64,000 nt of DNA from an uncultured Parasphingorhabdus sp. (GCF_963975735.1 NZ_CAXBIA010000008.1:26525-90524); one strand, 5' to 3'. Positions 1 through 64,000 are shown, numbered from the stretch's first letter. The notes: generated by a model from the letters alone, not told the origin. Program-made: numbers and translations.

Positions 1-120
1 GTGCCCTGCTTGCGCGTTGGCGAGCAAGACGCCCGTCTCTGCGCGCACAGACGAAAATGCGCTTCCCATTATTACCAATGCTATCGCTAGATCGCGACCA
101 ATGCGTAAATCAAATGTCAT
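1..120 (-). CDS. possible 5' end of a gene running off the left edge (putative secreted protein, N-terminus only)
   Basis: The minus-strand frame is open from nt 243 to nt 1. ATG at 120-118 gives MTFDLRIGRDLAIALVIMGSAFSSVAAETGVLLANRQAGH..., which is signal-peptide-like. It is absent from the ORF track because it has no stop inside the window. No family recognised. Confidence 0.2.
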   Translation of the reverse strand, partial: MTFDLRIGRDLAIALVIMGSAFSSVRAETGVLLANAQAGH

Positions 121-371
121 CGATGCCCCCTGTTTCAGTCCTGTCACAAGGTACAGCGAGTTATTGTAGGAGAACGGATCACAAAAATCTGACGGTCGCA
201 AAAAAATCTTACGGTGACAGCGCCAGAAACTATGAATGTCCCATCATCTAACAGAACAAAATGCGTTCACTTAATGCGTTGGGCTTTGATACAGTGCGAT
301 CTTCTTTAATCGATTGATCTTTCTTTGTTTTTCAACTTTAAAGATATTCATCACCACGGGGGCGACGAAAA

Positions 372-929
372 TTGTCACGAAAGGGTCCTGATACCCAGCA
401 AATGATCGTGAGTTGGCGCGAAGGGGTTGCTGACGATCGTGATCGATTGATCCAGCATCTATTGCCTGAACTGCAGCAAATCGCGGCTGCTAGGCTTCGC
501 GGCGAGTATGGAAGCTCGCTTTCGACAGGTGATTTGATTAATGATGCAGTTCTCAAGCTGATCCGGATCGACAAGATTACTCTTGCAGACCGGGCACATT
601 TCATCGCTCTCTCATCCCGGCTGATGCGTAACATCTTGACCGATCACGCTCGCGCGAAGTCGTCAGAGAAACGTCGTCATCACAAGGTCGAACTCAACAC
701 GAGTATCGATGGCGAACAGAGATTTGATCTCGATTCACTCAATTCTGCGCTGATAAGATTGGGGGTTATTGATCCTCAATTAATGGAGATAGTTGAGATG
801 CGTTATTTTGGCGGCATGACGATTACCGATATAGCCGAAGTCAGTGGACTGTCCGAGCCAACCGTCAAACGGCGCTGGCAAACTGCCCGCGCTTGGTTAA
901 TGGCCGCTCTCGACGAGCAGGAGGTATGA
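372..929 (+). CDS. ECF-type RNA polymerase sigma-70 factor (kinase-associated subgroup)
   Basis: 185 aa. Region 2-like DLINDAVLKLIRID and region 4 HTH MRYFGGMTITDIAEVSGLSEPTVKRRWQTARAWL. The N-terminal WREG..D....L pattern is typical of the ECF subgroup paired with Ser/Thr kinases. TTG start at 372, alternative ATG at 402. Stop TGA 927-929 overlaps the kinase ATG 926-928. Confidence 0.85.
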   Translation: MSRKGPDTQQMIVSWREGVADDRDRLIQHLLPELQQIAAARLRGEYGSSLSTGDLINDAVLKLIRIDKITLADRAHFIALSSRLMRNILTDHARAKSSEKRRHHKVELNTSIDGEQRFDLDSLNSALIRLGVIDPQLMEIVEMRYFGGMTITDIAEVSGLSEPTVKRRWQTARAWLMAALDEQEV

Positions 930-3271
930 CCGATGCTGATATTGAACGCGAAGCCATAGCACTCTTCGAAGCGATGTTAGACATCGCTGAGCATGATCGC
1001 GATAACTGGTTGGCGCAACGGACTTCGAATAATTCTCCTATACGCATGCGCGTCGAAGCCATGCGTAGAGCTGACCGGAATGCTATGCTCCGTACTGGTA
1101 CTGCATCCGAAACTATTTCCGAGGAACTTGCTCCAGAGAGGATCGGTGCTTATCGGATAGTGAGCTTGATCGGTCGGGGCGGTATGGGTTCAGTCTATCG
1201 CGGCGAACGCGACGTGGGCGATTTTGACCATGTGGCTGCTATCAAATTAGTCAAGCCTGGGCTCCTGTCGACATCATTAACCGATCGGCTGCGAAAAGAA
1301 CGCCAAACACTTGCACAGTTGCGGCACCCCAATATAGCTCAACTTTACGATGGTGGTGAGACTCCCGAGGGACTTCCCTTTATCGTCATGGAATATGTTG
1401 ATGGCGAGCCTCTGCTCAACTGGGCTGACGGCAATAAATTGGATCTGAAAGCCAGAGCTGCATTGTTCGTGACAGTATGTGATGCCGTCGCATTTGCTCA
1501 CCGCCATCTCATTGTTCACCGAGATCTGACGCCATCGAATATTCTCGTTACATCGGACGGCACTGTCAAGCTGATCGACTTTGGTATCGCCAAGCCCGCT
1601 GAGACCGACACCGTGGACGTTCTGACGAGTTTGGTTACACCATCGATTGCTAGCCTAAGTCTGACGCCAGGTTTTGCCGCACCTGAACGGCTAACCAGCT
1701 TGCGGGTAACGACAGCTGCCGACGTATATTCTCTCGGCAAGATACTCGCCGCACTGATTCCCGAAAGTGAGACAGATCTTTCGGCAATTGTGTCAACGGC
1801 GACAGCTACTGAACTGGAAGATCGCTATGCTACTGTCGACGCTTTGCGTGATGATGTATCCGCTTGGCTTGAAGGTATGCCAGTCAGTGTGCGGCCAGGT
1901 GGGTGGCGTTATCGTACGGTGCTTTTTGTCAATCGTCACAGGCTCGGTAGCCTGTTAGGCGGTCTTGCATCGGTTTTTATAATTGGCGCATTGATAGTTG
2001 CGACTGTGGCTTATTCGCGAGCAGAGCGGGCCCGGCAAGCGGAGGCTGCGCGCTTTGCCGAAGTCCGCGATTTGGCCGGCTTTATGATTTTTGATCTCGA
2101 AGAGCGGCTTTCACGGGTCGTTGGGACAGGCGAGGCGCGAGTGGCGCTGACGAAACGGGCGCAAATTTATTTATCAGAACTGGCGAAGAATTCTAACGTT
2201 ACTGAGCAACTTCGATTGGAGGCAGCACGAGGCTTTCTTCAGTTAGCACTTATCCGCGGAATACCGGGTCAACCGAACCAAGGCGATCGCGTCGGTGCTC
2301 GACATAATATTTTGGACGCTCTCAAATTACTTCATGGAATGGAAACGGCAGAATCCAGAACCCTGAAGGTGCGTGTTTTGGCTAAACAGGCATTGCTGGA
2401 AGCCCATGTCGATAGCGATCTCAAAAAGGCAGGTGAGAGTGTTGAGAAAGCAACGCAGAATCTTGAAGCCGTCTCTGAATCTAAGCGTGGCGCCGCTTGG
2501 AAATCGGCGCGCAGCGACGTCCGGCGCAGCCAGCTTGAGCTAGCTTTGCTAAATGGAGATGCAGACGGGATTCGCAAATTTGCCGCTCTGCTGGCTCGCG
2601 AAGCACAAGAGCGTAGTTCCGATTCACTGCCTGATAGCGACGTTCGCCTAGATCAAGCCTTGGCAGAGCATTTCCTTGGGCTCGCTGGATATTTGTCGGA
2701 CAATCTCGATGAAGGCGTAACCTATTTCACAAATGCCGATCAGCGCTTCGCAGCGATCATCAAAGACGAACCAAATGAACCAAATTTGCTCTATTTGCGT
2801 GCTTTCAACGCTTATACAGGCCACGGAACCGCCGAAGGGTTGCCAGGGAAACGGTCCGCGGCAATCGCGTTTTTGCGTACCGCGACCGATAGTGTCGACA
2901 GGCTATTGGCTGTAGAACCAAATGATGCCGCAATGCTCAGTTTTGCAGCAGCCGTTAAACAAGCCCAAGCACAAGATCTGTCTGCTCAAGGTCGCTATTC
3001 ACAGGCAATCGAGACGCAGAAGCAAGTGATTGAGAATTATACTTCAGCTTACAGGCGCAGCAAAAGCCCCGGAACTGCCAACAAGCTTGTTGGTGCATAT
3101 CAAACGCTCGGACTGATTTTCGATCAGGCCGGTAATAAGAAACAAGCTTGCAACGCTCGTACCGATGCGATTGATTCGCTAGATGTCCTAAGAAAGGCCA
3201 ATCAATTATTGGGTTCTATTGAGGCGATGGAAGTGAAAATTAGGGCTTCTTTAAAAAGCTGTCCGGCATGA
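926..3271 (+). CDS. membrane-anchored Ser/Thr protein kinase with a large helical/TPR-like C-terminal domain
   Basis: Hanks-kinase motifs GRGGMGSVY, VAAIKLVK, HRDLTPSNILV and DFGIAK. One TM helix (LGSLLGGLASVFIIGALIVATVAY) followed by about 400 aa of helical repeats. Start set to ATG 926 (MTDADIERE), which overlaps the sigma stop (ATGA). Confidence 0.88.
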   Translation: MTDADIEREAIALFEAMLDIAEHDRDNWLAQRTSNNSPIRMRVEAMRRADRNAMLRTGTASETISEELAPERIGAYRIVSLIGRGGMGSVYRGERDVGDFDHVAAIKLVKPGLLSTSLTDRLRKERQTLAQLRHPNIAQLYDGGETPEGLPFIVMEYVDGEPLLNWADGNKLDLKARAALFVTVCDAVAFAHRHLIVHRDLTPSNILVTSDGTVKLIDFGIAKPAETDTVDVLTSLVTPSIASLSLTPGFAAPERLTSLRVTTAADVYSLGKILAALIPESETDLSAIVSTATATELEDRYATVDALRDDVSAWLEGMPVSVRPGGWRYRTVLFVNRHRLGSLLGGLASVFIIGALIVATVAYSRAERARQAEAARFAEVRDLAGFMIFDLEERLSRVVGTGEARVALTKRAQIYLSELAKNSNVTEQLRLEAARGFLQLALIRGIPGQPNQGDRVGARHNILDALKLLHGMETAESRTLKVRVLAKQALLEAHVDSDLKKAGESVEKATQNLEAVSESKRGAAWKSARSDVRRSQLELALLNGDADGIRKFAALLAREAQERSSDSLPDSDVRLDQALAEHFLGLAGYLSDNLDEGVTYFTNADQRFAAIIKDEPNEPNLLYLRAFNAYTGHGTAEGLPGKRSAAIAFLRTATDSVDRLLAVEPNDAAMLSFAAAVKQAQAQDLSAQGRYSQAIETQKQVIENYTSAYRRSKSPGTANKLVGAYQTLGLIFDQAGNKKQACNARTDAIDSLDVLRKANQLLGSIEAMEVKIRASLKSCPA

Positions 3272-3719
3272 TCACTGCCGCCTTCAATGGTTCAGCGGCG
3301 ACCGCTTCGTGTAAATCTATAATGAAGTACAGAGGCAAAAGATAAGGGCAAAGTAGACGACAAGCCAAATCTATTTGGATGACCAACCCTAAACGGAGCC
3401 GATTTTCTTCTTGCCAAGCATAGACGATGGCATCGTCTGAGTGTCTGCTTTCAGAAATTCCTCGCGACGACCTGATAGTCTGCAATTGGGCGCGAAGCAG
3501 ACAAAGGATCCGACTGTTGTCAATAACCGCTCGTGGGGCGTTAGCCGACTAGCCGCTTTTGACAAAATTCGGATAATCCACTGGACTTCGGTGTTTGTTC
3601 GAGCATTGCTATTGGGGTCGCTGCAAATAACCGCGACACGCCGCAGGGTTTTCAATCCCATCCGCGGCTTGGGTCAGTGGAAGAGCCGGATAGACCGGCT
3701 CCAATGCTGGAGACCCAAT

Positions 3720-3968
3720 GTGCCAACGACAAAACCCAAGACGCAAACCAAATCCGCCACCGTTATTGCGCTGCTAAACCGCGGCAAAGGCGCAACTCTT
3801 GGTGATATTTGCAAAGCCACAAAATGGCGAACCCACAGCGCTCGTGCGTTCCTGACTGGCCTGCGCAAGAAAGGCTTTACTATCACCCGCGAACAGCGCG
3901 GCGATGATGGCACGGCCTACAGGATTACACAGAATCCGGATCAGAGCGCGATACAGGCAGCATCATGA
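3720..3968 (+). CDS. DUF3489 domain protein
   Basis: Core ATLGDICKATKWRTHSARAFLTGLRKKGFTITREQRGDDGTAYRI resembles DUF3489 proteins. The track ORF 3441-3968 was trimmed to the in-frame GTG at 3720. Its stop overlaps the next ATG (ATGA at 3965-3968). Confidence 0.6.
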   Translation: MPTTKPKTQTKSATVIALLNRGKGATLGDICKATKWRTHSARAFLTGLRKKGFTITREQRGDDGTAYRITQNPDQSAIQAAS

Positions 3969-4423
3969 CCGCACTCGAACAGCAGTTGGCCGAACTGATG
4001 ACAATGCCCCCTGCCCAGCTGCGATCCTTGTGGCGCGACACATATCGATCGCCTGCTCCCGACATCGGACCAGACCTGCTCAGGCGCGGTATCGCCAATC
4101 GCCTGCAGGAACGTGTGCACGGCAGCCTGACAGGCGCCACCACGCGAGAAATCCAGCGCCTTCGCAAACGCGTCGAGCGCACCGGAAAAGCCGGCTACAT
4201 GCACGCCATCTCGTTGAAAACCGGAACCAGACTGGTTCGATCGTGGAACGGCAAAAGCTTTCATGTTCTGGTATGTGATGACGGGTTTGAGTTTGAGGGG
4301 CGCCACTACGAGAGCCTCAGTCATATCGCCCTAGAGATAACTGGCGCCCATTGGTCCGGCCCTCGCTTCTTCGGATTGAAGAAGCGGAGCGGATACAAAT
4401 CCAAGGCATCGGCTTATGTCTGA
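3965..4423 (+). CDS. DUF2924 domain protein (recombinase-associated)
   Basis: 152 aa. PPAQLRSLWRDTY ... GTRLVRSWNGKSFHVLVCDDGFEFEGRHYESLSHIALEITGAHWSGPRFFGL matches the DUF2924 pattern usually found just upstream of large serine recombinases. It overlaps the recombinase start by 8 nt. Confidence 0.65.
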   Translation: MTALEQQLAELMTMPPAQLRSLWRDTYRSPAPDIGPDLLRRGIANRLQERVHGSLTGATTREIQRLRKRVERTGKAGYMHAISLKTGTRLVRSWNGKSFHVLVCDDGFEFEGRHYESLSHIALEITGAHWSGPRFFGLKKRSGYKSKASAYV

Positions 4424-6059
4424 CAAACCCAAAAAGCTGCGCTGCGCCATCTATACGCGCAAATCGACCGAAGACGGGCTGGAACAGGATTTTAACAGTC
4501 TGGACGCTCAGCGTGAGGCCTGTGCTGCCTATATCCTCAGTCAGGCCAGCGAAGGCTGGGAAGCGGTTCCCGAACTGTATGATGACGGTGGCTGGTCTGG
4601 CGGTTCAATGAACCGACCTGCCATAACCCAGCTTCTCGGCGACATAAAAGCCGGCAAAGTCGATGTCATCGTTGTGTACAAGGTTGATCGACTGACCCGC
4701 TCGCTAGCTGACTTTGCCAAAATCGTTGAGATACTCGACGAGAACGAAGCCAGCTTTGTCAGCGTCACCCAATCGTTCAATACAACAACCAGCATGGGGC
4801 GCCTGACGCTGAACGTCCTTCTATCATTCGCGCAGTTCGAGCGCGAGGTGACCGGCGAACGCATCCGCGACAAAGTTGCGGCATCCAAGAAGAAAGGCAT
4901 GTGGATGGGAGGCGGTGTGCCGTTTGGATATGATGTTATAGAACGCCAGTTAGTGATCAACCAATCTGAAGCGGAAATCGTGTGCTGGATGTTTGAACGC
5001 TACACAGAGATAAGATCAGTGCCGCAGCTGGTCGAGGAAATGGCGGCGAAAGGTATCAAAACTAGAATGCGTGTCTGGAAAACGGGAAAGGTTGTGGGTG
5101 GAGTTACTTTCAAAACCGGTACTCTGACCCATCTCCTTCAAAACCCGGTCTATGTTGGCAAGGTGAAACATAAGGACAATGTCTACGATGGAGCCCACCA
5201 AGCCGTAATCTCTCAAGAGCTGTTTGATATCGTTCAGGGCACCTTTGAGGCCAATCGACGCACCAATGCGCTGGGTAAGAAAAGCCGCAACCCGAGTCTG
5301 CTAACGGGCATGATCACGGATCCAGATGGCAAACCGATGACGCCCACCCATGCAACCAAGGGATCAAAACGGTTCCGCTATTATGTCACCCGTACCCAAC
5401 CAGGAGACCAATCAACCAAATGGCGCATGCCCGCTGGGGAAATCGAGAGGCTGGTGGTTGATGCAGTTGCGAAGCAACTGGGCTTTGTTGATTCCAACGG
5501 CGATGAGACCGCAGCTCATCTTTCCGAGCTGATAAACAAACGTCAGGATATTGCTGGTGCCCTGCCCGGCATGACCATCAGGGAACAGCGCAAAATATTG
5601 CTCAGCAGGCAGACCAGCGTGGAGGTGAACGAAGCTGCTATAAAAATAAGTTCCAAACCATCAGATCAGGATGAGCCATCCACAATATCCGTCAAGGCAA
5701 AGCTGGTGAGCAAGGGCTCCGACTTAAAACTCGCTATCGCACCTGACCAAGGCCCGCCCAAACGGGACCCCGATCCAGTGCTTCTACGATTGATCGCTCA
5801 TGCGTTTGCAGCGCAAGACCTTCTGCTCTCAGGAAAACCATCGCCGATGATCGCAGAATATAGCCCGCGCCATCTCCAGCAGCTTACCCGGCTAAGCTAT
5901 CTTGCCCCTGACATTATCTCCTCCATTATAGATGGCGCGCAGCCAGTTGATCTCACCGGCCGCAAGATCCTGCGCATTGGCGGCGTTCCGCTTTGCTGGA
6001 GAGCACAGCGCGAGCTGCTCGGCTTCAACGGAAGCTCGAAAACCACCCAATTCCAATAG
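4416..6059 (+). CDS. large serine recombinase (resolvase/invertase N-terminal catalytic domain)
   Basis: 547 aa. RCAIYTRKSTEDGLEQDFNSLDAQREAC (catalytic Ser context), VYKVDRLTRSLADF and SFAQFEREVTGERIRDK, then the recombinase domain and a long C-terminal extension. Confidence 0.9.
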   Translation: MSDKPKKLRCAIYTRKSTEDGLEQDFNSLDAQREACAAYILSQASEGWEAVPELYDDGGWSGGSMNRPAITQLLGDIKAGKVDVIVVYKVDRLTRSLADFAKIVEILDENEASFVSVTQSFNTTTSMGRLTLNVLLSFAQFEREVTGERIRDKVAASKKKGMWMGGGVPFGYDVIERQLVINQSEAEIVCWMFERYTEIRSVPQLVEEMAAKGIKTRMRVWKTGKVVGGVTFKTGTLTHLLQNPVYVGKVKHKDNVYDGAHQAVISQELFDIVQGTFEANRRTNALGKKSRNPSLLTGMITDPDGKPMTPTHATKGSKRFRYYVTRTQPGDQSTKWRMPAGEIERLVVDAVAKQLGFVDSNGDETAAHLSELINKRQDIAGALPGMTIREQRKILLSRQTSVEVNEAAIKISSKPSDQDEPSTISVKAKLVSKGSDLKLAIAPDQGPPKRDPDPVLLRLIAHAFAAQDLLLSGKPSPMIAEYSPRHLQQLTRLSYLAPDIISSIIDGAQPVDLTGRKILRIGGVPLCWRAQRELLGFNGSSKTTQFQ

Positions 6060-6241
6060 TGCATCTGGTGCCAGCGTTTTGGGCCATGGAGATAAAAAGG
6101 CATTATGCCCTACTATGGCCGCTGCCAAATGGTCTCTGGTCACGGGAGCTCCCATGCGGCGCGAGCTAACCCTCTAAGAACTTGGCATTAAATTGGCCCA
6201 AGGCCGCAGTGCCGCTAGACATTGAAAAATAAGAAAAAAGG

Positions 6242-6317
6242 TGGTGCCCGAGGGCGGATTCGAACCACCGACACAGCGATTTTCAGTCGCTTGCTCTACC
6301 AACTGAGCTACTCGGGC
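6242..6317 (-). tRNA. tRNA-Phe (anticodon GAA)
   Basis: The reverse complement reads GCCCGAGTAGCTCAGTTGGTAGAGCAAGCGACTGAAAATCGCTGTGTCGGTGGTTCGAATCCGCCCTCGGGCACCA. It is a 76-nt cloverleaf with anticodon loop CTGAAAA, a GTTCGAATC T-loop and an encoded CCA. Confidence 0.95.
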
Positions 6318-6418
6318 ATCTGGGCCTGCGCGATGCGCTGGCCACGTTAGGAAGCGACGCTATAGGCGGGGCTATTGCTGCTTGTCCAGCCTAAAAATGG
6401 CGGTTTTGTTGCGCCTGT

Positions 6419-6622
6419 TCAGTCCTCTCCATTTCGGCCCGAATCCCCGGTGAAATGTTCAGCCAGTTCATCCGGCGAAACCGCCTGCCCGGGGATTTTA
6501 TAGCCGTCGCCCAGCCATTGCAGCAGATCGCGATCCTTGCAGCCTGCGCTGCAGAAAGGGGCGAATTCTGCCGTCGCTACACGCTTGCACACCGGACATT
6601 TTGGCGTTTTTGTTCCGGCCAT
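6419..6622 (-). CDS. yacG: DNA gyrase inhibitor YacG (zinc finger)
   Basis: 67 aa with CPVC...PFCSAGCKDRDLLQW, the YacG zinc-ribbon signature. Confidence 0.85.
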   Translation of the reverse strand: MAGTKTPKCPVCKRVATAEFAPFCSAGCKDRDLLQWLGDGYKIPGQAVSPDELAEHFTGDSGRNGED

Positions 6623-6631
6623 CTGCTATCC

Positions 6632-8095
6632 TTATCCCAACAGTCCGGGAAACAGGCCCGACAGCAGGATGGCAGATATCACCAGCGGGCAGAGCCAGCG
6701 GACCAGAAACAGCCAGATGCGATGCAATTCGCCGTCGAGACCATTTTCGCTGTCGATCAACCGCCGGTCGGCGATCCAGCCGACAAAGATGGCGACCAGA
6801 AGCGCGGATGTTGGCAGCAATATTTTCGCGGTCAGTTCGTCAATGATGCCGAACACCGGCTGACCGGAGAAGATCATGAAGTCAAACGGCTGGAAATCGG
6901 CCTGGCTGTTGAACGAGAAACTTGCCCAGGCACCGATCAGGAAGGCGAGCCCGCCCAATATGATCGTCACCAGCCAGCGCGGCTGTTTGAACCGCCCTAT
7001 CGCCCAGCTGACAGAGGCCTCGAGCAGTGCAACCGAACTGGTCAGCGCTGCAAAGAACACCATGATGAAGAACAGCAATCCAATGAGCGATCCCGCCGGC
7101 ATGGTCTGGAACGCGACCGGCAGATTGACGAATAACAGTCCGAGCCCGCCCTGCACCTGTTCCTGGCCATCCAATATTGCAGTCAGACTGGCCGGAGCGA
7201 GCGCGGCGAATGTTATCGGGAATATCGCCAGACCGGCGATAATCGCAACCGACGTATCGGCGCTGGCGATCTGGACCGATGTTTTTGCCAGATTGATGTC
7301 CCGCGCCGCATAGGCACCATAAGTGATCATCAGTGCCGACCCCAGAGACAGCGAGAACAGGGCCTGACCGAGCGCCGACAGCTGGACCGACGGGTCGAGC
7401 AAACGCGCCGGCTCGAAATCAAACAGAAATTCCAGAGCCGCACCGAATGATCCGGTAAAGGCACCATATATGGTAATCGCAATCAGCAAGATGAAGAAAA
7501 TCGGCATCAGCCAGACAGCGACTTTCTCGATGCCGCTGCTGACGCCGCGTCCGACGAAGAATATCGTCAGAGCCATGAAAATGGCGTGCATCGCCAGCAT
7601 CTCGCTGCTGTTCGCCTGCAGGGCCGGCAGCAGGGCCTGGACCTGATCGACCGACGAATCCTGCAAGGCGCCTTGCGCCAGACCGCCCGATGCGAAAGCA
7701 TGGACGACATCGCCGACAAAAATGCCGATAAAATGCACGATCCAGCCCGCCAGGACGCTGTAATATGTGAGAATCAGGAAAGCACCGACCATCCCGATAC
7801 CGGCAGCGACGGACCACCAGCTTGACGCGCGGGATTCGATTGCCACCTTCTTCATGCTTTCGATAGCCGACCCCTGACCGTGGCGGCCAATGAGTGTTTC
7901 GGAAAGCAGGATCGGCAGACCGATCAGCAAAACGCAGAAAATATAGAATATGACAAAGGCACCACCGCCATTTGCGCCCGCTTCAGCGGGGAAACGAACC
8001 AGATTGCCGAGCCCGACGGCCGAACCGATCGCGGCCAGGACAAATGCGGTTCGCGAGGACCAGCCCTCTCCTCTTGGTGCTACTGCGCCTGCCAT
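6632..8095 (-). CDS. sodium-dependent transporter, neurotransmitter:sodium symporter (NSS/SNF) family
   Basis: 487 aa, polytopic. The N-terminal AIGSAVGLGNLVRFPAEAGANGGGAFVIFYIF is the NSS family signature. Confidence 0.88.
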   Translation of the reverse strand: MAGAVAPRGEGWSSRTAFVLAAIGSAVGLGNLVRFPAEAGANGGGAFVIFYIFCVLLIGLPILLSETLIGRHGQGSAIESMKKVAIESRASSWWSVAAGIGMVGAFLILTYYSVLAGWIVHFIGIFVGDVVHAFASGGLAQGALQDSSVDQVQALLPALQANSSEMLAMHAIFMALTIFFVGRGVSSGIEKVAVWLMPIFFILLIAITIYGAFTGSFGAALEFLFDFEPARLLDPSVQLSALGQALFSLSLGSALMITYGAYAARDINLAKTSVQIASADTSVAIIAGLAIFPITFAALAPASLTAILDGQEQVQGGLGLLFVNLPVAFQTMPAGSLIGLLFFIMVFFAALTSSVALLEASVSWAIGRFKQPRWLVTIILGGLAFLIGAWASFSFNSQADFQPFDFMIFSGQPVFGIIDELTAKILLPTSALLVAIFVGWIADRRLIDSENGLDGELHRIWLFLVRWLCPLVISAILLSGLFPGLLG

Positions 8096-8147
8096 ATTTC
8101 ATTCTCCCCGTAATCTCGAGCCGGTTGCGGCTTTGTTACCCCTGTTA

Positions 8148-8531
8148 CTAGCTGCGCATCAGCATCGGGCCAAGCGGTTTTCCGGCAAAAATATGGACGT
8201 GGAGATGGGCCACTTCCTGATGGCCGTGCTTGCCGACGTTGGCGAGCAGGCGATAACCCGGCTCAACCATACCGGCTTCGCGGGCGACATGGCCGACGGC
8301 GCGGACAAATCCGGCGATTTCCGCGTCGCTCGCGCTGGCCGAGAAATCGTCCCAGCTGACATAGCGGCCTTTCGGGATCACCAATATATGTTCCGGTGCC
8401 TGCGGATTGATATCGTGGAAGGCGAGCACCCATTCGTCTTCATAGACGGACTTGTTGGGGATCTCCCCGCGCAGGATTTTCGCGAAAATATTATCGTCAT
8501 CATAAGCCAGGGTCGGGTCGATCGCCATCAA
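8148..8531 (-). CDS. HIT (histidine triad) family protein
   Basis: 127 aa with the HLHVHIFAG histidine triad. Overlaps the hisE stop by 4 nt. Confidence 0.88.
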   Translation of the reverse strand: MMAIDPTLAYDDDNIFAKILRGEIPNKSVYEDEWVLAFHDINPQAPEHILVIPKGRYVSWDDFSASASDAEIAGFVRAVGHVAREAGMVEPGYRLLANVGKHGHQEVAHLHVHIFAGKPLGPMLMRS

Positions 8532-8848
8532 TTTGCTCCTCTTGCCGCTTTTTCTTCCAGGCCGGACAGGCCTTCGCGGCGCGCCAGTTCGGCGGTCACG
8601 TCATCGAGAGACAGGTCCATGTCGGCGAGCAGCACCATCAGGTGGAACAGCAGGTCGGCCGCCTCTCCGGTCATCGCCGCCTTGTCATCCAGCACAGCGG
8701 CAATCACCGCTTCGGTCGCCTCTTCACCAAGCTTTTCCGCCATTTTGGCACGGCCTTTGGCCCGCAGGCTGGCGACATAGCTTGTTTCCGGCTCCGCTTC
8801 GCGGCGTTCCAAAATCGTGCGTTCGAGAGATTTGAGAATATTGGTCAT
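8528..8848 (-). CDS. hisE: phosphoribosyl-ATP pyrophosphatase
   Basis: 106 aa. SYVASLRAKGRAKMAEKLGEEATE...EAADLLFHLMVLL is typical HisE (MazG-like). Confidence 0.88.
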   Translation of the reverse strand: MTNILKSLERTILERREAEPETSYVASLRAKGRAKMAEKLGEEATEAVIAAVLDDKAAMTGEAADLLFHLMVLLADMDLSLDDVTAELARREGLSGLEEKAARGAN

Positions 8849-8925
8849 CGCTGGCGGTTTGCGCGACGGATCGCCTGTTCGTCAAGTCCTAGCGACACAA
8901 GTTTGCTGATCCTGTGACAATGGCG

Positions 8926-8962
8926 AAAAAAAGGGACCGCCGGTTGCCCCCCTGACGGTCCC
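8926..8962 (-). terminator. rho-independent terminator downstream of the PEP-CTERM gene
   Basis: The minus strand reads GGGACCG-loop-CGGTCCC followed by TTTTTTT (plus-strand A-run 8926-8932, stems 8933-8939 and 8956-8962). Confidence 0.6.
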
Positions 8963-9012
8963 ATCCGGGCCACACCGCAATTGGAAAGCGGACGGCGCCG
9001 GGAATTTGTCGA

Positions 9013-9417
9013 TTAAAGCTTTTTGCGACGCCGGGCTGCCATTCGGCCAGTAACCAGTCCGGCCAGCCCAATGCCGAGCATCAGCATGTTCGAAGGTTCG
9101 GGAACCGGAGTACCGCCGGAAGAAGATCCGGTCCCGCCCGAAGAGCCTGTTCCCCCTGAAGTGCCTGTTCCTCCGGAAGAACCTGTTCCGCCTGTCGACG
9201 TTCCGTTTCCGGATGAACCCGAACTACCCCAGCCCGAGCTACCCCAACCGGAACTACCCCAGCCGGAACTACCCCAGCCCGAGCTACCCCAGCCCGAGCT
9301 ACCCCACCCTTTGACGGAGCCGCGACTGTCGCTGCTCCAGGTCGCATCGGCAGGAGCGCTGGCTACAACAGCCAGTGCTGCGGCGGCGGTCCAGATCGTA
9401 TATTTCATCAGTTTCAT
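9013..9417 (-). CDS. PEP-CTERM sorting-domain protein, Gly/Ser/Trp repeat-rich
   Basis: Signal peptide MKLMKYTIWTAAAALAVVASAPADA, six GWGSS repeats, a GS/GT-rich tract, and C-terminal VPEPSNMLMLGIGLAGLVTGRMAARRRKKL (PEP motif + TM helix + basic tail). Start set to ATG 9417. Confidence 0.8.
   Translation of the reverse strand: MKLMKYTIWTAAAALAVVASAPADATWSSDSRGSVKGWGSSGWGSSGWGSSGWGSSGWGSSGWGSSGSSGNGTSTGGTGSSGGTGTSGGTGSSGGTGSSSGGTPVPEPSNMLMLGIGLAGLVTGRMAARRRKKL
9221..9310. repeat. 15-bp tandem repeat x6 (coding, GWGSS units)
   Basis: The plus strand reads GAACTACCCCAGCCC / GAGCTACCCCAACCG / GAACTACCCCAGCCG / GAACTACCCCAGCCC / GAGCTACCCCAGCCC / GAGCTACCCCACCCT, in frame in the PEP-CTERM gene. 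Confidence 0.9.
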
Positions 9418-9613
9418 AGTCGAATTCCATTCCCAAATTTTAAAAATCCCATGGAAATAGTTAAGCAAGAGGCCTGCCAGTTCGCCGGAAAGCCCAGCTT
9501 AGCGGCGATAGAATAGTTAATGATATTTCGAAAAATCAGCAGATGTAAAGTAAACCGACATTAACCATCGCCCGACATGGCGATAATCGGGGAATATTTA
9601 CAATTTTGCCGGA

Positions 9614-10375
9614 TCAGGCCCGGGCGGGCAGCTTCGCAGCGCGTAGCGCGGCATGGGCGTCAGCAATGCTATATTGGCCGAAGTGGAATATCGAGGCCGC
9701 GAGCACAGCGTTGGCATGGCCTTTGGTTACACCCTCGACCAGATGGTCAAGATTGCCGACCCCGCCGCTAGCCACCACCGGTATGGACACCGCGTCGGCA
9801 AGCATGCGGGTCAGTGCCAGATCATAGCCGTCGCGGGTGCCGTCGCGGTCCATCGAGGTGACCAGCAACTCCCCTGCCCCCAGATCGGCCATGCGGACGG
9901 CATGTTCCAGCGCGTCGATCCCGGTCGGCGTACGGCCGCCATGGGTGAATATTTCCCAGCGCCCTTCCGCCACTTTGCGGGCGTCGATCGAGGCAACCAT
10001 GCACTGGCTGCCGAATCGGGTAGCAATGTCGCTGACCACTTCGGGCCGCGACACAGCGGCACTGTTCACCGCGACCTTGTCCGCTCCGGCCATCAGCAAA
10101 GCCCGCGCATCATCCGCCGTGCGGACGCCGCCGCCGACGGTCACCGGCATAAAGCAGACCTCGGCGGTACGCCGGACGACATCGATGATCGTGTCACGAT
10201 TTTCGTGAGATGCAGTGATGTCGAGAAAGCAGAGTTCGTCTGCGCCAGCCGCATCGTAGGCCTGCGCCTGCTCGACCGGATCGCCGGCGTCCTGCAGATC
10301 GACGAAATTGACGCCCTTGACCACGCGGCCATTGGCAACGTCGAGACAGGGAATGACGCGGATACGGACGGTCAT
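9614..10375 (-). CDS. hisF: imidazole glycerol phosphate synthase, cyclase subunit
   Basis: 253 aa. [17 protein letters not shown], the typical HisF TIM barrel. Confidence 0.95.
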
Positions 10376-10385
10376 GAGCGTCCCG

Positions 10386-10460
10386 CCGTTCGTCTCGAGC
10401 GAAGTCGAGAGACGTTTGCGCGCGAAACCAATGTGTCTCGACTGCGCTCGACACGAACGG
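10386..10460. repeat. REP/MITE-like imperfect palindrome in the hisF-hisA spacer
   Basis: CCGTTCGTCTCGAGCGAAGTCGAGAGAC - 19-nt centre - GTGTCTCGACTGCGCTCGACACGAACGG. The arms are near reverse complements, and the same arms recur inside uvrA at 24594-24649. Confidence 0.8.
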
Positions 10461-10471
10461 ATTGAAACAAC

Positions 10472-11209
10472 TCAACCACGATTGGCCATCGCAATCGCCG
10501 TCGCCAGATCGAGCCGACCATCATATAGGGCCCGGCCGGTAATCACGCCTTCAATCCCGTCCTTGGCGAACTGGCTGAGCATGTGAATGTCGTCGAGACC
10601 CTTGACCCCGCCGCTGGCGATCACCGGAATATCGACGCCGCGCGCCAGATCGACGGTGGCTTCGATATTGCAGCCGGTCAGCATGCCGTCGCGGCCGACA
10701 TCGGTGAACAGGATCGAGGCAACGCCTGCGTCCTCGAACCGGCGGGCAAGATCGCGGACGCTGACATCCGACACATCGGCCCAGCCTTCGGTCGCGACCA
10801 TGCCGTCCCGTGCGTCAACCGCGACGACGATGCCGCCTTCATATTCTTTCGCCATATCCTTGACGAAATCGGGATCCTTGAGCGCAGCGGTTCCGATCAC
10901 CAGCCGGGCGACACCCAGTTCGAACCAGCGCTCCACCGTCTCGCGATTGCGGATACCGCCGCCGAGCTGTACATAGCCGGGAAAGCTGGCGACAATCGCT
11001 TCCACCGCTTCGGCGTTCTGGGGCGATCCGGCAAAAGCGCCGTCGAGATCGACCACATGAATATGCTCGGCACCGGCAGCGGCAAACAGGCCGGCCTGTT
11101 CCGCCGGATTGTCGCCATAGACGGTGGCGCGGTCCATATCACCTTCGGCCAAGCGCACGACTTCGCCCGATTTGAGGTCAATTGCGGGAAATACGATCAT
11201 GGTTTCCAC
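10472..11209 (-). CDS. hisA: 1-(5-phosphoribosyl)-5-[(5-phosphoribosylamino)methylideneamino]imidazole-4-carboxamide isomerase
   Basis: 245 aa. IVFPAIDLKSGEVVRL...GGGIRN...SGGV, the HisA pattern. Overlaps the hisH end by 13 nt. Confidence 0.93.
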   Translation of the reverse strand: METMIVFPAIDLKSGEVVRLAEGDMDRATVYGDNPAEQAGLFAAAGAEHIHVVDLDGAFAGSPQNAEAVEAIVASFPGYVQLGGGIRNRETVERWFELGVARLVIGTAALKDPDFVKDMAKEYEGGIVVAVDARDGMVATEGWADVSDVSVRDLARRFEDAGVASILFTDVGRDGMLTGCNIEATVDLARGVDIPVIASGGVKGLDDIHMLSQFAKDGIEGVITGRALYDGRLDLATAIAMANRG

Positions 11210-11817
11210 TCCAGAAAACGGTTGAGAAAGGCCAGTCCATAAGCCTGGCTTTTCTCCGGATGAAATTGCACGCCGACGATATTGTCGCAGCCAACCGCCG
11301 ATACCAGCGGCACGCCGTGGCTGGTCTTCGCCAATATGTCGGCTTCATTGGCGGCATCAAAATGATAGCCGTGCAGATAATAAGCTTCGCCCGACTCGAG
11401 CAGATCATGCCCCTCGGTCGGGGTCACATCGTTCCAGCCCATATGCGGGATCTTTATTTCGTCACTGGCAGGCTCGATCGCCTTTACCGTGCCGCCAATC
11501 CAGCCGAGACCGTCATGCTCGCCAAATTCGATGCCTTTGTCGGCCAGCATCTGCATTCCGACACAGATGCCGAGAAAAGGTATGCCCTCAGCGCGGACCC
11601 GCCGATCCATCGCGGCAACCATGCCGTCGATCGCTACCAGTGCATCGCGGCAGGCACCAAAGGCGCCAACGCCGGGCAATATGATCCGGTCGGCGCGCGC
11701 CACCAGTTCCGGGTCGGTGGTTACAGAGACATGGCCGGCCCCTGCGGCCATCAAGGCGTTGTGGACACTGTGCAAATTGCCGGCGCCGAAATCTATAAGA
11801 GCGATGGTTTCAGACAT
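11197..11817 (-). CDS. hisH: imidazole glycerol phosphate synthase, glutamine amidotransferase subunit
   Basis: IALIDFGAGNLHSV, GICVGMQML (catalytic Cys) and VQFHPEKS. Start set to ATG 11817; the track start 11829 is TTG. Confidence 0.93.
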   Translation of the reverse strand: MSETIALIDFGAGNLHSVHNALMAAGAGHVSVTTDPELVARADRIILPGVGAFGACRDALVAIDGMVAAMDRRVRAEGIPFLGICVGMQMLADKGIEFGEHDGLGWIGGTVKAIEPASDEIKIPHMGWNDVTPTEGHDLLESGEAYYLHGYHFDAANEADILAKTSHGVPLVSAVGCDNIVGVQFHPEKSQAYGLAFLNRFLEWKP

Positions 11818-11934
11818 AATGCCAATCAACCGCCGAATGCGCGAAGATTACCCGAAATCCGCATCTTCTTTGCGACTTCGCGGCTTCGCGTGATAGAATC
11901 CTGAAGAAAAGTCCGCTGACGCGGGAAACACAAC

Positions 11935-12528
11935 TCAGCCACCCAATTGCCCCTTGGTCGAGGGAATCGCGTCGCCCTTGCGCGGGTCGCGCTCGACAGC
12001 CTGACGCATCGCGCGGGCAAAGCCCTTGAAGATGCTTTCCGCAATATGGTGGTTATTCTCGCCATAGAGCAATTCGATATGCAGCGTGATCCCGGCAGCA
12101 TCGGCGACGCTGTGGAACCAGTGTTTGAACAATTCCGTGTCCATCTCGCCCAGCCGCTCCTGCGTGAAGCCGGCGTTCCATACGAAATAGGGGCGGCCGG
12201 AAATATCCAGCGCCACCCGGCTCAACGTCTCGTCCATCGGCGAATAGGCACTGCCGTAGCGCACGATACCGGCCTTGTCGCCGAGCGCCTGATGGATCGC
12301 CTGGCCCAGCGCGATGGCGCTGTCTTCCGTGGTATGATGCTGGTCGACGTGGAGGTCGCCCTTGATCTTCATTTTCAGGTCAATCAGCGAATGACGCGAG
12401 AATTGCTCGATCATATGATCGAGGAAACCAATGCCGGTGGACACGTCAAATTGGCCGGTCCCGTCAAGGTTCAACTCGACAAAAATCTCGGTTTCTTTGG
12501 TATTTCGCTCGATTGTCGCTGTTCTCAT
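11935..12528 (-). CDS. hisB: imidazoleglycerol-phosphate dehydratase
   Basis: 197 aa. RNTKETEI...GIGFLDHM...DQHHTTED...ENNHHIAES, the IGPD motifs. Confidence 0.95.
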
Positions 12529-12642
12529 GCAGATGGCCTATAAAGGCTTGGACAAATCAGGCAAGAATTTCGCGGTCTTTGGTCGACAGGAAATTCATTT
12601 TACACTCTTGACCCGCTGCCCGCTTCACGCCACCTAGTGCAA

Positions 12643-13128
12643 ATGAGTGAAGATGCCCCAGATAGCCTGATTCCATATGACGAAATCGTGCAGGAAGCCC
12701 TGCGCGCTGTGGTAAGCCGGGTGCTGGGAGAAGTCGTCAAAGGCGGCCTTCCCGGCGAGCATCATTTTTATATCACCTTCAAGACCCGCGCCCCCGGCGT
12801 CGACATTCCCGATCATCTGATCGCGAGATTTCCGGACGAGATGACGATCGTCATCCAGAACCGCTACTGGGACCTGAAGGTCGACAAGGATCGATTCGAA
12901 GTCGGACTGAGCTTCAACCAGATCAGCTCCATGCTGCATATCCCGTTCGCGGCGATAACCTCCTTCGTTGATCCGGCGGTCGATTTTGCGCTGCAATTCC
13001 ATGTTGACGAGATCGAGGGCGATGTGAACAGCCACGACCCGGCGGAAAATGACGGCGAGACGGAAACGGTCAAGCCGGCTGATGATGGCTCCAACGTGGT
13101 GACGGTGGACTTCGGCAAGAAAAAGTGA
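12643..13128 (+). CDS. sspB: SspB-like ClpXP adaptor (stringent starvation protein B homologue, alphaproteobacterial type)
   Basis: LIPYDEIVQEALRAVVSRVL...GLPGEHHFYITFKTRAPGVDIP...MTIVIQNRYWDLKV. Start at ATG 12643 (in-frame GTG at 12637). Its stop overlaps the fumC GTG start. Confidence 0.75.
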   Translation: MSEDAPDSLIPYDEIVQEALRAVVSRVLGEVVKGGLPGEHHFYITFKTRAPGVDIPDHLIARFPDEMTIVIQNRYWDLKVDKDRFEVGLSFNQISSMLHIPFAAITSFVDPAVDFALQFHVDEIEGDVNSHDPAENDGETETVKPADDGSNVVTVDFGKKK

Positions 13129-14519
13129 GCGGGACCCGCACAGAGACCGACTCTCTTGGCGAGATACAGGTTCCCGCCGACGCCTATTGGGGCGCACAGA
13201 CACAACGCAGTATCGAGAATTTCCCGTTCCCGCGTCAGGAACGCATGCCGATCCGGCTGATCCACGCATTGGCCGCCGTCAAACAGGCCGCCGCGCGGGT
13301 CAACGGCATCCATGGCCTGGAACCGGAAATTTCTGCGGCGATCGAAAAAGCCGCCAATGCCGTGCGGACCGGCGAATATGACAATCAATTTCCACTGACC
13401 ATCTGGCAGACCGGATCCGGAACCCAGTCGAACATGACCGTCAACGAAGTGATCGCCGGCGTCGCCAACGAGGCGATATACGGCACCCGCGGCGGCAAAT
13501 ATCCGGTCCACCCAAACGACCATGTCAATCGCGGCCAATCGTCGAACGACAGTTTCCCCACCGCCATGCATGTCGCGGCGTCGCGGGCGCTGGAAGTCGA
13601 ACTATTCCCGGCGCTGGAACAATTGCACGATGCGCTGGCGGAAAAGGCGCAGAAATGGAAGTCTATCGTCAAGATCGGCCGCACCCATTTGCAGGACGCC
13701 ACGCCGCTGACCCTCGGACAGGAATTTTCCGGCTATGCAGCGCAACTGGTGGCCGCGCGTGACCGGATAGAAACCGTCCTCCCCCGATTGCGCCAGCTGG
13801 CGCAAGGCGGCACTGCCGTCGGGACCGGCCTGAATGCGCCGGAAAATTTCGGCGAGAATATCGCCAAGGAAATCTCCAAGATCACCGGCCTGAAATTCAC
13901 TTCTGCCCCGAACAAGTTCGCCGAACTGGCGGCTCATGACACGATGGTCGAATTGTCCGGCGCGCTCAACACGCTCGCGGTGTCGCTGACCAAGATCGCC
14001 AATGATATCCGCCTGCTCGGCTCCGGCCCGCGTTCCGGGCTCGGCGAGCTCGACCTGCCGGCCAATGAGCCGGGCAGTTCAATCATGCCGGGCAAGGTCA
14101 ATCCGACCCAGTGCGAGATGCTGACCATGGTCGCTGCACAGGTTATCGGCAATCATCAGGCGGTGACCGTCGGCGGACTGCAAGGCCATCTCGAACTCAA
14201 TGTATTCAAGCCGCTGATTGGCGCCAATGTCCTCCGCTCGATCGAGATCATCTCGATCGGCATGTCCAGCTTTTCCGAGCGCTGTGTGGAAGGCCTGGAG
14301 GCTAATGAGGTGCGGATCAAGCAGCTGGTCGACAATTCACTCATGCTGGTGACCGCGCTGGCTCCGGTGATCGGCTATGACAAGGCTGCGGCGATTGCCA
14401 AATATGCCCATAAAACCGGCCAGACCCTTCGCGCATCCGCGCTGGAGCTCGGTCTGGTTGACGCAGAAACCTACGATACCCATGTTAGACCTGAGAATAT
14501 GGTCGGCAAACATGGCTGA
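13125..14519 (+). CDS. fumC: class II fumarate hydratase
   Basis: 464 aa. TETDSLGEIQVPADAYWGAQTQRS and GSSIMPGKVNPTQCE (fumarate lyase signature). Confidence 0.96.
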   Translation: MSGTRTETDSLGEIQVPADAYWGAQTQRSIENFPFPRQERMPIRLIHALAAVKQAAARVNGIHGLEPEISAAIEKAANAVRTGEYDNQFPLTIWQTGSGTQSNMTVNEVIAGVANEAIYGTRGGKYPVHPNDHVNRGQSSNDSFPTAMHVAASRALEVELFPALEQLHDALAEKAQKWKSIVKIGRTHLQDATPLTLGQEFSGYAAQLVAARDRIETVLPRLRQLAQGGTAVGTGLNAPENFGENIAKEISKITGLKFTSAPNKFAELAAHDTMVELSGALNTLAVSLTKIANDIRLLGSGPRSGLGELDLPANEPGSSIMPGKVNPTQCEMLTMVAAQVIGNHQAVTVGGLQGHLELNVFKPLIGANVLRSIEIISIGMSSFSERCVEGLEANEVRIKQLVDNSLMLVTALAPVIGYDKAAAIAKYAHKTGQTLRASALELGLVDAETYDTHVRPENMVGKHG

Positions 14520-14534
14520 TCCGGGAACCAGAGC

Positions 14535-14828
14535 ATGTCGCTAATCAGAAATATATTCACCACCATGGTCGGTTACGAGGCGCGCAAGCACACCACGGGT
14601 CATGGCTTGCGCAATTTCGGCCTCGGCATGATCGCCGCCCGCATAGCGACCCGGTCCGTCCCCGGCGCGCTGCTGGTCGGCGGGGCGCTGATCGCGAAAA
14701 AACTCTATGATGACTCGAAAGAGGCAGAAGCGCTTCCCGCATCCGAGGCGGTTATCGAGATCGAAGGCCGTCCGGTTCCCGAAAAGAAAAAAGCCGCTGC
14801 AAAACCGGCGCTAAGGCTTCCCGGTTAG
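14535..14828 (+). CDS. hypothetical small protein
   Basis: 97-aa ORF with one hydrophobic stretch and a Lys/Ala-rich tail. No recognised family and a weak RBS. Confidence 0.35.
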
Positions 14829-15422
14829 CCAGTAGCCGGTACCGGCCGCCTGCCAGTCCTTCACCGCCTCGATCGGTACCGTGAGCATCAGGATGTTGAG
14901 CGCGAGATTGTCGCGGATCATATAGCCGGTAAACAGCTCGAAAATAACGGCAATTGCCAGCGTCACCTTCCACGGCAGCCGTGATGCGAGAAAGAATCCG
15001 ACGATCATCCATGCAATATCGGCCATCGAGTTGATGATGGAGTCCCCTTCATAGCCATAGGAAATAGTCGCCTCGCGATAACGGTCGATGATGACCGGCG
15101 AATTTTCCAGCACTTCCCACGCGCCCTCGACCAATATCGAGAGACAGACGATGACACCGAGCGGGAACAGCTTCGGGAAGCGCTTGCGCAAGAGATGGCC
15201 GATACCGAAGAAGATGAACCCGTGAATGATATGGCTCATCGAATACCAGTCGGCGAGATGCTGGCTGTTTTCCGATGATTGGACAACGCCCTGCCACAGC
15301 TTGACCGTACCGCAAGCGCAGATCGGCGGGCGTCCCATGCCAAACAGGATCAGCCCGAATAAGGCGAATAATATCAACGCGATCAGCGTACTGCTCTTGC
15401 TGATCCTGAGCGGCCATTTCAT
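14811..15422 (-). CDS. DUF2585/UPF0314-like integral membrane protein
   Basis: MKWPL...[41 protein letters not shown] resembles the UPF0314 family. Start set to ATG 15422. Confidence 0.6.
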
Positions 15423-15549
15423 CCTGCACTTCCTCCCACGCAACGATCATGTGAGAACAGCTTATCCTCCCAATTGCAATATTGATTGTAACTGACATTG
15501 CTGTAAGCTGCCTGAGAACCGCCAATATGAAGCGGCACAGGAGAGCATA

Positions 15550-16830
15550 TTGGCAACCACCGCGCAATCCGGGCAAGCGCCCCGCAAATTCTATGGCTGG
15601 AACAATGTAAGCCTGTTTTTCTTCATCCAGTTTGCCGCATCCGGCTTTGTCTATTTCGCCTATTCGGTGGTCTTCCCGGTGATGGTCGAGACCATGAACT
15701 GGAACCGCGGCTCCGCCTCCATTGCCCAGTCGGTTGCGCTGATAACGCTTGGCTTGTCCTACCCTCTGACCGGCTATTTGCTGAGCCGTTCGGGTGTCCG
15801 GAGAACCGTTACCATCGGACTGCTGGTGATGCTGGCCGGTCTTCTGCTGCTGGTTTTCGGCGTCACCGAATTATGGCACTGGATCCTGGTCTGGGGCGTG
15901 GTCATGGGGCTGTCTTTCGGTCTGACTGGTCCGATCTGCGCGCAGACCGCCATGATCAGCTGGTTCAGCATCAAGCGATCGACAACGATCGGCATAGTCA
16001 TGACCGGCGGCGCGCTCGGCGGCGCGATGGCGCAGCCAGCGCTGGCCGAGATGATGAACCGGTTTGACAGCTGGCGGGCCGCCTGGACCATTGCCGCCGC
16101 AATGGTCGTCATTGCGCTCGTCGCGACGCGGTTCATCATCAATCGCCCGGGCGATATCGGTCAATTCCCCGACAATATCGATCCCGCACGCGCGATCAGT
16201 GACGAGCAGGCCCATCACACGCGCCCGAAAACCTATCGCACCGACCATGCTTGGACGATGCGGGAGATCATCCGCAAACCGACCCTTTATCTGATGATGG
16301 TGATTTCGGTCGGTTATCTGGGCACCTTCTTTGCCTTGCTCAATCACGGCGTTCTGCATCTGACAGACAACGGTTTGAACGGGCTCGAGGCGGCCGCAAT
16401 ATTCGGACTTCTGATCTTGGGCAGCGGGCTGGCGCGGATTCCGGCTGGCTGGCTCGGCGACCAGTTCGAACTGCGCTGGACAATATTCGGATCCATCGCC
16501 CTGATGGCCTTGGCCCTGGCCGGATTCTGGCAGGGTCAGGAGATATGGCTGTTGTCGCTTATGGGGATGCTGTTCGGCGCCGGCTATGGCAGTCTGCTGG
16601 TATTGCTCCCTGCAGCAATCGGCAATTATTTCGGCGAGCGCGCCTTTCCCATCATCAATTCCCTGTTCGCTCCTGTGGTTCTGCCCTTCGCCGCCGCGGC
16701 GCCCGCCGGAGCCGGCTTTGTCTTCGAGGCTACCGGCAGCTACGACTTCGCCTTTGGTGGCGCGATCATCCTGCTGTCCGCCGGAATGGTCGCCGCCTTT
16801 TGTCTCAAACCACCGGCAACGCCCGCCTAG
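15550..16830 (+). CDS. MFS transporter
   Basis: 426 aa with about 12 hydrophobic segments in two halves and a central loop. TTG start. Confidence 0.7.
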   Translation: MATTAQSGQAPRKFYGWNNVSLFFFIQFAASGFVYFAYSVVFPVMVETMNWNRGSASIAQSVALITLGLSYPLTGYLLSRSGVRRTVTIGLLVMLAGLLLLVFGVTELWHWILVWGVVMGLSFGLTGPICAQTAMISWFSIKRSTTIGIVMTGGALGGAMAQPALAEMMNRFDSWRAAWTIAAAMVVIALVATRFIINRPGDIGQFPDNIDPARAISDEQAHHTRPKTYRTDHAWTMREIIRKPTLYLMMVISVGYLGTFFALLNHGVLHLTDNGLNGLEAAAIFGLLILGSGLARIPAGWLGDQFELRWTIFGSIALMALALAGFWQGQEIWLLSLMGMLFGAGYGSLLVLLPAAIGNYFGERAFPIINSLFAPVVLPFAAAAPAGAGFVFEATGSYDFAFGGAIILLSAGMVAAFCLKPPATPA

Positions 16831-17945
16831 ATATTCCCGTCGCTGGACAGCAAAGCCGCTATCGGACGCGTTCCGGGCCGGCGCGCCAGCACGATCATCA
16901 ATATGGTCGTGAACGGCACCGCCAGTATCGCCCCGGGAATACCCCACAGGCTGCTCCAGATGGCCAGCGAGACCAGCACCACCATCGGGCTGAGATTGAC
17001 CGATTTGCTCAGCATCTTCGGTTCGACAACATTGCCGATAACCACCTGCGCGGTCGTCATCAGACCGGTAGCGATCAAGGGAATGGTCAGACTGCCGAAC
17101 TGGGCCACGGCAAAGAGCGCCGGAAAAGCGACGCCTACGAAAGACCCGATATAGGGAATATAGTTGAGCAGACCGATGATGATCGCCCACAAAGCGGCAT
17201 ATTCCACGCCCAATATCAGCAATATCAGCCAGCAGACGACGCCCAATATGATATTGATCAGCGTCTTGGTCGCCAGATAGCTGCCGATATCATGGTTGAT
17301 CCGGGTGATCATATTCAGCGTGTCGGTGGAATCGCTGTCCGAACCGAAGGCGCGGCGCACTTTCTCCGGAAAACCGGTGATCTCGCTGAGCAGAAAGGAT
17401 GCGTACAGGATCGTGATGAAGACAAATCCGCCGAAACTGGTCAGCGAGGACAGGACCGACTGGGCCAGCGCGGCGATATCGATCTCGGTAAAAAATCTGG
17501 TCGCGAATTCGCTTATCGCCTTCGCGACCGCTTCCGTTCCGCGGTCAAAAATCGCGGTCGGCGACGCCATGAGTTCGGAAACCTCCGGGCGGCCGATCCC
17601 GCCATTGGCCGGAGCCGGGAACCAGGCTGCAAACAGATTTTCCAGATTGCGCTGGTAGACCGGCAGCGATGGCACGAGATTTTGCAGGCTCGCGACCAGC
17701 ATCCGGGTCATCGCGAAAAGCAGGGCAAGGACCCCGATCAGGGCAAGCGTGGCGCGCAACCACAGGGGAGTCTGGCCCAGCCCCGGTATGCGGGCGACCG
17801 TCGCGCTCGCGGCATAGAGTATCTGCAGCAGGATGACAGCGGTCACGATCGGCAATATGATGTCCTTGCCGACGTAAAACAGCCAGCCGACCATGATGGT
17901 AATGCCGACCGCGTAAAATATAGTGCTGATGCGTCCCTGAATCAT
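16827..17945 (-). CDS. AI-2E family transporter (PerM/UPF0118)
   Basis: 372 aa, polytopic. LNYIPYIGSFVGVAFPALFA and LSPMVVLVSLAIWSSLWGIPGAILAVP are typical of AI-2E/UPF0118. Confidence 0.8.
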   Translation of the reverse strand: MIQGRISTIFYAVGITIMVGWLFYVGKDIILPIVTAVILLQILYAASATVARIPGLGQTPLWLRATLALIGVLALLFAMTRMLVASLQNLVPSLPVYQRNLENLFAAWFPAPANGGIGRPEVSELMASPTAIFDRGTEAVAKAISEFATRFFTEIDIAALAQSVLSSLTSFGGFVFITILYASFLLSEITGFPEKVRRAFGSDSDSTDTLNMITRINHDIGSYLATKTLINIILGVVCWLILLILGVEYAALWAIIIGLLNYIPYIGSFVGVAFPALFAVAQFGSLTIPLIATGLMTTAQVVIGNVVEPKMLSKSVNLSPMVVLVSLAIWSSLWGIPGAILAVPFTTILMIVLARRPGTRPIAALLSSDGNI

Positions 17946-18066
17946 GATTTTCGAATAGCCGGATTTTAACAGACTGTCATCAGCAGGATTGTACCGGACA
18001 GGCGGGATCGAAAAAACATGCTAGCAGCATCTTGACGCCGCCCGCCCTTCTCGGCCAATAGCCGCT

Positions 18067-18735
18067 ATGGCCGAGAATATATCTTCCCAGAATATCGACA
18101 ATGATCATCGCGAACTGAGCCGCCGCGGCCTGTTGTTCGTGCTGTCCTCGCCCTCCGGAGCCGGCAAGTCGACGCTCGCCAAGATGTTGCTGGAATCCGA
18201 CGACGAGATTGCCATGTCGGTCTCCGTCACCACCCGGCCGAAACGGCCCGGCGAGGAACATGGCAAGGATTATTATTTTGTCACTGGCGACGAATTTGAA
18301 GAGATGGTCGCCGATCACAGTTTCCTCGAATATGCCACGGTATTCGGCAATCGCTACGGCACGCCGGCCGTTCCGGTTAACCAGAGTCTGACGGATGGAC
18401 AGGATGTTCTGTTCGATATCGACTGGCAGGGGACACAGCAGCTTTATCAGCGCGCCGGACAGGATGTTGTCCGCGTCTTCATCCTGCCACCGTCCCTTGA
18501 CGAACTGCGCAACCGGCTGGAAAGCCGCAACACCGATGCGACCGAGATTATCGAGAGCCGGATGCAACGCGCCGCCAGCGAGATCAGCCATTGGGACGGT
18601 TATGATTATGTCCTGATCAACGACGATCTCGACGCCTGCTTTGCCAAGGTGAAGCAGATCCTCGCCACCGAACGCATGCGCCGGGCGCGGCAAACCGGTC
18701 TGATCGGATTTGTCCGGGATTTGATGGCAGAATAA
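18067..18735 (+). CDS. gmk: guanylate kinase
   Basis: LLFVLSSPSGAGKSTL (P-loop), TTRPKRPGEEHGKDYYFV and DIDWQG. Confidence 0.95.
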   Translation: MAENISSQNIDNDHRELSRRGLLFVLSSPSGAGKSTLAKMLLESDDEIAMSVSVTTRPKRPGEEHGKDYYFVTGDEFEEMVADHSFLEYATVFGNRYGTPAVPVNQSLTDGQDVLFDIDWQGTQQLYQRAGQDVVRVFILPPSLDELRNRLESRNTDATEIIESRMQRAASEISHWDGYDYVLINDDLDACFAKVKQILATERMRRARQTGLIGFVRDLMAE

Positions 18736-19201
18736 GCCGAATAAGCCGGACATTTGCTGTGCCTGAAGAGGCGCAAACAAAGAGGATGGCACCAGAAGCG
18801 TCGCAGGGACCACGTCCTGTAGGGGGGCGGACGCGAGACCAGCTTGTCCCGGGAACAGGAGCTTGCCCATGCGGTAGGCAATATTCCCGGACCAGATTTT
18901 GCGAATCCGCATTCTGGCACCATCCCCCATGATTGAGCTTCGATGCGACCCGCGAGCTTATGACGCTCTTTCCGGATGTTCACTCAGCTGCCAGTTGGAT
19001 AGCATGAAGGCGCGCTGCGCTGTTTTTCATTCGACCAACGGCTATCGACCGTCGACGAAAGAATAAGCATGCTGCCCTGCCCGCACCTGGTGGAAAGTGC
19101 TCTATTAAGGCCTGTCCCGCGCCATATTCAAAAGAGCGTTGGATTTACTGCTCTTACCGGTTACCAGTTGTAAAAGCGTCGGATCGCTGCAGGGGGCCAA
19201 T

Positions 19202-21232
19202 ATGGTGGAAGCACGGGAAATTGATGTCCTGATCGTCGGCGGCGGTTTTTCGACCATGCCGCTGGTCCGCGAGCTCGACGCCAGCGGGATCAAATGGCTG
19301 ATGGTGTCGGAAATGACCCCGATCTGGCAACAGCTGGAAGCCGCCGATGCGCTGGATTTCGATCTGGTCAGTTCCCTGCAGAGCAGCGTCTATTCCTTCG
19401 AACTGGTCGAGATGCTGAAAGAGCAGGGCGAGGATTTTACCGACGGTTTCCCGACCGCTCGCGAATTTTACGCGATCCACAAGAAATATGCCTCGCGCTA
19501 CGCCGACCATATCCACCACGGGCGGGTCGGCAGTATCGACAATCATCCGGATCACAGCATTGTCCACCTAGAGAGTGGCGAGCAGTTCCGCGCGCAGCAT
19601 GTCGTCGTCGCCACCGCTTTCCGGCGGCAGATGAATGCCAATCTCAAGCAGATCAAAATTGATGCCAGCTATGCCGGCAAGAATGTCGCGATCACCTCGA
19701 CCGGCGACAGTTCCAACCTGCTGATCGCCAAGCTGGTCGCTCATGGCGCGAAAGTGCATCTTGTCACCAATGGCTTCATCATGCTCGACAAGATGTTCGC
19801 CACCTTCTCGCCATTCGACGACGGCCCGCGTTTCGTCCCGCTCGACCAGCTCGAATGTCACAATTTCTCCGAAGTCAGCAAATGGAGCTATCGTGCGTTC
19901 ATCGACGGCGGCTATATTCACGGCCTGATCCACCGCTGGTTCGCGAAGTTTTTCGACCGCAACAGCCTCGGCGTGCGCCACCCCAAGAGCATCCGGCCGC
20001 ACGAAAGTCTCCGGACCTTTTTCGAAGCCAGGGCACCGATTGAAAACGGTCATATCGCGATCAAATATTGGCCGATCGATGTCTACAAACTCTATTGCGA
20101 CGAGACGCTCGAGCAGAAGATCAGCGACGGCTATCTGATCAACGACCTGCCCTTCTTCCTCGAACATGGCCATGTGAAATTGTGGGACAAGGCGGTCGCC
20201 ACGCTTGACCGCGAAGCGATGACGCTGACCGAGGGCGGCGAGACGGCGACGTTTGACGAGATTATCGACGGCGATCAGGAAGTGCCCAATATCCCCGAAA
20301 TCCGGCTTTGCGGCGATCAAGCGTCGGAGCATTTTATCTACAAGACGCGGCAACAGTTTCTCGGTGTGATATCCCCCCGCCTGCGCAACATCTACACCAT
20401 CGGTTTCACCCGTCCCTTCACCGGCGGGCTCAACAATATCAGCGAGATGCAATGCCTGCTGGTCCACCGGATGATCAGCGATCCGGAATTCCGCCACAGC
20501 GTCAACGCCAATATCGAACAGCGGATCGCAACCTATAACGCGAACTATTATGCCAGACGGCCGGAGAGCAAGACCGACCATCTGGTCTGGTACGGCACCT
20601 ATACCGACGAGGTCGCGCGACTACTCGGCATCCGCCCGAAACGCAGCGACACGCCCGGCCTCAAGGGGCTGATGAAATATTATATGTTCCCGAACAATGT
20701 GTTCCGCTTCCGCGAGACCGGCCGCTATGCGGTGGACGGCGTCGACGAGCTGCTCACCCACACAGCGAAACAATATCACGACTATAAAGTCCTGGCGCTG
20801 CTGGTCATTCGCTACCCGTTTTTCGAGCTGCTCGCCCTCGGCACGATCCTGTTCGCGCCGGTGCCGTGGTGGGTCAAAGTCCCGGCAGCGATCATCCACA
20901 ACCGGCTGCCGTTTACCTCGACGCTGGTCGGGAAATTCGGATTGCCGACACGGGAGAGCAAGGCGATCTTCAATTACCGCAAGGCGATCAGCTTTCCGGT
21001 GCTGGCCTATCCGGTGGTCGCGGCGGTCGTGTGGGCAGCGGCGGGCATGGGAGCGGCGTTCGCGCTTTCGGCAGGGTTACTCGCTTATGTCTATGCGATG
21101 GTGCATCTGGGCACGGCGAAGGGATGGAACCGCAAGTTCTTCTGCGACATGAAGAGCAAAAGGTCGATGGAGATGGTTGGGTTTTTTGAGCGGTACCGGA
21201 AGGTTTTTGGGCGGGTTAAGGGCGGTGTTTAG
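19202..21232 (+). CDS. putative FAD/NAD(P)-binding oxidoreductase with C-terminal membrane segments
   Basis: N-terminal dinucleotide-binding fold IDVLIVGGGFSTMP. About 676 aa, with the last roughly 150 aa holding several hydrophobic helices (LALLVIRYPFFELLALGTILFAPVPWW; AISFPVLAYPVVAAVVWAAAGMGAAFALSAGLLAYVYAMV). Start set to ATG 19202. Precise family not recognised. Confidence 0.55.
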   Translation: MVEAREIDVLIVGGGFSTMPLVRELDASGIKWLMVSEMTPIWQQLEAADALDFDLVSSLQSSVYSFELVEMLKEQGEDFTDGFPTAREFYAIHKKYASRYADHIHHGRVGSIDNHPDHSIVHLESGEQFRAQHVVVATAFRRQMNANLKQIKIDASYAGKNVAITSTGDSSNLLIAKLVAHGAKVHLVTNGFIMLDKMFATFSPFDDGPRFVPLDQLECHNFSEVSKWSYRAFIDGGYIHGLIHRWFAKFFDRNSLGVRHPKSIRPHESLRTFFEARAPIENGHIAIKYWPIDVYKLYCDETLEQKISDGYLINDLPFFLEHGHVKLWDKAVATLDREAMTLTEGGETATFDEIIDGDQEVPNIPEIRLCGDQASEHFIYKTRQQFLGVISPRLRNIYTIGFTRPFTGGLNNISEMQCLLVHRMISDPEFRHSVNANIEQRIATYNANYYARRPESKTDHLVWYGTYTDEVARLLGIRPKRSDTPGLKGLMKYYMFPNNVFRFRETGRYAVDGVDELLTHTAKQYHDYKVLALLVIRYPFFELLALGTILFAPVPWWVKVPAAIIHNRLPFTSTLVGKFGLPTRESKAIFNYRKAISFPVLAYPVVAAVVWAAAGMGAAFALSAGLLAYVYAMVHLGTAKGWNRKFFCDMKSKRSMEMVGFFERYRKVFGRVKGGV

Positions 21233-21295
21233 TATTAGAAGCAGGGACATAGGATACAACTAGCACCACAACTGGACGTCCAGCTCCGAAACAAA

Positions 21296-22735
21296 TTATT
21301 CAACTAAGCATAGAGATGGATCACCATTGGTGTTTTCAGCCTTCCGAAAACACTGTTGCAAGGAAATCAGTTTCTGTTGAGCTTCCAGCTGTTTGGCATA
21401 ACCGCTTGACAAGCTTTCTGCCTGGCTGGAGTAATTTACCCTGAGTTGTAGAATCTCGGCCGGAACTGATATAACTGCTTTCAATAAGCGGATCGGAAGG
21501 CGGACAATTTCGAGCACTTCACTTGGCCGATTTGCTTCCCACGATGTCAGCATACCTTTGTCAAATACGATATTGTCCACTGTCTTAACGAATGCCGACG
21601 AGCGTAACGGAATATAGCTGACCGGTCCAGCCTGCGGGAGAGCTACAAGTGCACCTTGGACGGGAACTCCCGGAGTACGTTGAGAAAGATTACACCCTCC
21701 AACGCACTGCCGAATGGTTATCGTAGCTGGCAACGCCGTACGATATAAAAGCCCGTCGACAGGCTGACAAAGTTGCAATTTCTGTTGCGACGCATTCTGA
21801 ATTGGCTCCTTTTTGCAATTCCCCGAATGATCGAAGGTATTTGAAGTCAATAATGGCACTTTACGTGAAGGCGCTTCGGCATCACTTCGTTGTTCCAATA
21901 AGTTCTTCACTTCCGCATCTACAAAAAATGGCCAATTGGCTCGATTCAGTTCGTCATTCACCTTTTTGCGTTCGTCCTCGCTGATCGGATCAAAGATATA
22001 TCGGAAATCCTTGATTGGTGTATCACAGTTCACAGGCGCTACAGGTTCCTCGCCAACAACCTTGGAACGAGCGACTGGCAATGAGCCCCCTCCGAATGCG
22101 GCGAATGCTCCAGCTAGCTCCACAATAACATCGCCGGTCCGGTCAGCAGCGGTAACGTTTGCGGAAGAAAGTAACCCGTCGCTGGAAACCATAAATTTCT
22201 GCTCATCATCTCGAAGTATATTATGACTCAAATTTGCAACAAATCTCGCCGAGGGGTCTGGAGAGAACGGTTGAAGTTCCAGCTTTACATCATACGAATA
22301 AATACAGGCTTTATCTCCAAAAGTTCGCAGCGTGTCCTCCAAGTCTATGATTTCTGCTTTCTTGAGAAGTTGAGTCCGTTGTGCGTCGCCGGCTTTGAAC
22401 TCCGCTATCGTGGCATCGTCTTGGAGTTTCTGCCTTCTCAAGCTACTGATCGGATTCGCATTTAATGCGTTGTCTGCCGCCGCTTTTTCTATTTTAGCTG
22501 CTTTTTCTGCATCCTCTGCAGCACCCAATGCCGTCACGGCTGCTTTGATTTTTTTCTCTACGTCCGCCTTTCGCAACGGCGCTCTAGCACCGACAAAAGC
22601 AACTTCTCGTTTCGGCAGAAAATAACTCATGCCTTCAGCATTAGATTGATCATGTCTGAATCCGTGCGTCTTTACAGTAGCACAACCACTTAAAAAAACC
22701 GACAGACTGGCGGTAACAATCAGCGCGACTCGCAT
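21296..22735 (-). CDS. hypothetical lipoprotein (479 aa), partner of the caspase-like protease
   Basis: Lipobox signal peptide MRVALIVTASLSVFLSGC, an Ala/Lys-rich helical segment (KKIKAAVTALGAAEDAEKAAKIEKAAADNAL) and several Cys pairs. AAGGAG RBS 8 nt upstream. AT-rich codon usage. No family confidently recognised. Confidence 0.75.
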   Translation of the reverse strand: MRVALIVTASLSVFLSGCATVKTHGFRHDQSNAEGMSYFLPKREVAFVGARAPLRKADVEKKIKAAVTALGAAEDAEKAAKIEKAAADNALNANPISSLRRQKLQDDATIAEFKAGDAQRTQLLKKAEIIDLEDTLRTFGDKACIYSYDVKLELQPFSPDPSARFVANLSHNILRDDEQKFMVSSDGLLSSANVTAADRTGDVIVELAGAFAAFGGGSLPVARSKVVGEEPVAPVNCDTPIKDFRYIFDPISEDERKKVNDELNRANWPFFVDAEVKNLLEQRSDAEAPSRKVPLLTSNTFDHSGNCKKEPIQNASQQKLQLCQPVDGLLYRTALPATITIRQCVGGCNLSQRTPGVPVQGALVALPQAGPVSYIPLRSSAFVKTVDNIVFDKGMLTSWEANRPSEVLEIVRLPIRLLKAVISVPAEILQLRVNYSSQAESLSSGYAKQLEAQQKLISLQQCFRKAENTNGDPSLCLVE

Positions 22736-22765
22736 TGACCTTCTCCTTATTCGGTGATGTTCAGT

Positions 22766-23611
22766 CTAAATCGAAAATGGTTTTTCAAATGGGAAGATGT
22801 TGGTGTTCTTTCCAAATGCCTTATTAGTAGGGTTTTGGTAGCTTGGGATTTCACTTGCGACCCGATTTCGAAAGTCGTCATAGTTTCCCTCAAATCGACC
22901 ATAGTTCCATGTTTTGACCAAAGCCGTTGTAAAGAAGCCACCGAAGGGGTTTTCGTAGGACAGTTCGAAATCTTGACAGGCCGCAAGCAGAAGTCCGGTG
23001 GACTGCATTGAGGCCTTTATTTGAGCTTCAGAGACATCCCCGAGCGCTTGTTTGGTGACTTCTTGCAATCCTTCATAAAATTTTCGGTTTGCAAAATAAG
23101 TGTTTTGAAGAATGGTTGCGGGGGCTCGTCTCACACGAACGTCTGGTCCATAAGAAAATCCGTCCGCCGAACCACCGAATGCCATTTTTTCCATTCCGCC
23201 AGAGTAGCAACTATCGGAGATAATCAGGATGCGACAACCCTCAACAAATGCCGCCCAGGCCCGAACCAATTCGTCGTCCATCAGTTGACCGTCAAACAGA
23301 CACCAGGTCTCATCGTCTCCAAAATCGTCTGGCTCCACCAAATCGGGAACCTTGCCGCCATGTCCCGAATAGGTGATCATAAAAATATCACCTTTTTGCG
23401 TTTTCTCGGCAGCTACGCGAATATGACGTAATACATTATCACGGGTAGCGGCCGTCGTCCGGAGTTTCCCCAGATTTTCAAATCCCGCGCTTGACGCTAG
23501 ATTTGCCATGGTGTGCATATCATTTTCGCACGCATTCAATGCACCGTCCCAACCATCATAGTGATTGGGATCGACGCTGTTCAAACCGATGTGTAGTGAA
23601 TATCCTGCCAT
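22766..23611 (-). CDS. caspase-like peptidase (C14 family; orthocaspase/metacaspase-like)
   Basis: YSLHIGLNSVDPNHYDGWDGALNACENDMHTM, FMITYSGHGG (catalytic His context) and ILIISDSCYSGG (catalytic Cys context). No signal peptide. Start set to ATG 23611, 5 nt after GGAGG. Confidence 0.85.
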   Translation of the reverse strand: MAGYSLHIGLNSVDPNHYDGWDGALNACENDMHTMANLASSAGFENLGKLRTTAATRDNVLRHIRVAAEKTQKGDIFMITYSGHGGKVPDLVEPDDFGDDETWCLFDGQLMDDELVRAWAAFVEGCRILIISDSCYSGGMEKMAFGGSADGFSYGPDVRVRRAPATILQNTYFANRKFYEGLQEVTKQALGDVSEAQIKASMQSTGLLLAACQDFELSYENPFGGFFTTALVKTWNYGRFEGNYDDFRNRVASEIPSYQNPTNKAFGKNTNIFPFEKPFSI

Positions 23612-23705
23612 CTTATCCTCCATGTTTCGATTTAAATGCTCCCGATAGCTCCCCAACACCCGTGACCCCCGTCACGCTCCCCCAAAAACTCCCCTCTTGA
23701 AAACA

Positions 23706-23720
23706 GAACAAACATTGAAC
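23706..23720. promoter_or_regulatory. putative LexA operator (alphaproteobacterial SOS box GTTC-N7-GTTC, seen here as GAAC-N7-GAAC)
   Basis: GAACAAACATTGAAC lies 70 nt upstream of the uvrA ATG, directly after a TTGAAA -35-like hexamer (23697-23702). uvrA is a classical SOS gene. Confidence 0.6.
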
Positions 23721-23789
23721 ATATAGCGCAGATCACCCTGTCCCTTTGGCCCGCTGGACTCTCTCCGGCATCTTCTGCAAAGCACGCTC

Positions 23790-26700
23790 ATGAGTCTGAC
23801 CCACATCAAAGTAAAAGGCGCCCGCGAGCATAATCTCAAGGGCGTGGATATCGAGCTTCCGCGCGAGAAGCTGATCGTGATCACCGGCCTGTCCGGCAGC
23901 GGCAAGTCGAGCCTTGCGTTCGATACCATCTATGCCGAGGGGCAGCGGCGCTATGTCGAGAGCCTCAGCGCCTATGCGCGGCAATTTCTCGAGATGATGC
24001 AGAAGCCCGATGTCGAGCATATCGAGGGGCTGTCACCCGCGATCTCGATCGAGCAGAAAACCACCAGCCGCAACCCGCGCTCGACCGTCGCGACGGTGAC
24101 CGAGATTTATGACTATATGCGCCTGCTCTGGGCGCGCGCCGGTGTGCCTTACTCGCCGGCGACCGGCTTGCCGATTACCGCGCAGACCGTTTCGCAAATG
24201 GTCGACCGGGTGATGACCCTGCCCGAAAAGACCCGTTTCTTCCTGCTCGCGCCGGTGGTGCGCGGACGCAAGGGCGAATATCGCAAAGAATTGCTGGAGT
24301 GGCAGAAGGCCGGTTTCACCCGGGTCCGGGTCGATGGCGAATTTTACGATATCGAGGAAACGCCCAAGCTCGACAAGAAATACAAGCATGACATCGAGGT
24401 GGTCGTCGACCGTCTCGTGGTGCGTGAAGGCATGGAACAAAGGCTGGCCGACAGTTTCGAGACCGCGCTGCGGCTGGCGGATGGCTTGGCTTTTGTGGAT
24501 TTGGCTGATGGGACGGTTGAGGAGGCTTTGGCGATTGCCAACCGTGCTTCGACAAGCTCAGCACGAACGGCGAGTGTCGCGGAAGCCCAAACTCCGTTCG
24601 TGTCGAGCGAAGTCGAGACACCCCTCTCGACTGCGCTCGAGGCGAACGGAAAAAATGCTGATTCGCCGCAGGGCAAAATGAAAGGCACCGGCCTCCCGCC
24701 AAACCGGATCGTCTTTTCCGAACGCTTCGCCTGCCCGGTCAGCGGCTTCACCATCGAGGAAATCGCACCGCGTTTATTCTCGTTCAACGCCCCGCAAGGC
24801 GCCTGCCCGTCCTGCGACGGTCTTGGCGAGAAGCTGCATTTCGACACCCAGCTGATCGTGCCCAATCCGGCGCTGAGCATCAAGAAGGGCGCGGTCGTGC
24901 CCTGGGCGAAGTCCAACCCGCCCTCGCCTTATTATATGCAGGTGCTCGGCAGCCTCGCCCGGCATTTCGAATTTGATCTCGACACGCCGTGGAACGAATT
25001 GAGCGAACATCATCAGGATATCGTCCTCAACGGTACGCAGGGTCTGCCGGTCACGCTCCGCTTTCAGGACGGGCGCAAATCCTATGAAGTGAAGAAGCCG
25101 TTCGAAGGCGTCGTCGGCAATCTCAAACGGCGGATGCTGCAGACCGAGAGCGCATGGATGCAGGAAGAACTGGCCAAGTTCCAGGCCGCGGCACCCTGCG
25201 AAACCTGCCACGGCGCGCGGCTCAAGCCGGAAGCGCTGGCGGTCAAGATCGCGGGCGAGGATATCTCGATATCAACCCGGCGCAGCGTCGGTGATGCGCT
25301 GGAATTTTTCGAGGGTCTCGGCGCACAGCTCAACAAGACGCAGAGCCAGATTGCCGAACCGATCCTCAAGGAAATCATCGAGCGACTGGGATTCCTTAAC
25401 AATGTCGGGCTGGATTATCTCAATCTCGACCGGACCAGCGGTACATTGTCCGGCGGCGAAAGCCAGCGCATCCGTCTGGCCAGCCAGATCGGCTCGGGCC
25501 TCAGCGGCGTGCTCTATGTGCTCGACGAACCGAGCATCGGCCTGCACCAGCGCGACAATGACCGCTTGCTGACCACGCTCAAGCGGCTGCGGGATCTCGG
25601 CAACACGGTGATCGTGGTCGAACATGACGAAGATGCGATCCGCACCGCCGACTGGGTCGTCGACATGGGCCCGGGTGCCGGTGTCCATGGCGGCGAGGTT
25701 GTCGCCGAAGGCACGCTCAAACAGATATTGAAATCGAAGAGATCTCTGACCGCCGCCTATCTCAACGGAACCCGCGAAATCGAGGTTCCGAAGAAACGGC
25801 GCAAGGGCAATGGCAAGAAGCTGACCGTTCACGGCGCCACCGCCAACAATCTGCAGAATGTCACGGCCTCGATCCCGCTCGGCACCTTTACCTGCATCAC
25901 CGGCCTGTCCGGCTCGGGCAAAAGCTCGCTGACCATCGACACGCTTTACGCAGCAGCAGCCCGCACGCTCAACGGCGCGCGGGTGATTGCCGGCGCGCAT
26001 GAGAAAATCACCGGCCTGCAATATTGCGACAAGGTCATCGATATCGACCAGTCGCCGATCGGACGCACCCCGCGTTCGAACCCGGCGACCTATACAGGCG
26101 CGTTCACCAATATTCGCGACTGGTTCGCCGGCCTGCCCGAGGCGCAGGTTCGCGGCTACAAGCCCGGCCGGTTCAGTTTCAACGTCAAGGGCGGCCGCTG
26201 CGAAGTCTGCCGCGGCGACGGGTTGATCAAGATCGAGATGCACTTCCTCCCCGACGTTTACGTCACTTGCGAGGAATGCCACGGCAAACGCTATAATCGC
26301 GAAACGCTCGAAGTGAAATTCAAGGGCAAGTCGATCGCCGATATTCTCGACATGACGGTCGAGGACGCGGTCAGCTTCTTCAAGGCAGTGCCGCCGATCC
26401 GCGACAAGATGGCCATGCTCTATGAAGTCGGCCTCGGCTATGTGAAAGTCGGCCAGCAGGCAACAACCCTGTCCGGCGGCGAGGCGCAGCGGGTCAAACT
26501 GGCCAAGGAACTGTCGAAACGGTCAACCGGACAGACACTCTATATTCTCGACGAGCCCACCACCGGTCTTCATTTCGAGGATGTCCGAAAGCTGCTGGAG
26601 GTGCTCCACCAGCTGGTCGAGCAGGGCAATAGCGTGGTGGTGATCGAGCATAATCTCGACGTCATCAAGACCGCCGACCATATCATCGACCTCGGCCCCG

Positions 26701-26810
26701 AAGGCGGCGTGCGCGGCGGCGAGATCGTCGCGCAAGGCACGCCGGAAGAGGTCGCCAAGGTCAAGGCAAGCTTCACCGGCGGCTATCTGAAGGATATGCT
26801 GGCGAAGTGA
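23790..26810 (+). CDS. uvrA: excinuclease ABC subunit A
   Basis: 1006 aa. [12 protein letters not shown], two ABC modules ([10 protein letters not shown] twice, LSGGE signature twice) and the zinc-module cysteines. Carries an extra repeat-derived segment at 24544-24649. Confidence 0.97.
24544..24570. repeat. short REP-like element inside uvrA
   Basis: GTGCTTCGACAAGCTCAGCACGAACGG, with internal complementarity GTGCT..AGCAC. It ends in the same CGAACGG as the neighbouring palindrome and is translated as ..[10 protein letters not shown].. Confidence 0.55.
24594..24649. repeat. REP/MITE-like imperfect palindrome inside the uvrA reading frame
   Basis: CCGTTCGTGTCGAGCGAAGTCGAGACACCCCTCTCGACTGCGCTCGAGGCGAACGG. 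The arms match the hisF-hisA spacer element (10386-10460) almost base for base. Translated in frame as [19 protein letters not shown]. Confidence 0.8.
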
Positions 26811-27142
26811 GCCGCGATCAAAGGAAGCTGTTGTTTGTCTGTTCCCGCAACCGATTGCGCAGTCCCACTGCCGAAGCGGTGTTGAATGGTGTGGAAACGG
26901 TAACTGCCATTTCCGCAGGCACGAACAATGACGCCGAAACACCGCTATCCGGCGATCTGATCATATGGGCGGATATCATCTATGTGATGGAGACCGCCCA
27001 CAAGAAGAAGATCACCCGGACATTTGGCGAATTGCTGAAGGATAAGCCCGTCAGAAATCTTGCTATTCCGGACAATTACAAGTTCATGGAACCGGATCTT
27101 GTCACCAGAATAAAATCCAAATTCCCGGAATATTTCTCTTAA
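26807..27142 (+). CDS. low-molecular-weight protein-tyrosine-phosphatase-like protein
   Basis: 111 aa. [17 protein letters not shown] is a C-X5-R-S phosphatase P-loop. The GTG start overlaps the uvrA TGA (GTGA). Confidence 0.65.
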
Positions 27143-27510
27143 TAGCGTAGCGCCTTCGCCTGCCAAAGCAGCAGCAACGGTGACAGCAATTCGACAACCA
27201 TCGCTCCGATTTGCTCGGTCGGTGCTGGGCCTACGGTAAGGTAGGATACCGCCCTTGCGCATCCACCGATGAAGAAAAACAATATCCCGAAGCGGAACAG
27301 ACTGGCCCGTCGCCTCAGATCGCCGGCGCTGTAGAAAAACATCGCGGCAACCCCGAGATAAACGCCGGAATAATAGCGATACTGGTTATCCAGCGCGATG
27401 CTGAACGGGTCTCCCCCCATATGCTCCGCCGCTCCGAAAAATATTCCGTTCACGCCGAACCAAAGCGGAATGAAGCTAATCAATATTGTGGCAAAGCGAA
27501 ACGCGATCAT
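27139..27510 (-). CDS. small integral membrane protein (DUF4345-like)
   Basis: 123 aa with four hydrophobic helices. Resembles DUF4345, but the assignment is tentative. Confidence 0.5.
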   Translation of the reverse strand: MIAFRFATILISFIPLWFGVNGIFFGAAEHMGGDPFSIALDNQYRYYSGVYLGVAAMFFYSAGDLRRRASLFRFGILFFFIGGCARAVSYLTVGPAPTEQIGAMVVELLSPLLLLWQAKALRY

Positions 27511-27891
27511 ATGATATCCCCCTGTTTTCCCTTCCCTCCGAACAGAGAAGAGTTTGTGACTTTGCAGACTGGCTGCCCAGCCATGATTATTGAGGTTGTG
27601 ATTTCGTCCAATTGCGAAGCCCCCTCATACGGCTCAGGCCAACGAATGGATTCACAAGCCGTGAAAGCCCTTTCCCTTTGAAAGAAAGCTCACACTCATC
27701 GCAAATCCCGGAACCACCGATGACCCATTCGACCGGTTCTGCTCTTCGTTGATCAATGAAGACTGCCACGGAGGAATCGCACTGTCAATTTTTGTGTGCA
27801 ATATCAGTCGTAAAGCGACAATCAGCAGAGAAATGGGCGAAGGCACTCCGATCATCCGAAGCCTGAATCGCGACCTTCAGTTACAAGCCCG

Positions 27892-29289
27892 CTAGAGCCG
27901 TTCAAGCCGAACCGGGAGTCCGTCTTTCGGCTGCGGGATCGGAAAAGCCTGCCATTCCGGCTCATGATCATCACCGCCCTGCAAAACGATACGGTTCTGG
28001 GTGAGCATGGCATGCATCAATATCTTGATCTGCATATAGGCAAAATGCAGGCCGAGACACATATGCGCGCCACCGCCAAATGGTACCCACGCATATTTAT
28101 GCCGTCCGGCACTATTTTCCGGTGTGAAGCGCAATGGGTCGAATTTTTCCGGATCGGGCCAGTGCTTCTCCATCTTGTGGACGAATTGCGGACTGATGCC
28201 GACATTTGTGCCGGCCGGGATCGTATAGTTGCGGAAGGTAAATTCCTTGAGCGCGCGACGCGGGATGCTCGGTACCGGCGGAATAAGGCGAAGCGACTCC
28301 TTGAACGCCATTTCGGTGAGGTCGAGCTTGCCCAATTGTTCCATGGTCAGCACCGTACCGGCCGGCGCCACCGACAGGCACTCCTCGCGCAGGCGGTCCT
28401 GCCATTCGGGATTCTTGGCCAGCAAATAGACCATGCTGGTCGCCGAAGAGGTGATCGTGTCATGGGCTGCCATCATCAGGAAGTTCATGTGGTCGACGAC
28501 CTCATCCTCGGTCAGCAGTTCGCCATTCTCATGGGTTGCCAGACAGATCTGGGTGAAGATATCCTCGCCGCCCTTGGCCCGGCGCTCCTTCACTTGCGGC
28601 GTAAAATACTCCAGCAGATATTCGCGCGCCTTCACGCCTTTCCACATCTTCGTAAACGGGATCGGCTTGCGTGCAATACCGATCGAAGCCTGGACTTCAT
28701 CGACAAATGCCTTGTTGATCTTGTCCGCTTCCGGTCCCCAGGGGATGCCGAGAATCGCGCTCGCAGCGGTATCAAGCGACAGCGATTTTATCGCCGGATA
28801 AAATTCGAATTCGGTATCGCCCCATTCGGCGACACGGTCCAATATGCCTTCGCCCAGCACCTGGCAATGATGCTTCATCGGTCCGGGCTTGAAGGCAACC
28901 GAGAGCGCCTTGCGGTCGGCTCTGTGCCGTTCGAAATCCATCAGCATCAGCCCCCGCGGGAAGAGATTGTTCAGCACCGGACCCCAGCCTTGCTCGCTAG
29001 AAAATATCTTGTCCTTGTTGAACATCACCATTTCAGTAGCATCTGCTCCGAGCAGCATGACATTCTGCTTGCCGAAACTATAGGTACGATAAACCGAGCC
29101 GTAGCGGTCGAACATATATTTCCCGAAACCGATCGGATCCTTGATCACCTTCAGCGTTGTTCCGAATATCGGGATGCCGTTTTCGCCGGGAATATGCGCC
29201 AACTGGTCTTCGCCCGGAGTCTTCACCCAATGCGGATTGGCACTTTCCTCATAGGGATATCCATGCGGTTTTGCTAAAATTGTCGCCAC
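27892..29289 (-). CDS. cytochrome P450
   Basis: 465 aa. Heme-binding loop FGGGAHMCLGLHFA (FxxGxxxCxG), ESLRL (ExxR) and AAHDTITSS (I-helix). GTG start. Confidence 0.93.
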   Translation of the reverse strand: MATILAKPHGYPYEESANPHWVKTPGEDQLAHIPGENGIPIFGTTLKVIKDPIGFGKYMFDRYGSVYRTYSFGKQNVMLLGADATEMVMFNKDKIFSSEQGWGPVLNNLFPRGLMLMDFERHRADRKALSVAFKPGPMKHHCQVLGEGILDRVAEWGDTEFEFYPAIKSLSLDTAASAILGIPWGPEADKINKAFVDEVQASIGIARKPIPFTKMWKGVKAREYLLEYFTPQVKERRAKGGEDIFTQICLATHENGELLTEDEVVDHMNFLMMAAHDTITSSATSMVYLLAKNPEWQDRLREECLSVAPAGTVLTMEQLGKLDLTEMAFKESLRLIPPVPSIPRRALKEFTFRNYTIPAGTNVGISPQFVHKMEKHWPDPEKFDPLRFTPENSAGRHKYAWVPFGGGAHMCLGLHFAYMQIKILMHAMLTQNRIVLQGGDDHEPEWQAFPIPQPKDGLPVRLERL

Positions 29290-29463
29290 GGGCCGAACTC
29301 CTGAAATAGTTTTACATGATCTTACTAGCTACTTTCATCAATGTCAGCAAGACCCTCCATTCATCGTTTATTCAATCGCAACATGATAGCCGGGACAAGA
29401 AAGACGCAGAATCGCGACCCGGCACATCTGGTGCCGTCAGGGCCGGTTTCGAGGAAAAAGATC

Positions 29464-30156
29464 ATGACGCAATTTACGATGGCCCGGGCCCTGAAGTCCG
29501 CTGTGGCAGCGGGAGCATTATTGAGTCTGGGCGGCTGCATGTATGGCGGTGCCGGCTATTATGGCGACGGCTATGTCAACAATGGCTATGATTGCGATCC
29601 CTATGCGCCGTTCGACGATTATTATGCGTGCGATTCCGGCTATGGCTTTGCCAATATCGGCTTCGGCGGTGGCTGGTATGATCAATATTATTATCCCGGC
29701 TATGGTGTCTATATCTTCGATCGCGGAGGCAGGCGCCATGCCATGCGTGACAATCACCGGCGCCACTGGGCCAGACAACGGGCCGAATATGGCGGACATC
29801 ACGTCAGAGACCGCAGTCGTAATCCGCAGCAGCGAGCCGAGCGACGCGATCGTCGTGACGGCGCGCAGGATCAACGGCGCGGCAATCGGGGCGACAATAT
29901 TGGAACGCGCAATGGCCGCGGTGATCGTCCGGCGACAACGCGACCCGACCGAAATAGCCAGGCCGCACCGAACCGCAATCGCGGTGACCGGACGGGAACA
30001 ACTGGCCGGCGGCCAGCGAGAGCGGTCGAACAGCCCCAAAGTCGGGCCGAACCCGCTGCACGGCCAGTGGAAACATCCCGGCCAGTGCGTGCAGCCCCCC
30101 CTCGCTCTTCACCGAGAACCAACCGCAACGGGCGCCTGAAGGTCAGCGACGACTAG
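29464..30156 (+). CDS. hypothetical lipoprotein, Gly/Tyr-rich then Arg-rich low-complexity
   Basis: Signal peptide + lipobox (AAGALLSLGGC), GY-rich block (YGGAGYYGDGYVNNGYD...GGGWYDQYYYPGYGVYIF), then about 150 aa of an R/D/N/P-rich tail. Start set to ATG 29464. Confidence 0.6.
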   Translation: MTQFTMARALKSAVAAGALLSLGGCMYGGAGYYGDGYVNNGYDCDPYAPFDDYYACDSGYGFANIGFGGGWYDQYYYPGYGVYIFDRGGRRHAMRDNHRRHWARQRAEYGGHHVRDRSRNPQQRAERRDRRDGAQDQRRGNRGDNIGTRNGRGDRPATTRPDRNSQAAPNRNRGDRTGTTGRRPARAVEQPQSRAEPAARPVETSRPVRAAPPRSSPRTNRNGRLKVSDD

Positions 30157-30309
30157 GTCGGGCTGACGTTCATCTGCCGACAATAGCTTGGCAAATGATT
30201 GAATTTGGCGGCTTTTTGCCGATTGTCAGGCGAATGGTTAAGACAATTGTAATCATAGTGAATAGCCTATATCCTGGGTTCCCGAGTGAAGTTTCGAGGA
30301 ATTTTGGCG

Positions 30310-31398
30310 ATGGCGACCGCATTTAGCGATATTCAACCCGATGACTACACACCGTCGGAACAGCATCCGCAGCATGGCGTCATCATTGGCGGACCGGCGG
30401 CGCGGGCAAAGCGCATCGAATATGGCATATTGCTTTCGACAATGGTGCTGGGTTCACTCGGCGCCCTTTACTGGACACTCGCCTATTCGACCGGCTGGGT
30501 AGAATGGTCTGCCTTTCTGTTCGGTTTCGCCCTGATCAACATGGGCGTCGGCATCGGCTATCACCGCTATTTCACCCACCGCGCCTTCGAAGCGGGACCG
30601 AAAATGCGTCTCGCCATGGGCATCATGGCGCAAATGGCCTGTCAGGCTTCGGTCCTGAAATGGGCAGCCGACCATCGTCGCCATCACGCTTTTTCCGACG
30701 ATGTCGGTGACGTGCACAGCCCCTATGTCGACGGCCACGGCAAGAAGATGGGCAAGCTGAAAGGGCTGGGCATCGCCCATTTCGGCTGGCTGTTCGATAA
30801 TACGACCTCCGACATGCGCGTATATGGCAAAGGCCTGATCGACGATCCGCAGGTCTTGTGGTGCCACAAGCATCGCTGGTCGATCGCAATCTTCTCGAGC
30901 ATCATCCTGCCGGCTCTCTGGGCGCTGGCCTTTGGCGGACCGGAATATATCATCGGCACGATCCTGATCGGCGGCTTCTTCCGCAATTTCTTCTTCCTGA
31001 ATTTCGTCATGGGCGTGAACAGCATCGGCCATGTTTTTGGCTCGCAGCGGTTCAAGACCAAGGACGGCTCACGGAACAACTGGTTCATGGCGTGGATGAC
31101 CTTTGGCGACGGATGGCACAACAACCATCACCAGCACCCGCGCGCGGCATCGTCGCAAGTGGCCTGGTGGGAATTCGATCTCAACGGCCAGATCATCTAT
31201 CTATGGGAAAAAATGGGTCTGGTCTGGAACGTCCAGCGCGCCCCCGCCTATATTCGCAACGAAAAGGGTGAATGGGTCCAGAAAAAAGCGAAAGTCGCAA
31301 TCCCCGGCCTGGCCGAACCGGAAGCCATGTCGGCTGACGATGGCGGCGTGATGTTCCCGGCCAAGGACAGACAGCCCCATATCGAGCCGGCTGAATAG
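30310..31398 (+). CDS. membrane fatty-acid (acyl-CoA/acyl-lipid) desaturase
   Basis: Three histidine boxes: HRYFTH, HRRHHAFSD and GDGWHNNHHQHP. Start set to ATG 30310. Confidence 0.88.
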   Translation: MATAFSDIQPDDYTPSEQHPQHGVIIGGPAARAKRIEYGILLSTMVLGSLGALYWTLAYSTGWVEWSAFLFGFALINMGVGIGYHRYFTHRAFEAGPKMRLAMGIMAQMACQASVLKWAADHRRHHAFSDDVGDVHSPYVDGHGKKMGKLKGLGIAHFGWLFDNTTSDMRVYGKGLIDDPQVLWCHKHRWSIAIFSSIILPALWALAFGGPEYIIGTILIGGFFRNFFFLNFVMGVNSIGHVFGSQRFKTKDGSRNNWFMAWMTFGDGWHNNHHQHPRAASSQVAWWEFDLNGQIIYLWEKMGLVWNVQRAPAYIRNEKGEWVQKKAKVAIPGLAEPEAMSADDGGVMFPAKDRQPHIEPAE

Positions 31399-31417
31399 CC
31401 GACAGCAAAGCGTTCGG

Positions 31418-31891
31418 CTAATGTGAGCGCAAGGTGATCGTCGCGGAGACCGCGCCATTGCCAGCCGGGCTGACGTTGAGCGCCTCGACCGCGACTCCCT
31501 CCCGTTCGATCCGTGCCAGCCAGCCGAATAATGCTGTCGGCTTGGCGGATTCGACCACCATGTTGACCCGGTTGCCTGACTGCGGAACGACGGAGCCAAC
31601 CGCGATTCCCGTCTCCCCCGCGCTCTGGCTGACGAATGCATCGATCGCGCCGCTGAACTTCACCGTCGTCCCGTCGACCGGCTGCTGAAGCGCAGCAACC
31701 TTCGACTCGATCCGCGCCTGCTGCTCGACCGCACCGACATAGCGTTCTTCGGCAGCGGTCATCGCACCGAGCACCGGTCGTGCGATGCCATAATAGCCGA
31801 CCAGTCCCGCCAACAATATGCCCGCAACCCCGACCAAGACCCGCTCCCTCTGGCTGAGCCCGGCAAACCAGTTTCTCGCATTGTCGATCAT
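31418..31891 (-). CDS. gspM: type II secretion system protein M
   Basis: 157 aa. WFAGLSQRERVLVGVAGILLAGLV, one TM helix. Position after gspL, with a 4-nt overlap. Confidence 0.75.
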   Translation of the reverse strand: MIDNARNWFAGLSQRERVLVGVAGILLAGLVGYYGIARPVLGAMTAAEERYVGAVEQQARIESKVAALQQPVDGTTVKFSGAIDAFVSQSAGETGIAVGSVVPQSGNRVNMVVESAKPTALFGWLARIEREGVAVEALNVSPAGNGAVSATITLRSH

Positions 31892-33012
31892 GGCGCCCTC
31901 ACCGTAATATCCGCTTGTGCTGACCCCGTAGCATCGGTGCGCGGGGTCGCGGTGATGAGGAAGCCCGCTTCCTGCATCGCCAGCAGGGCCGGATTGATAT
32001 CCTCGTTACGGACAGCGGACAATGTCGCCGACACGATCCCGTTCTCGCCATAAGCCATGCGGGTAATCGATACGTTCGGGACCTGTTGCAGCGCGGAATA
32101 GAGCGCCGAAGCCGGAACCGGGAACATGATATTGCCGCGGTTCTCGGCGACCAGCCGCTGGTCGAGCGCGCGTTCGGCGCTGTCCGGATTTTCCTGCTCG
32201 CCAACGAGGGGAGCGGCACTGGCAAGAGCCGCCTCGTCCGCTTCGCTCGCCGCCCACTGAAATTTCGCCAGTTGCACCAGCGGAACCGCGAGCGAGACAA
32301 CAACCAGCGCCGCCGCCATCCAGCCGAGCCGGCGCTTTTGCGTTGCGTCCATCGCCCGCCGCGTCTTTTTCGCAAACGGCCCGCTGCGAAAATTCAGATC
32401 GCATTTTTCGGAAGCACCGGCCAGCATGGCGTCAAATGCATCGCCGGTGACCGGCACAATGGCCTGATCGGCAAATAGAATCTCGCGCAGCGCCGGATCA
32501 TCGGTGGCGATAAGATTGTCCGCGCGAATGACCTGGTCGAAACCGAAATCTGCCGACACCGCCCCGTCACCGGTACCCGGCAGCAACCAGCCCGAGGGAA
32601 TGATCGCGTCCGGGTCCAGTTCCAGCGCCTGCAAGCGGACCAGCCCGGCGGACAATATATCCCGTCCGACCGACGCCGTGACGACCGCGCCTGCATCGTC
32701 CATTGTCGCGACGATGTGAAGGTTCGCGCTGTCCAGACTATTGGCTTTCGCCGTCATACTCGCAGCGGCAAGCGCCTGATTGTCGGTCACGTCGCTGATC
32801 GCTTCATGCGCCATGATCATCGTCAAATGCGATGCAATTAGAGCAACCACGCGAATATCCGCCTGCGCCTCGTCCGGACCATCGGTCTGCGAAGCAGCCC
32901 GGGGATCGGGATCGCATCCTGCCCCCTGTACCGCGCCGTCGGCGACGCGCCACCAATAGAGCGCTTCGTCATCGGCGGCCGGAAAGGCGATCAGGAGAAG
33001 ATCTGGGTTCAC
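31888..33012 (-). CDS. gspL: type II secretion system protein L
   Basis: 374 aa with a cytoplasmic domain, one TM helix (RRLGWMAAALVVVSLAVPLV) and a periplasmic domain. Call rests on position and architecture. Confidence 0.7.
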   Translation of the reverse strand: MNPDLLLIAFPAADDEALYWWRVADGAVQGAGCDPDPRAASQTDGPDEAQADIRVVALIASHLTMIMAHEAISDVTDNQALAAASMTAKANSLDSANLHIVATMDDAGAVVTASVGRDILSAGLVRLQALELDPDAIIPSGWLLPGTGDGAVSADFGFDQVIRADNLIATDDPALREILFADQAIVPVTGDAFDAMLAGASEKCDLNFRSGPFAKKTRRAMDATQKRRLGWMAAALVVVSLAVPLVQLAKFQWAASEADEAALASAAPLVGEQENPDSAERALDQRLVAENRGNIMFPVPASALYSALQQVPNVSITRMAYGENGIVSATLSAVRNEDINPALLAMQEAGFLITATPRTDATGSAQADITVRAP

Positions 33013-33024
33013 GCGCTGCTGTTC

Positions 33025-33498
33025 TTATTCGGCGTAAATATCGGCATTGTCATCTTCGCCGCCCGGCGCGCCGTCGGCGCCCAGCGAATAGAGATCAAAA
33101 CCGGGGCCCTGACGGCCGGGATTGTCATATTGATAGGGCCGCCCCCACGGATCGTCGGGCAGCTTCTTGATATAGCCGCCTTTCCGGTAGCGGGCCGTGG
33201 TCGCCAGCGATGCGGGTGGCGCGATCAGGGACTGGAGTCCGTCGGACGATCCGGGATAGGCCAGATTGTCGAGCCGGTACATTTCCAGCGCCTGACCGAG
33301 CGTCGCAATATCCGCCCGCGCCTTCTGGACCATCGCTTTATCCTGACTGGGCAATACATTGATCACGACAATCGTCGTCAGCAGGCCAAGGATGAAGATC
33401 ACCACCATCAACTCGACCAGAGTGAAGCCGTTGCGCTTTTGCTGCTTCCTGGCTTCCGGAGCCGTTTCTTCGTTCTCAATTTCAGTCGTCATGATCAT
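33025..33498 (-). CDS. gspG: type II secretion major pseudopilin
   Basis: Prepilin motif G/FTLVELMVVIFILGLL plus DKAMVQKARADIATLGQALEMYRLDNLAYP and PWGRPYQY. The leader is unusually long, about 24 aa. Confidence 0.92.
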   Translation of the reverse strand: MIMTTEIENEETAPEARKQQKRNGFTLVELMVVIFILGLLTTIVVINVLPSQDKAMVQKARADIATLGQALEMYRLDNLAYPGSSDGLQSLIAPPASLATTARYRKGGYIKKLPDDPWGRPYQYDNPGRQGPGFDLYSLGADGAPGGEDDNADIYAE

Positions 33499-33512
33499 TC
33501 CTTTTTCCGGCC

Positions 33513-34736
33513 CTATAGTCCGGCAAGATTCTGAAGCTGCAGGATCGGTAATAATATCGCCAATATCACCACCGCGACCAGCCCGCCAAGCGCCACAATG
33601 ATGATCGGCTCGAGCAAGGACAAGGCGGTTGAGCTGAAATTGTCAAATTCCCGCTCCAGATAACCCGCCGCCCGGGCCAGCATGTCGTCCAACTGTCCCG
33701 ATGCTTCGCCGCTGGAGGTCATATAGACCAGCATCGGCGGAAACACGCCGGTATTTTTGAGCGCCGTGGACAGGCTTCCGCCGCCTCTTATCGCTTCCAC
33801 CATATCTTCCGAAGCCTTGCGCAATACGCTGTTGTGGATCGTCTCGGTGGTCAGCCGCAATCCCTCGATAATCGGCAGGCGGCTGGCCACCATCGTCGAA
33901 AGGGTTCGCGCCAGACGCGCCGCATGCAGATCACGCAGCAAGCGGCCGACAAATGGCAGGCGCAGCAGGAAACCGTCAAAACGGTATTTGAGTTGCGGCT
34001 CCTTGAGCGCGCGCCAGCCGATCAGAACCATCAGTCCGATGAAAATCGCAATCGCCCACCACCAGTCGGCGAGAAAGCTGGAAATGCCGATGACGATCCT
34101 CGTGACCATCGGCAGTTGCTGATTCACGTCGTCAAACTGCTCGACCACCTTGGGCACGACCGCGATCATTAGCAGCGCGACGACAATGACCGAGACCAGA
34201 GCCAGGACCGCCGGATAGGCCAATGTGCCGATCAATTTCCCCCGCAATTCTGCCTGTCGCTCGAGCAAGTCCGCCAGCCGTTCGGTGATATCGGGCAAAG
34301 TGCCGGAGCTTTCCCCCGCAGCTATCATCGCCCGGTAGAGCGGCGGAAAGCTTTTTGGTTCGCGCCGCATCGCCTCCGACAATCGCTGCCCCTCGATCAC
34401 CCCGCCATGGACCGTCGCAATCCGTTGTTGCACATGCGGTTTCTCATTCTGATTGCCGATCAGCCGCAGCGCTTCCTCGAGCGGGCTGACCTGCACCAGC
34501 GACGATAATTGACGGGTGAATAATGTGAGTTCTTTTGTTGTCAGCTTTTTTGGACCGAACAGGCCGGCAGATTCCTTGCCCTGCTTGCCTGATTTGCCCT
34601 GCGCCGCTTCCATCTTGACGACATAGAAATTGCGCTCGGTCAGCTTCGCCCGAGCGGCATCATCGCTGGCCGCAGTCAGCCGCCCGGTCTTTTCCCGCCC
34701 CTTGGGGTCAATGGCGCTATAGGCATATTCAGGCAT
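33513..34736 (-). CDS. gspF: type II secretion system inner-membrane platform protein F
   Basis: The duplicated GspF domain pattern begins MPEYAYSAIDPKGREKTG. Start set to ATG 34736, which overlaps the gspE end by 8 nt. The track's 49-codon upstream extension is rejected. Confidence 0.9.
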   Translation of the reverse strand: MPEYAYSAIDPKGREKTGRLTAASDDAARAKLTERNFYVVKMEAAQGKSGKQGKESAGLFGPKKLTTKELTLFTRQLSSLVQVSPLEEALRLIGNQNEKPHVQQRIATVHGGVIEGQRLSEAMRREPKSFPPLYRAMIAAGESSGTLPDITERLADLLERQAELRGKLIGTLAYPAVLALVSVIVVALLMIAVVPKVVEQFDDVNQQLPMVTRIVIGISSFLADWWWAIAIFIGLMVLIGWRALKEPQLKYRFDGFLLRLPFVGRLLRDLHAARLARTLSTMVASRLPIIEGLRLTTETIHNSVLRKASEDMVEAIRGGGSLSTALKNTGVFPPMLVYMTSSGEASGQLDDMLARAAGYLEREFDNFSSTALSLLEPIIIVALGGLVAVVILAILLPILQLQNLAGL

Positions 34737-36279
34737 CGACCGCTTCGCTCTCGCGCCGGGAGATACGGATAGCCTCTTCAGCCGTTGTGAGCCCTTCGCG
34801 GACAAGCGCTCGCGCGGCGACACCCAGATGCGGCTGGTTGCGGAAGGCATGGGCACTGATTGCGGCCTCGTCGCCGCCGTCATTGATCAGCTTGCGAAGC
34901 TTGTCGTCGATGCGGATCGCCTCGAACACGCCGATACGCCCCTGAAAGCCGGTCTGGTTGCAATGTTCGCAACCGGTCTCGCGATAGACCACCGTGCCGT
35001 CGTCAAAACCGAGCAGCGAGGCCAGACTGCCATCGACCTCTATCGGTGTGCGACAATGTTCGCACAGTTTTCGCACCAGTCTTTGGGCGATGACCGCGCG
35101 CAAAGTCGAGGCGAGCAGAAACGGTTCCACCTTCATGTCGCGCATTCTGGTGATCGCACCGACCGCATCATTGGTGTGCACGGTGGAAAGCACCAGATGG
35201 CCGGTGAGGCTCGCCTGCACCGCAATTTCGGCGGTCTCGCGGTCGCGTATCTCGCCGATCATCACGACATCGGGATCTTGCCTGAGGATGGCGCGCAGGC
35301 CCGCAGCGAAGGTGAGACCGACCTTGGCATTCACCTGCGTCTGGCCAATGCCCTCGATCGCATATTCAACCGGGTCCTCGACCGTCAGGATATTGCGGCT
35401 GCCGTCATTGAGTTGCTTGAGCCCGGCATAAAGCGTGGTGGTCTTGCCCGATCCGGTGGGGCCGGTGACCAGGATGATACCATTGGGTTCGCTGAGCGCA
35501 TCAGTCAGGATCGCGTGGGTGCTTGGCGACATGCCGAGCAGATCGAGCGAGATGCCCGCGCTTTCCTTGTCGAGAATCCGCATCACCACCCGTTCGCTGG
35601 CACGGTTGGGCAAGGTCGAGACACGCACATCGAGAAGCTTGCCGCCGAGTGTCAGGCTGATCCGGCCATCCTGCGGTATCCGGCGCTCGGCTATATCGAG
35701 CCGCGCCATCACCTTGATCCGGTTGACGATCACGCCTGCGACATGCGGCGGCATACGCAGTTTCTCGGTCAGCACACCATCGACCCGCATCCGCACCACC
35801 AACCCGGTCTCATAGGGTTCGATATGAATATCCGAAGCGCCTTGGCGCGCCGCCTCTGCGATAATCCCGTTGATCAGCCGGATCGTCGGCGCATCATCGG
35901 CACTGTCGAGCAAATCTTCTGCGCTCGGAATATCCCCGGCAATATCGTCCAGACCCTCGCCCGCCAGCGCCATATCACCGGCCATGGCGGCGGCAGAGCC
36001 ATCCATCGCATAATGGGCGCTGAGCAGCTTCTCGAACGCCGGACCATCAACCAGCTCGACATCAAAGGGCAGCGCCAGATAGCGGCGCACCTCGAGCAGG
36101 GCAGACGGATCGGAACCCTCGCGCATCGCCAGCGACAGCCGTTCACCGCTGCGCTCCTGGATCAGCAGACCATGATCGCGGGCATAGGAATAAGGCAGGT
36201 CTTTGACGGCTGCCGACATCACAAGTCCGCCATCCGCTTCGGAGACCACCGTTTCTGTTCCCCGAGCGATCTTCATCAT
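34729..36279 (-). CDS. gspE: type II secretion ATPase
   Basis: VTGPTGSGKTTTLY (Walker A), ILTVEDPVE, VMIGEIRD, LTGHLVLSTVHTN and a CxxC..CxxC tetracysteine. The start overlaps the gspD stop (ATGA). Confidence 0.95.
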   Translation of the reverse strand: MMKIARGTETVVSEADGGLVMSAAVKDLPYSYARDHGLLIQERSGERLSLAMREGSDPSALLEVRRYLALPFDVELVDGPAFEKLLSAHYAMDGSAAAMAGDMALAGEGLDDIAGDIPSAEDLLDSADDAPTIRLINGIIAEAARQGASDIHIEPYETGLVVRMRVDGVLTEKLRMPPHVAGVIVNRIKVMARLDIAERRIPQDGRISLTLGGKLLDVRVSTLPNRASERVVMRILDKESAGISLDLLGMSPSTHAILTDALSEPNGIILVTGPTGSGKTTTLYAGLKQLNDGSRNILTVEDPVEYAIEGIGQTQVNAKVGLTFAAGLRAILRQDPDVVMIGEIRDRETAEIAVQASLTGHLVLSTVHTNDAVGAITRMRDMKVEPFLLASTLRAVIAQRLVRKLCEHCRTPIEVDGSLASLLGFDDGTVVYRETGCEHCNQTGFQGRIGVFEAIRIDDKLRKLINDGGDEAAISAHAFRNQPHLGVAARALVREGLTTAEEAIRISRRESEAVDA

Positions 36280-38429
36280 CGCTTCCCGCTGGTCCCGCTC
36301 GCCGGCAGAGGAGCCTGCTCGATAATGCCGCTGTCCCTGACCGCAGGCATGTCGCCGGGCGCATAGATGATCTGGTCATCCGGACGCGCCTCGACCGATG
36401 GCGGCACGGTGCCGAGATAATCGCGGACCAGAGCGTCAATCGACGGCTCCTGATCGGGGTTCCGGCTGAGCTGCCGATCACGGATATAGCCATAGCGCGC
36501 GCTCGAGAAACGCCGTGCATCATTGGGGTCTTTCAGGATCGTCGGCCGGATGAATACCATCAAATTGGTCTTGACCCGCGACTTGCCACGCGACTTGAAT
36601 AATTCACCGAGGACCGGAATATCCCCCAGAAATGGCACTTTCTGGATCGTGCGCCGTTCGTTATCGTCGAGCAGACCGCCCAATGCGATAATCTCGCCAT
36701 CACCCACTGTTACCGTGGTGTTGATTTCCCGCTTGTTGATGATCAGCTCGCTGAAATCGTCGGAAACCGGCCCGGCAATCGAACTGACCTGCTGGCGCAA
36801 TTCCATCCGGACCTCGTCGCCCGCGTTGATCTGCGGCGTCACTTCCAGTTCGATCCCGACATTCTGCCGCTGGATCGTGCGGAAAGCATTGTCGAAATTG
36901 CCCGACAGCGCTTCGCCGGTCGACACCGGGATTTCCTGCCCGAACAATATGCTGCCCTTGAGATTGTTATTCACCGTCAGCGAAGGCGTCGACAGCACAT
37001 TGCTGTTGCTGTCCGACTGCACCGCATTGATGATCGCACCAAGCACGGCACTGCCGCCAAGGCTGGTCGCAAATCCGCCAAAGCCGCCCCGCGCGCCGAG
37101 AACGGCATCCGCGGCATTCTGGCGCAACGCATCGCCGACCGAACTATTGGTGGTCGTCGTTGTCGCGGTAGTTGTCGTCGTGGTCGTCGTGGTATCGAAC
37201 TGGTCGGCCAGCAAGCCGCCTGCAACATCGACGATATTGGGAGAAGCATTGGAGAAATTGGTCACCGCAAAGGGCACGTCCTTGCCACCAACGAGCCATT
37301 GCACGCCCAGCTCGCGGGCCAGCGTTTCCGAAATCTCGACAATGATCGCCTCGACAACCACCTGTTCCTGCCGCGTGTCGAGCTGGCGGATCAGTTCGCC
37401 GATCATCCGCTGCACATCGGGGTTGGCCGCAACAATGATCGCGTTGGTCCCTTCCAGACGGGTGACGATCGAGGGCCCGCGACTGGCAATGCCATTGCCG
37501 CCGCTGCTGACAGCGGGTGCCGCGGCGCCTTCACCGCCGCCAGCTGGCGCAACCGTCGCCGAACCGCCGCTTGTTCCGTTACTGCCCAGCAGATTCTCGA
37601 TCACTGGCAAGAGATGTTCGGCATTGGCATAATCCAGCCGGTGAACCCGTATCTCGGTCCCCGATTCCGCGCCCTTGTCCAGTTCCCGCGCCATTTGCGC
37701 AAAGCGCGTTACCGCACCGGGATCACCGCGCAACGCCACGCTGTTGCTGCTGTCGATCGGCACCACGGTAACCGGCGCGCGCAGGCCTTCGCCACCGCCC
37801 TGTGCAGCCAGCGCCTGTAACGAAGTTGCGATTTCGCGGGCACCGGCGTTCTTCAGAGTGACGATCGTGCTCGCGGCGCTGTCGCGGTCTATCTCTCCGA
37901 CCAGACTGCGAATCCGCCTGATATTGTCGGCATAGTCGACGATCACCAGGCTGTTCGCATTACGGTTGGATGTGATCGAGCCCTGCTTGCTGACCAATGG
38001 CCGCAATGTTTCCAGCGCTTCGGACGCGACAATCGATTTGAGCCGCACGACCTCGGTCACCATCTGGTTGCCCTCGGCGCCACGCGAACCGATCCGGGTC
38101 GGCTGCGAAGCCGCGCCATCGGCGGGCTGGATGCGATAGGCGCCACGGGTCGTCGGAATCGCGACCAGATTATTCGCACGCAGAGTCGAGAGAAATATCT
38201 CGAAATATTCCGATCGGCTAAGCGGACGGTCGGTGACCACCGAAACCTTGCCCTGGACCCGGCTGTCGAGAATGAAGGTACGGCCGGTCACCTTCGCCGC
38301 GTCCTGGACGAAGGCGCGAATATCGGCATCCCGGACATTGAGCGTATGCTGGGCCGACGCTGGCGCAGCCGACAGGCTCGCACAAAGCGCAAGGACGGCG
38401 ATAATCCGGGTGAACAAGCTACGCATCAA
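36276..38429 (-). CDS. gspD: type II secretion secretin
   Basis: 717 aa with a signal peptide, N-domains and a secretin C-domain (VPFLGDIPVLGELFKSR...NLMVFIRPTIL). Contains a 15-codon poly-Thr insert. Confidence 0.93.
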   Translation of the reverse strand: MMRSLFTRIIAVLALCASLSAAPASAQHTLNVRDADIRAFVQDAAKVTGRTFILDSRVQGKVSVVTDRPLSRSEYFEIFLSTLRANNLVAIPTTRGAYRIQPADGAASQPTRIGSRGAEGNQMVTEVVRLKSIVASEALETLRPLVSKQGSITSNRNANSLVIVDYADNIRRIRSLVGEIDRDSAASTIVTLKNAGAREIATSLQALAAQGGGEGLRAPVTVVPIDSSNSVALRGDPGAVTRFAQMARELDKGAESGTEIRVHRLDYANAEHLLPVIENLLGSNGTSGGSATVAPAGGGEGAAAPAVSSGGNGIASRGPSIVTRLEGTNAIIVAANPDVQRMIGELIRQLDTRQEQVVVEAIIVEISETLARELGVQWLVGGKDVPFAVTNFSNASPNIVDVAGGLLADQFDTTTTTTTTTATTTTTNSSVGDALRQNAADAVLGARGGFGGFATSLGGSAVLGAIINAVQSDSNSNVLSTPSLTVNNNLKGSILFGQEIPVSTGEALSGNFDNAFRTIQRQNVGIELEVTPQINAGDEVRMELRQQVSSIAGPVSDDFSELIINKREINTTVTVGDGEIIALGGLLDDNERRTIQKVPFLGDIPVLGELFKSRGKSRVKTNLMVFIRPTILKDPNDARRFSSARYGYIRDRQLSRNPDQEPSIDALVRDYLGTVPPSVEARPDDQIIYAPGDMPAVRDSGIIEQAPLPASGTSGKR

Positions 38430-39247
38430 GGGGCTCCCAGATTGACTGCTATCGGAACTCTATCGGCTCCGCGCTCTACTTCGACCGACAGGCGCGTGCC
38501 TGGCCGGATTTGGCTTTTCAACGCTTCGATATCGCCGGCCGAGCCGACCGGATTGCCGTTGATCGACACGATGATATCACCATTACGAAAACCGGCGCTG
38601 TTGAACAGAGCGCCATCTCCCAGAGGAGACATCACGATGCCGGTCACCCGGCCCTGATCGTTACGCGGCGCCAGCGATGCGACACCGGGAATTTCATTGC
38701 CGCCTGTGGTCAGGGACGCAGGTGCAACCGGATCGTCCGCGCCCACCGTCTGCGCCGGTATCGACTGGTCGAGATACAGGCTCTCGCGGACCCCGCCGCG
38801 GTCGATGATCACATGGTCGAATTCGACGCTGCTCAGCGTGACCCCCGACAGGATTTCTTCGCCCACGACATAATTTGTCTGCACCCCGTCCGGTCCCGCC
38901 AGTATCGCCGAACCCAGTCCCGAGGCCTCGTTCATCCGGATACCGAAAAGCGTCAGTTGCAGCGATGTCACCACATTGGCGCTTTGCGCCGCATCGCTGC
39001 GGAAAAACGGATCAAAGCTGCTGAACAGGGTCAGGCGCGATTGCGGCGACAGGATTTCCACATCATCGGCGCGATAATCGCCGACAGGGCCCAGCGGGGT
39101 CAGGACCAGCCAGATCAGGCGAACCGACTGAACCAGCAATAAAACAGCCAATATGGCGAACAGAACAGGATAAGGCCCCTTCTGGTTATACCAGCGGGCC
39201 AAGCTGCCAAATCTGTCCGAAAAGCTGTTTCCCACGAATCCCCGCAA
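38426..39247 (-). CDS. gspC: type II secretion system protein C (PDZ domain)
   Basis: 273 aa with an N-terminal TM helix and a C-terminal PDZ-like GFRNGDIIVSINGNPV. First gene of the locus. TTG start; overlaps the gspD start by 4 nt. Confidence 0.75.
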   Translation of the reverse strand: MRGFVGNSFSDRFGSLARWYNQKGPYPVLFAILAVLLLVQSVRLIWLVLTPLGPVGDYRADDVEILSPQSRLTLFSSFDPFFRSDAAQSANVVTSLQLTLFGIRMNEASGLGSAILAGPDGVQTNYVVGEEILSGVTLSSVEFDHVIIDRGGVRESLYLDQSIPAQTVGADDPVAPASLTTGGNEIPGVASLAPRNDQGRVTGIVMSPLGDGALFNSAGFRNGDIIVSINGNPVGSAGDIEALKSQIRPGTRLSVEVERGADRVPIAVNLGAP

Positions 39248-39343
39248 CCTTGCAATCCCCGTCGCGCTATAGCGATTTCACGTCCGTTCGACGACTCATT
39301 GATGACAAATATATTACAGATCGAGCCTAATGGGCTGAAAGCA

Positions 39344-39991
39344 TCAGGGCAATTGCATGTTCAGCAGAGCGCCAAGATCATCGAGCGCCTGCTGCTCTGC
39401 CGACACCTTGATGGCGGCCATACCCAGAGCGGCAGCCGGTTTGCAGTTGATCCCGAGATCGTCAAGATAGATACATTGTGCCGGCTCGACGTTCAGCGCC
39501 TCGCACATCATCTGGTAGATCCGCGGATCGGGCTTGCGGATGCCCGCCTTGCTGCTCTCGATAATATGGTCGAAGCGCAGCATGACAGCTTGCACCGCAG
39601 CGGCTTTTTCATCGTCCATCGCCATGCCCGCGCCCTTGCCAGCCGGTACATTGTTCGTGATGCAGGAAATCGTGAACCCTTCGGTTTTCAGACGGTCCAG
39701 CGTTGCCACCATCCGCGGACGCACATCACCGGCCAGCCGCGCCAGCACATCGGCGCCGCGCAATTCTATGCCGATCGCCCGCGCTTCCTCCGCAAAGGCT
39801 TCGTCGAAACCGTCACCATCGATTTCCGCCCGCTCAAACCGGGCCCACGCATTATGATCGGGATTGGCGCTGTTGATCTGGCGCACACTGTCTTTCGGCA
39901 CACCTTTTTCCGCCTCGAGCCGGTTGAACGCTTCAAAGGGGGACGATGTGATCACACCGCCGAAGTCAAAAATTACGGTCTTATATGTCAT
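39344..39991 (-). CDS. HAD-superfamily hydrolase (subfamily IA, epoxide-hydrolase N-terminal phosphatase-like)
   Basis: VIFDFGGVITSSP (motif I), ISCITNN and YLDDLGIN (motif IV). Confidence 0.8.
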   Translation of the reverse strand: MTYKTVIFDFGGVITSSPFEAFNRLEAEKGVPKDSVRQINSANPDHNAWARFERAEIDGDGFDEAFAEEARAIGIELRGADVLARLAGDVRPRMVATLDRLKTEGFTISCITNNVPAGKGAGMAMDDEKAAAVQAVMLRFDHIIESSKAGIRKPDPRIYQMMCEALNVEPAQCIYLDDLGINCKPAAALGMAAIKVSAEQQALDDLGALLNMQLP

Positions 39992-40686
39992 GCAACAACT
40001 GCTCCAAAAATTGATCCGATAGCGGCGGTAGCTGCCATGGCAGCAGCTCCCCAGAAAGTCACGCGAACCACAGGCCGCACCATCGGCGCGCCGCCAAGCA
40101 TGGCTCCGACGGCTCCCAGCGCGGCAAGCAACAACAAGGCTGCGCCGGACACTATCCAGATCAACATCTGCCCGCTGAACAGCGCCGCAAGAATGACCGG
40201 CAAGATCGCCCCGGCAGCAAATGCCAGAGCGGAAGCAGCGGCGGCCTGCAAAGGCCTGGCAGAGAAATGCTTGGTCAGGCCGAGTTCGTCGCGCAAATGC
40301 GTGCCCAGAGCGTCATGCGCCGTGAGCTGGTCGGCAACCTTCTCGGCAAGATCGGCGGTCAATCCCCGGTTCTTGTAAATCGATATCAGCTCCAGCCGCT
40401 CGGCCTTGGGCTGGTGCTCCAGCTCCCAGGCTTCCTTGGCCCGCTCCGCCTTCTCGCTATCGGCCTGCGAACTCACCGAGACATATTCGCCCGCAGCCAT
40501 CGACATGGCTCCGGCCACCAGTCCCGCGAAGGCAGTGAGCAAAATCGTCTCCTGCGAGGTGGCGGCGGCGGCCACCCCGACCACCAGACTGGCGGTCGAT
40601 ACGATCCCGTCATTGGCCCCCAATACGGCAGCGCGCAGCCAGCCTACCCGGTCAAGCCGATGTTTTTCATTATGTACTTTTGCCAA
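39988..40686 (-). CDS. VIT1/CCC1 family iron/manganese transporter
   Basis: WLRAAVLGANDGIVSTASLVVGVAAA and the membrane topology are typical of the VIT family. 4-nt overlap with the HAD gene. Confidence 0.85.
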   Translation of the reverse strand: MAKVHNEKHRLDRVGWLRAAVLGANDGIVSTASLVVGVAAAATSQETILLTAFAGLVAGAMSMAAGEYVSVSSQADSEKAERAKEAWELEHQPKAERLELISIYKNRGLTADLAEKVADQLTAHDALGTHLRDELGLTKHFSARPLQAAAASALAFAAGAILPVILAALFSGQMLIWIVSGAALLLLAALGAVGAMLGGAPMVRPVVRVTFWGAAAMAATAAIGSIFGAVVA

Positions 40687-40695
40687 GATGGATTC

Positions 40696-41616
40696 CTATT
40701 TGTTCAAATATTCCAGCTTGAGGCCCGGGCGTTTCCAGCGGGTCTTGACCAGTTTCCCGGTCGCCGACAGGCAGATCCAGGCGTCCATCATATCCTCGCC
40801 GCCAAAGCAGATATTGGTGGTGAAGATATCCGGCGTCTCAACAAATTCAACCAGTTCGCCTTCCGGAGAGACGACGCTGATCCCGCACTCGCCGATGGTC
40901 GCGACGCAGATATTGCCGCATTCCTCCATAGCCAGACTGTCGAAAAACTTATAGCCGGAGGGGCGATAGAGCGGAATACCCGGACCGCCCGGCCCGGCAT
41001 CCGCCGCGACCTTGCCAGGCGCGGTGATGTTGAACTTCATCAGGCGGCAAGTGAAGGTCTCGGCGGCGTAAAGCGTGTTGCCATCGGGTGAAATGCCGAT
41101 GCCATTGGGATTTTGCGAAGGAAAAATCACTTCTTCCAGATGGCTGCCATCGGCCTTGGCATAGAAAATCCCGACAATATCATGACAGCGTTTTGCATAG
41201 TCGGTCTTGCCATGGTCGGTGAACCAGAAACCGCCGTGGGCGTCGAACTGGATATCATTGGGACCGCGCAGGATGCAGCCGAAATCGCCGTCATTATACA
41301 GCGTTTCGACTTCGCCGGTGTCGGGATCGACCCGCTGGATGCTGCCGCCGACATAATCCTTGGCAATGCCCGCCGGGGTCAGGAAGCCATTTTCCTCATG
41401 ATATTCGAAACCGCCATTGTTGCAGACATAGATTTTGCCATCCGGGCCCATCGCCGCGCCATTGGGACCGCCACCGGTTTTTGCGACCAGCTGTTTGGTG
41501 CCGTCGGGCAAGACCCGGGTGAGCTGCTGCGCCTCGATTTCGACCAAAATGACGCTGCCGTCGGGCATGGCAATCGGCCCTTCGGGAAAGCGCAGGCCTT
41601 CGGTGACTATTTCCAT
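40696..41616 (-). CDS. SMP-30/gluconolactonase/LRE family protein
   Basis: GLRFPEGPIAMPDGS, GGPNGAAMGPDG and NGIGISPDG beta-propeller repeats. Start set to ATG 41616 after GAGGAAA. Confidence 0.8.
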   Translation of the reverse strand: MEIVTEGLRFPEGPIAMPDGSVILVEIEAQQLTRVLPDGTKQLVAKTGGGPNGAAMGPDGKIYVCNNGGFEYHEENGFLTPAGIAKDYVGGSIQRVDPDTGEVETLYNDGDFGCILRGPNDIQFDAHGGFWFTDHGKTDYAKRCHDIVGIFYAKADGSHLEEVIFPSQNPNGIGISPDGNTLYAAETFTCRLMKFNITAPGKVAADAGPGGPGIPLYRPSGYKFFDSLAMEECGNICVATIGECGISVVSPEGELVEFVETPDIFTTNICFGGEDMMDAWICLSATGKLVKTRWKRPGLKLEYLNK

Positions 41617-41702
41617 GACTTTTTCCTCTCGAATTTTAGGACAGTCATTGCGGGAATTGGACGACAAGTCTAGTGCCAAGAGAGACAGTTTCAGGAGCAA
41701 CT

Positions 41703-43139
41703 ATGTCCAACGCATATCCCAAAAAATTGCAACTCCATATCGATGGCGAATGGGTTGATGGCGAAGATCGCGAAGTCCATCAGGTCGTCAATCCGGCGAC
41801 GGGGCAGACTATCTCGGACCTGCCCAAAGCGACGACCGCCGATCTCGACCGCGCACTGAGCGCAGCCGACCGGGCCTTCCCGATCTGGCGCGATACGCCG
41901 GTGGCCGAGCGCGCCGTGATATTGCACAAGGCGGCAGACCTGATGCGCGAACGCGCTCCGGAAATTGGCCGTCTGATGACTTACGAGCAAGGCAAGCCGC
42001 TGCCTCAGGCGATTGGCGAAGTTACAGCTTCGGCCAGTCATTTCGACATAATGGCCGAAGAAGCCAAGCGCTGTTACGGTCGCGTATTGGTACGCCCCGC
42101 TGGTCAGAATAGTTTCGTCAAATATCAGCCGGTCGGACCGGTCGCCGCGTTCAGCCCCTGGAATTTTCCGATCTTCACCCCGGTACGCAAGCTGGCCCCT
42201 GCCATTGCCGCCGGCTGCTCGATCATTCTCAAGCCGGCGGAAGAAACCCCGGCCAGCCCGATCGAGATGATCCGCTGCCTCGTCGATGCCGGCCTGCCCT
42301 CCGGCGTCGTCCAGATTGTCTTCGGCGATCCGGCAGAAGTCTCCAGCCATCTGATTGCCTCACCGGTGATCCGCAAGATCAGCTTCACCGGATCGGTTCC
42401 GGTCGGCAAGCATCTGATGAAGCTCGCCGCCGAAGGCATGAAGCGCACCACGATGGAACTCGGCGGTCACGCACCGGTGCTGGTCTTTGATGACTGCGAT
42501 ATAGAAAAAGCGCTCGATCTGACGGCGATGCAAAAATATCGCAACGCCGGGCAGGTCTGCGTGTCCCCGACCCGTTTCTATGTCCAGTCCGGAATTTACG
42601 ACCGGTTCGTCAAAGGTTTCACCGAACGCGCTGCCAAGGTTGCGGTCGGCGACGGCTTTGCCGACGGGATTGAAATGGGGCCACTCGCCAATCCCCGTCG
42701 CCCCAGTTCGGTCGGCGATATGATCAAAGATGCCAAGAGCAAGGGCGCAGAAGTCATGCTCGGCGGCAACCGGCAGGACAAGGACGGCTTTTTCTTTGAT
42801 CCCACCGTATTGTCGCACGTTCCGCTCGACGCCAATATCATGAACGACGAGCCGTTCGGTCCGGTCGCGGTGCTGCGGCCCTTCGACACGCTCGACGAAG
42901 CGATTGATCAGGCCAACCGTCTGCCGCTCGGTCTGGCCGCTTATGCCTTCACCAACAGCCTGCACACAGCCAACATGGTCGGCGATAAAATCGAAGCAGG
43001 AATGGTGGCGATCAACAATCTGACCGTCAGCCCCGGGGACGCACCTTTCGGCGGCGTCAAGCAAAGCGGCCACGGGTCGGAAGACGGACCAGACGGATTG
43101 AAAGCCTATATGGTGACCAAGGCGATCCATCAGGCTTGA
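41703..43139 (+). CDS. NAD(P)-dependent aldehyde dehydrogenase (semialdehyde dehydrogenase-like)
   Basis: FSPWNFP, MELGGHAP (ELGG) and NAGQVCVSPTR (catalytic Cys). Start set to ATG 41703. Confidence 0.9.
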   Translation: MSNAYPKKLQLHIDGEWVDGEDREVHQVVNPATGQTISDLPKATTADLDRALSAADRAFPIWRDTPVAERAVILHKAADLMRERAPEIGRLMTYEQGKPLPQAIGEVTASASHFDIMAEEAKRCYGRVLVRPAGQNSFVKYQPVGPVAAFSPWNFPIFTPVRKLAPAIAAGCSIILKPAEETPASPIEMIRCLVDAGLPSGVVQIVFGDPAEVSSHLIASPVIRKISFTGSVPVGKHLMKLAAEGMKRTTMELGGHAPVLVFDDCDIEKALDLTAMQKYRNAGQVCVSPTRFYVQSGIYDRFVKGFTERAAKVAVGDGFADGIEMGPLANPRRPSSVGDMIKDAKSKGAEVMLGGNRQDKDGFFFDPTVLSHVPLDANIMNDEPFGPVAVLRPFDTLDEAIDQANRLPLGLAAYAFTNSLHTANMVGDKIEAGMVAINNLTVSPGDAPFGGVKQSGHGSEDGPDGLKAYMVTKAIHQA

Positions 43140-43163
43140 TTTGCAAGCAGGCCTAGAGACAGC

Positions 43164-43188
43164 AGAACGCGACAGCGTTCTCAATTTT
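43164..43188 (+). terminator. possible rho-independent terminator after the aldehyde dehydrogenase gene
   Basis: AGAACGC-GACA-GCGTTCT followed by CAATTTT. The stem is only 7 bp. Confidence 0.35.
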
Positions 43189-43263
43189 GTCGCACGAAGA
43201 CACGAAGGCACGAAGAAGACTGGATAGTTAAATTTCCTTCGTGTCTTCGTGTCTTTGTGCGAC
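43189..43263. repeat. REP-like inverted repeat built from CACGAAG units
   Basis: GTCGCACGAAGACACGAAGGCACGAAGA ... CCTTCGTGTCTTCGTGTCTTTGTGCGAC. The arms are near reverse complements, each made of direct (A/G)CACGAAG units. Confidence 0.75.
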
Positions 43264-43316
43264 ATATAAATAGATAAATTGCAGCTAAAGCTGCGGGTGA
43301 GCATGGAGAGAGAAAC

Positions 43317-44966
43317 ATGAAAAAACGCACCGGCGCGCAGATTTTGGTCGATCAGTTGCTCATCCAGGGCACCGAGCGTATCTTCACCGTTCCCGGAGAA
43401 AGCTTTCTCTCCGTTCTCGACGCACTGCACGACTGCGGTTCGATCCAGACCGTCTCCACCCGGCAGGACGGCAGCGCCGCCTTCATGGCCGAAGCTGATG
43501 GCAAGATGACCGGCGCGCCCGGCATTGCCTTTGTCACCCGCGGCCCCGGCGCGACCAATGCCAGCATCGGTGTCCACACCGCGATGCAGGACAGCACGCC
43601 GATGATATTGTTTATCGGTGATGTTGCTCGAGACGACCGCGACCGCGAAGGCTTTCAGGAAGTCGATTTCACCGCGATGTTCACCCCGCTCGCCAAATGG
43701 GCCGCGCGGATCGACAATGCGGCACGGATTCCGGAATATATCGCCCGCGCCTTCGATACCGCGAGCAGTGGCCGCCCCGGCCCGGTGGTTCTGGCCCTGC
43801 CCGAAGACATGTTGCGCGACGAGGTCGAGGCGCTGGACCGCCCCAAAGTGGTCGCCCCGGCCCAGCCGCTCTGCCCGGACGCGATGACTACGCTCACCGA
43901 TATGTTGCGCGATGCCACCGACCCGATCGCGATCATCGGCGGCGCTGGCTGGAGCGCCAAGAGCACGCATTATTTCGCCCAATATGCCGAGCGCATGGGG
44001 CTTCCCGTGGCGGTTGCGTTCCGGCGGCAGGATAATTTCCCCAACGAGAGCCCGGTCTATGCCGGCAATCTCGGTTACGGCCCCAATCCCAAGCTGATCC
44101 AGCGGATCAAGGATGCCGATCTGATACTGGCGGTGGGCGCTCGGCTGGGCGAGGCGACGACGGACGGTTACACGCTGATCACGCCCGATCACCCCGATCA
44201 GATCCTCGTCCACGTCCACCCCGATCCCGACGAACTCAACCATGTCTATCGCACCGACCTGCCGATCTGCGCGGAGATGGATGAATTTGCCGAACAGGTC
44301 GCCCTGTGGGAAGATGATCTGCTGAGTTTCGATGCCGGCAAGGACGCCCACGCAGACTATCTCGCCTGGTCCACCCCACAACCCACGGCTGCGAAACTGG
44401 ACCTCGGCCAGTGCGTGGCAGCGATGCAGGAGCAACTTCCCGCCGACGCGATCATCTGCAATGGCGCCGGCAATTTTTCCGGCTGGTGGCACCGCTACTG
44501 GAAATATGGCGCTTTCCCCAGCCAGCTTGCCCCGACATCGGGTGCGATGGGTTACGGTGTGCCTGCGTCGGTCGCAGCAGCCCTTCGCTTCCCCGACCGC
44601 GTGTCGGTGGTTGTCGCCGGCGACGGCGATTTCATGATGAACGGCCAGGAACTCGCCACCGCAATCCAATATGACGCCAATCTGCTGGTGCTGGTGATCG
44701 ACAATGGCAGTTTCGGCACCATCCGCCTGCACCAGGAACGCGAATATCCGGCAAGGCCGTCGGCGACATCCCTAAAGAACCCCGACTTCGCGAAGCTGGC
44801 CGAAGCTTATGGCGGATGGAGCGCGACCGTGGAAGATACAGACGCATTCGCGCCCGCTTTGGCACAGGCGATGCAGCGGAAAGGATTACGGTTGCTGCAC
44901 CTGAAAACCGATGTCGAATTTTTAACCGCTGCCGGTGCGACGGTGAGCGGGTTCAGAAGCCGCTAA
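43317..44966 (+). CDS. thiamine-pyrophosphate-dependent enzyme (acetolactate synthase-like)
   Basis: 549 aa. GAQILVDQLLIQGTERIFTVPGESFL and the TPP motif GDGDFMMNGQELATA...VLVIDNGSFG. Confidence 0.88.
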   Translation: MKKRTGAQILVDQLLIQGTERIFTVPGESFLSVLDALHDCGSIQTVSTRQDGSAAFMAEADGKMTGAPGIAFVTRGPGATNASIGVHTAMQDSTPMILFIGDVARDDRDREGFQEVDFTAMFTPLAKWAARIDNAARIPEYIARAFDTASSGRPGPVVLALPEDMLRDEVEALDRPKVVAPAQPLCPDAMTTLTDMLRDATDPIAIIGGAGWSAKSTHYFAQYAERMGLPVAVAFRRQDNFPNESPVYAGNLGYGPNPKLIQRIKDADLILAVGARLGEATTDGYTLITPDHPDQILVHVHPDPDELNHVYRTDLPICAEMDEFAEQVALWEDDLLSFDAGKDAHADYLAWSTPQPTAAKLDLGQCVAAMQEQLPADAIICNGAGNFSGWWHRYWKYGAFPSQLAPTSGAMGYGVPASVAAALRFPDRVSVVVAGDGDFMMNGQELATAIQYDANLLVLVIDNGSFGTIRLHQEREYPARPSATSLKNPDFAKLAEAYGGWSATVEDTDAFAPALAQAMQRKGLRLLHLKTDVEFLTAAGATVSGFRSR

Positions 44967-45051
44967 TATCGCCAATTCATTCCCGGACACCGGCAGTCAC
45001 ATTCAGCCGGCTCGGGTTTGGCAACCAGTGCCCTTCCTGCGTCGAAGTCGG

Positions 45052-45513
45052 CTATGCCTTCTCCGCAACCCGGCCCATCGCCATGTCGATATTTTCCGAA
45101 CATAGTGCATCTTCATATTTGCCGGCCACAATTTTGCGGATAAGCCCCACAAGCCTGTCGGCTTCGCGAATGCAATTGGCCTTGTCGAAACAGGCGATGG
45201 CGCCTCTTTTGAGCGCGTCGACCCTGATTTCGGATCCTCGCACCGACGATGCTGAAACGATCATCACCCGCGCAAGGTCATTGGACACAATATGATCGAG
45301 CAATTGCAGCCCGTTCATGCCGGGCATATTTATGTCGAGCAACACCAGATCGAACAATCGCACATCGAGGGTTTCGATAGCCTGCAGTGCGTTTGCCGCA
45401 TGTTCCGGTGGACGAAAATCCCGATGTTTGCTTATCACCACGTCGAGCATTGCTCTCAATGTTGAAGAATCATCGACGATCAGGGTTCTGATGGCTCCCA
45501 GCATGACTTTCAT
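45052..45513 (-). CDS. single-domain response regulator (CheY-like receiver)
   Basis: TLIVDDSSTLRAML...FDLVLLDINMPGMNGLQLL...MIVSA. Start set to ATG 45513 after GAGGAG. No cognate kinase in the window. Confidence 0.8.
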   Translation of the reverse strand: MKVMLGAIRTLIVDDSSTLRAMLDVVISKHRDFRPPEHAANALQAIETLDVRLFDLVLLDINMPGMNGLQLLDHIVSNDLARVMIVSASSVRGSEIRVDALKRGAIACFDKANCIREADRLVGLIRKIVAGKYEDALCSENIDMAMGRVAEKA

Positions 45514-45690
45514 TTCTCCTCGCCAAGCAAGATGCTTGAGCAGTTCATCAATATACGGCGGTTGTGAAGATCTTTTAACCATAGAGACTGGAATTGTGGT
45601 GCCGGGCAAAAACGCGCGCGGCGACCACAGCGGCCGTTAATGCAAAAAAGAGGTTTGCGGCGCATAGCGGAGGGGTCTGGAGACACCCAC

Positions 45691-45864
45691 ATGAAATTCG
45701 TTTTACTGAAATCGCACGGCGGCAATTATATGGTCGTTGTCGAGAATATCGCGTGGCTGCGCACCGATGCCGATGGTCAGACCAAGGTCGGCATGGTCGG
45801 CGGCTCACCGCTGCTGGTGGCGGGTACCATCGAAGAGACCGCGGCAACGATATTGGCGGGTTAG
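45691..45864 (+). CDS. hypothetical small protein
   Basis: 57 aa (MKFVLLKSHGGNYMVVVENIAWLRTDADGQTKVGMVGGSPLLVAGTIEETAATILAG) with GGAGG-like sequence upstream. No family recognised. Confidence 0.4.
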   Translation: MKFVLLKSHGGNYMVVVENIAWLRTDADGQTKVGMVGGSPLLVAGTIEETAATILAG

Positions 45865-45898
45865 GTCCGTCCACCCGTCGCAACAGCGGGTGAAGAAG

Positions 45899-46309
45899 CT
45901 AGGCTTCACTCATCGCCAGAATGGCATCCCATTCGCCCTTGGTCACTGGCGCCACAGATAGTCTGAATTGGCGGATGATCGCCAGATCCTTGAGCTTCGG
46001 GTTCTGCTTCATCGCTTTCAGCGGCACCGGCTTGGCCAGTTTGCGCACCGGCTTCACCTTGACCACTACCCAGCGGTCGGGATCGGTGCTGACATCGGGG
46101 CTATGCTCTTCGCTCACCTCCATGATGCCGACCACTTCCAGCCCCTGACGCGAATGATAGAAAAACACCTGATCGCCCTTCTTCATCGCTTTCATATTGT
46201 TCGAGGCCTGCGCGTTTTTTACGCCATCCCACGTACCTTCACCCTCGGCAACCAGATGGTCCCAGCCATATTCATCCGGCTCCGATTTCATCAGCCAATA
46301 TTGCGACAT
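45899..46309 (-). CDS. EVE (PUA-like) domain protein
   Basis: MSQYWLMKSEPDEYGWDHL...WDGVKN.QA.NNMKAMKKGDQVFFYHS. Start set to ATG 46309 after AAGGAG. Confidence 0.85.
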   Translation of the reverse strand: MSQYWLMKSEPDEYGWDHLVAEGEGTWDGVKNAQASNNMKAMKKGDQVFFYHSRQGLEVVGIMEVSEEHSPDVSTDPDRWVVVKVKPVRKLAKPVPLKAMKQNPKLKDLAIIRQFRLSVAPVTKGEWDAILAMSEA

Positions 46310-46354
46310 GTTTTGCTCCTTCGGTGAGGATCGGATTGTAGCCGACAGCGCACA

Positions 46355-46386
46355 AACAAAAAAGGCCCCGCAATCCTGCGAGGCCT
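46355..46386 (-). terminator. rho-independent terminator after fasciclin gene 1
   Basis: The minus strand reads AGGCCTCGC-loop-GCGGGGCCT followed by TTTTTTGTTTGT. Confidence 0.6.
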
Positions 46387-46409
46387 TTCCTGTCATTCAA
46401 TATCCGAAC

Positions 46410-46979
46410 CTATTTTGGCATCAGGAGATTGTCGATGATGTGCAGCGTTCCGTTGGTCGATTTCACATCGGCCTCGGTTACCGTCGCTTTGTTACCGGCG
46501 CCATCTTCGAGGACGATCTTGTCGCCGTCCATCGATGCTTTGATCTTGGTGCCTTCCAGAGTAGTAATATCCGCGCTTCCGCCGCCATCTGTAATCGCCT
46601 TGGCGATGTCAGCAGCGGTCATGCTGCCTTCGACAAGATTATATTTGGTGATGCTGGCGAGTTCATCCTTATTATCGGAATGCATCAGCTTGCTCAGCCG
46701 TTCCGCATCCATCTTGTTATATACTTCGTTGGGCGCGGCAAATGCGGTGAAATTGGCATCGCCATCCAGATCGGCACCAACGCCGGACAGACCGATCAAT
46801 GTGCTTGCGGTGCTGAGGTCGGGATTGGCTTGCAGAACGGCAATCAGATTGGTCGGCTTATGTTCGTCGGCGAGACGCGTATCGAGGATTTCCTGTTCCT
46901 CTTTGCTCAATTCCGAAGAACATGCCGGCAGCATCGCCAACAGGGCAGATGCCAGAATAATTTTGGGGGCTTGAAACAT
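46410..46979 (-). CDS. fasciclin (FAS1) domain lipoprotein
   Basis: Lipobox LAMLPAC, FTAFAPNE, and a C-terminal NGTLHIIDNLLMP FAS1 motif. Confidence 0.88.
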   Translation of the reverse strand: MFQAPKIILASALLAMLPACSSELSKEEQEILDTRLADEHKPTNLIAVLQANPDLSTASTLIGLSGVGADLDGDANFTAFAAPNEVYNKMDAERLSKLMHSDNKDELASITKYNLVEGSMTAADIAKAITDGGGSADITTLEGTKIKASMDGDKIVLEDGAGNKATVTEADVKSTNGTLHIIDNLLMPK

Positions 46980-47094
46980 GAATTTCCTTTCTTGTAATCA
47001 CGCTGTTCCCCGCACCATGCGGGGAACAGCTGATGAAATTCGTAGGCGCGAACTACGCCGCCGGGCACAAGAAAGAAACCCTCAATATTCCTAA

Positions 47095-47123
47095 TAGAAA
47101 AGGCCCCGCCATTCGGCGAGACC
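47095..47123 (-). terminator. probable rho-independent terminator after fasciclin gene 2
   Basis: The minus strand reads GGTCTCGCC-GAAT-GGCGGGGCC followed by TTTTCTATT. The stem has 2 mismatches. Confidence 0.45.
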
Positions 47124-47156
47124 TTTTCCAGTCCATCCTAGTTCGGGGGATGAAAA

Positions 47157-47738
47157 CTATCCCGGCATGACGACCGTATCGATCGCGTGAATCACGCCGT
47201 TGGATGCTTCGACATCGGTCAGGATCACGGTTGATTTTCCGCCCGCTCCGTCTTCAAGGATCACCGACTCGCCATCCAGAGAGGCCTTCAGTTCTGCGCC
47301 CTGTACGGTGGTCAGCGTGGCTGTTCCGCCGCCATCGGTAATGGCCTTTACGACGTCTGCCGCGGTCAGTTTACCGGCGACCACATGATAGGTCAGAAGC
47401 GCGGTCAGGTCGGCCTTCTTTTCCGGCGTCAGCAGCGCATTCAACGTGTCCTGGTCGACCTTGGCAAAAGCATCGTTGGTCGGGGCAAAGACGGTAAAGG
47501 GTCCTTCGCCGCTCAATGTCGCGCCAAGATCGGCAGCGGTCACAGCCGCAACGAGGGTCGAGAAATCGTCATTGCCGACGGCAACATCGACGATCGTACC
47601 CGGTTCGGCGGTCGCCGCAGAATCCATCATCGCATCGGCGGAGCTTTCATCAACCGCAGCCTTCGGTGCTTCGGTCGAGCAGGCCGCCAGAGCGACAACA
47701 ACAGTGGTGGTCAGAAACATTTTGGGGGAAATACGCAT
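47157..47738 (-). CDS. fasciclin (FAS1) domain lipoprotein
   Basis: Lipobox VALAAC, FTVFAPTNDAF, LLTYHVVAGK and NGVIHAIDTVVMP. Paralogue of 46410-46979. Confidence 0.9.
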   Translation of the reverse strand: MRISPKMFLTTTVVVALAACSTEAPKAAVDESSADAMMDSAATAEPGTIVDVAVGNDDFSTLVAAVTAADLGATLSGEGPFTVFAPTNDAFAKVDQDTLNALLTPEKKADLTALLTYHVVAGKLTAADVVKAITDGGGTATLTTVQGAELKASLDGESVILEDGAGGKSTVILTDVEASNGVIHAIDTVVMPG

Positions 47739-47862
47739 GATAAGCCTTTCAAAATTACATGTTCATCTATCCCGGTCACAAGAACGGCCGGTGTTCGAAT
47801 ATGCAAGATATGGGCTAGATCAGGACCGGTTCAAACCTGTCCTTTCAGGCGTATCAAGCGTC

Positions 47863-48630
47863 TCAGTCCTTGCCGAGATGGACAAAATCGCGGTCAAAGC
47901 TCCTCAGACTGGCGCCGCCATCAACGTAGACAATCTGCCCGGTGACGGCTTTGGCGCCGGCCAGATAGAGCACGCCATCGGCGATATCATCGAGATCGGG
48001 CAGCCGGTCGAGCGGCATCATTGCGGTGATATTGGCCAGCTGGTCTTCGCCATATTCCCCCGCTGTCAGTGTCAGTCCGGGAGCCAACCCGTTGACGCGA
48101 AGCTTGTCAGCACAGGCGACCGCCAGCGAACGCACCGAAGCGGCCAAAGCCTGTTTGGAAAGCGTGTAGCTCAACTGATCCCGGTTGGGGTTGCGGATGC
48201 GCTGGTCGAGAATATGGATGACACAGGCCCGGTCGCTGCCTGCGGGCCGGCGATGGTGGAGCGCGGTCGTCAACAATATCGGTACAAGGCTGTTGACCCG
48301 GAAATGTTCTTGCAGATCTTTTTCGCCAATGGCTTCGGCGTCATCCTGACCGAAAATCGAAGCGCTGTTGACGACAAGGTCGGGCGTCCGCCCGAAATGG
48401 CCGACGATCTCGTCCATCAGGGATTCTGCGGCACCGTCATCGAGAAAATCCTGCTGGAAACCGGACCATTTACAGTCCGTTTCCACGAGTTTCTTTGCCA
48501 GCGCGTCTTCGGGGGTGACATCACTATTGCCGTGCAACGCCAGTGCATAGCCGGCCTCGGCCAGTCGCGCGGCAATCGCCGCACCAACCCGCTTCACGCC
48601 GCCGGTGACCAGCGCTAGCGGTCTGGTCAT
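47863..48630 (-). CDS. SDR family oxidoreductase (pteridine-reductase-like by context)
   Basis: ALVTGGVKRVGAAIA (TGxxxxxG) and YTLSKQAL (YxxxK). 4-nt overlap with folB upstream. Confidence 0.8.
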   Translation of the reverse strand: MTRPLALVTGGVKRVGAAIAARLAEAGYALALHGNSDVTPEDALAKKLVETDCKWSGFQQDFLDDGAAESLMDEIVGHFGRTPDLVVNSASIFGQDDAEAIGEKDLQEHFRVNSLVPILLTTALHHRRPAGSDRACVIHILDQRIRNPNRDQLSYTLSKQALAASVRSLAVACADKLRVNGLAPGLTLTAGEYGEDQLANITAMMPLDRLPDLDDIADGVLYLAGAKAVTGQIVYVDGGASLRSFDRDFVHLGKD

Positions 48631-48998
48631 TTCCGGCTCCGGCTAAGCGTAATGCCGATCTGCTCTCCCTTTTCGGAGATCAGCAGTTTGACGATCTTGA
48701 CAGTGACCCGGAGAATGTTCTTGTCCTGCAGAAACAGCGTCTCGACGATATGATCCGCAACGGCCTCGATCAGCTTGAAATGCACGCCTTCGGGCAGCGC
48801 CTCGGTCGCGGCATGTTTGAGATCCATGTAATTTTTGGACTGCTCGAGCGGGGTGTCCGCTTCATAGCGTTCCTGTATCTTCAGCTCTGCCGCGATCGAG
48901 ATGCGCAGCGGCTGCGGCAAATGGGTTTCTTCGGAATAGATCCCGGTCAGCACGTCAACGTCGAGATCGTTGACTTCCAATAGCAATGTGTCTGTCAT
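48627..48998 (-). CDS. folB: dihydroneopterin aldolase family protein
   Basis: 123 aa. VDVLTGIYSEE...PQPLRISI.....DYMDL...IEAVADHI pattern of FolB-like tunnelling-fold proteins. Confidence 0.6.
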   Translation of the reverse strand: MTDTLLLEVNDLDVDVLTGIYSEETHLPQPLRISIAAELKIQERYEADTPLEQSKNYMDLKHAATEALPEGVHFKLIEAVADHIVETLFLQDKNILRVTVKIVKLLISEKGEQIGITLSRSRK

Positions 48999-49034
48999 AG
49001 ATAATCTCTGATCTTGTTCCGGTTAAATGGCAAG

Positions 49035-49919
49035 TCAGGCGGACCAGCGCGCGAATATCGCGGTCGGCAAAAGCAGGCCCCGCGCCTCTTCGCGAACCGC
49101 CAGTTCACCGACCTCGACGGTCCCGCCGAGATGGGCCAGTTTTTCGTTGAGCAGCGAGCCAAGCGCCAGCGCCGACATGCGCACGGCATAGACGGTCAGA
49201 AACATACAGCGACTGTCGCCATCGAGCAGCTTTCCGCAATCCTCGACCAGCCCGGCCAGATGTTCTTCGAGCCGCCAGATTTCGCCATCGGGGCCGCGAC
49301 CATATTTCGGAGGATCCATCAGGATCGCGTCATAACGCCGTTCCCGCCTGACTTCGCGGGCGGCAAATTTGGCGGCATCATCAATGATCCAGCGGATCGG
49401 ACGATCGGTCATTCCCGACAGGGCAGCATTGTCGCGCGCTGCGGTCACCGATTTCTTCGATGCATCGACATGCACCAGATTGGCGCCGGCTGCCGATAGC
49501 GCCAGCGTGCCGACACCGGTATAGCCGAAGAGATTCATCATCTGCGGCGATTCGAGCGTCTGCAAATTGCCGCGGAACCAGCGCCAGACCGGATCCATAT
49601 CGGGAAAATAGGCGAGATGCCGGAACGGCGTGCACTGGGCGGTAAAGCTGACTTCCTCCCACTCCATCTGCCACCCCTCTTCCGGAACATTGGCGTTCAG
49701 ATGCCAGCGGCCCCCGCCATCCTCGTCGGACGCAGGAATAAATTCGCCATCGGCCTGCCAGTCATCGTTGGCCGGCTCCCACATCGCCTGCGGTTCCGGG
49801 CGGATGAAATGATATTTCCCGTAACGCTCCAGCTTGCGACCGTGGCCGGAATCGACCAGCGCATAGTCGCTGCGCGGGTCGCTGATCATCAAGATCGGGG
49901 TGGAACTGGATTCAGCCAT
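49035..49919 (-). CDS. class I SAM-dependent methyltransferase (RlmI/RlmK-like catalytic domain)
   Basis: MMNLFGYTGVGTLALSAAGANLVHVDASKKSV ... YDAILMDPPKYGRGP (DPP motif). Confidence 0.7.
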   Translation of the reverse strand: MAESSSTPILMISDPRSDYALVDSGHGRKLERYGKYHFIRPEPQAMWEPANDDWQADGEFIPASDEDGGGRWHLNANVPEEGWQMEWEEVSFTAQCTPFRHLAYFPDMDPVWRWFRGNLQTLESPQMMNLFGYTGVGTLALSAAGANLVHVDASKKSVTAARDNAALSGMTDRPIRWIIDDAAKFAAREVRRERRYDAILMDPPKYGRGPDGEIWRLEEHLAGLVEDCGKLLDGDSRCMFLTVYAVRMSALALGSLLNEKLAHLGGTVEVGELAVREEARGLLLPTAIFARWSA

Positions 49920-51315
49920 CGGTCGGCGTGGCGTTGGACATGACGAATTGTTTCACCGCATCATATGTGCCGGGGAGCTTGGTATATTTCTCCTCACGGT
50001 CGAACAGATCACCGACGCGGCGCGGCAAGGCCGGGCGGATGCCCGTGGCTCGCTCTACTGCATCGCGGAACTTCGCCGGATGGGCGGTCGCCAGCGTTAC
50101 CACGGGCACCGATGGATCGAGATCGACATGTTGCGCCGCCGACAGGCCGATGGCGCTGTGCGGATCGATCACATGACCGGCACTGTCCTGCGCCCAGCGC
50201 ATTGCCAGCGACATGTCATCCGGATCGACACGGTGGCTGGTGAAAATAGACGCTGCTTTTTCCCGCATGGCGGGTTCCAGCTGCATATTGTGGCTCTGCT
50301 CAAAGGCCGCCATGCGGGCCGCCGTCTTGCCCCCGTCACGGCCTTCCAGATCGAACAACAGTCGCTCGAAATTGCTGCTGACCTGAATATCCATCGAAGG
50401 GGCCGCTGTCGGAGTCACGGTGCCGGTGGAATAGTCGCCGGCGCTGAGCGCGCGGTGGAGAATATCATTAACGTTGGTCGCCACGATCAGCCGCTCGATC
50501 GGCAGTCCCATTTGCGACGCGACATAGCCGGCAAAGACATCCCCGAAATTGCCCGTCGGCACCGAGAAAGCGATCTTGCGATGCGGTGCGCCCAATTGGC
50601 TGGCGGCGTAAAAATAATAGACAACCTGCGCCATCAGCCGCGCCCAGTTGATCGAGTTGACCGCCGAGATCGAAAAGCGGTTGGTCACTTCCTGGTCGGC
50701 GAACATCCGCTTGACCATCGCCTGGGCATCATCGAAACTGCCGTCGATCGCGATATTATAGACATTCGGTGCAAGGACCGTGGTCATCTGCCGACGCTGG
50801 ACATCGGATATCCGCCCATCGGGATGGATCATGAAGATATCGACCTTGTCGCGGCCAGCCAGCGCATCGATCGCGGCCGAACCGGTATCTCCGGAAGTGG
50901 CACCCACGACCGTCAGATGTTTGTCCTGCCGGGCAAGAAATTTCTCGAACAACAGCCCGAGCAATTGCAGCGCTACGTCCTTGAACGCCAGTGTCGGACC
51001 GTGGAACAGTTCGAGCAGCCATTGCCGCCCGTCGAGCTGAACCAGCGGTGTCACCGCCGCGTGGGAGAAGCGGCCATAGGCCTGTTCGCAAATATCGCGC
51101 AGCTCCGCTTCGTCGAGCGCATCGCCGACGAAGGGCAGCATCACCCGAACCGCGGTTTCGACATAGGAAAGACCCGCCATCGCGGCGATCTCGTCAGCGC
51201 TGAACGAGGGCCAGGATTCCGGTATATAGAGTCCGCCGTCACCAGCCAGTCCGGCCAGGGTTACTTGTTCGAAATTCAATGGCGACGCGGCGCCTCTGGT
51301 AGAGATATAATCCAT
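49912..51315 (-). CDS. thrC: threonine synthase
   Basis: MDYISTRG...LAGDGGLYIP, FHGPTLAFKDVALQ (PLP Lys) and ATSGDTGSAA. Confidence 0.95.
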   Translation of the reverse strand: MDYISTRGAASPLNFEQVTLAGLAGDGGLYIPESWPSFSADEIAAMAGLSYVETAVRVMLPFVGDALDEAELRDICEQAYGRFSHAAVTPLVQLDGRQWLLELFHGPTLAFKDVALQLLGLLFEKFLARQDKHLTVVGATSGDTGSAAIDALAGRDKVDIFMIHPDGRISDVQRRQMTTVLAPNVYNIAIDGSFDDAQAMVKRMFADQEVTNRFSISAVNSINWARLMAQVVYYFYAASQLGAPHRKIAFSVPTGNFGDVFAGYVASQMGLPIERLIVATNVNDILHRALSAGDYSTGTVTPTAAPSMDIQVSSNFERLLFDLEGRDGGKTAARMAAFEQSHNMQLEPAMREKAASIFTSHRVDPDDMSLAMRWAQDSAGHVIDPHSAIGLSAAQHVDLDPSVPVVTLATAHPAKFRDAVERATGIRPALPRRVGDLFDREEKYTKLPGTYDAVKQFVMSNATPTDG

Positions 51316-51327
51316 GGTGCGAGCGGG

Positions 51328-51933
51328 TTAGGACAAGTTGCCGGATTGGGCAACGCTCTTGTTGCGACCGCGCAGCGCGAGCAGAAAGATGATCAGCGCG
51401 ATGCCGGCAAAGAGGAACCACTGGACCGCATAAGACAGGTGGTTGTTCGGAACATCTTCCAGCGCCGGCGGCTGGCTTTTCTGCAATCCGGCCACCGGTT
51501 CGCTGGCCACCAGACGGATGATATACTGGCTGTCCGGCGCGATAATCCCGTTGACGATGCCGCCCTGCCAGTCCGGATCATCCGGGCGACTGGACCAGCC
51601 GGCAACGACTTGCGCGCCCGGGCCTTCGGCACCGGCGGTGCGGCACTGGGCAATATGGGCCCAGCCGGATTGGCCGGATGCATTGCGACCGCTGGTCGAG
51701 CGCCAGCCGGTGACGGCGAGACAATTGACGGTGGATTTGCGGAAATAGGGTGCGTCCTCGGCGCTGGGCACGGCGGGATAGGCAATCGCCGGCATATCCG
51801 ATGCTGCGGCATAGGTCGCCAGCAGGTCATTCTTCCATTGCGCCCGCTGTAACTGCCAGATGCCAAGACCGGCCATGGTTACCACAGCGATCAGGACAAG
51901 GATCGTCCCCAATATCGGCAGACGCTTGGTCAT
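51328..51933 (-). CDS. SURF1 family cytochrome oxidase biogenesis protein
   Basis: LGIWQLQRAQWKNDLLA at the N-terminus and NNHLSYAVQWFLFAGIALIIF at the C-terminus. Confidence 0.88.
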   Translation of the reverse strand: MTKRLPILGTILVLIAVVTMAGLGIWQLQRAQWKNDLLATYAAASDMPAIAYPAVPSAEDAPYFRKSTVNCLAVTGWRSTSGRNASGQSGWAHIAQCRTAGAEGPGAQVVAGWSSRPDDPDWQGGIVNGIIAPDSQYIIRLVASEPVAGLQKSQPPALEDVPNNHLSYAVQWFLFAGIALIIFLLALRGRNKSVAQSGNLS

Positions 51934-52322
51934 TCGCCGTCGCGTTTGTCGATACTGCCTTCGCGGGCCTGGTTACGATGTTCCAGTATCAGCAATATCC
52001 CTTTTGATACCCTGAGCGCACCGACGACCGCGCCGACGGTCAGCGGCACCCAGAGCAACAGATGGATCCAGAAGGGGGGATGGAAATTGGCCTCGACGGC
52101 CAAAGCCAGACCGAGGATGATCGCGCCGACAATCAATGTCAGAAAAGCCGCCGGACCATCGCCGACATTATACTGGCTGAAGTCCAGCCCGCAGCTCCGG
52201 CATTTGTTGGAGAATTTTATCGCATTGGCAAAGAGCGTCTTCTGCCCGCAACGGGGGCAGAGACCAAAAAGGGCAGCAGGAAGAACATCCGGCTGCCCTT
52301 TTAGATTTTGGTTTTCGGTCAA
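51930..52322 (-). CDS. DUF983 domain protein
   Basis: CPRCGQKTLF....F...C.SCGLDF....VGDGPAAF plus 2 TM helices. Typical position between ctaE and SURF1. Confidence 0.8.
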   Translation of the reverse strand: MTENQNLKGQPDVLPAALFGLCPRCGQKTLFANAIKFSNKCRSCGLDFSQYNVGDGPAAFLTLIVGAIILGLALAVEANFHPPFWIHLLLWVPLTVGAVVGALRVSKGILLILEHRNQAREGSIDKRDGE

Positions 52323-52331
52323 CGCGCTGGC

Positions 52332-53192
52332 CTAGTGAACCGGTGCGCCCCAGCCGCCCCAGACGTAGACGACGATGAACAGGAACAACCATACGACATC
52401 GACGAAATGCCAATACCAGGCCGCTGCTTCAAAGCCGAAATGCTGTTGCGGGGTGAAGTGGCCCTTGTACACCCGCGCCAGACAGACGATCAGGAAGATC
52501 GTGCCGACGAGAACGTGGAAGCCGTGGAACCCGGTCGCCATGTAGAAAGCCGAGCTATAGTTGAGACCTGCAAACGGGAATGGCGCAACGCTATATTCAT
52601 AAGCCTGAATGGCCGAGAACAAGACACCCAGAATGATCGTCAGCCACAGGCCGGTCTTCAAACCTTTCCGGTCGCCATGGATCAGCGAATGGTGCGCCCA
52701 GGTGACGGTGGTACCGGAGCACAACAGGATCATCGTGTTGAGCAGCGGCAGTTCAAAGGCGTTGAGCACTTCGATGCCCTTTGGCGGCCATTGCAGCAGC
52801 GCGGCTGCGCCGTCCTGACCGATATAATTGGTGACAATGCCGTCAACCATTTCAAGCGGCTGAGGGAAAAGTGCGAAATCAAACCATGCCCAGAACCAGC
52901 CGACGAAGAACATGACTTCCGAGGCAATGAACAGGATCATGCCGTAGCGCAGGTGAAGCTGAACCACCGGTGTGTGGTCGCCCGCATGGGCTTCCTTGAT
53001 CACATTGGACCACCAGGCGAAGAAGGTCAGTCCGACGGCAGCAAAGCCGACGTAGAAAACAAGCGCGCCGAATGCCATGTCGTGCATCCAGCGAATGCCG
53101 CCGATTGCCATGACAAACGCGGAAAACGATCCAACCAGCGGCCAGATGTCTGGCGGCAATATGTGATAATCATGATTTTTGGCACCGGCCAT
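52332..53192 (-). CDS. ctaE: cytochrome c oxidase subunit III
   Basis: 286 aa. HDYHILPPDIWP, GFHGFHVLVGT and AAAWYWHFVDVVWLFLF. Confidence 0.95.
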   Translation of the reverse strand: MAGAKNHDYHILPPDIWPLVGSFSAFVMAIGGIRWMHDMAFGALVFYVGFAAVGLTFFAWWSNVIKEAHAGDHTPVVQLHLRYGMILFIASEVMFFVGWFWAWFDFALFPQPLEMVDGIVTNYIGQDGAAALLQWPPKGIEVLNAFELPLLNTMILLCSGTTVTWAHHSLIHGDRKGLKTGLWLTIILGVLFSAIQAYEYSVAPFPFAGLNYSSAFYMATGFHGFHVLVGTIFLIVCLARVYKGHFTPQQHFGFEAAAWYWHFVDVVWLFLFIVVYVWGGWGAPVH

Positions 53193-53223
53193 ATTATTTC
53201 CCTAACCTTGACTTGAATTTCTC

Positions 53224-53811
53224 TTAGCTATCGCCGGTAGCGGCGTCTACTGCCTGCTCGTCCGTCGAACGATAAAAAGTATAGCTGAGCGTGATTTCCT
53301 TGATATCTTTTGTTTCCGGATCATCCAGAATCGCCGGATCGACATAATAAAGCACCGGCATCCGCATCGTCTGGCCCGGTTTCAGCAATTGCTCGCTGAA
53401 GCAGAAGCACTGGACCTTGTTGAAATATTGACCGGCCAGCAGCGGCGTCACGTTGAAGGTCGCGGTACCGACGACCGGCTGGTCGCTATTATTGGTCGCT
53501 ATAAAAATCGCCATGTCGCGGGCACCGACGGTGACATGGTCAACCGCCTGCTCCGGCTTGAACGACCAGGGCAGCGCGGAATTGACGTTGGAATCGAAAC
53601 GGACCGACATCACCCGATTGGTCGCCTGAACCGTTGCGGCCTGCGCTTCGCCAACCCGCTGGGTGGTACCGGCATAGCCGGTCACGCGGCAGAACACCTC
53701 GTAGAGCGGCACGGCAGCGAAGCCGAGGCCGAGCATACCGAGACCCATTGCACCGGCCATCATGGCGCTGCGACGGTTCCTGCCGGAAAGGGAGGTTTTA
53801 ACGGTCGTCAT
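53224..53811 (-). CDS. ctaG: cytochrome c oxidase assembly protein CtaG/Cox11
   Basis: PLYEVFCRVTGYAGTTQR and VQCFCFSEQ (copper-binding CFCF). Confidence 0.93.
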   Translation of the reverse strand: MTTVKTSLSGRNRRSAMMAGAMGLGMLGLGFAAVPLYEVFCRVTGYAGTTQRVGEAQAATVQATNRVMSVRFDSNVNSALPWSFKPEQAVDHVTVGARDMAIFIATNNSDQPVVGTATFNVTPLLAGQYFNKVQCFCFSEQLLKPGQTMRMPVLYYVDPAILDDPETKDIKEITLSYTFYRSTDEQAVDAATGDS

Positions 53812-53972
53812 CAGGCGCCGCCGCTGATTTTAACGATGGTGATAAAATAGAATAATATGACCAGGAAGAACAGCAGCCCAGCCAGAATGACCGCCCGGTG
53901 CTTCTGCCGTGCCTGATAAATTTTCTGCTCTTCAGGGCTCATCGGAGCTTTGCTATTATCAATCTCGCTCAT
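53811..53972 (-). CDS. small membrane protein of the cta operon (not in ORF track, 53 aa)
   Basis: [53 protein letters not shown]. Its ATG overlaps the ctaB TGA (ATGA), and its TGA shares one nt with the ctaG ATG. Confidence 0.6.
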
Positions 53973-54874
53973 GCGAATATCATCCGGTCAGCTACAAGCG
54001 CTGCGAACAGCGCGAACAGGTAAAGAATCGAAAATTTGAACAGGCGCTTTTCCGCTGCCATTTCATCCGGCCTGGTCGTCTTGCTGCGGGCGACCTGCAG
54101 GGACAGCACGCTAAATACCAGGCTCAGCACGATCGCCGCGACACCATAGACCGAACCGGCCAGCCCGAGGGCGAAAGGCGCAATCGCGACCGCGGCCAGT
54201 ATCAGGCTATAGCCGAAAATCTGGTTGCGGGTCGACCGCTGACCGGCGACCACCGGCATCATCGGTACGCCGGCTTTGGAATAATCGCTGTTCATGAACA
54301 GCGCGAGCGCCCAGAAATGCGGCGGCGTCCAGAAGAAAATAATTGCAAATAGCAGAAACGGCATCACCGTCATATCGCCGGTCACCGCAGCCCAGCCGAT
54401 CGCTGGCGGGAATGCACCGGCAGCGCCGCCGATCACGATATTTTGCGGTGTGCTGCGCTTCAGCCAGATGGTGTAGACGACAGCGTAGAAGAAGATCGAG
54501 AAGGCGAGAAATATCGCGCTGAACCAGTTGACCGCGACTCCCATCAGCAGAACCGAGAAGACCGACAGTCCGATGCCGAAATGCAGCGCCGTTTCCCGGT
54601 CCATCCGGCCAGCGGGCAGCGGACGCTGGCTGGTCCGTTTCATGATCGCGTCGATATCGGATTCATACCACTGGTTGAGCGCGGCCGAAGCCCCTGCTCC
54701 CAGGCTGATCGCGAGGATCGCGGTAAAGCCGATCACCGGGTGGATCGATCCCGGTGCCGCCAGCAAACCGCAAAGCGCCGTAAAAATGACCAGAGACATC
54801 ACGCGCGGCTTGGTCAGCGCAAAGAGATCCTTTGCGCTGGCCAGGCCTTGTATCGTGTGTGACGCGGTGGTCAT
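53969..54874 (-). CDS. ctaB: protoheme IX farnesyltransferase (heme O synthase)
   Basis: [33 protein letters not shown] (UbiA-type motif) and [11 protein letters not shown]. Confidence 0.95.
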
Positions 54875-54906
54875 TTCTTGTTCCCAGCTTTCGCCTCGCC
54901 CTCAGA

Positions 54907-56568
54907 TCACTTGATCTGGGGAAGGGTTTCGAATTGGTGGAAAGGCGGCGGGCTGGACAATGTCCATTCCAGCGTCGTTGCGCCTTCGCCCCAGTAATTG
55001 CCTTCCACTTTACGGCCAGCCATCAAGGCGTAAGCGATATTCACGAAGAAGATCAACACGCCAACCAGCATCACGGCATAGCCGAGCGAGCTGATCTGGT
55101 TCCAGTAAGCAAACTGCTCCGGATAGTCGGCATAGCGACGTGGCATGCCTTGCTGTCCGAGGAAATGCTGCGGGAAGAACAGGATGTTCACGCCGATGAA
55201 GAAGATCCAGAAGTGGAGCTGCCCCAGCAATTCGCTGTACATCCGGCCCGACATTTTCGGGAACCAGTAATAGAAGCCGGCGAAGATCGAGAAGACAGCG
55301 CCCAGCGACAGCACATAGTGGAAGTGGGCAACCACATAATATGTATCGTGAAGGTTGTCATCAATGCCGCCGTTGGCCAGCACAACACCGGTCACACCGC
55401 CAACGGTGAACATGAAGATGAAGCCAAGCGCCCACATCATCGGTGTCTTGAAGGTCATCGAACCGCCCCACATGGTCGCGATCCACGAGAAGATCTTGAT
55501 GCCGGTCGGCACCGCGATCACCATGGTCGCTGCGGTAAAGTACATTTTTACGTTAACCGACATGCCGGTGGTAAACATATGGTGCGCCCAGACCACAAAG
55601 CCGACGACACCGATGGCAACCATAGCATAAGCCATGCCGAGATAGCCGAAGATAGGCTTGCGGCTGAAGGTCGAGATAATATGGCTCACCATGCCGAAAC
55701 CGGGCAAGATCATGATATAGACTTCGGGATGTCCGAAGAACCAGAACAGATGCTGGTACAGCACCGGATCACCGCCACCGGCGGCATCATAGAAAGCCGT
55801 ACCGAAGTTACGGTCGGTCAACAGCATCGTGATTGCAGCAGCCAGCACGGGAAGCGCGAGAAGCAGCAGGAATGCGGTAACCAGAACCGACCAGACAAAC
55901 AGCGGCATTTTGTGCAGGGTCATGCCCGGCGCGCGCATATTGAAGATGGTCGTGATGAAGTTGATAGCGCCAAGAATCGACGAAGCACCCGCCAAGTGAA
56001 GCGAGAGGATCGCCATGTCCACCGCAGGCCCGATCGAGCCTGACGTCGACAGCGGCGCATAGACGGTCCAGCCTGTGCCGGCACCATTGCCAGTACCGCC
56101 AGGGACAAAGGATGATCCGAGAAGCAGAAGCAGCGCGGGGACAAGCAGCCAGAAGCTGACATTGTTCATCCGCGGGAAGGCCATGTCCGGAGCGCCGATC
56201 ATCAGCGGCACGAACCAGTTGCCGAAGCCGCCGATCATCGCCGGCATGACCATGAAGAAGACCATGATCAGGCCGTGCGCCGTGATCAGCACGTTCCAGA
56301 GGTGATAGGCCTGATCCATCGAAGCCTCGGTGCCGTTGGACATGCTTGCCCAGGCCTGCAGATATTGAATGCCGGGCTCGGCAAGTTCGAGCCGCATCAG
56401 ACCGGAAATACCGCCACCGATAATACCCGCGACAATCGCGAAGATCAGATAGAGTGTGCCGATGTCCTTGTGGTTGGTCGACATGAACCAGCGCTGGAAA
56501 AAGGCCGGCTTGTGATCCGCGTCATGCGCGTGATCGTCGATATGGCCATCTGCTGTGATAGTTGTCAT
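54907..56568 (-). CDS. ctaD: cytochrome c oxidase subunit I
   Basis: 553 aa. [42 protein letters not shown] and HHMFTTGM. Confidence 0.98.
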
Positions 56569-56579
56569 TGCTCTAACCC

Positions 56580-57605
56580 TCAGTTGGTCGCAGCGGCTGC
56601 ATCGGCAGGCGCAGTTTCGGAAGTCGCGTCATTGGCGGCGGTTTCGGTCACGACAGGCTCTTCTGCCTCGCCCTTCACCGTGCCGCCATTGGCACGAACC
56701 CAGTTGTTGAATTTTTCTTCGGAAAGGACTTCGACCGTGATCGGCATGAAGCCGTGGCGCGCGCCGCAAAGTTCCGAGCACTGGCCGTAATAAACGCCTT
56801 CGCGATCGATCTGCAGGACCTTTTCGTTGATCCGCCCCGGTACCGCATCCAGCTTGAACCAGGCCGAAGGAATGGCGAAGCTATGGATAACGTCCGCTGC
56901 AGTAATCAGCAACTTGACCGGCTTGCCCACCGGAATAACCATACGGTTGTCGGCGGCCAACTGGTGCGGTTCGCCGCGCGCTGCTGCTTCTTCTACGGAA
57001 AGCATGTTGGAAATAACTTCGAAATCGCCATTGTCGGGATAGCTATAGCCCCAATACCACTGGTAGCCGGTGACTTTCACGGTCAGCGCATCTTCCGGCG
57101 CCGGTTCAAACTGCTCGGCGAGCAGGCTGATCGACGGGACGGCGATCACCACCAGGATAAGAACGGGAATAACCGTCCAGATGATTTCGATGAACGTATT
57201 ATGCGTGGTTTTCGACGGCTCGGGATTGGCTTTACGACGGAAACGGAAAACGACCCAGAACAGAAGAAACAGAACAAGCAGACTGACACCAACCATCATC
57301 GGCACCAGAATTACATTGTTGATCCAGTGAGCGGTTTGACCGGTTTCGCTGAACTGCTCCTGGAAATCAATACCGCCATCGACCGGCATACCGATGCCTG
57401 GCGTCGGCTTCATCGGGGTATAGAGAGCAGGATCAAGTCCGGATGCAGGCGCTTCCACCGCTGCCGGTACGTCTGCTGCTTCCAGTTCACTGGCCGCTGC
57501 CGGATTTACGACTGGCGCTTCCGGCAATGCTTCCTGCGCCGACAATGCAGCCGGCGTGAGAATCAGGCCGATGGCCAGAATCCAAGCTTTCAAAAAATGA
57601 GTCAT
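56580..57605 (-). CDS. ctaC: cytochrome c oxidase subunit II
   Basis: Signal peptide, 2 TM helices and the CuA site DVIHSFAIP...[15 protein letters not shown]. Confidence 0.95.
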
Positions 57606-57798
57606 AAATCGCTCAACCCTATCTTACCCCAAGTTTCGGTAGTTTTCCGGCAATGGCACGACTTTTGGAATCAGCGAGCCCGGCCTGGAATAGTCCGATT
57701 GGGGCGGCTTATAGGCATGGTTGCCGCAAGCCTCAAGCTACCGATTAGATATTTTTTCAGTTTTTTGACTTTAATTTTTCTGGCAATGCGGTGCCAAT

Positions 57799-58437
57799 AT
57801 GGCCATTTGGGAAGAAAGGCGAAAATCAGGCAGGGACAAAACATTGACAGAAGAAGAGATTTTAGCGGAATTCCGGAGCTGTGATGCACTGCTGCAGGGC
57901 CATTTCGTCCTTTCCTCAGGCCGCCATAGCAGCCGCTATTTACAATGCGCGCGATTGCTGATGAACCCGGCCCGCGCCTCGCGGATGGCAGATGCCCTCG
58001 CGGCGAAAATTCCCCAGAATATCAGGCGTTCGATCGATATCGTCGTCTCGCCCGCCATGGGCGGCGTGATCATCGGCCATGAAATGGGCCGGGCGCTTGG
58101 TCTTGACGCGCTGTTTCTCGAACGTCCCGAAGGTATTTTCGAATTGCGCCGTGGGTTCCGCCTCGAACCGGGCCAGAAAGTCTTGATGATGGAAGATGTC
58201 GTCACCACCGGCCTGTCGTCGCGCGAAGCCATTCAGGCCATCCGCAACGCCGGAGGCGAGGTGATCGCCGCCGGTGCGCTGATCGACCGTTCCAACGGGG
58301 CCGCCCAATTCGACGTGCCCTTCTTCCCGCTGGTCGCGCTGGATGTGCCCTCTTATGCCGCTGACGAGATTCCCGCCGATCTGGCTGCCATACCCCCGAC
58401 CAAGCCGGGCAGCCGGGCGGAGCCATCCGCGGCGTGA
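57799..58437 (+). CDS. pyrE: orotate phosphoribosyltransferase
   Basis: GHFVLSSGRHS and the PRPP loop VLMMEDVVTTGLSS. The start is uncertain (ATG 57799, or in-frame TTG 57844). Confidence 0.88.
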   Translation: MAIWEERRKSGRDKTLTEEEILAEFRSCDALLQGHFVLSSGRHSSRYLQCARLLMNPARASRMADALAAKIPQNIRRSIDIVVSPAMGGVIIGHEMGRALGLDALFLERPEGIFELRRGFRLEPGQKVLMMEDVVTTGLSSREAIQAIRNAGGEVIAAGALIDRSNGAAQFDVPFFPLVALDVPSYAADEIPADLAAIPPTKPGSRAEPSAA

Positions 58438-59168
58438 ACACAGGCAACCCGCTGAGACTGGGCGTCAATATCGATCATGTTGCCACGATCCGCAACGCGC
58501 GCGGCGGCGACCATCCCGAGCCGGTGCGCGCTGCGCTGGTTGCCGCCGCAGCCGGCGCCGATGGCATAACCGCCCATTTGCGCGAAGACCGGCGCCATAT
58601 CCGCGATGACGATCTGACCGTGCTGATGGACAAGCTGACCATCCCGCTCAATCTGGAAATGGCGGCGACCGACGAGATGCTGCAAATCGCGCTGCGCCAC
58701 AAGCCGCACGCCGCCTGCATCGTCCCGGAAAACCGCGAGGAGCGGACGACCGAAGGCGGGCTCGATGCTGCGGGCATGCACAATAAGCTCGCCGATTTTG
58801 TCGGACAGCTGAAAGAAGCCAATATCCGCGTCAGCCTGTTTATCGAACCCGAGCCGCGCCAGATCGAGGCCGCTATCCGCCTCGGCGCTCCGGTGGTCGA
58901 ATTTCACACCGGCCGTTATGCCGAACTTGCCGGTCCGGAGCGCGAAACCGAACTCCGCCGGATCGCAGACGCAGCGGCTCTCGCGGCGAAAAACGGTATC
59001 GAACCCCATGCCGGCCACGGCCTGACCTTCGACAATGTCATACCGATCGCCGCAATCCCGCAGCTTGCCGAGCTCAACATCGGCCATTTCCTGATCGGCG
59101 AAGCGATTTTCAGCGGCCTCGACGGCAGCATAAGACAGATGCGCGCGCTGATGGATGAAGCGCGATGA
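58434..59168 (+). CDS. pdxJ: pyridoxine 5'-phosphate synthase
   Basis: LGVNIDHVATIRNARGG, ITAHLREDRRHI and ELNIGHFLIGEA. The GTG start overlaps the pyrE stop. Confidence 0.95.
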   Translation: MNTGNPLRLGVNIDHVATIRNARGGDHPEPVRAALVAAAAGADGITAHLREDRRHIRDDDLTVLMDKLTIPLNLEMAATDEMLQIALRHKPHAACIVPENREERTTEGGLDAAGMHNKLADFVGQLKEANIRVSLFIEPEPRQIEAAIRLGAPVVEFHTGRYAELAGPERETELRRIADAAALAAKNGIEPHAGHGLTFDNVIPIAAIPQLAELNIGHFLIGEAIFSGLDGSIRQMRALMDEAR

Positions 59169-59184
59169 GCAATAGACAATTTTT

Positions 59185-59289
59185 TTCCTCCCTGTCGCAG
59201 ACGGGGAGGGGGACCGCCCGAAGGGTGGTGGAGGGGTGCCCCTCCGTCGCCTTCGGCGCCACCTCCCCGCAGCTTTACTGCAGGGAGGA
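59185..59289. repeat. composite palindromic REP-like element between pdxJ and acpS
   Basis: A perfect 9-bp terminal inverted repeat TCCTCCCTG (59185-59193) / CAGGGAGGA (59280-59288) encloses imperfectly complementary GGGGAGG...CCTCCCC blocks. The right arm supplies the acpS Shine-Dalgarno. Confidence 0.7.
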
Positions 59290-59295
59290 AAAGAT

Positions 59296-59697
59296 ATGAT
59301 CATCGGCCTCGGCTCAGACCTCTGCAATATCGAGCGGATCCAGAATTCGCTCGACCGTTTTGGCGAGCGCTTCGAACTGCGCGTCTTCACCGAGCTCGAA
59401 CGGGCCAAGGCGGCACGGCGACCGCATACTATTGCCGGAACCTACGCCAAACGCTTCGCCGCCAAGGAGGCTTATTCCAAAGCCGTCGGCACCGGTTTTC
59501 GGGCCGGTGTCTTCATGAAGGACATCGGCGTCGTCAATGCGAAAAGCGGAGCGCCGACGCTCGCCCTGACCGGAGGCGCGAAAAAACGGCTCGACGCGTT
59601 AACACCGGCGGGATATGAAGCGATTGTTCATCTCACACTCACCGACGATCATCCATGGGCACAGGCATTCGTGATCATTGAAGCCCATCCGCTATAA
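59296..59697 (+). CDS. acpS: holo-[acyl-carrier-protein] synthase
   Basis: [15 protein letters not shown]...[11 protein letters not shown]. Start set to ATG 59296. Confidence 0.92.
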
Positions 59698-59700
59698 GAG

Positions 59701-60612
59701 ATGCGCTCCCCCATGGACCAGGAAACCGAAGATAAAAATATGGCTTTAGAAAATGCCGCTGACAGCGGGTCCACCAAGAAACCGGAAAAAGAAAAAGAAA
59801 AGGTCGACTGGTTTGGCGAGATCAAGAGCATCGGCGTGCTGTTGCTGGCGGTTCTGGCCTTCCACAGCCTGATCGCCAAGCCTTTCTATATTCCCTCGGT
59901 ATCGATGATGCCGGGCCTGCTGGTCGGCGACCGGCTGATCGTCAGCAAATATGCCTATGGCTGGTCATGGGTATCGCCAACCTTCCACATATTGCCGCGC
60001 ATGGAAGGCCGTCTGTTCGGCAGCCTGCCGGAGCGCGGTGACATTGTGATCCTGACGCCAAAAGACGCCAGCGCCGACTGGATCAAGCGGGTTATCGGCC
60101 TGCCCGGCGACACGGTGGAGCTGCGCGGCGGACAGATTTTCCTCAACGGCAGCCCGGTCCAGCAGGAATTCCAGCCCGATCTGCAAGTACCGATCGATGC
60201 CAATTCACCCTGCGGACCGGAGTTCCCCGGATTACAGGGCGCCAATAGCAGTGGCGAGCCGGTGTGCAATCTCCCGATCCTGCGCGAGACGCTTCCCAAC
60301 GGCGTTTCCTATGACATCATCGATCTCGGCCCGAAACGGACCGACGATTTTTCGCCGATCATCGTCCCGGAAGGAGAGGTTTTCGTGATGGGCGACAATC
60401 GCGATCTCAGCGCTGACAGCCGGGTATCGATGCGCGATGGTGGTCTTGACGGACCGATCCCGTGGGAAAATATCGGTGGCCGCGCGGAATTCATCACCTT
60501 CTCGCTCGACGGCAGCACGACGTGGAACCCGCTCAGCTGGTGGGGTGCCTTCCGCAGCGGACGCGCCGGCACCAGCCTTCGCCCCGACAAGGCGGTAACA
60601 GCCACCAAATAA
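59701..60612 (+). CDS. lepB: signal peptidase I
   Basis: IPSVSMMPGLLVGDRLIV (catalytic Ser), IKRVIGLPGD (Lys box) and VMGDNRDLSADSR. Confidence 0.93.
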   Translation: MRSPMDQETEDKNMALENAADSGSTKKPEKEKEKVDWFGEIKSIGVLLLAVLAFHSLIAKPFYIPSVSMMPGLLVGDRLIVSKYAYGWSWVSPTFHILPRMEGRLFGSLPERGDIVILTPKDASADWIKRVIGLPGDTVELRGGQIFLNGSPVQQEFQPDLQVPIDANSPCGPEFPGLQGANSSGEPVCNLPILRETLPNGVSYDIIDLGPKRTDDFSPIIVPEGEVFVMGDNRDLSADSRVSMRDGGLDGPIPWENIGGRAEFITFSLDGSTTWNPLSWWGAFRSGRAGTSLRPDKAVTATK

Positions 60613-60621
60613 GTGAAAGGT

Positions 60622-61551
60622 CTAGAGCCGCAGTCCGGCGGTTTCGTCGAGACCGGCCATGATATTGAGATTCTGCACCGCTGCGCCCGAGGCACCCTTG
60701 CCGAGATTGTCCAGCCGGGCGATCAGGCGGGCGTGATAGCCCTCGGCATTGCCACAGGCAAACAGCTCCAGCTTGTCGGTCGGAGCATCATTTTCGCTGA
60801 TCAACAGTTCCGACAAATCGCCCCTGCCCTGCACCGAAACGATTTTCGAACCGGCGTAGAAGGAACTCAGATCTTCCAATAGCTGTTCTGCCCGCACCGA
60901 TCCGATGGCGCCGAGATGCAGCGGCACGTCGACCAGCATCCCGCGAAAGGCACGGATCACCGACGGCGCAAAGATCACGTCGTGGGCCAGACCCGCATAA
61001 GCCTTCATTTCCGGCAGATGCTTATGGTCAAAATTCAGGCCATAAGCGCGGAAACCGAGATCGGGCTCGTCCGCAAAGCGCTCGATCAGCGCCTTGCCAC
61101 CGCCGGAATAGCCGGACACCGCGTTCATGACATATGGCCAGTCGGCTGGCAGCCGCCCTTTTGCGATCAGCGGCGCGATCAGCGCCAGAAAGCCGGTAGG
61201 ATAGCAGCCGGGATTGGAGACAAAGCGCGCACCCGCAATCGCTTCGCGCTGGCCATCGCGGAATTCGGCAAAGCCGTAAGCCCAGCCATCGGCAGTCCGG
61301 TGCGCCGTCGAGGCATCGATCACCCGCGTCGTTTCATTGTCGATCAGCGAGACCGCTTCGATCGCCGCCTCGTCGGGCAGGCACAGGATGACAAAATCGC
61401 TGTCGTTGATCGCTTCGCGCCGCGCACCCACGTCTTTGCGCTTGTCTTCGGGCAGCTGGACCAGCTCGAATTCGCTCCGTCCGGAGAGCCGTTCGGCGAT
61501 TTCCAGTCCGGTGGTGCCCACGGCACCGTCGATAAATATTGTCTGCGTCAT
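60622..61551 (-). CDS. argC: N-acetyl-gamma-glutamyl-phosphate reductase (short type)
   Basis: IFIDGAVGTTGLEI and FVSNPGCYPTG (catalytic Cys). Confidence 0.92.
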   Translation of the reverse strand: MTQTIFIDGAVGTTGLEIAERLSGRSEFELVQLPEDKRKDVGARREAINDSDFVILCLPDEAAIEAVSLIDNETTRVIDASTAHRTADGWAYGFAEFRDGQREAIAGARFVSNPGCYPTGFLALIAPLIAKGRLPADWPYVMNAVSGYSGGGKALIERFADEPDLGFRAYGLNFDHKHLPEMKAYAGLAHDVIFAPSVIRAFRGMLVDVPLHLGAIGSVRAEQLLEDLSSFYAGSKIVSVQGRGDLSELLISENDAPTDKLELFACGNAEGYHARLIARLDNLGKGASGAAVQNLNIMAGLDETAGLRL

Positions 61552-61559
61552 CTTCAGTC

Positions 61560-62522
61560 TCAGGAAAGCCGTTTGCGAGCCAGTATCGGCTGCTCGGATA
61601 TCTTGGCAAAGCGGGCGACTATGTCGGCCAAGGGCTCGATCACCACCTGCATGGCATGGGACGTGGAATGGATGGTCCGGTCCTTGTCGATCATCAGGCC
61701 GACATGATCCGGGAAGAACACCAGATCGCCGCGCCGCAAATCCTCGCCCTCGGCGATATCCTCACCCAGTGCCGCCATCTGCTGATCGGTGTCGCGCGGT
61801 GCGGCAATGCCGGTCAGCATCAATATCATCTGGATCAGACCCGAACAGTCGAGACCGTCACCGCTGCGGCCACCCCAGAGATAGGGCGCGCCGATCAGCT
61901 GCTCGGCCAGCGCGGCGGTGCCGTTGCTGCCGTCAAACACGACCTTGGTGCCAATCGGCTGGACATGGCGGACATGGACATAGCCCTTGCCGGTCTTCAG
62001 GAAATTGCCACATTCGCTGGCTTCGCCGCAGGCGATCCGCGCGCCCATCGGCAGCCGCTTCATCACACCCGACTTGAAATCCGGCTCAATGAAGATCAGC
62101 GCCGCGCGGGCGAAAATCAAATGGGTCGGCTCGGGGGTCTTCTTCTGATGCTGCAGCGCATGGACCGGCACATAGCCGACATAATTGTCATAGCCGCAAT
62201 AGCCCCAGGCCCAGTCACCGGCGATATCCAGCACGTGGAAATCCTCGCCGTGCAGCAATTCGGAAATCGCTTCATGATCCTTGCCGGGCTGCTTGCGGAG
62301 CATCGCCTTCGGCGCGGAGCAACGCATCGGCATTGCCGCGGCATAATGCGGCGCGAACAATTTGCCGGCCAGCGCGACATCCGCGAGGTCCCCGCGATGC
62401 GCGGTAATCCGGGGATCAAAATCCCCTTCCGGACCATTCAGCACGAATTTCGTGTGCGCGCCAGTCTCTGCAGTTTCCATGTCCATGCGTATAGAAATCC
62501 CAATTGCGATAAAAATGTCCAT
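61560..62522 (-). CDS. NlpC/P60 (C40) family peptidase with N-terminal SH3-like region
   Basis: GAPYLWGGRSGDGLDCSGLIQMI (catalytic Cys) and GDLVFFPDHVGLMI (His). The start is uncertain, with alternative ATGs near 62486. Confidence 0.85.
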   Translation of the reverse strand: MDIFIAIGISIRMDMETAETGAHTKFVLNGPEGDFDPRITAHRGDLADVALAGKLFAPHYAAAMPMRCSAPKAMLRKQPGKDHEAISELLHGEDFHVLDIAGDWAWGYCGYDNYVGYVPVHALQHQKKTPEPTHLIFARAALIFIEPDFKSGVMKRLPMGARIACGEASECGNFLKTGKGYVHVRHVQPIGTKVVFDGSNGTAALAEQLIGAPYLWGGRSGDGLDCSGLIQMILMLTGIAAPRDTDQQMAALGEDIAEGEDLRRGDLVFFPDHVGLMIDKDRTIHSTSHAMQVVIEPLADIVARFAKISEQPILARKRLS

Positions 62523-62972
62523 AGCTCTGCGGCTTATGAGCCCTGTTGCAAAGCGATGACAATCGACGGCCTTTAGACGACCTAAGGGCGTTTAATCAAG
62601 CGGTGTCGCTTTAGGGCGGTTGTGCGGGCTTGAATTGCTGCATCCCGCCCCGGAGAAATCCGGCGTCCGGGGGTATCAGAAAGCCCGGAAGAGGCTGGTC
62701 AGCAGCGCGCCGGTCTTTGCGTGAACTTCGGACAGGTGGATCGCCTCACGGTTTCACATAAGTCTTTTTCTCGCCTTTCGGTTTATCCCGTTCTGCTGCG
62801 TTCATTTCGGCGGCCTTTCATCAGGGAAAAATCGGTTCGTTTCTCTTGCCGTCCTGCAGGGATGTCAACGATTGCTGCAACTGCCCCCGGACGAGTGGCG
62901 CGGAACGGACCGGCGCCCGTAAAAAATTTTTGACCCTTATCCCACCCCATGCTATTTTTTGTCATAATATTG

Positions 62973-64000
62973 ATGGAGGCATTTATCGTCAAATTCGTCC
63001 CAGCCCTCGCATTCTTTTTCTCGCTCGTGATCGCGCCCACCCCGCTTTTGGCGCAAGCCGATTCCCCGCTTCTTCTTCACAATGTCCAGATTCTCGATCT
63101 CAGCGGAGCAGAACCGGCTCTGCGGCCGGGCCAGTCCATTTTGATTGACGGCGGGACTATCAAGACCGTCGGGCCAATGGCTACCCTTTCTCCGGACCAT
63201 GCTGTCCGCTTGGTCGACGGAGGCGGCCGGATCGCAATGCCCGGCCTGGTCGATATGCACGTTCACGTCTGGGACGAAGCTGCGCTGGGCGCCTATCTCG
63301 CGCGAGGCGTCACGACGGTCCGCAATGCTTCCGGCATGCCGTTTCATCTGCGCCTTGCGCACAATATCGAAGCCGGAAAAGTCGCCGGACCACGTTTGAT
63401 CACGACAGGCCCCATTCTCAACGGGAACGGCCCCAATGCCCAGATTAATCACCAGATTGTCTCGAGCGGCGCCGAGGCGCGTGCGGCGGTTCGCGCCCAG
63501 CATGATGCCGGATACCGTCGCATCAAGGTTTATTCGAATCTGTCCCGCGAGGCCTATGATGCGGTGCGCGACGAAGCCAGAACGCTGGGCATGACGGTGA
63601 TGGGCCACACGCCTGAGGGCATCCGGGAACCTGGCATGCCGCGCACGCGTCCGTTCAACATCGCATTTGAAGAATTGCTGGACGACGGCTTCATCACCTT
63701 TGAACATATCGAGTCGATTGTCTGGCATGGCCTGCGCAACCAGTATGACGAGGCCGCCGCCAAGCGGCTCGCCACCCGGATTGCCTCCGCCGGCGTGCCC
63801 GTCGATCCGACGCTGCTCGCCTTTTATAATCTGATGCGGGTTGCAGAAACGCGCGGCGAATATCTGGAACGGCCCGGCGTGGAAATATTGAATCCGCTGG
63901 TTGTAGCCCAGGAACAAGAGAATTACGACCGGTGGTCCGGCGAAGCCATCGCCCCCGCACGCGCCGCCTTTGAATTTTACAAGCGGGCGACAAAGGTTTT
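62973..64000 (+). CDS. amidohydrolase family protein (secreted; 3' end beyond the window)
   Basis: Open frame from ATG 62973 to the window end, so it is not in the ORF track. It begins MEAFIVKFVPALAFFFSLVIAPTPLLAQA (signal peptide), followed by ...ILIDGGTIKTVG...GRIAMPGLVDMHVHVWD (metal-binding HxH) and ...YRRIKVYSNL. The antisense track ORF 62952-63917 is its shadow. Confidence 0.8.
   Translation, partial: MEAFIVKFVPALAFFFSLVIAPTPLLAQADSPLLLHNVQILDLSGAEPALRPGQSILIDGGTIKTVGPMATLSPDHAVRLVDGGGRIAMPGLVDMHVHVWDEAALGAYLARGVTTVRNASGMPFHLRLAHNIEAGKVAGPRLITTGPILNGNGPNAQINHQIVSSGAEARAAVRAQHDAGYRRIKVYSNLSREAYDAVRDEARTLGMTVMGHTPEGIREPGMPRTRPFNIAFEELLDDGFITFEHIESIVWHGLRNQYDEAAAKRLATRIASAGVPVDPTLLAFYNLMRVAETRGEYLERPGVEILNPLVVAQEQENYDRWSGEAIAPARAAFEFYKRATKV

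Follow-up and report, generated by a model that had tools for sequence, protein, structure and literature searches.

Results

A compositionally foreign two-gene islet upstream of uvrA

The window analysed here is a stretch of 64,000 nucleotides from an uncultured Parasphingorhabdus sp. It contains two co-directional minus-strand genes, set between a flavoprotein-like gene and uvrA, that encode a caspase-like peptidase and a predicted lipoprotein. The features of the locus, with the evidence for each in brackets, are:

23612–23789, no strand: divergent intergenic region of 178 nt, common with uvrA (ORF map)
23617–23621, minus strand: Shine-Dalgarno sequence GGAGG, 5 nt 5' of the caspase ATG (sequence)
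22766–23611, minus strand: stand-alone C14 (metacaspase-like) peptidase, 281 aa from the ATG (ORF, Pfam, 3BIJ match)
23360–23362, minus strand: codon of the predicted catalytic His84, motif YSGHGG (sequence, alignment, 3BIJ)
23207–23209, minus strand: codon of the predicted catalytic Cys135, motif SDSCYSG (sequence, alignment, 3BIJ)
22736–22765, minus strand: intergenic spacer of 30 nt, with AAGGAG inside it at 22743–22748 (sequence)
21296–22735, minus strand: lipoprotein of 479 aa, large unnamed family (ORF, family and neighbourhood survey)
22682–22735, minus strand: predicted signal peptide and lipobox (LSGC, Cys18, Ala at +2) (sequence)
22313–22570, minus strand: Ala/Lys-rich alpha-helical hairpin, residues 56–141 (AlphaFold2 model)
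21521–22312, minus strand: beta-rich core, residues 142–405 (alignment A1, models)
21332–21520, minus strand: C-terminal helix of about 63 residues, 406–468 (AlphaFold2 model, alignment A1)
21233–21295, no strand: convergent gap of 63 nt to the flavoprotein-like gene, 697 aa (ORF map)

Both reading frames, the spacer and the two Shine-Dalgarno sequences are present as described in a first-pass annotation made from the sequence alone; AAGGAG stands 7 nt ahead of the lipoprotein ATG. A GTG-extended alternative of the caspase gene would encode 297 aa and reach 23659. That annotation had also proposed horizontal acquisition on the basis of G+C counts in three 60-nt samples, which we reproduced exactly: 0.350 (22741–22800), 0.433 (21301–21360), and 0.567 in uvrA (24001–24060). 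Over whole genes the contrast is weaker than in these samples, yet real. The two islet genes have a G+C of 0.477 and 0.474 against 0.577 across the window and, when the GTG-extended caspase ORF is used, they are the two lowest of the window's 58 ORFs (z −2.6 and −2.7). GC3 is 0.435 and 0.473 in the two genes, where the window ORFs average 0.655. This foreign composition is consistent with horizontal acquisition of the pair. As the first pass had reported, no integrase, tRNA, or convincing flanking repeat adjoins the two genes (21.2–23.8 kb); the integration hallmarks of a genomic island are thus missing, and composition is the sole foreign mark. The window's only tRNA gene, tRNA-Phe at 6242–6317, is part of another island.

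The upstream boundary of the islet is the 178-nt divergent region (G+C 0.528), which is also the likely site of a promoter; a simple promoter scan inside this region (23612–23789) gave no promoter-like match. The 63-nt convergent gap forms the downstream boundary, where G+C, 0.576 in the flavoprotein gene, drops to 0.477. The neighbours in the window are housekeeping genes (gmk and uvrA), with no defence island. Because no terminator was detected in the 30-nt spacer, co-transcription of both genes is likely. We describe the islet as a cassette of foreign composition whose two genes share a direction and probably a transcript.

The upstream gene encodes a caspase-like C14 peptidase

The first pass had recognised a C14 protease with a His-Cys dyad, and both parts of this assignment held. 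The 281-aa protein matches Pfam PF00656 well above the curated threshold, scoring 72.9 bits where the cut-off is 21.4 (E 4.1e-20, residues 16–256). The dyad lies in FMITYSGHGG, from residue 77, and in ILIISDSCYSGG, from residue 128; H84 and C135 are invariant in an alignment of 24 homologs (alignment A2). Both motifs match those of 3BIJ and of metacaspase structures from plants and yeast, the Cys135 motif aligning to SDSCHSG of 3BIJ and the plant metacaspases. The match to PDB entry 3BIJ is full-length (residues 3–281 against 4–277 of 285, E 1.2e-67). Judged from its sequence, the protein is catalytically intact and belongs to the stand-alone C14 peptidases of GSU0716/3BIJ type, with neither prodomain nor extra domains, and it has no signal peptide.

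Homologs of this caspase are numerous (4250 matches, mostly of 268–300 aa) and span many unrelated genomic contexts. Twenty-five plasmids carry it, and no phage genome was found with it. The NCBIfam model NF047832 ('caspase_w_EACC1') scored 22.1 bits against a cut-off of 140, and PADLOC-DB 2.0 gave a weak match to its generic 'caspase' entry alone (E 2.9e-7, 28 bits).

The downstream gene encodes a predicted lipoprotein of a large unnamed family

The 479-aa protein begins with MRVALIVTASLSVFLSGC, an N-terminal signal peptide that ends in the lipobox LSGC and so fits the pattern [LVI][ASTVI][GAS]C. Cys18 is nearly invariant in the family alignment (A1), and 98 of 125 representative family sequences carry a lipobox-like motif. 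The protein is therefore a predicted SPase II substrate, exported as a lipoprotein and probably anchored in the outer membrane. The caveat raised by the first pass, that the caspase looks cytoplasmic and its partner exported, stands.

As anticipated there, the lipoprotein belongs to no family that we could name. It has 71 close homologs, and the wider family comprises 3082 clusters at 50% identity (E ≤ 1e-3). Pfam returned no family at E ≤ 1 for the window protein and nothing but coiled-coil noise over 32 family members, while NCBIfam and PADLOC-DB 2.0 gave no match. Two labels were rejected: DUF4398, which one source attaches to a Caulobacter homolog, was not confirmed by Pfam, and DUF4831, like every other Pfam family, gave no profile match. 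Our literature search found no paper on this lipoprotein family or on an orthocaspase-lipoprotein operon. Only two plasmid or chromid records matched the window lipoprotein, and a concatenated query of nine diverse lipoprotein cores matched one; viral contigs and phage genomes yielded no homolog.

The full-length AlphaFold2 model (pLDDT 76) predicts a hairpin of two helices (56–91 and 98–141, pLDDT about 90–96), followed by the beta-rich core and the C-terminal helix. Alignment A1 shows family-invariant residues at D160, H171, R175, D198, C237, Y331, R332, R403, S405, and E406, as well as a nearly invariant Cys462/Cys476 pair at the end of the C-terminal helix. Two core loops, 205–236 and 287–321, are variable and modelled with low confidence. 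Searches with the full-length model against the PDB and BFVD returned helical hairpins and coiled coils but no fold match, and a core-only model (pLDDT 65) also matched no fold (best E 0.7). The sequence profile found only coiled-coil noise in the PDB, and the PDB matches of the Ala/Lys-rich hairpin were of the coiled-coil type only.

The exact pair is not conserved

The first pass had proposed a protease-partner module and had named beforehand a lack of co-conservation as one finding that would speak against it. For the exact pair, this is what we found. Using tblastn with the window caspase, we detected no caspase at any of the first 20 loci, all with closer lipoprotein homologs, which were drawn from genome and metagenome scans and direct look-ups. 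We therefore dropped the idea of a fixed caspase-lipoprotein operon. The nearest relatives of the window lipoprotein (49–52% identical) carry an M10-like lipoprotein instead of the caspase. Likewise, the lipoprotein is no common partner when viewed from the caspase side: the closest caspase homologs have as neighbours a signal-peptide helical protein, a TIR-TM-TPR protein, and an outer-membrane-like protein, all unrelated to the lipoprotein family (hhalign probability <1%). An all-against-all comparison of flanking ORFs revealed no conserved non-protease neighbour.

The two families do meet elsewhere. In Brevundimonas (L036), a lipoprotein 28% identical to that of the window is followed by a 276-aa GSU0716-type C14 peptidase, 35% identical to the window caspase (E 6e-43), with overlapping stop and start codons. 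By sequence this is an independent second pairing of the lipoprotein family with the same caspase type. A conserved Rhizobium operon combines a signal-peptide-bearing C14 peptidase with two lipoprotein paralogs.

Lipoprotein genes of the family adjoin peptidase genes of changing class

At the level of the family, adjacency to a variable peptidase is strongly supported, and this part of the proposed module stood. A co-directional peptidase gene directly adjoins the lipoprotein gene in about 16 of 24 independent lineages when weaker, HExxH-supported peptidases are counted in; with curated-threshold Pfam matches the count is 12 of 24, including L001, where an S8 peptidase lies about 950 nt downstream. 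Assuming a background of 6–10%, the binomial P for the 24 lineages is 1e-6 to 1e-14. The survey samples 24 lineages among thousands with crude ORF calls, and several assignments come from sub-threshold Pfam matches.

The partners are M10 or astacin-like (L002, L003, L004, L008, L009, L012, L015, L034, L039), S8 directly adjacent (L005, L018, L021), S1 (L019), C70 (L020), and M48 (L011). The Rhizobium operons (L031, L032) hold S1, C14, and S1 genes, and their two paralogs fit the lipoprotein family profile with hhalign probabilities of 98% and 97%. Cultured carriers include Rhizobium leguminosarum WSM1325, with a six-gene operon on pR132503 at 23.2–30.7 kb, and Caulobacter segnis, with the arrangement peroxidase-lipoprotein-M10 at 3.613–3.625 Mb of CP027850. 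Four loci have no peptidase (L035, L030, L007, L013), and some have other enzymes nearby, such as an Amidase_3 (L038) and a haem peroxidase (co-linear in L034 and L017).

Partner class differs even between lipoproteins that are 70–78% identical. Two loci with lipoproteins 78% identical carry an S8 gene in one case and two S1 genes in the other, and their DNA is 82–85% identical as far as the lipoprotein gene's 3' end, past which the two sequences are unrelated. This is a clean recombination breakpoint. In about 10 other loci the cassette has a G+C 5–16 points below its flanks. The family loci also have neighbours of the conflict or mobile type: ParB, a T4SS coupling protein, a resolvase, IS elements, NB-ARC/TPR, TPR-S/cyclase, TIR, KAP NTPase, SUKH, Mrr, and HEPN-ApeA.

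About half of the partner peptidases are exported, with a signal peptide or a lipobox of their own. Those lacking a signal peptide include the L036 caspase, the M10 peptidases of L034 and L012, and the C70 peptidase of L020; the L038 amidase lacks one as well. The L012 M10 peptidase has a PG_binding_1 prodomain and a cysteine switch. None of the partner peptidases has the sensor domains typical of defence proteases.

As judged from gene neighbourhoods, the lipoprotein is the constant element, beside which the peptidase class is swapped among M10/astacin, S8, S1, C70, M48, and C14. The window has the same arrangement, with a co-directional C14 gene upstream across a 30-nt gap. Since the lipoprotein stays and the peptidase changes across the family, the window pair represents the C14 variant of a mobile cassette.

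Discussion

A proposed cassette of lipoprotein and exchangeable peptidase

We interpret the islet as one form of a mobile cassette in which a constant lipoprotein is combined with an exchangeable peptidase, the peptidase cleaving the lipoprotein and thereby switching on an activity directed at the envelope; we put the chances of this reading at about even. Because only an enzyme-substrate relation would tolerate any catalytic class, the lipoprotein is most likely the substrate of the partner peptidase. The two variable, disordered loops and the helical ends are the probable places for the cut, which would switch on an activity such as membrane perturbation or release. Such a system would follow the logic of the gasdermin, EACC1, and Pepco modules in an extracytoplasmic setting, and might serve phage defence, interbacterial conflict, or enzyme release.

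Several observations weigh against cleavage. The caspase and several other partners have no signal peptide, whereas the lipobox and the conserved Cys pairs of the lipoprotein are of the exported type. The partners have no defence-type sensors, and neither window protein has a convincing PADLOC match. Some loci have no peptidase or have other enzymes, and the window islet itself sits among housekeeping genes.

Extended to the whole family, the proposal would be that these are widespread latent lipoprotein effectors, exported and then activated by the adjacent peptidase, an extracytoplasmic counterpart of gasdermin/EACC1 licensing. Recombination at the lipoprotein gene's 3' end would swap one protease cassette for another, and the activated lipoprotein would perturb the envelope for defence, kin conflict, or the release of cell contents. 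We advance this wider proposal tentatively, as possible though on the doubtful side.

A constant machine with variable cargo would account for the swapping of classes just as well. Protease, amidase, or peroxidase, the enzyme would then be a payload with a target in the cell wall or the surroundings of the cell, and the lipoprotein would release it or carry it across the envelope, by analogy with the colicin-release (lysis) lipoproteins and with the holin/spanin-assisted release of signal-less endolysins. Partners with extracytoplasmic targets and no signal peptide (the L012 and L034 M10 peptidases and the L038 Amidase_3) would fit such a role, as would the haem peroxidases, which take the partners beyond peptidases. 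So would the long amphipathic helices of the lipoprotein, with an alpha-hairpin inserted between beta-strands. Its only structural neighbours, all weak, belong to the periplasmic adaptors, AcrA and MacA, with a best E of 7e-3 and a Foldseek probability that reaches 0.97 for one MacA chain, but this likeness is not significant (TM-score 0.14–0.17). Moreover, no conserved inner-membrane component (holin or ABC transporter) lies beside the lipoprotein gene, many partners have their own signal peptide or lipobox, and no extracellular role is known for a GSU0716-type caspase. Viral contigs and phage genomes, where lysis cassettes are expected, yielded no homolog in our search. On balance we consider payload release unlikely.

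Alternatively, the lipoprotein might be an inhibitor, immunity protein, or anchor that shields the envelope of the producer, or an outer-membrane tether of the protease, as in the lipoprotein-protease pairs NlpI-Prc and LbcA-CtpA. The genes are tightly adjacent and co-directional, many of the proteases, being exported or lipoproteins in their own right, would share its compartment, and a SUKH immunity-type gene lies near the L004 cassette. Known inhibitors and adaptors, however, fit one protease fold, whereas here five or six unrelated classes alternate, and do so on lipoproteins 70–78% identical. Cytoplasmic partners such as the window caspase need no periplasmic inhibitor, and we found no likeness to known inhibitor families by Pfam, PDB profile, or Foldseek searches, which makes a protective role improbable.

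It is also improbable that two unrelated accessory genes, each independent, merely came to lie side by side upstream of uvrA: the absence of the exact pair from the 20 loci first checked, the size of the caspase family with its many contexts, and the differing compartments would agree with this, but family-wide the lipoprotein gene adjoins a peptidase gene far more often than chance would give, the same caspase type overlaps a distant homolog's gene in Brevundimonas, C14 recurs within the Rhizobium operon, and the two window genes share an equal G+C across a 30-nt spacer.

Protease licensing of effectors is emerging as a dominant principle in the immunity and cell death of prokaryotes, and every characterised case that we know of is cytoplasmic. 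Here, a large unannotated family of envelope lipoproteins keeps a protease gene alongside while the class of the protease changes freely, a pattern that suggests a new kind of protease-partner module in the envelope of bacteria. If the lipoprotein is indeed the substrate, protease licensing would extend to the periplasm or outer membrane; alternatively, the cassette would represent a new route of enzyme release from Gram-negative cells. The functionally orphan bacterial metacaspases of the GSU0716 type gain a concrete candidate partner, and the cultured carriers (Caulobacter segnis and Rhizobium leguminosarum WSM1325) make the system directly testable.

Comparison with known systems

The first pass had compared the pair with bacterial gasdermins. 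Of 50 bacterial gasdermins, 43 adjoin proteases (10.1101/2021.06.07.447441), so that there, too, a constant non-enzymatic partner is encoded beside a protease, Peptidase C14 included, and the loci lie among genes of the defence type. An N-terminal Cys bears a lipid, a palmitoyl group in bGSDM where lipobox acylation is predicted here, and to our knowledge metzincin partners are not described for gasdermins. The likeness in protease-partner adjacency holds up, but a likeness in sequence or fold does not: the 479-aa protein has no gasdermin match in Pfam, NCBIfam, or PADLOC, and, with the models that the first pass had suggested searching, no gasdermin fold appears among the best 50 Foldseek PDB matches listed for the full-length or core model (pLDDT 76 and 65). 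In contrast to gasdermins, the window protein is exported via a signal peptide and is about twice as large, and the partner proteases are small, have no TPR, NACHT, or WD40 sensors, and are exported in about half of the cases. The comparison is only an analogy.

Modular protease-effector pairs are also seen in the protease-licensed MBL-fold nuclease, alpha/beta-hydrolase, Pepco/Trypco, and EACC1 systems (PMC12642450). Their effectors are latent and include pore formers (PMC12642450), and the proteases found with the MBL effectors are of the trypsin-like, caspase-like, or S8 type (Evans et al., 2025, PMC12642450). These modules are cytoplasmic and sensor-fused, with one protease class per effector clade, whereas the class changes between close relatives here. 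The window lipoprotein is absent from the ten families listed in that work (PMC12642450).

The colicin release lipoproteins and the holin-endolysin-spanin systems resemble the cassette in being mobile and in placing a lipoprotein beside a signal-less enzyme or toxin that leaves the cytoplasm. Release lipoproteins have about 30–50 aa and spanins about 60–150 aa, whereas the proteins of this family have 450–500 aa and a large beta-core, no conserved holin or immunity gene accompanies them, and our search yielded no phage homologs. Periplasmic adaptors (AcrA, MacA, EmrA) have a lipid anchor, a periplasmic location, and a long alpha-hairpin between beta-strands, as predicted for the lipoprotein, and they provide its top Foldseek matches. 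The lipoprotein has no HlyD-family Pfam match and its loci have no transporter genes, so that we do not assign it to the HlyD/AcrA family.

For the caspase, the closest counterpart is GSU0716 of Geobacter sulfurreducens (PDB 3BIJ), a protein of equal size that shares the YSGHGG and SDSC(H/Y)SG motifs and likewise has no additional domains. GSU0716 comes from structural genomics and has been assigned neither a function nor a partner, and a pairing with a lipoprotein is undescribed for this type. Choi and Berges placed it among the bacterial type I metacaspases, with p20 and p10 regions present and a prodomain absent (PMC3734836). They reported the GSU0716 type to be missing from Alphaproteobacteria (PMC3734836), whereas the window places a caspase of this type in a sphingomonad.

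A low-G+C caspase-lipoprotein islet between a flavoprotein-like gene and uvrA

The two ORFs that the first-pass annotation had called beside uvrA are present in the window:

22766-23611, minus strand, caspase, 281 aa counted from the ATG
21296-22735, minus strand, lipoprotein, 479 aa

The 30-nt spacer between them was found in the sequence, as were the Shine-Dalgarno sites, GGAGG 5 nt ahead of the caspase ATG and AAGGAG 7 nt ahead of the lipoprotein ATG. Recomputing the three 60-nt G+C samples returned exactly the earlier values (0.350, 0.433, and 0.567), and the suspected compositional bias extends to the whole genes, which have a G+C of 0.477 and 0.474 versus 0.577 for the window. These are the two lowest values among 58 window ORFs (z about -2.6 and -2.7, ranking and z being based on the GTG-extended caspase call); GC3 is 0.435 and 0.473, the mean being 0.655. 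As had been noted, the pair has neither an integrase nor a tRNA at its borders, nor any meaningful flanking repeat; it lies alone amid housekeeping genes, with gmk and the flavoprotein-like gene on one side and uvrA on the other. A 15-nt exact direct repeat, TCACCTTTTTGCGTT, occurs in the lipoprotein gene (21958-21972) and in the caspase gene (23388-23402), probably by chance in A/T-rich coding sequence.

The adjoining flavoprotein-like gene (19139-21232, 697 aa) was placed outside the islet because its G+C of 0.576 is typical of the window; its product has sub-threshold Pfam/NCBIfam matches only (NAD_binding_9, Pyr_redox_2, ArsO-like) and a hydrophobic-looking C-terminal end. A second, weaker G+C dip (26807-27510) follows directly downstream of uvrA, and a separate low-G+C island (372-6317) looks like an element integrated at a tRNA gene:

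372-929, ECF sigma factor
893-3271, Ser/Thr protein kinase, 792 aa, GC3 0.47
3441-3968, DUF3489 protein
4416-6059, large serine recombinase, abutting tRNA-Phe
6242-6317, minus strand, tRNA-Phe
26807-27142, LMWPc-like small gene, G+C 0.49, overlapping the uvrA stop codon by 4 nt
27139-27510, DUF4345 membrane-protein gene, convergent, after the LMWPc-like gene

The caspase and its homologs

The proposed C14 assignment was supported by a Pfam PF00656 match of 72.9 bits, and the caspase aligned over its full length with GSU0716 of Geobacter sulfurreducens (PDB 3BIJ; E 1.2e-67), both proteins having the motifs YSGHGG and SDSC(Y/H)SG. The predicted His-Cys dyad (His84 and Cys135) was unchanged in 24 of 24 homologs aligned, and the reported lack of a signal peptide holds also for the alternative GTG start. 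The family returned 4250 matches, mostly stand-alone proteins of 268-300 aa; GSU0716-like proteins have been classified as prodomain-less bacterial type I metacaspases (Choi and Berges, PMC3734836). The EACC1-associated caspase type was rejected (22 bits against a 140-bit cut-off), and the PADLOC match was weak and generic. We conclude that the caspase belongs to a known, functionally orphan family, of which it is an ordinary member.

Co-conservation of the exact pair did not hold up: tblastn detected a caspase in none of 20 loci with lipoprotein homologs (7 from genomes, 11 from metagenomes, and 2 from direct look-up). The closest caspase homologs (56-57% identity) have unrelated genes downstream, for example those of a signal-peptide helical protein or a TIR_2-TM-TPR protein. 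At one fetched locus (L010:3316-6015), the gene after a 56%-identical homolog has a product that joins a TIR_2/ThsB-like domain to a transmembrane segment and TPR repeats, suggesting that GSU0716-type caspases also occur in other conflict-type pairings. At another (L022), an L,D-transpeptidase-like gene precedes the closest caspase homolog. A 43%-identical homolog opens a co-directional run at L023:6001-11757, followed by a 190-aa membrane protein, a 139-aa and a 762-aa secreted protein, a Peptidase_M15_3 protein, and a patatin-like phospholipase. Here too the caspase family occurs in a setting directed at the envelope or at lipids. Plasmid copies of the domain, in varied contexts, are stand-alone or sit at the C-terminus of proteins about 638 aa long. 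Such long proteins, found in Sinorhizobium meliloti pSymA (L026), Rhizobium ruizarguesonis pTA1_2 (L029), and Palleronia (H19, where the matching protein is annotated as peptidoglycan-binding), adjoin cell-wall or secreted hydrolases (C1 peptidase, TIGR02594 protein, chitosanase, L,D-transpeptidase).

The lipoprotein family

The N-terminus of the 479-aa protein, MRVALIVTASLSVFLSGC, is a canonical lipobox signal, as had been read from the sequence. Cys18 is nearly invariant among homologs, and the conserved pairs Cys144/Cys237 and Cys462/Cys476 would fit the predicted export. The AlphaFold2 model (mean pLDDT 76) predicts an N-terminal part of two strands and an 86-residue alpha-hairpin, a beta-rich core with variable loops of low confidence (205-236 and 287-321), and a C-terminal 63-residue helix. 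Consistent with the first-pass failure to name a family, the protein has no match in Pfam, NCBIfam, or PADLOC, and a Pfam search of 32 family members gave nothing of note. Foldseek found no significant match in PDB or BFVD, the best being AcrA/MacA-type adaptors (E 7e-3, TM-score 0.14-0.17, not significant), and a core-only model of modest confidence (pLDDT 65) had no fold match either. These profile libraries and Foldseek against PDB and BFVD revealed no gasdermin-like similarity. A HMMER scan run in full over 1.84 billion cluster representatives assigned 3082 clusters (E <= 1e-3) to the family, 569 of which reached E <= 1e-30. Our literature search found no paper describing it, and the ten protease-linked modules that Evans et al. 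list (PMC12642450) do not include it.

Peptidases of different classes adjoin the lipoprotein gene

Neighbours of lipoprotein genes were scanned with Pfam and precomputed annotations. A same-strand peptidase gene directly adjoins the lipoprotein gene in about 16 of 24 independent lineages, a sample from a family that runs to thousands, with ORFs in the fetched loci called mechanically. Several metzincin assignments combine sub-threshold Pfam matches, HExxH motifs, and homology to better-scoring neighbours.

Peptidases beside lipoprotein genes in the window and in fetched loci (L numbers)
M10/astacin-type metzincin: L002, L003, L004, L008, L009, L012 (with a PG_binding_1 prodomain and a PRCGFPD cysteine switch), L015, L034 (Caulobacter segnis), L039
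Subtilase S8: L005, L018, L021; also L001, about 950 nt downstream and outside the roughly 16 direct neighbours
Trypsin-like S1, two genes: L019
C70: L020
M48-like: L011
C14: window; L036 (Brevundimonas MAG)

Against an assumed background of 6-10% for a peptidase at one of two neighbours, which is our own estimate, the binomial P is about 1e-6 to 1e-14 for 12 of 24 (curated-threshold Pfam matches, including L001) to 16 of 24 lineages (directly adjacent, including weaker HExxH-supported cases). L007, L013, L030, and L035 yielded no peptidase; L038 has Amidase_3 in place of the peptidase, and in L037 a C92 peptidase lies two genes away. An animal-haem-peroxidase-family gene lies directly upstream of the lipoprotein gene, on the same strand, at L034:3229-4971, in addition to the M10 peptidase downstream, and at L017:17-1093.

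In L036, the lipoprotein is 28% identical to that of the window and is followed by a 276-aa GSU0716-type caspase (35% identity to the window caspase, E 6e-43) whose start codon overlaps the lipoprotein stop codon, amid IS21, UvrD, resolvase, and ParB genes. Searching with tblastn also found a six-gene operon conserved in two Rhizobium plasmids (L031:3660-11101, R. johnstonii pRlX4; L032:4834-12285, R. leguminosarum WSM1325 pR132503). Its genes code for a 255-aa secreted protein, a pair of distant lipoprotein paralogs (matching the family profile with hhalign probabilities of 98% and 97%), an S1 peptidase, a 659-aa signal-peptide-bearing C14 protein, and a second S1; the operon is an exported-protease cluster in a cultured, genetically tractable host.

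Peptidase class does not track lipoprotein phylogeny. The lipoproteins of L005 (S8) and L019 (two S1) are 78% identical, that of L001 (S8) is 70% identical to those of L003 and L004 (M10), and those of L036 (C14) and L039 (astacin/M10) are 43% identical; the window lipoprotein (C14) is 52% and 49% identical to those of L009 and L008, both with an M10-like lipoprotein. The marine alphaproteobacterial contigs L005 (4564-11329) and L019 (555-7294) are collinear, with DNA identity of 82-85%, over the upstream genes and as far as about 40 nt beyond the lipoprotein gene end (L019), where a subtilase gene and two trypsin-like genes, respectively, follow in unrelated sequence. Because identity stops there, we place a recombination breakpoint at the cassette junction. 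Cassette G+C lies 5-16 points below the flanks in about ten loci, consistent with repeated horizontal transfer. Neighbours of family loci are often of conflict type (NB-ARC with TPR proteins, a TPR-S-cyclase fusion, TIR_2, pNTSase1, KAP NTPase, SUKH, Mrr, HEPN-ApeA) or mobile type (T4SS coupling protein, IS elements, resolvase).

About half of the partner peptidases have a signal peptide or lipobox (L001, L004, L005, L008, L009, L011, L015, both L019 genes, and all three Rhizobium enzymes). Both stand-alone caspases, the L002, L003, L012, and L034 metzincins, the C70 peptidase, and the amidase have no export signal, so the mismatch of compartments raised in the first pass is real and affects roughly half of the family's cassettes.

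A probable mobile cassette with an exchangeable peptidase

We consider it highly probable that the pair in the window is the C14 form of a mobile cassette combining a constant lipoprotein with an exchangeable peptidase. Chance adjacency of the two genes is quite improbable, fitting poorly because the association is family-wide. A relation that tolerates unrelated protease classes would most simply be that of enzyme and substrate, and we infer such a relation because the pairing outlasts replacement by an unrelated catalytic class. The same relation to a protease partner is seen in gasdermins, 43 of 50 of which adjoin proteases (10.1101/2021.06.07.447441). Class-tolerant pairing and this precedent lead us to favour proteolytic licensing, in which the peptidase would turn the lipoprotein into an envelope-directed effector. 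Cassette and licensing, as a joint statement, we regard as evenly balanced between right and wrong; cleavage of the lipoprotein by its partner is a tentative mechanism with somewhat less than an even chance.

The main rival, in our view unlikely, casts the enzyme as payload and gives the lipoprotein the task of releasing or translocating it, and draws on partners that have no signal peptide yet look extracytoplasmic (M10 with PG_binding_1, and Amidase_3). That the lipoprotein inhibits or adapts the peptidase is a quite improbable reading, which fits poorly because protease classes alternate.

A protease with a partner is an already known kind of system; what is new is that the partner is an exported lipoprotein, that so many protease classes (metzincins among them) take part, and that the proteases are often exported themselves.
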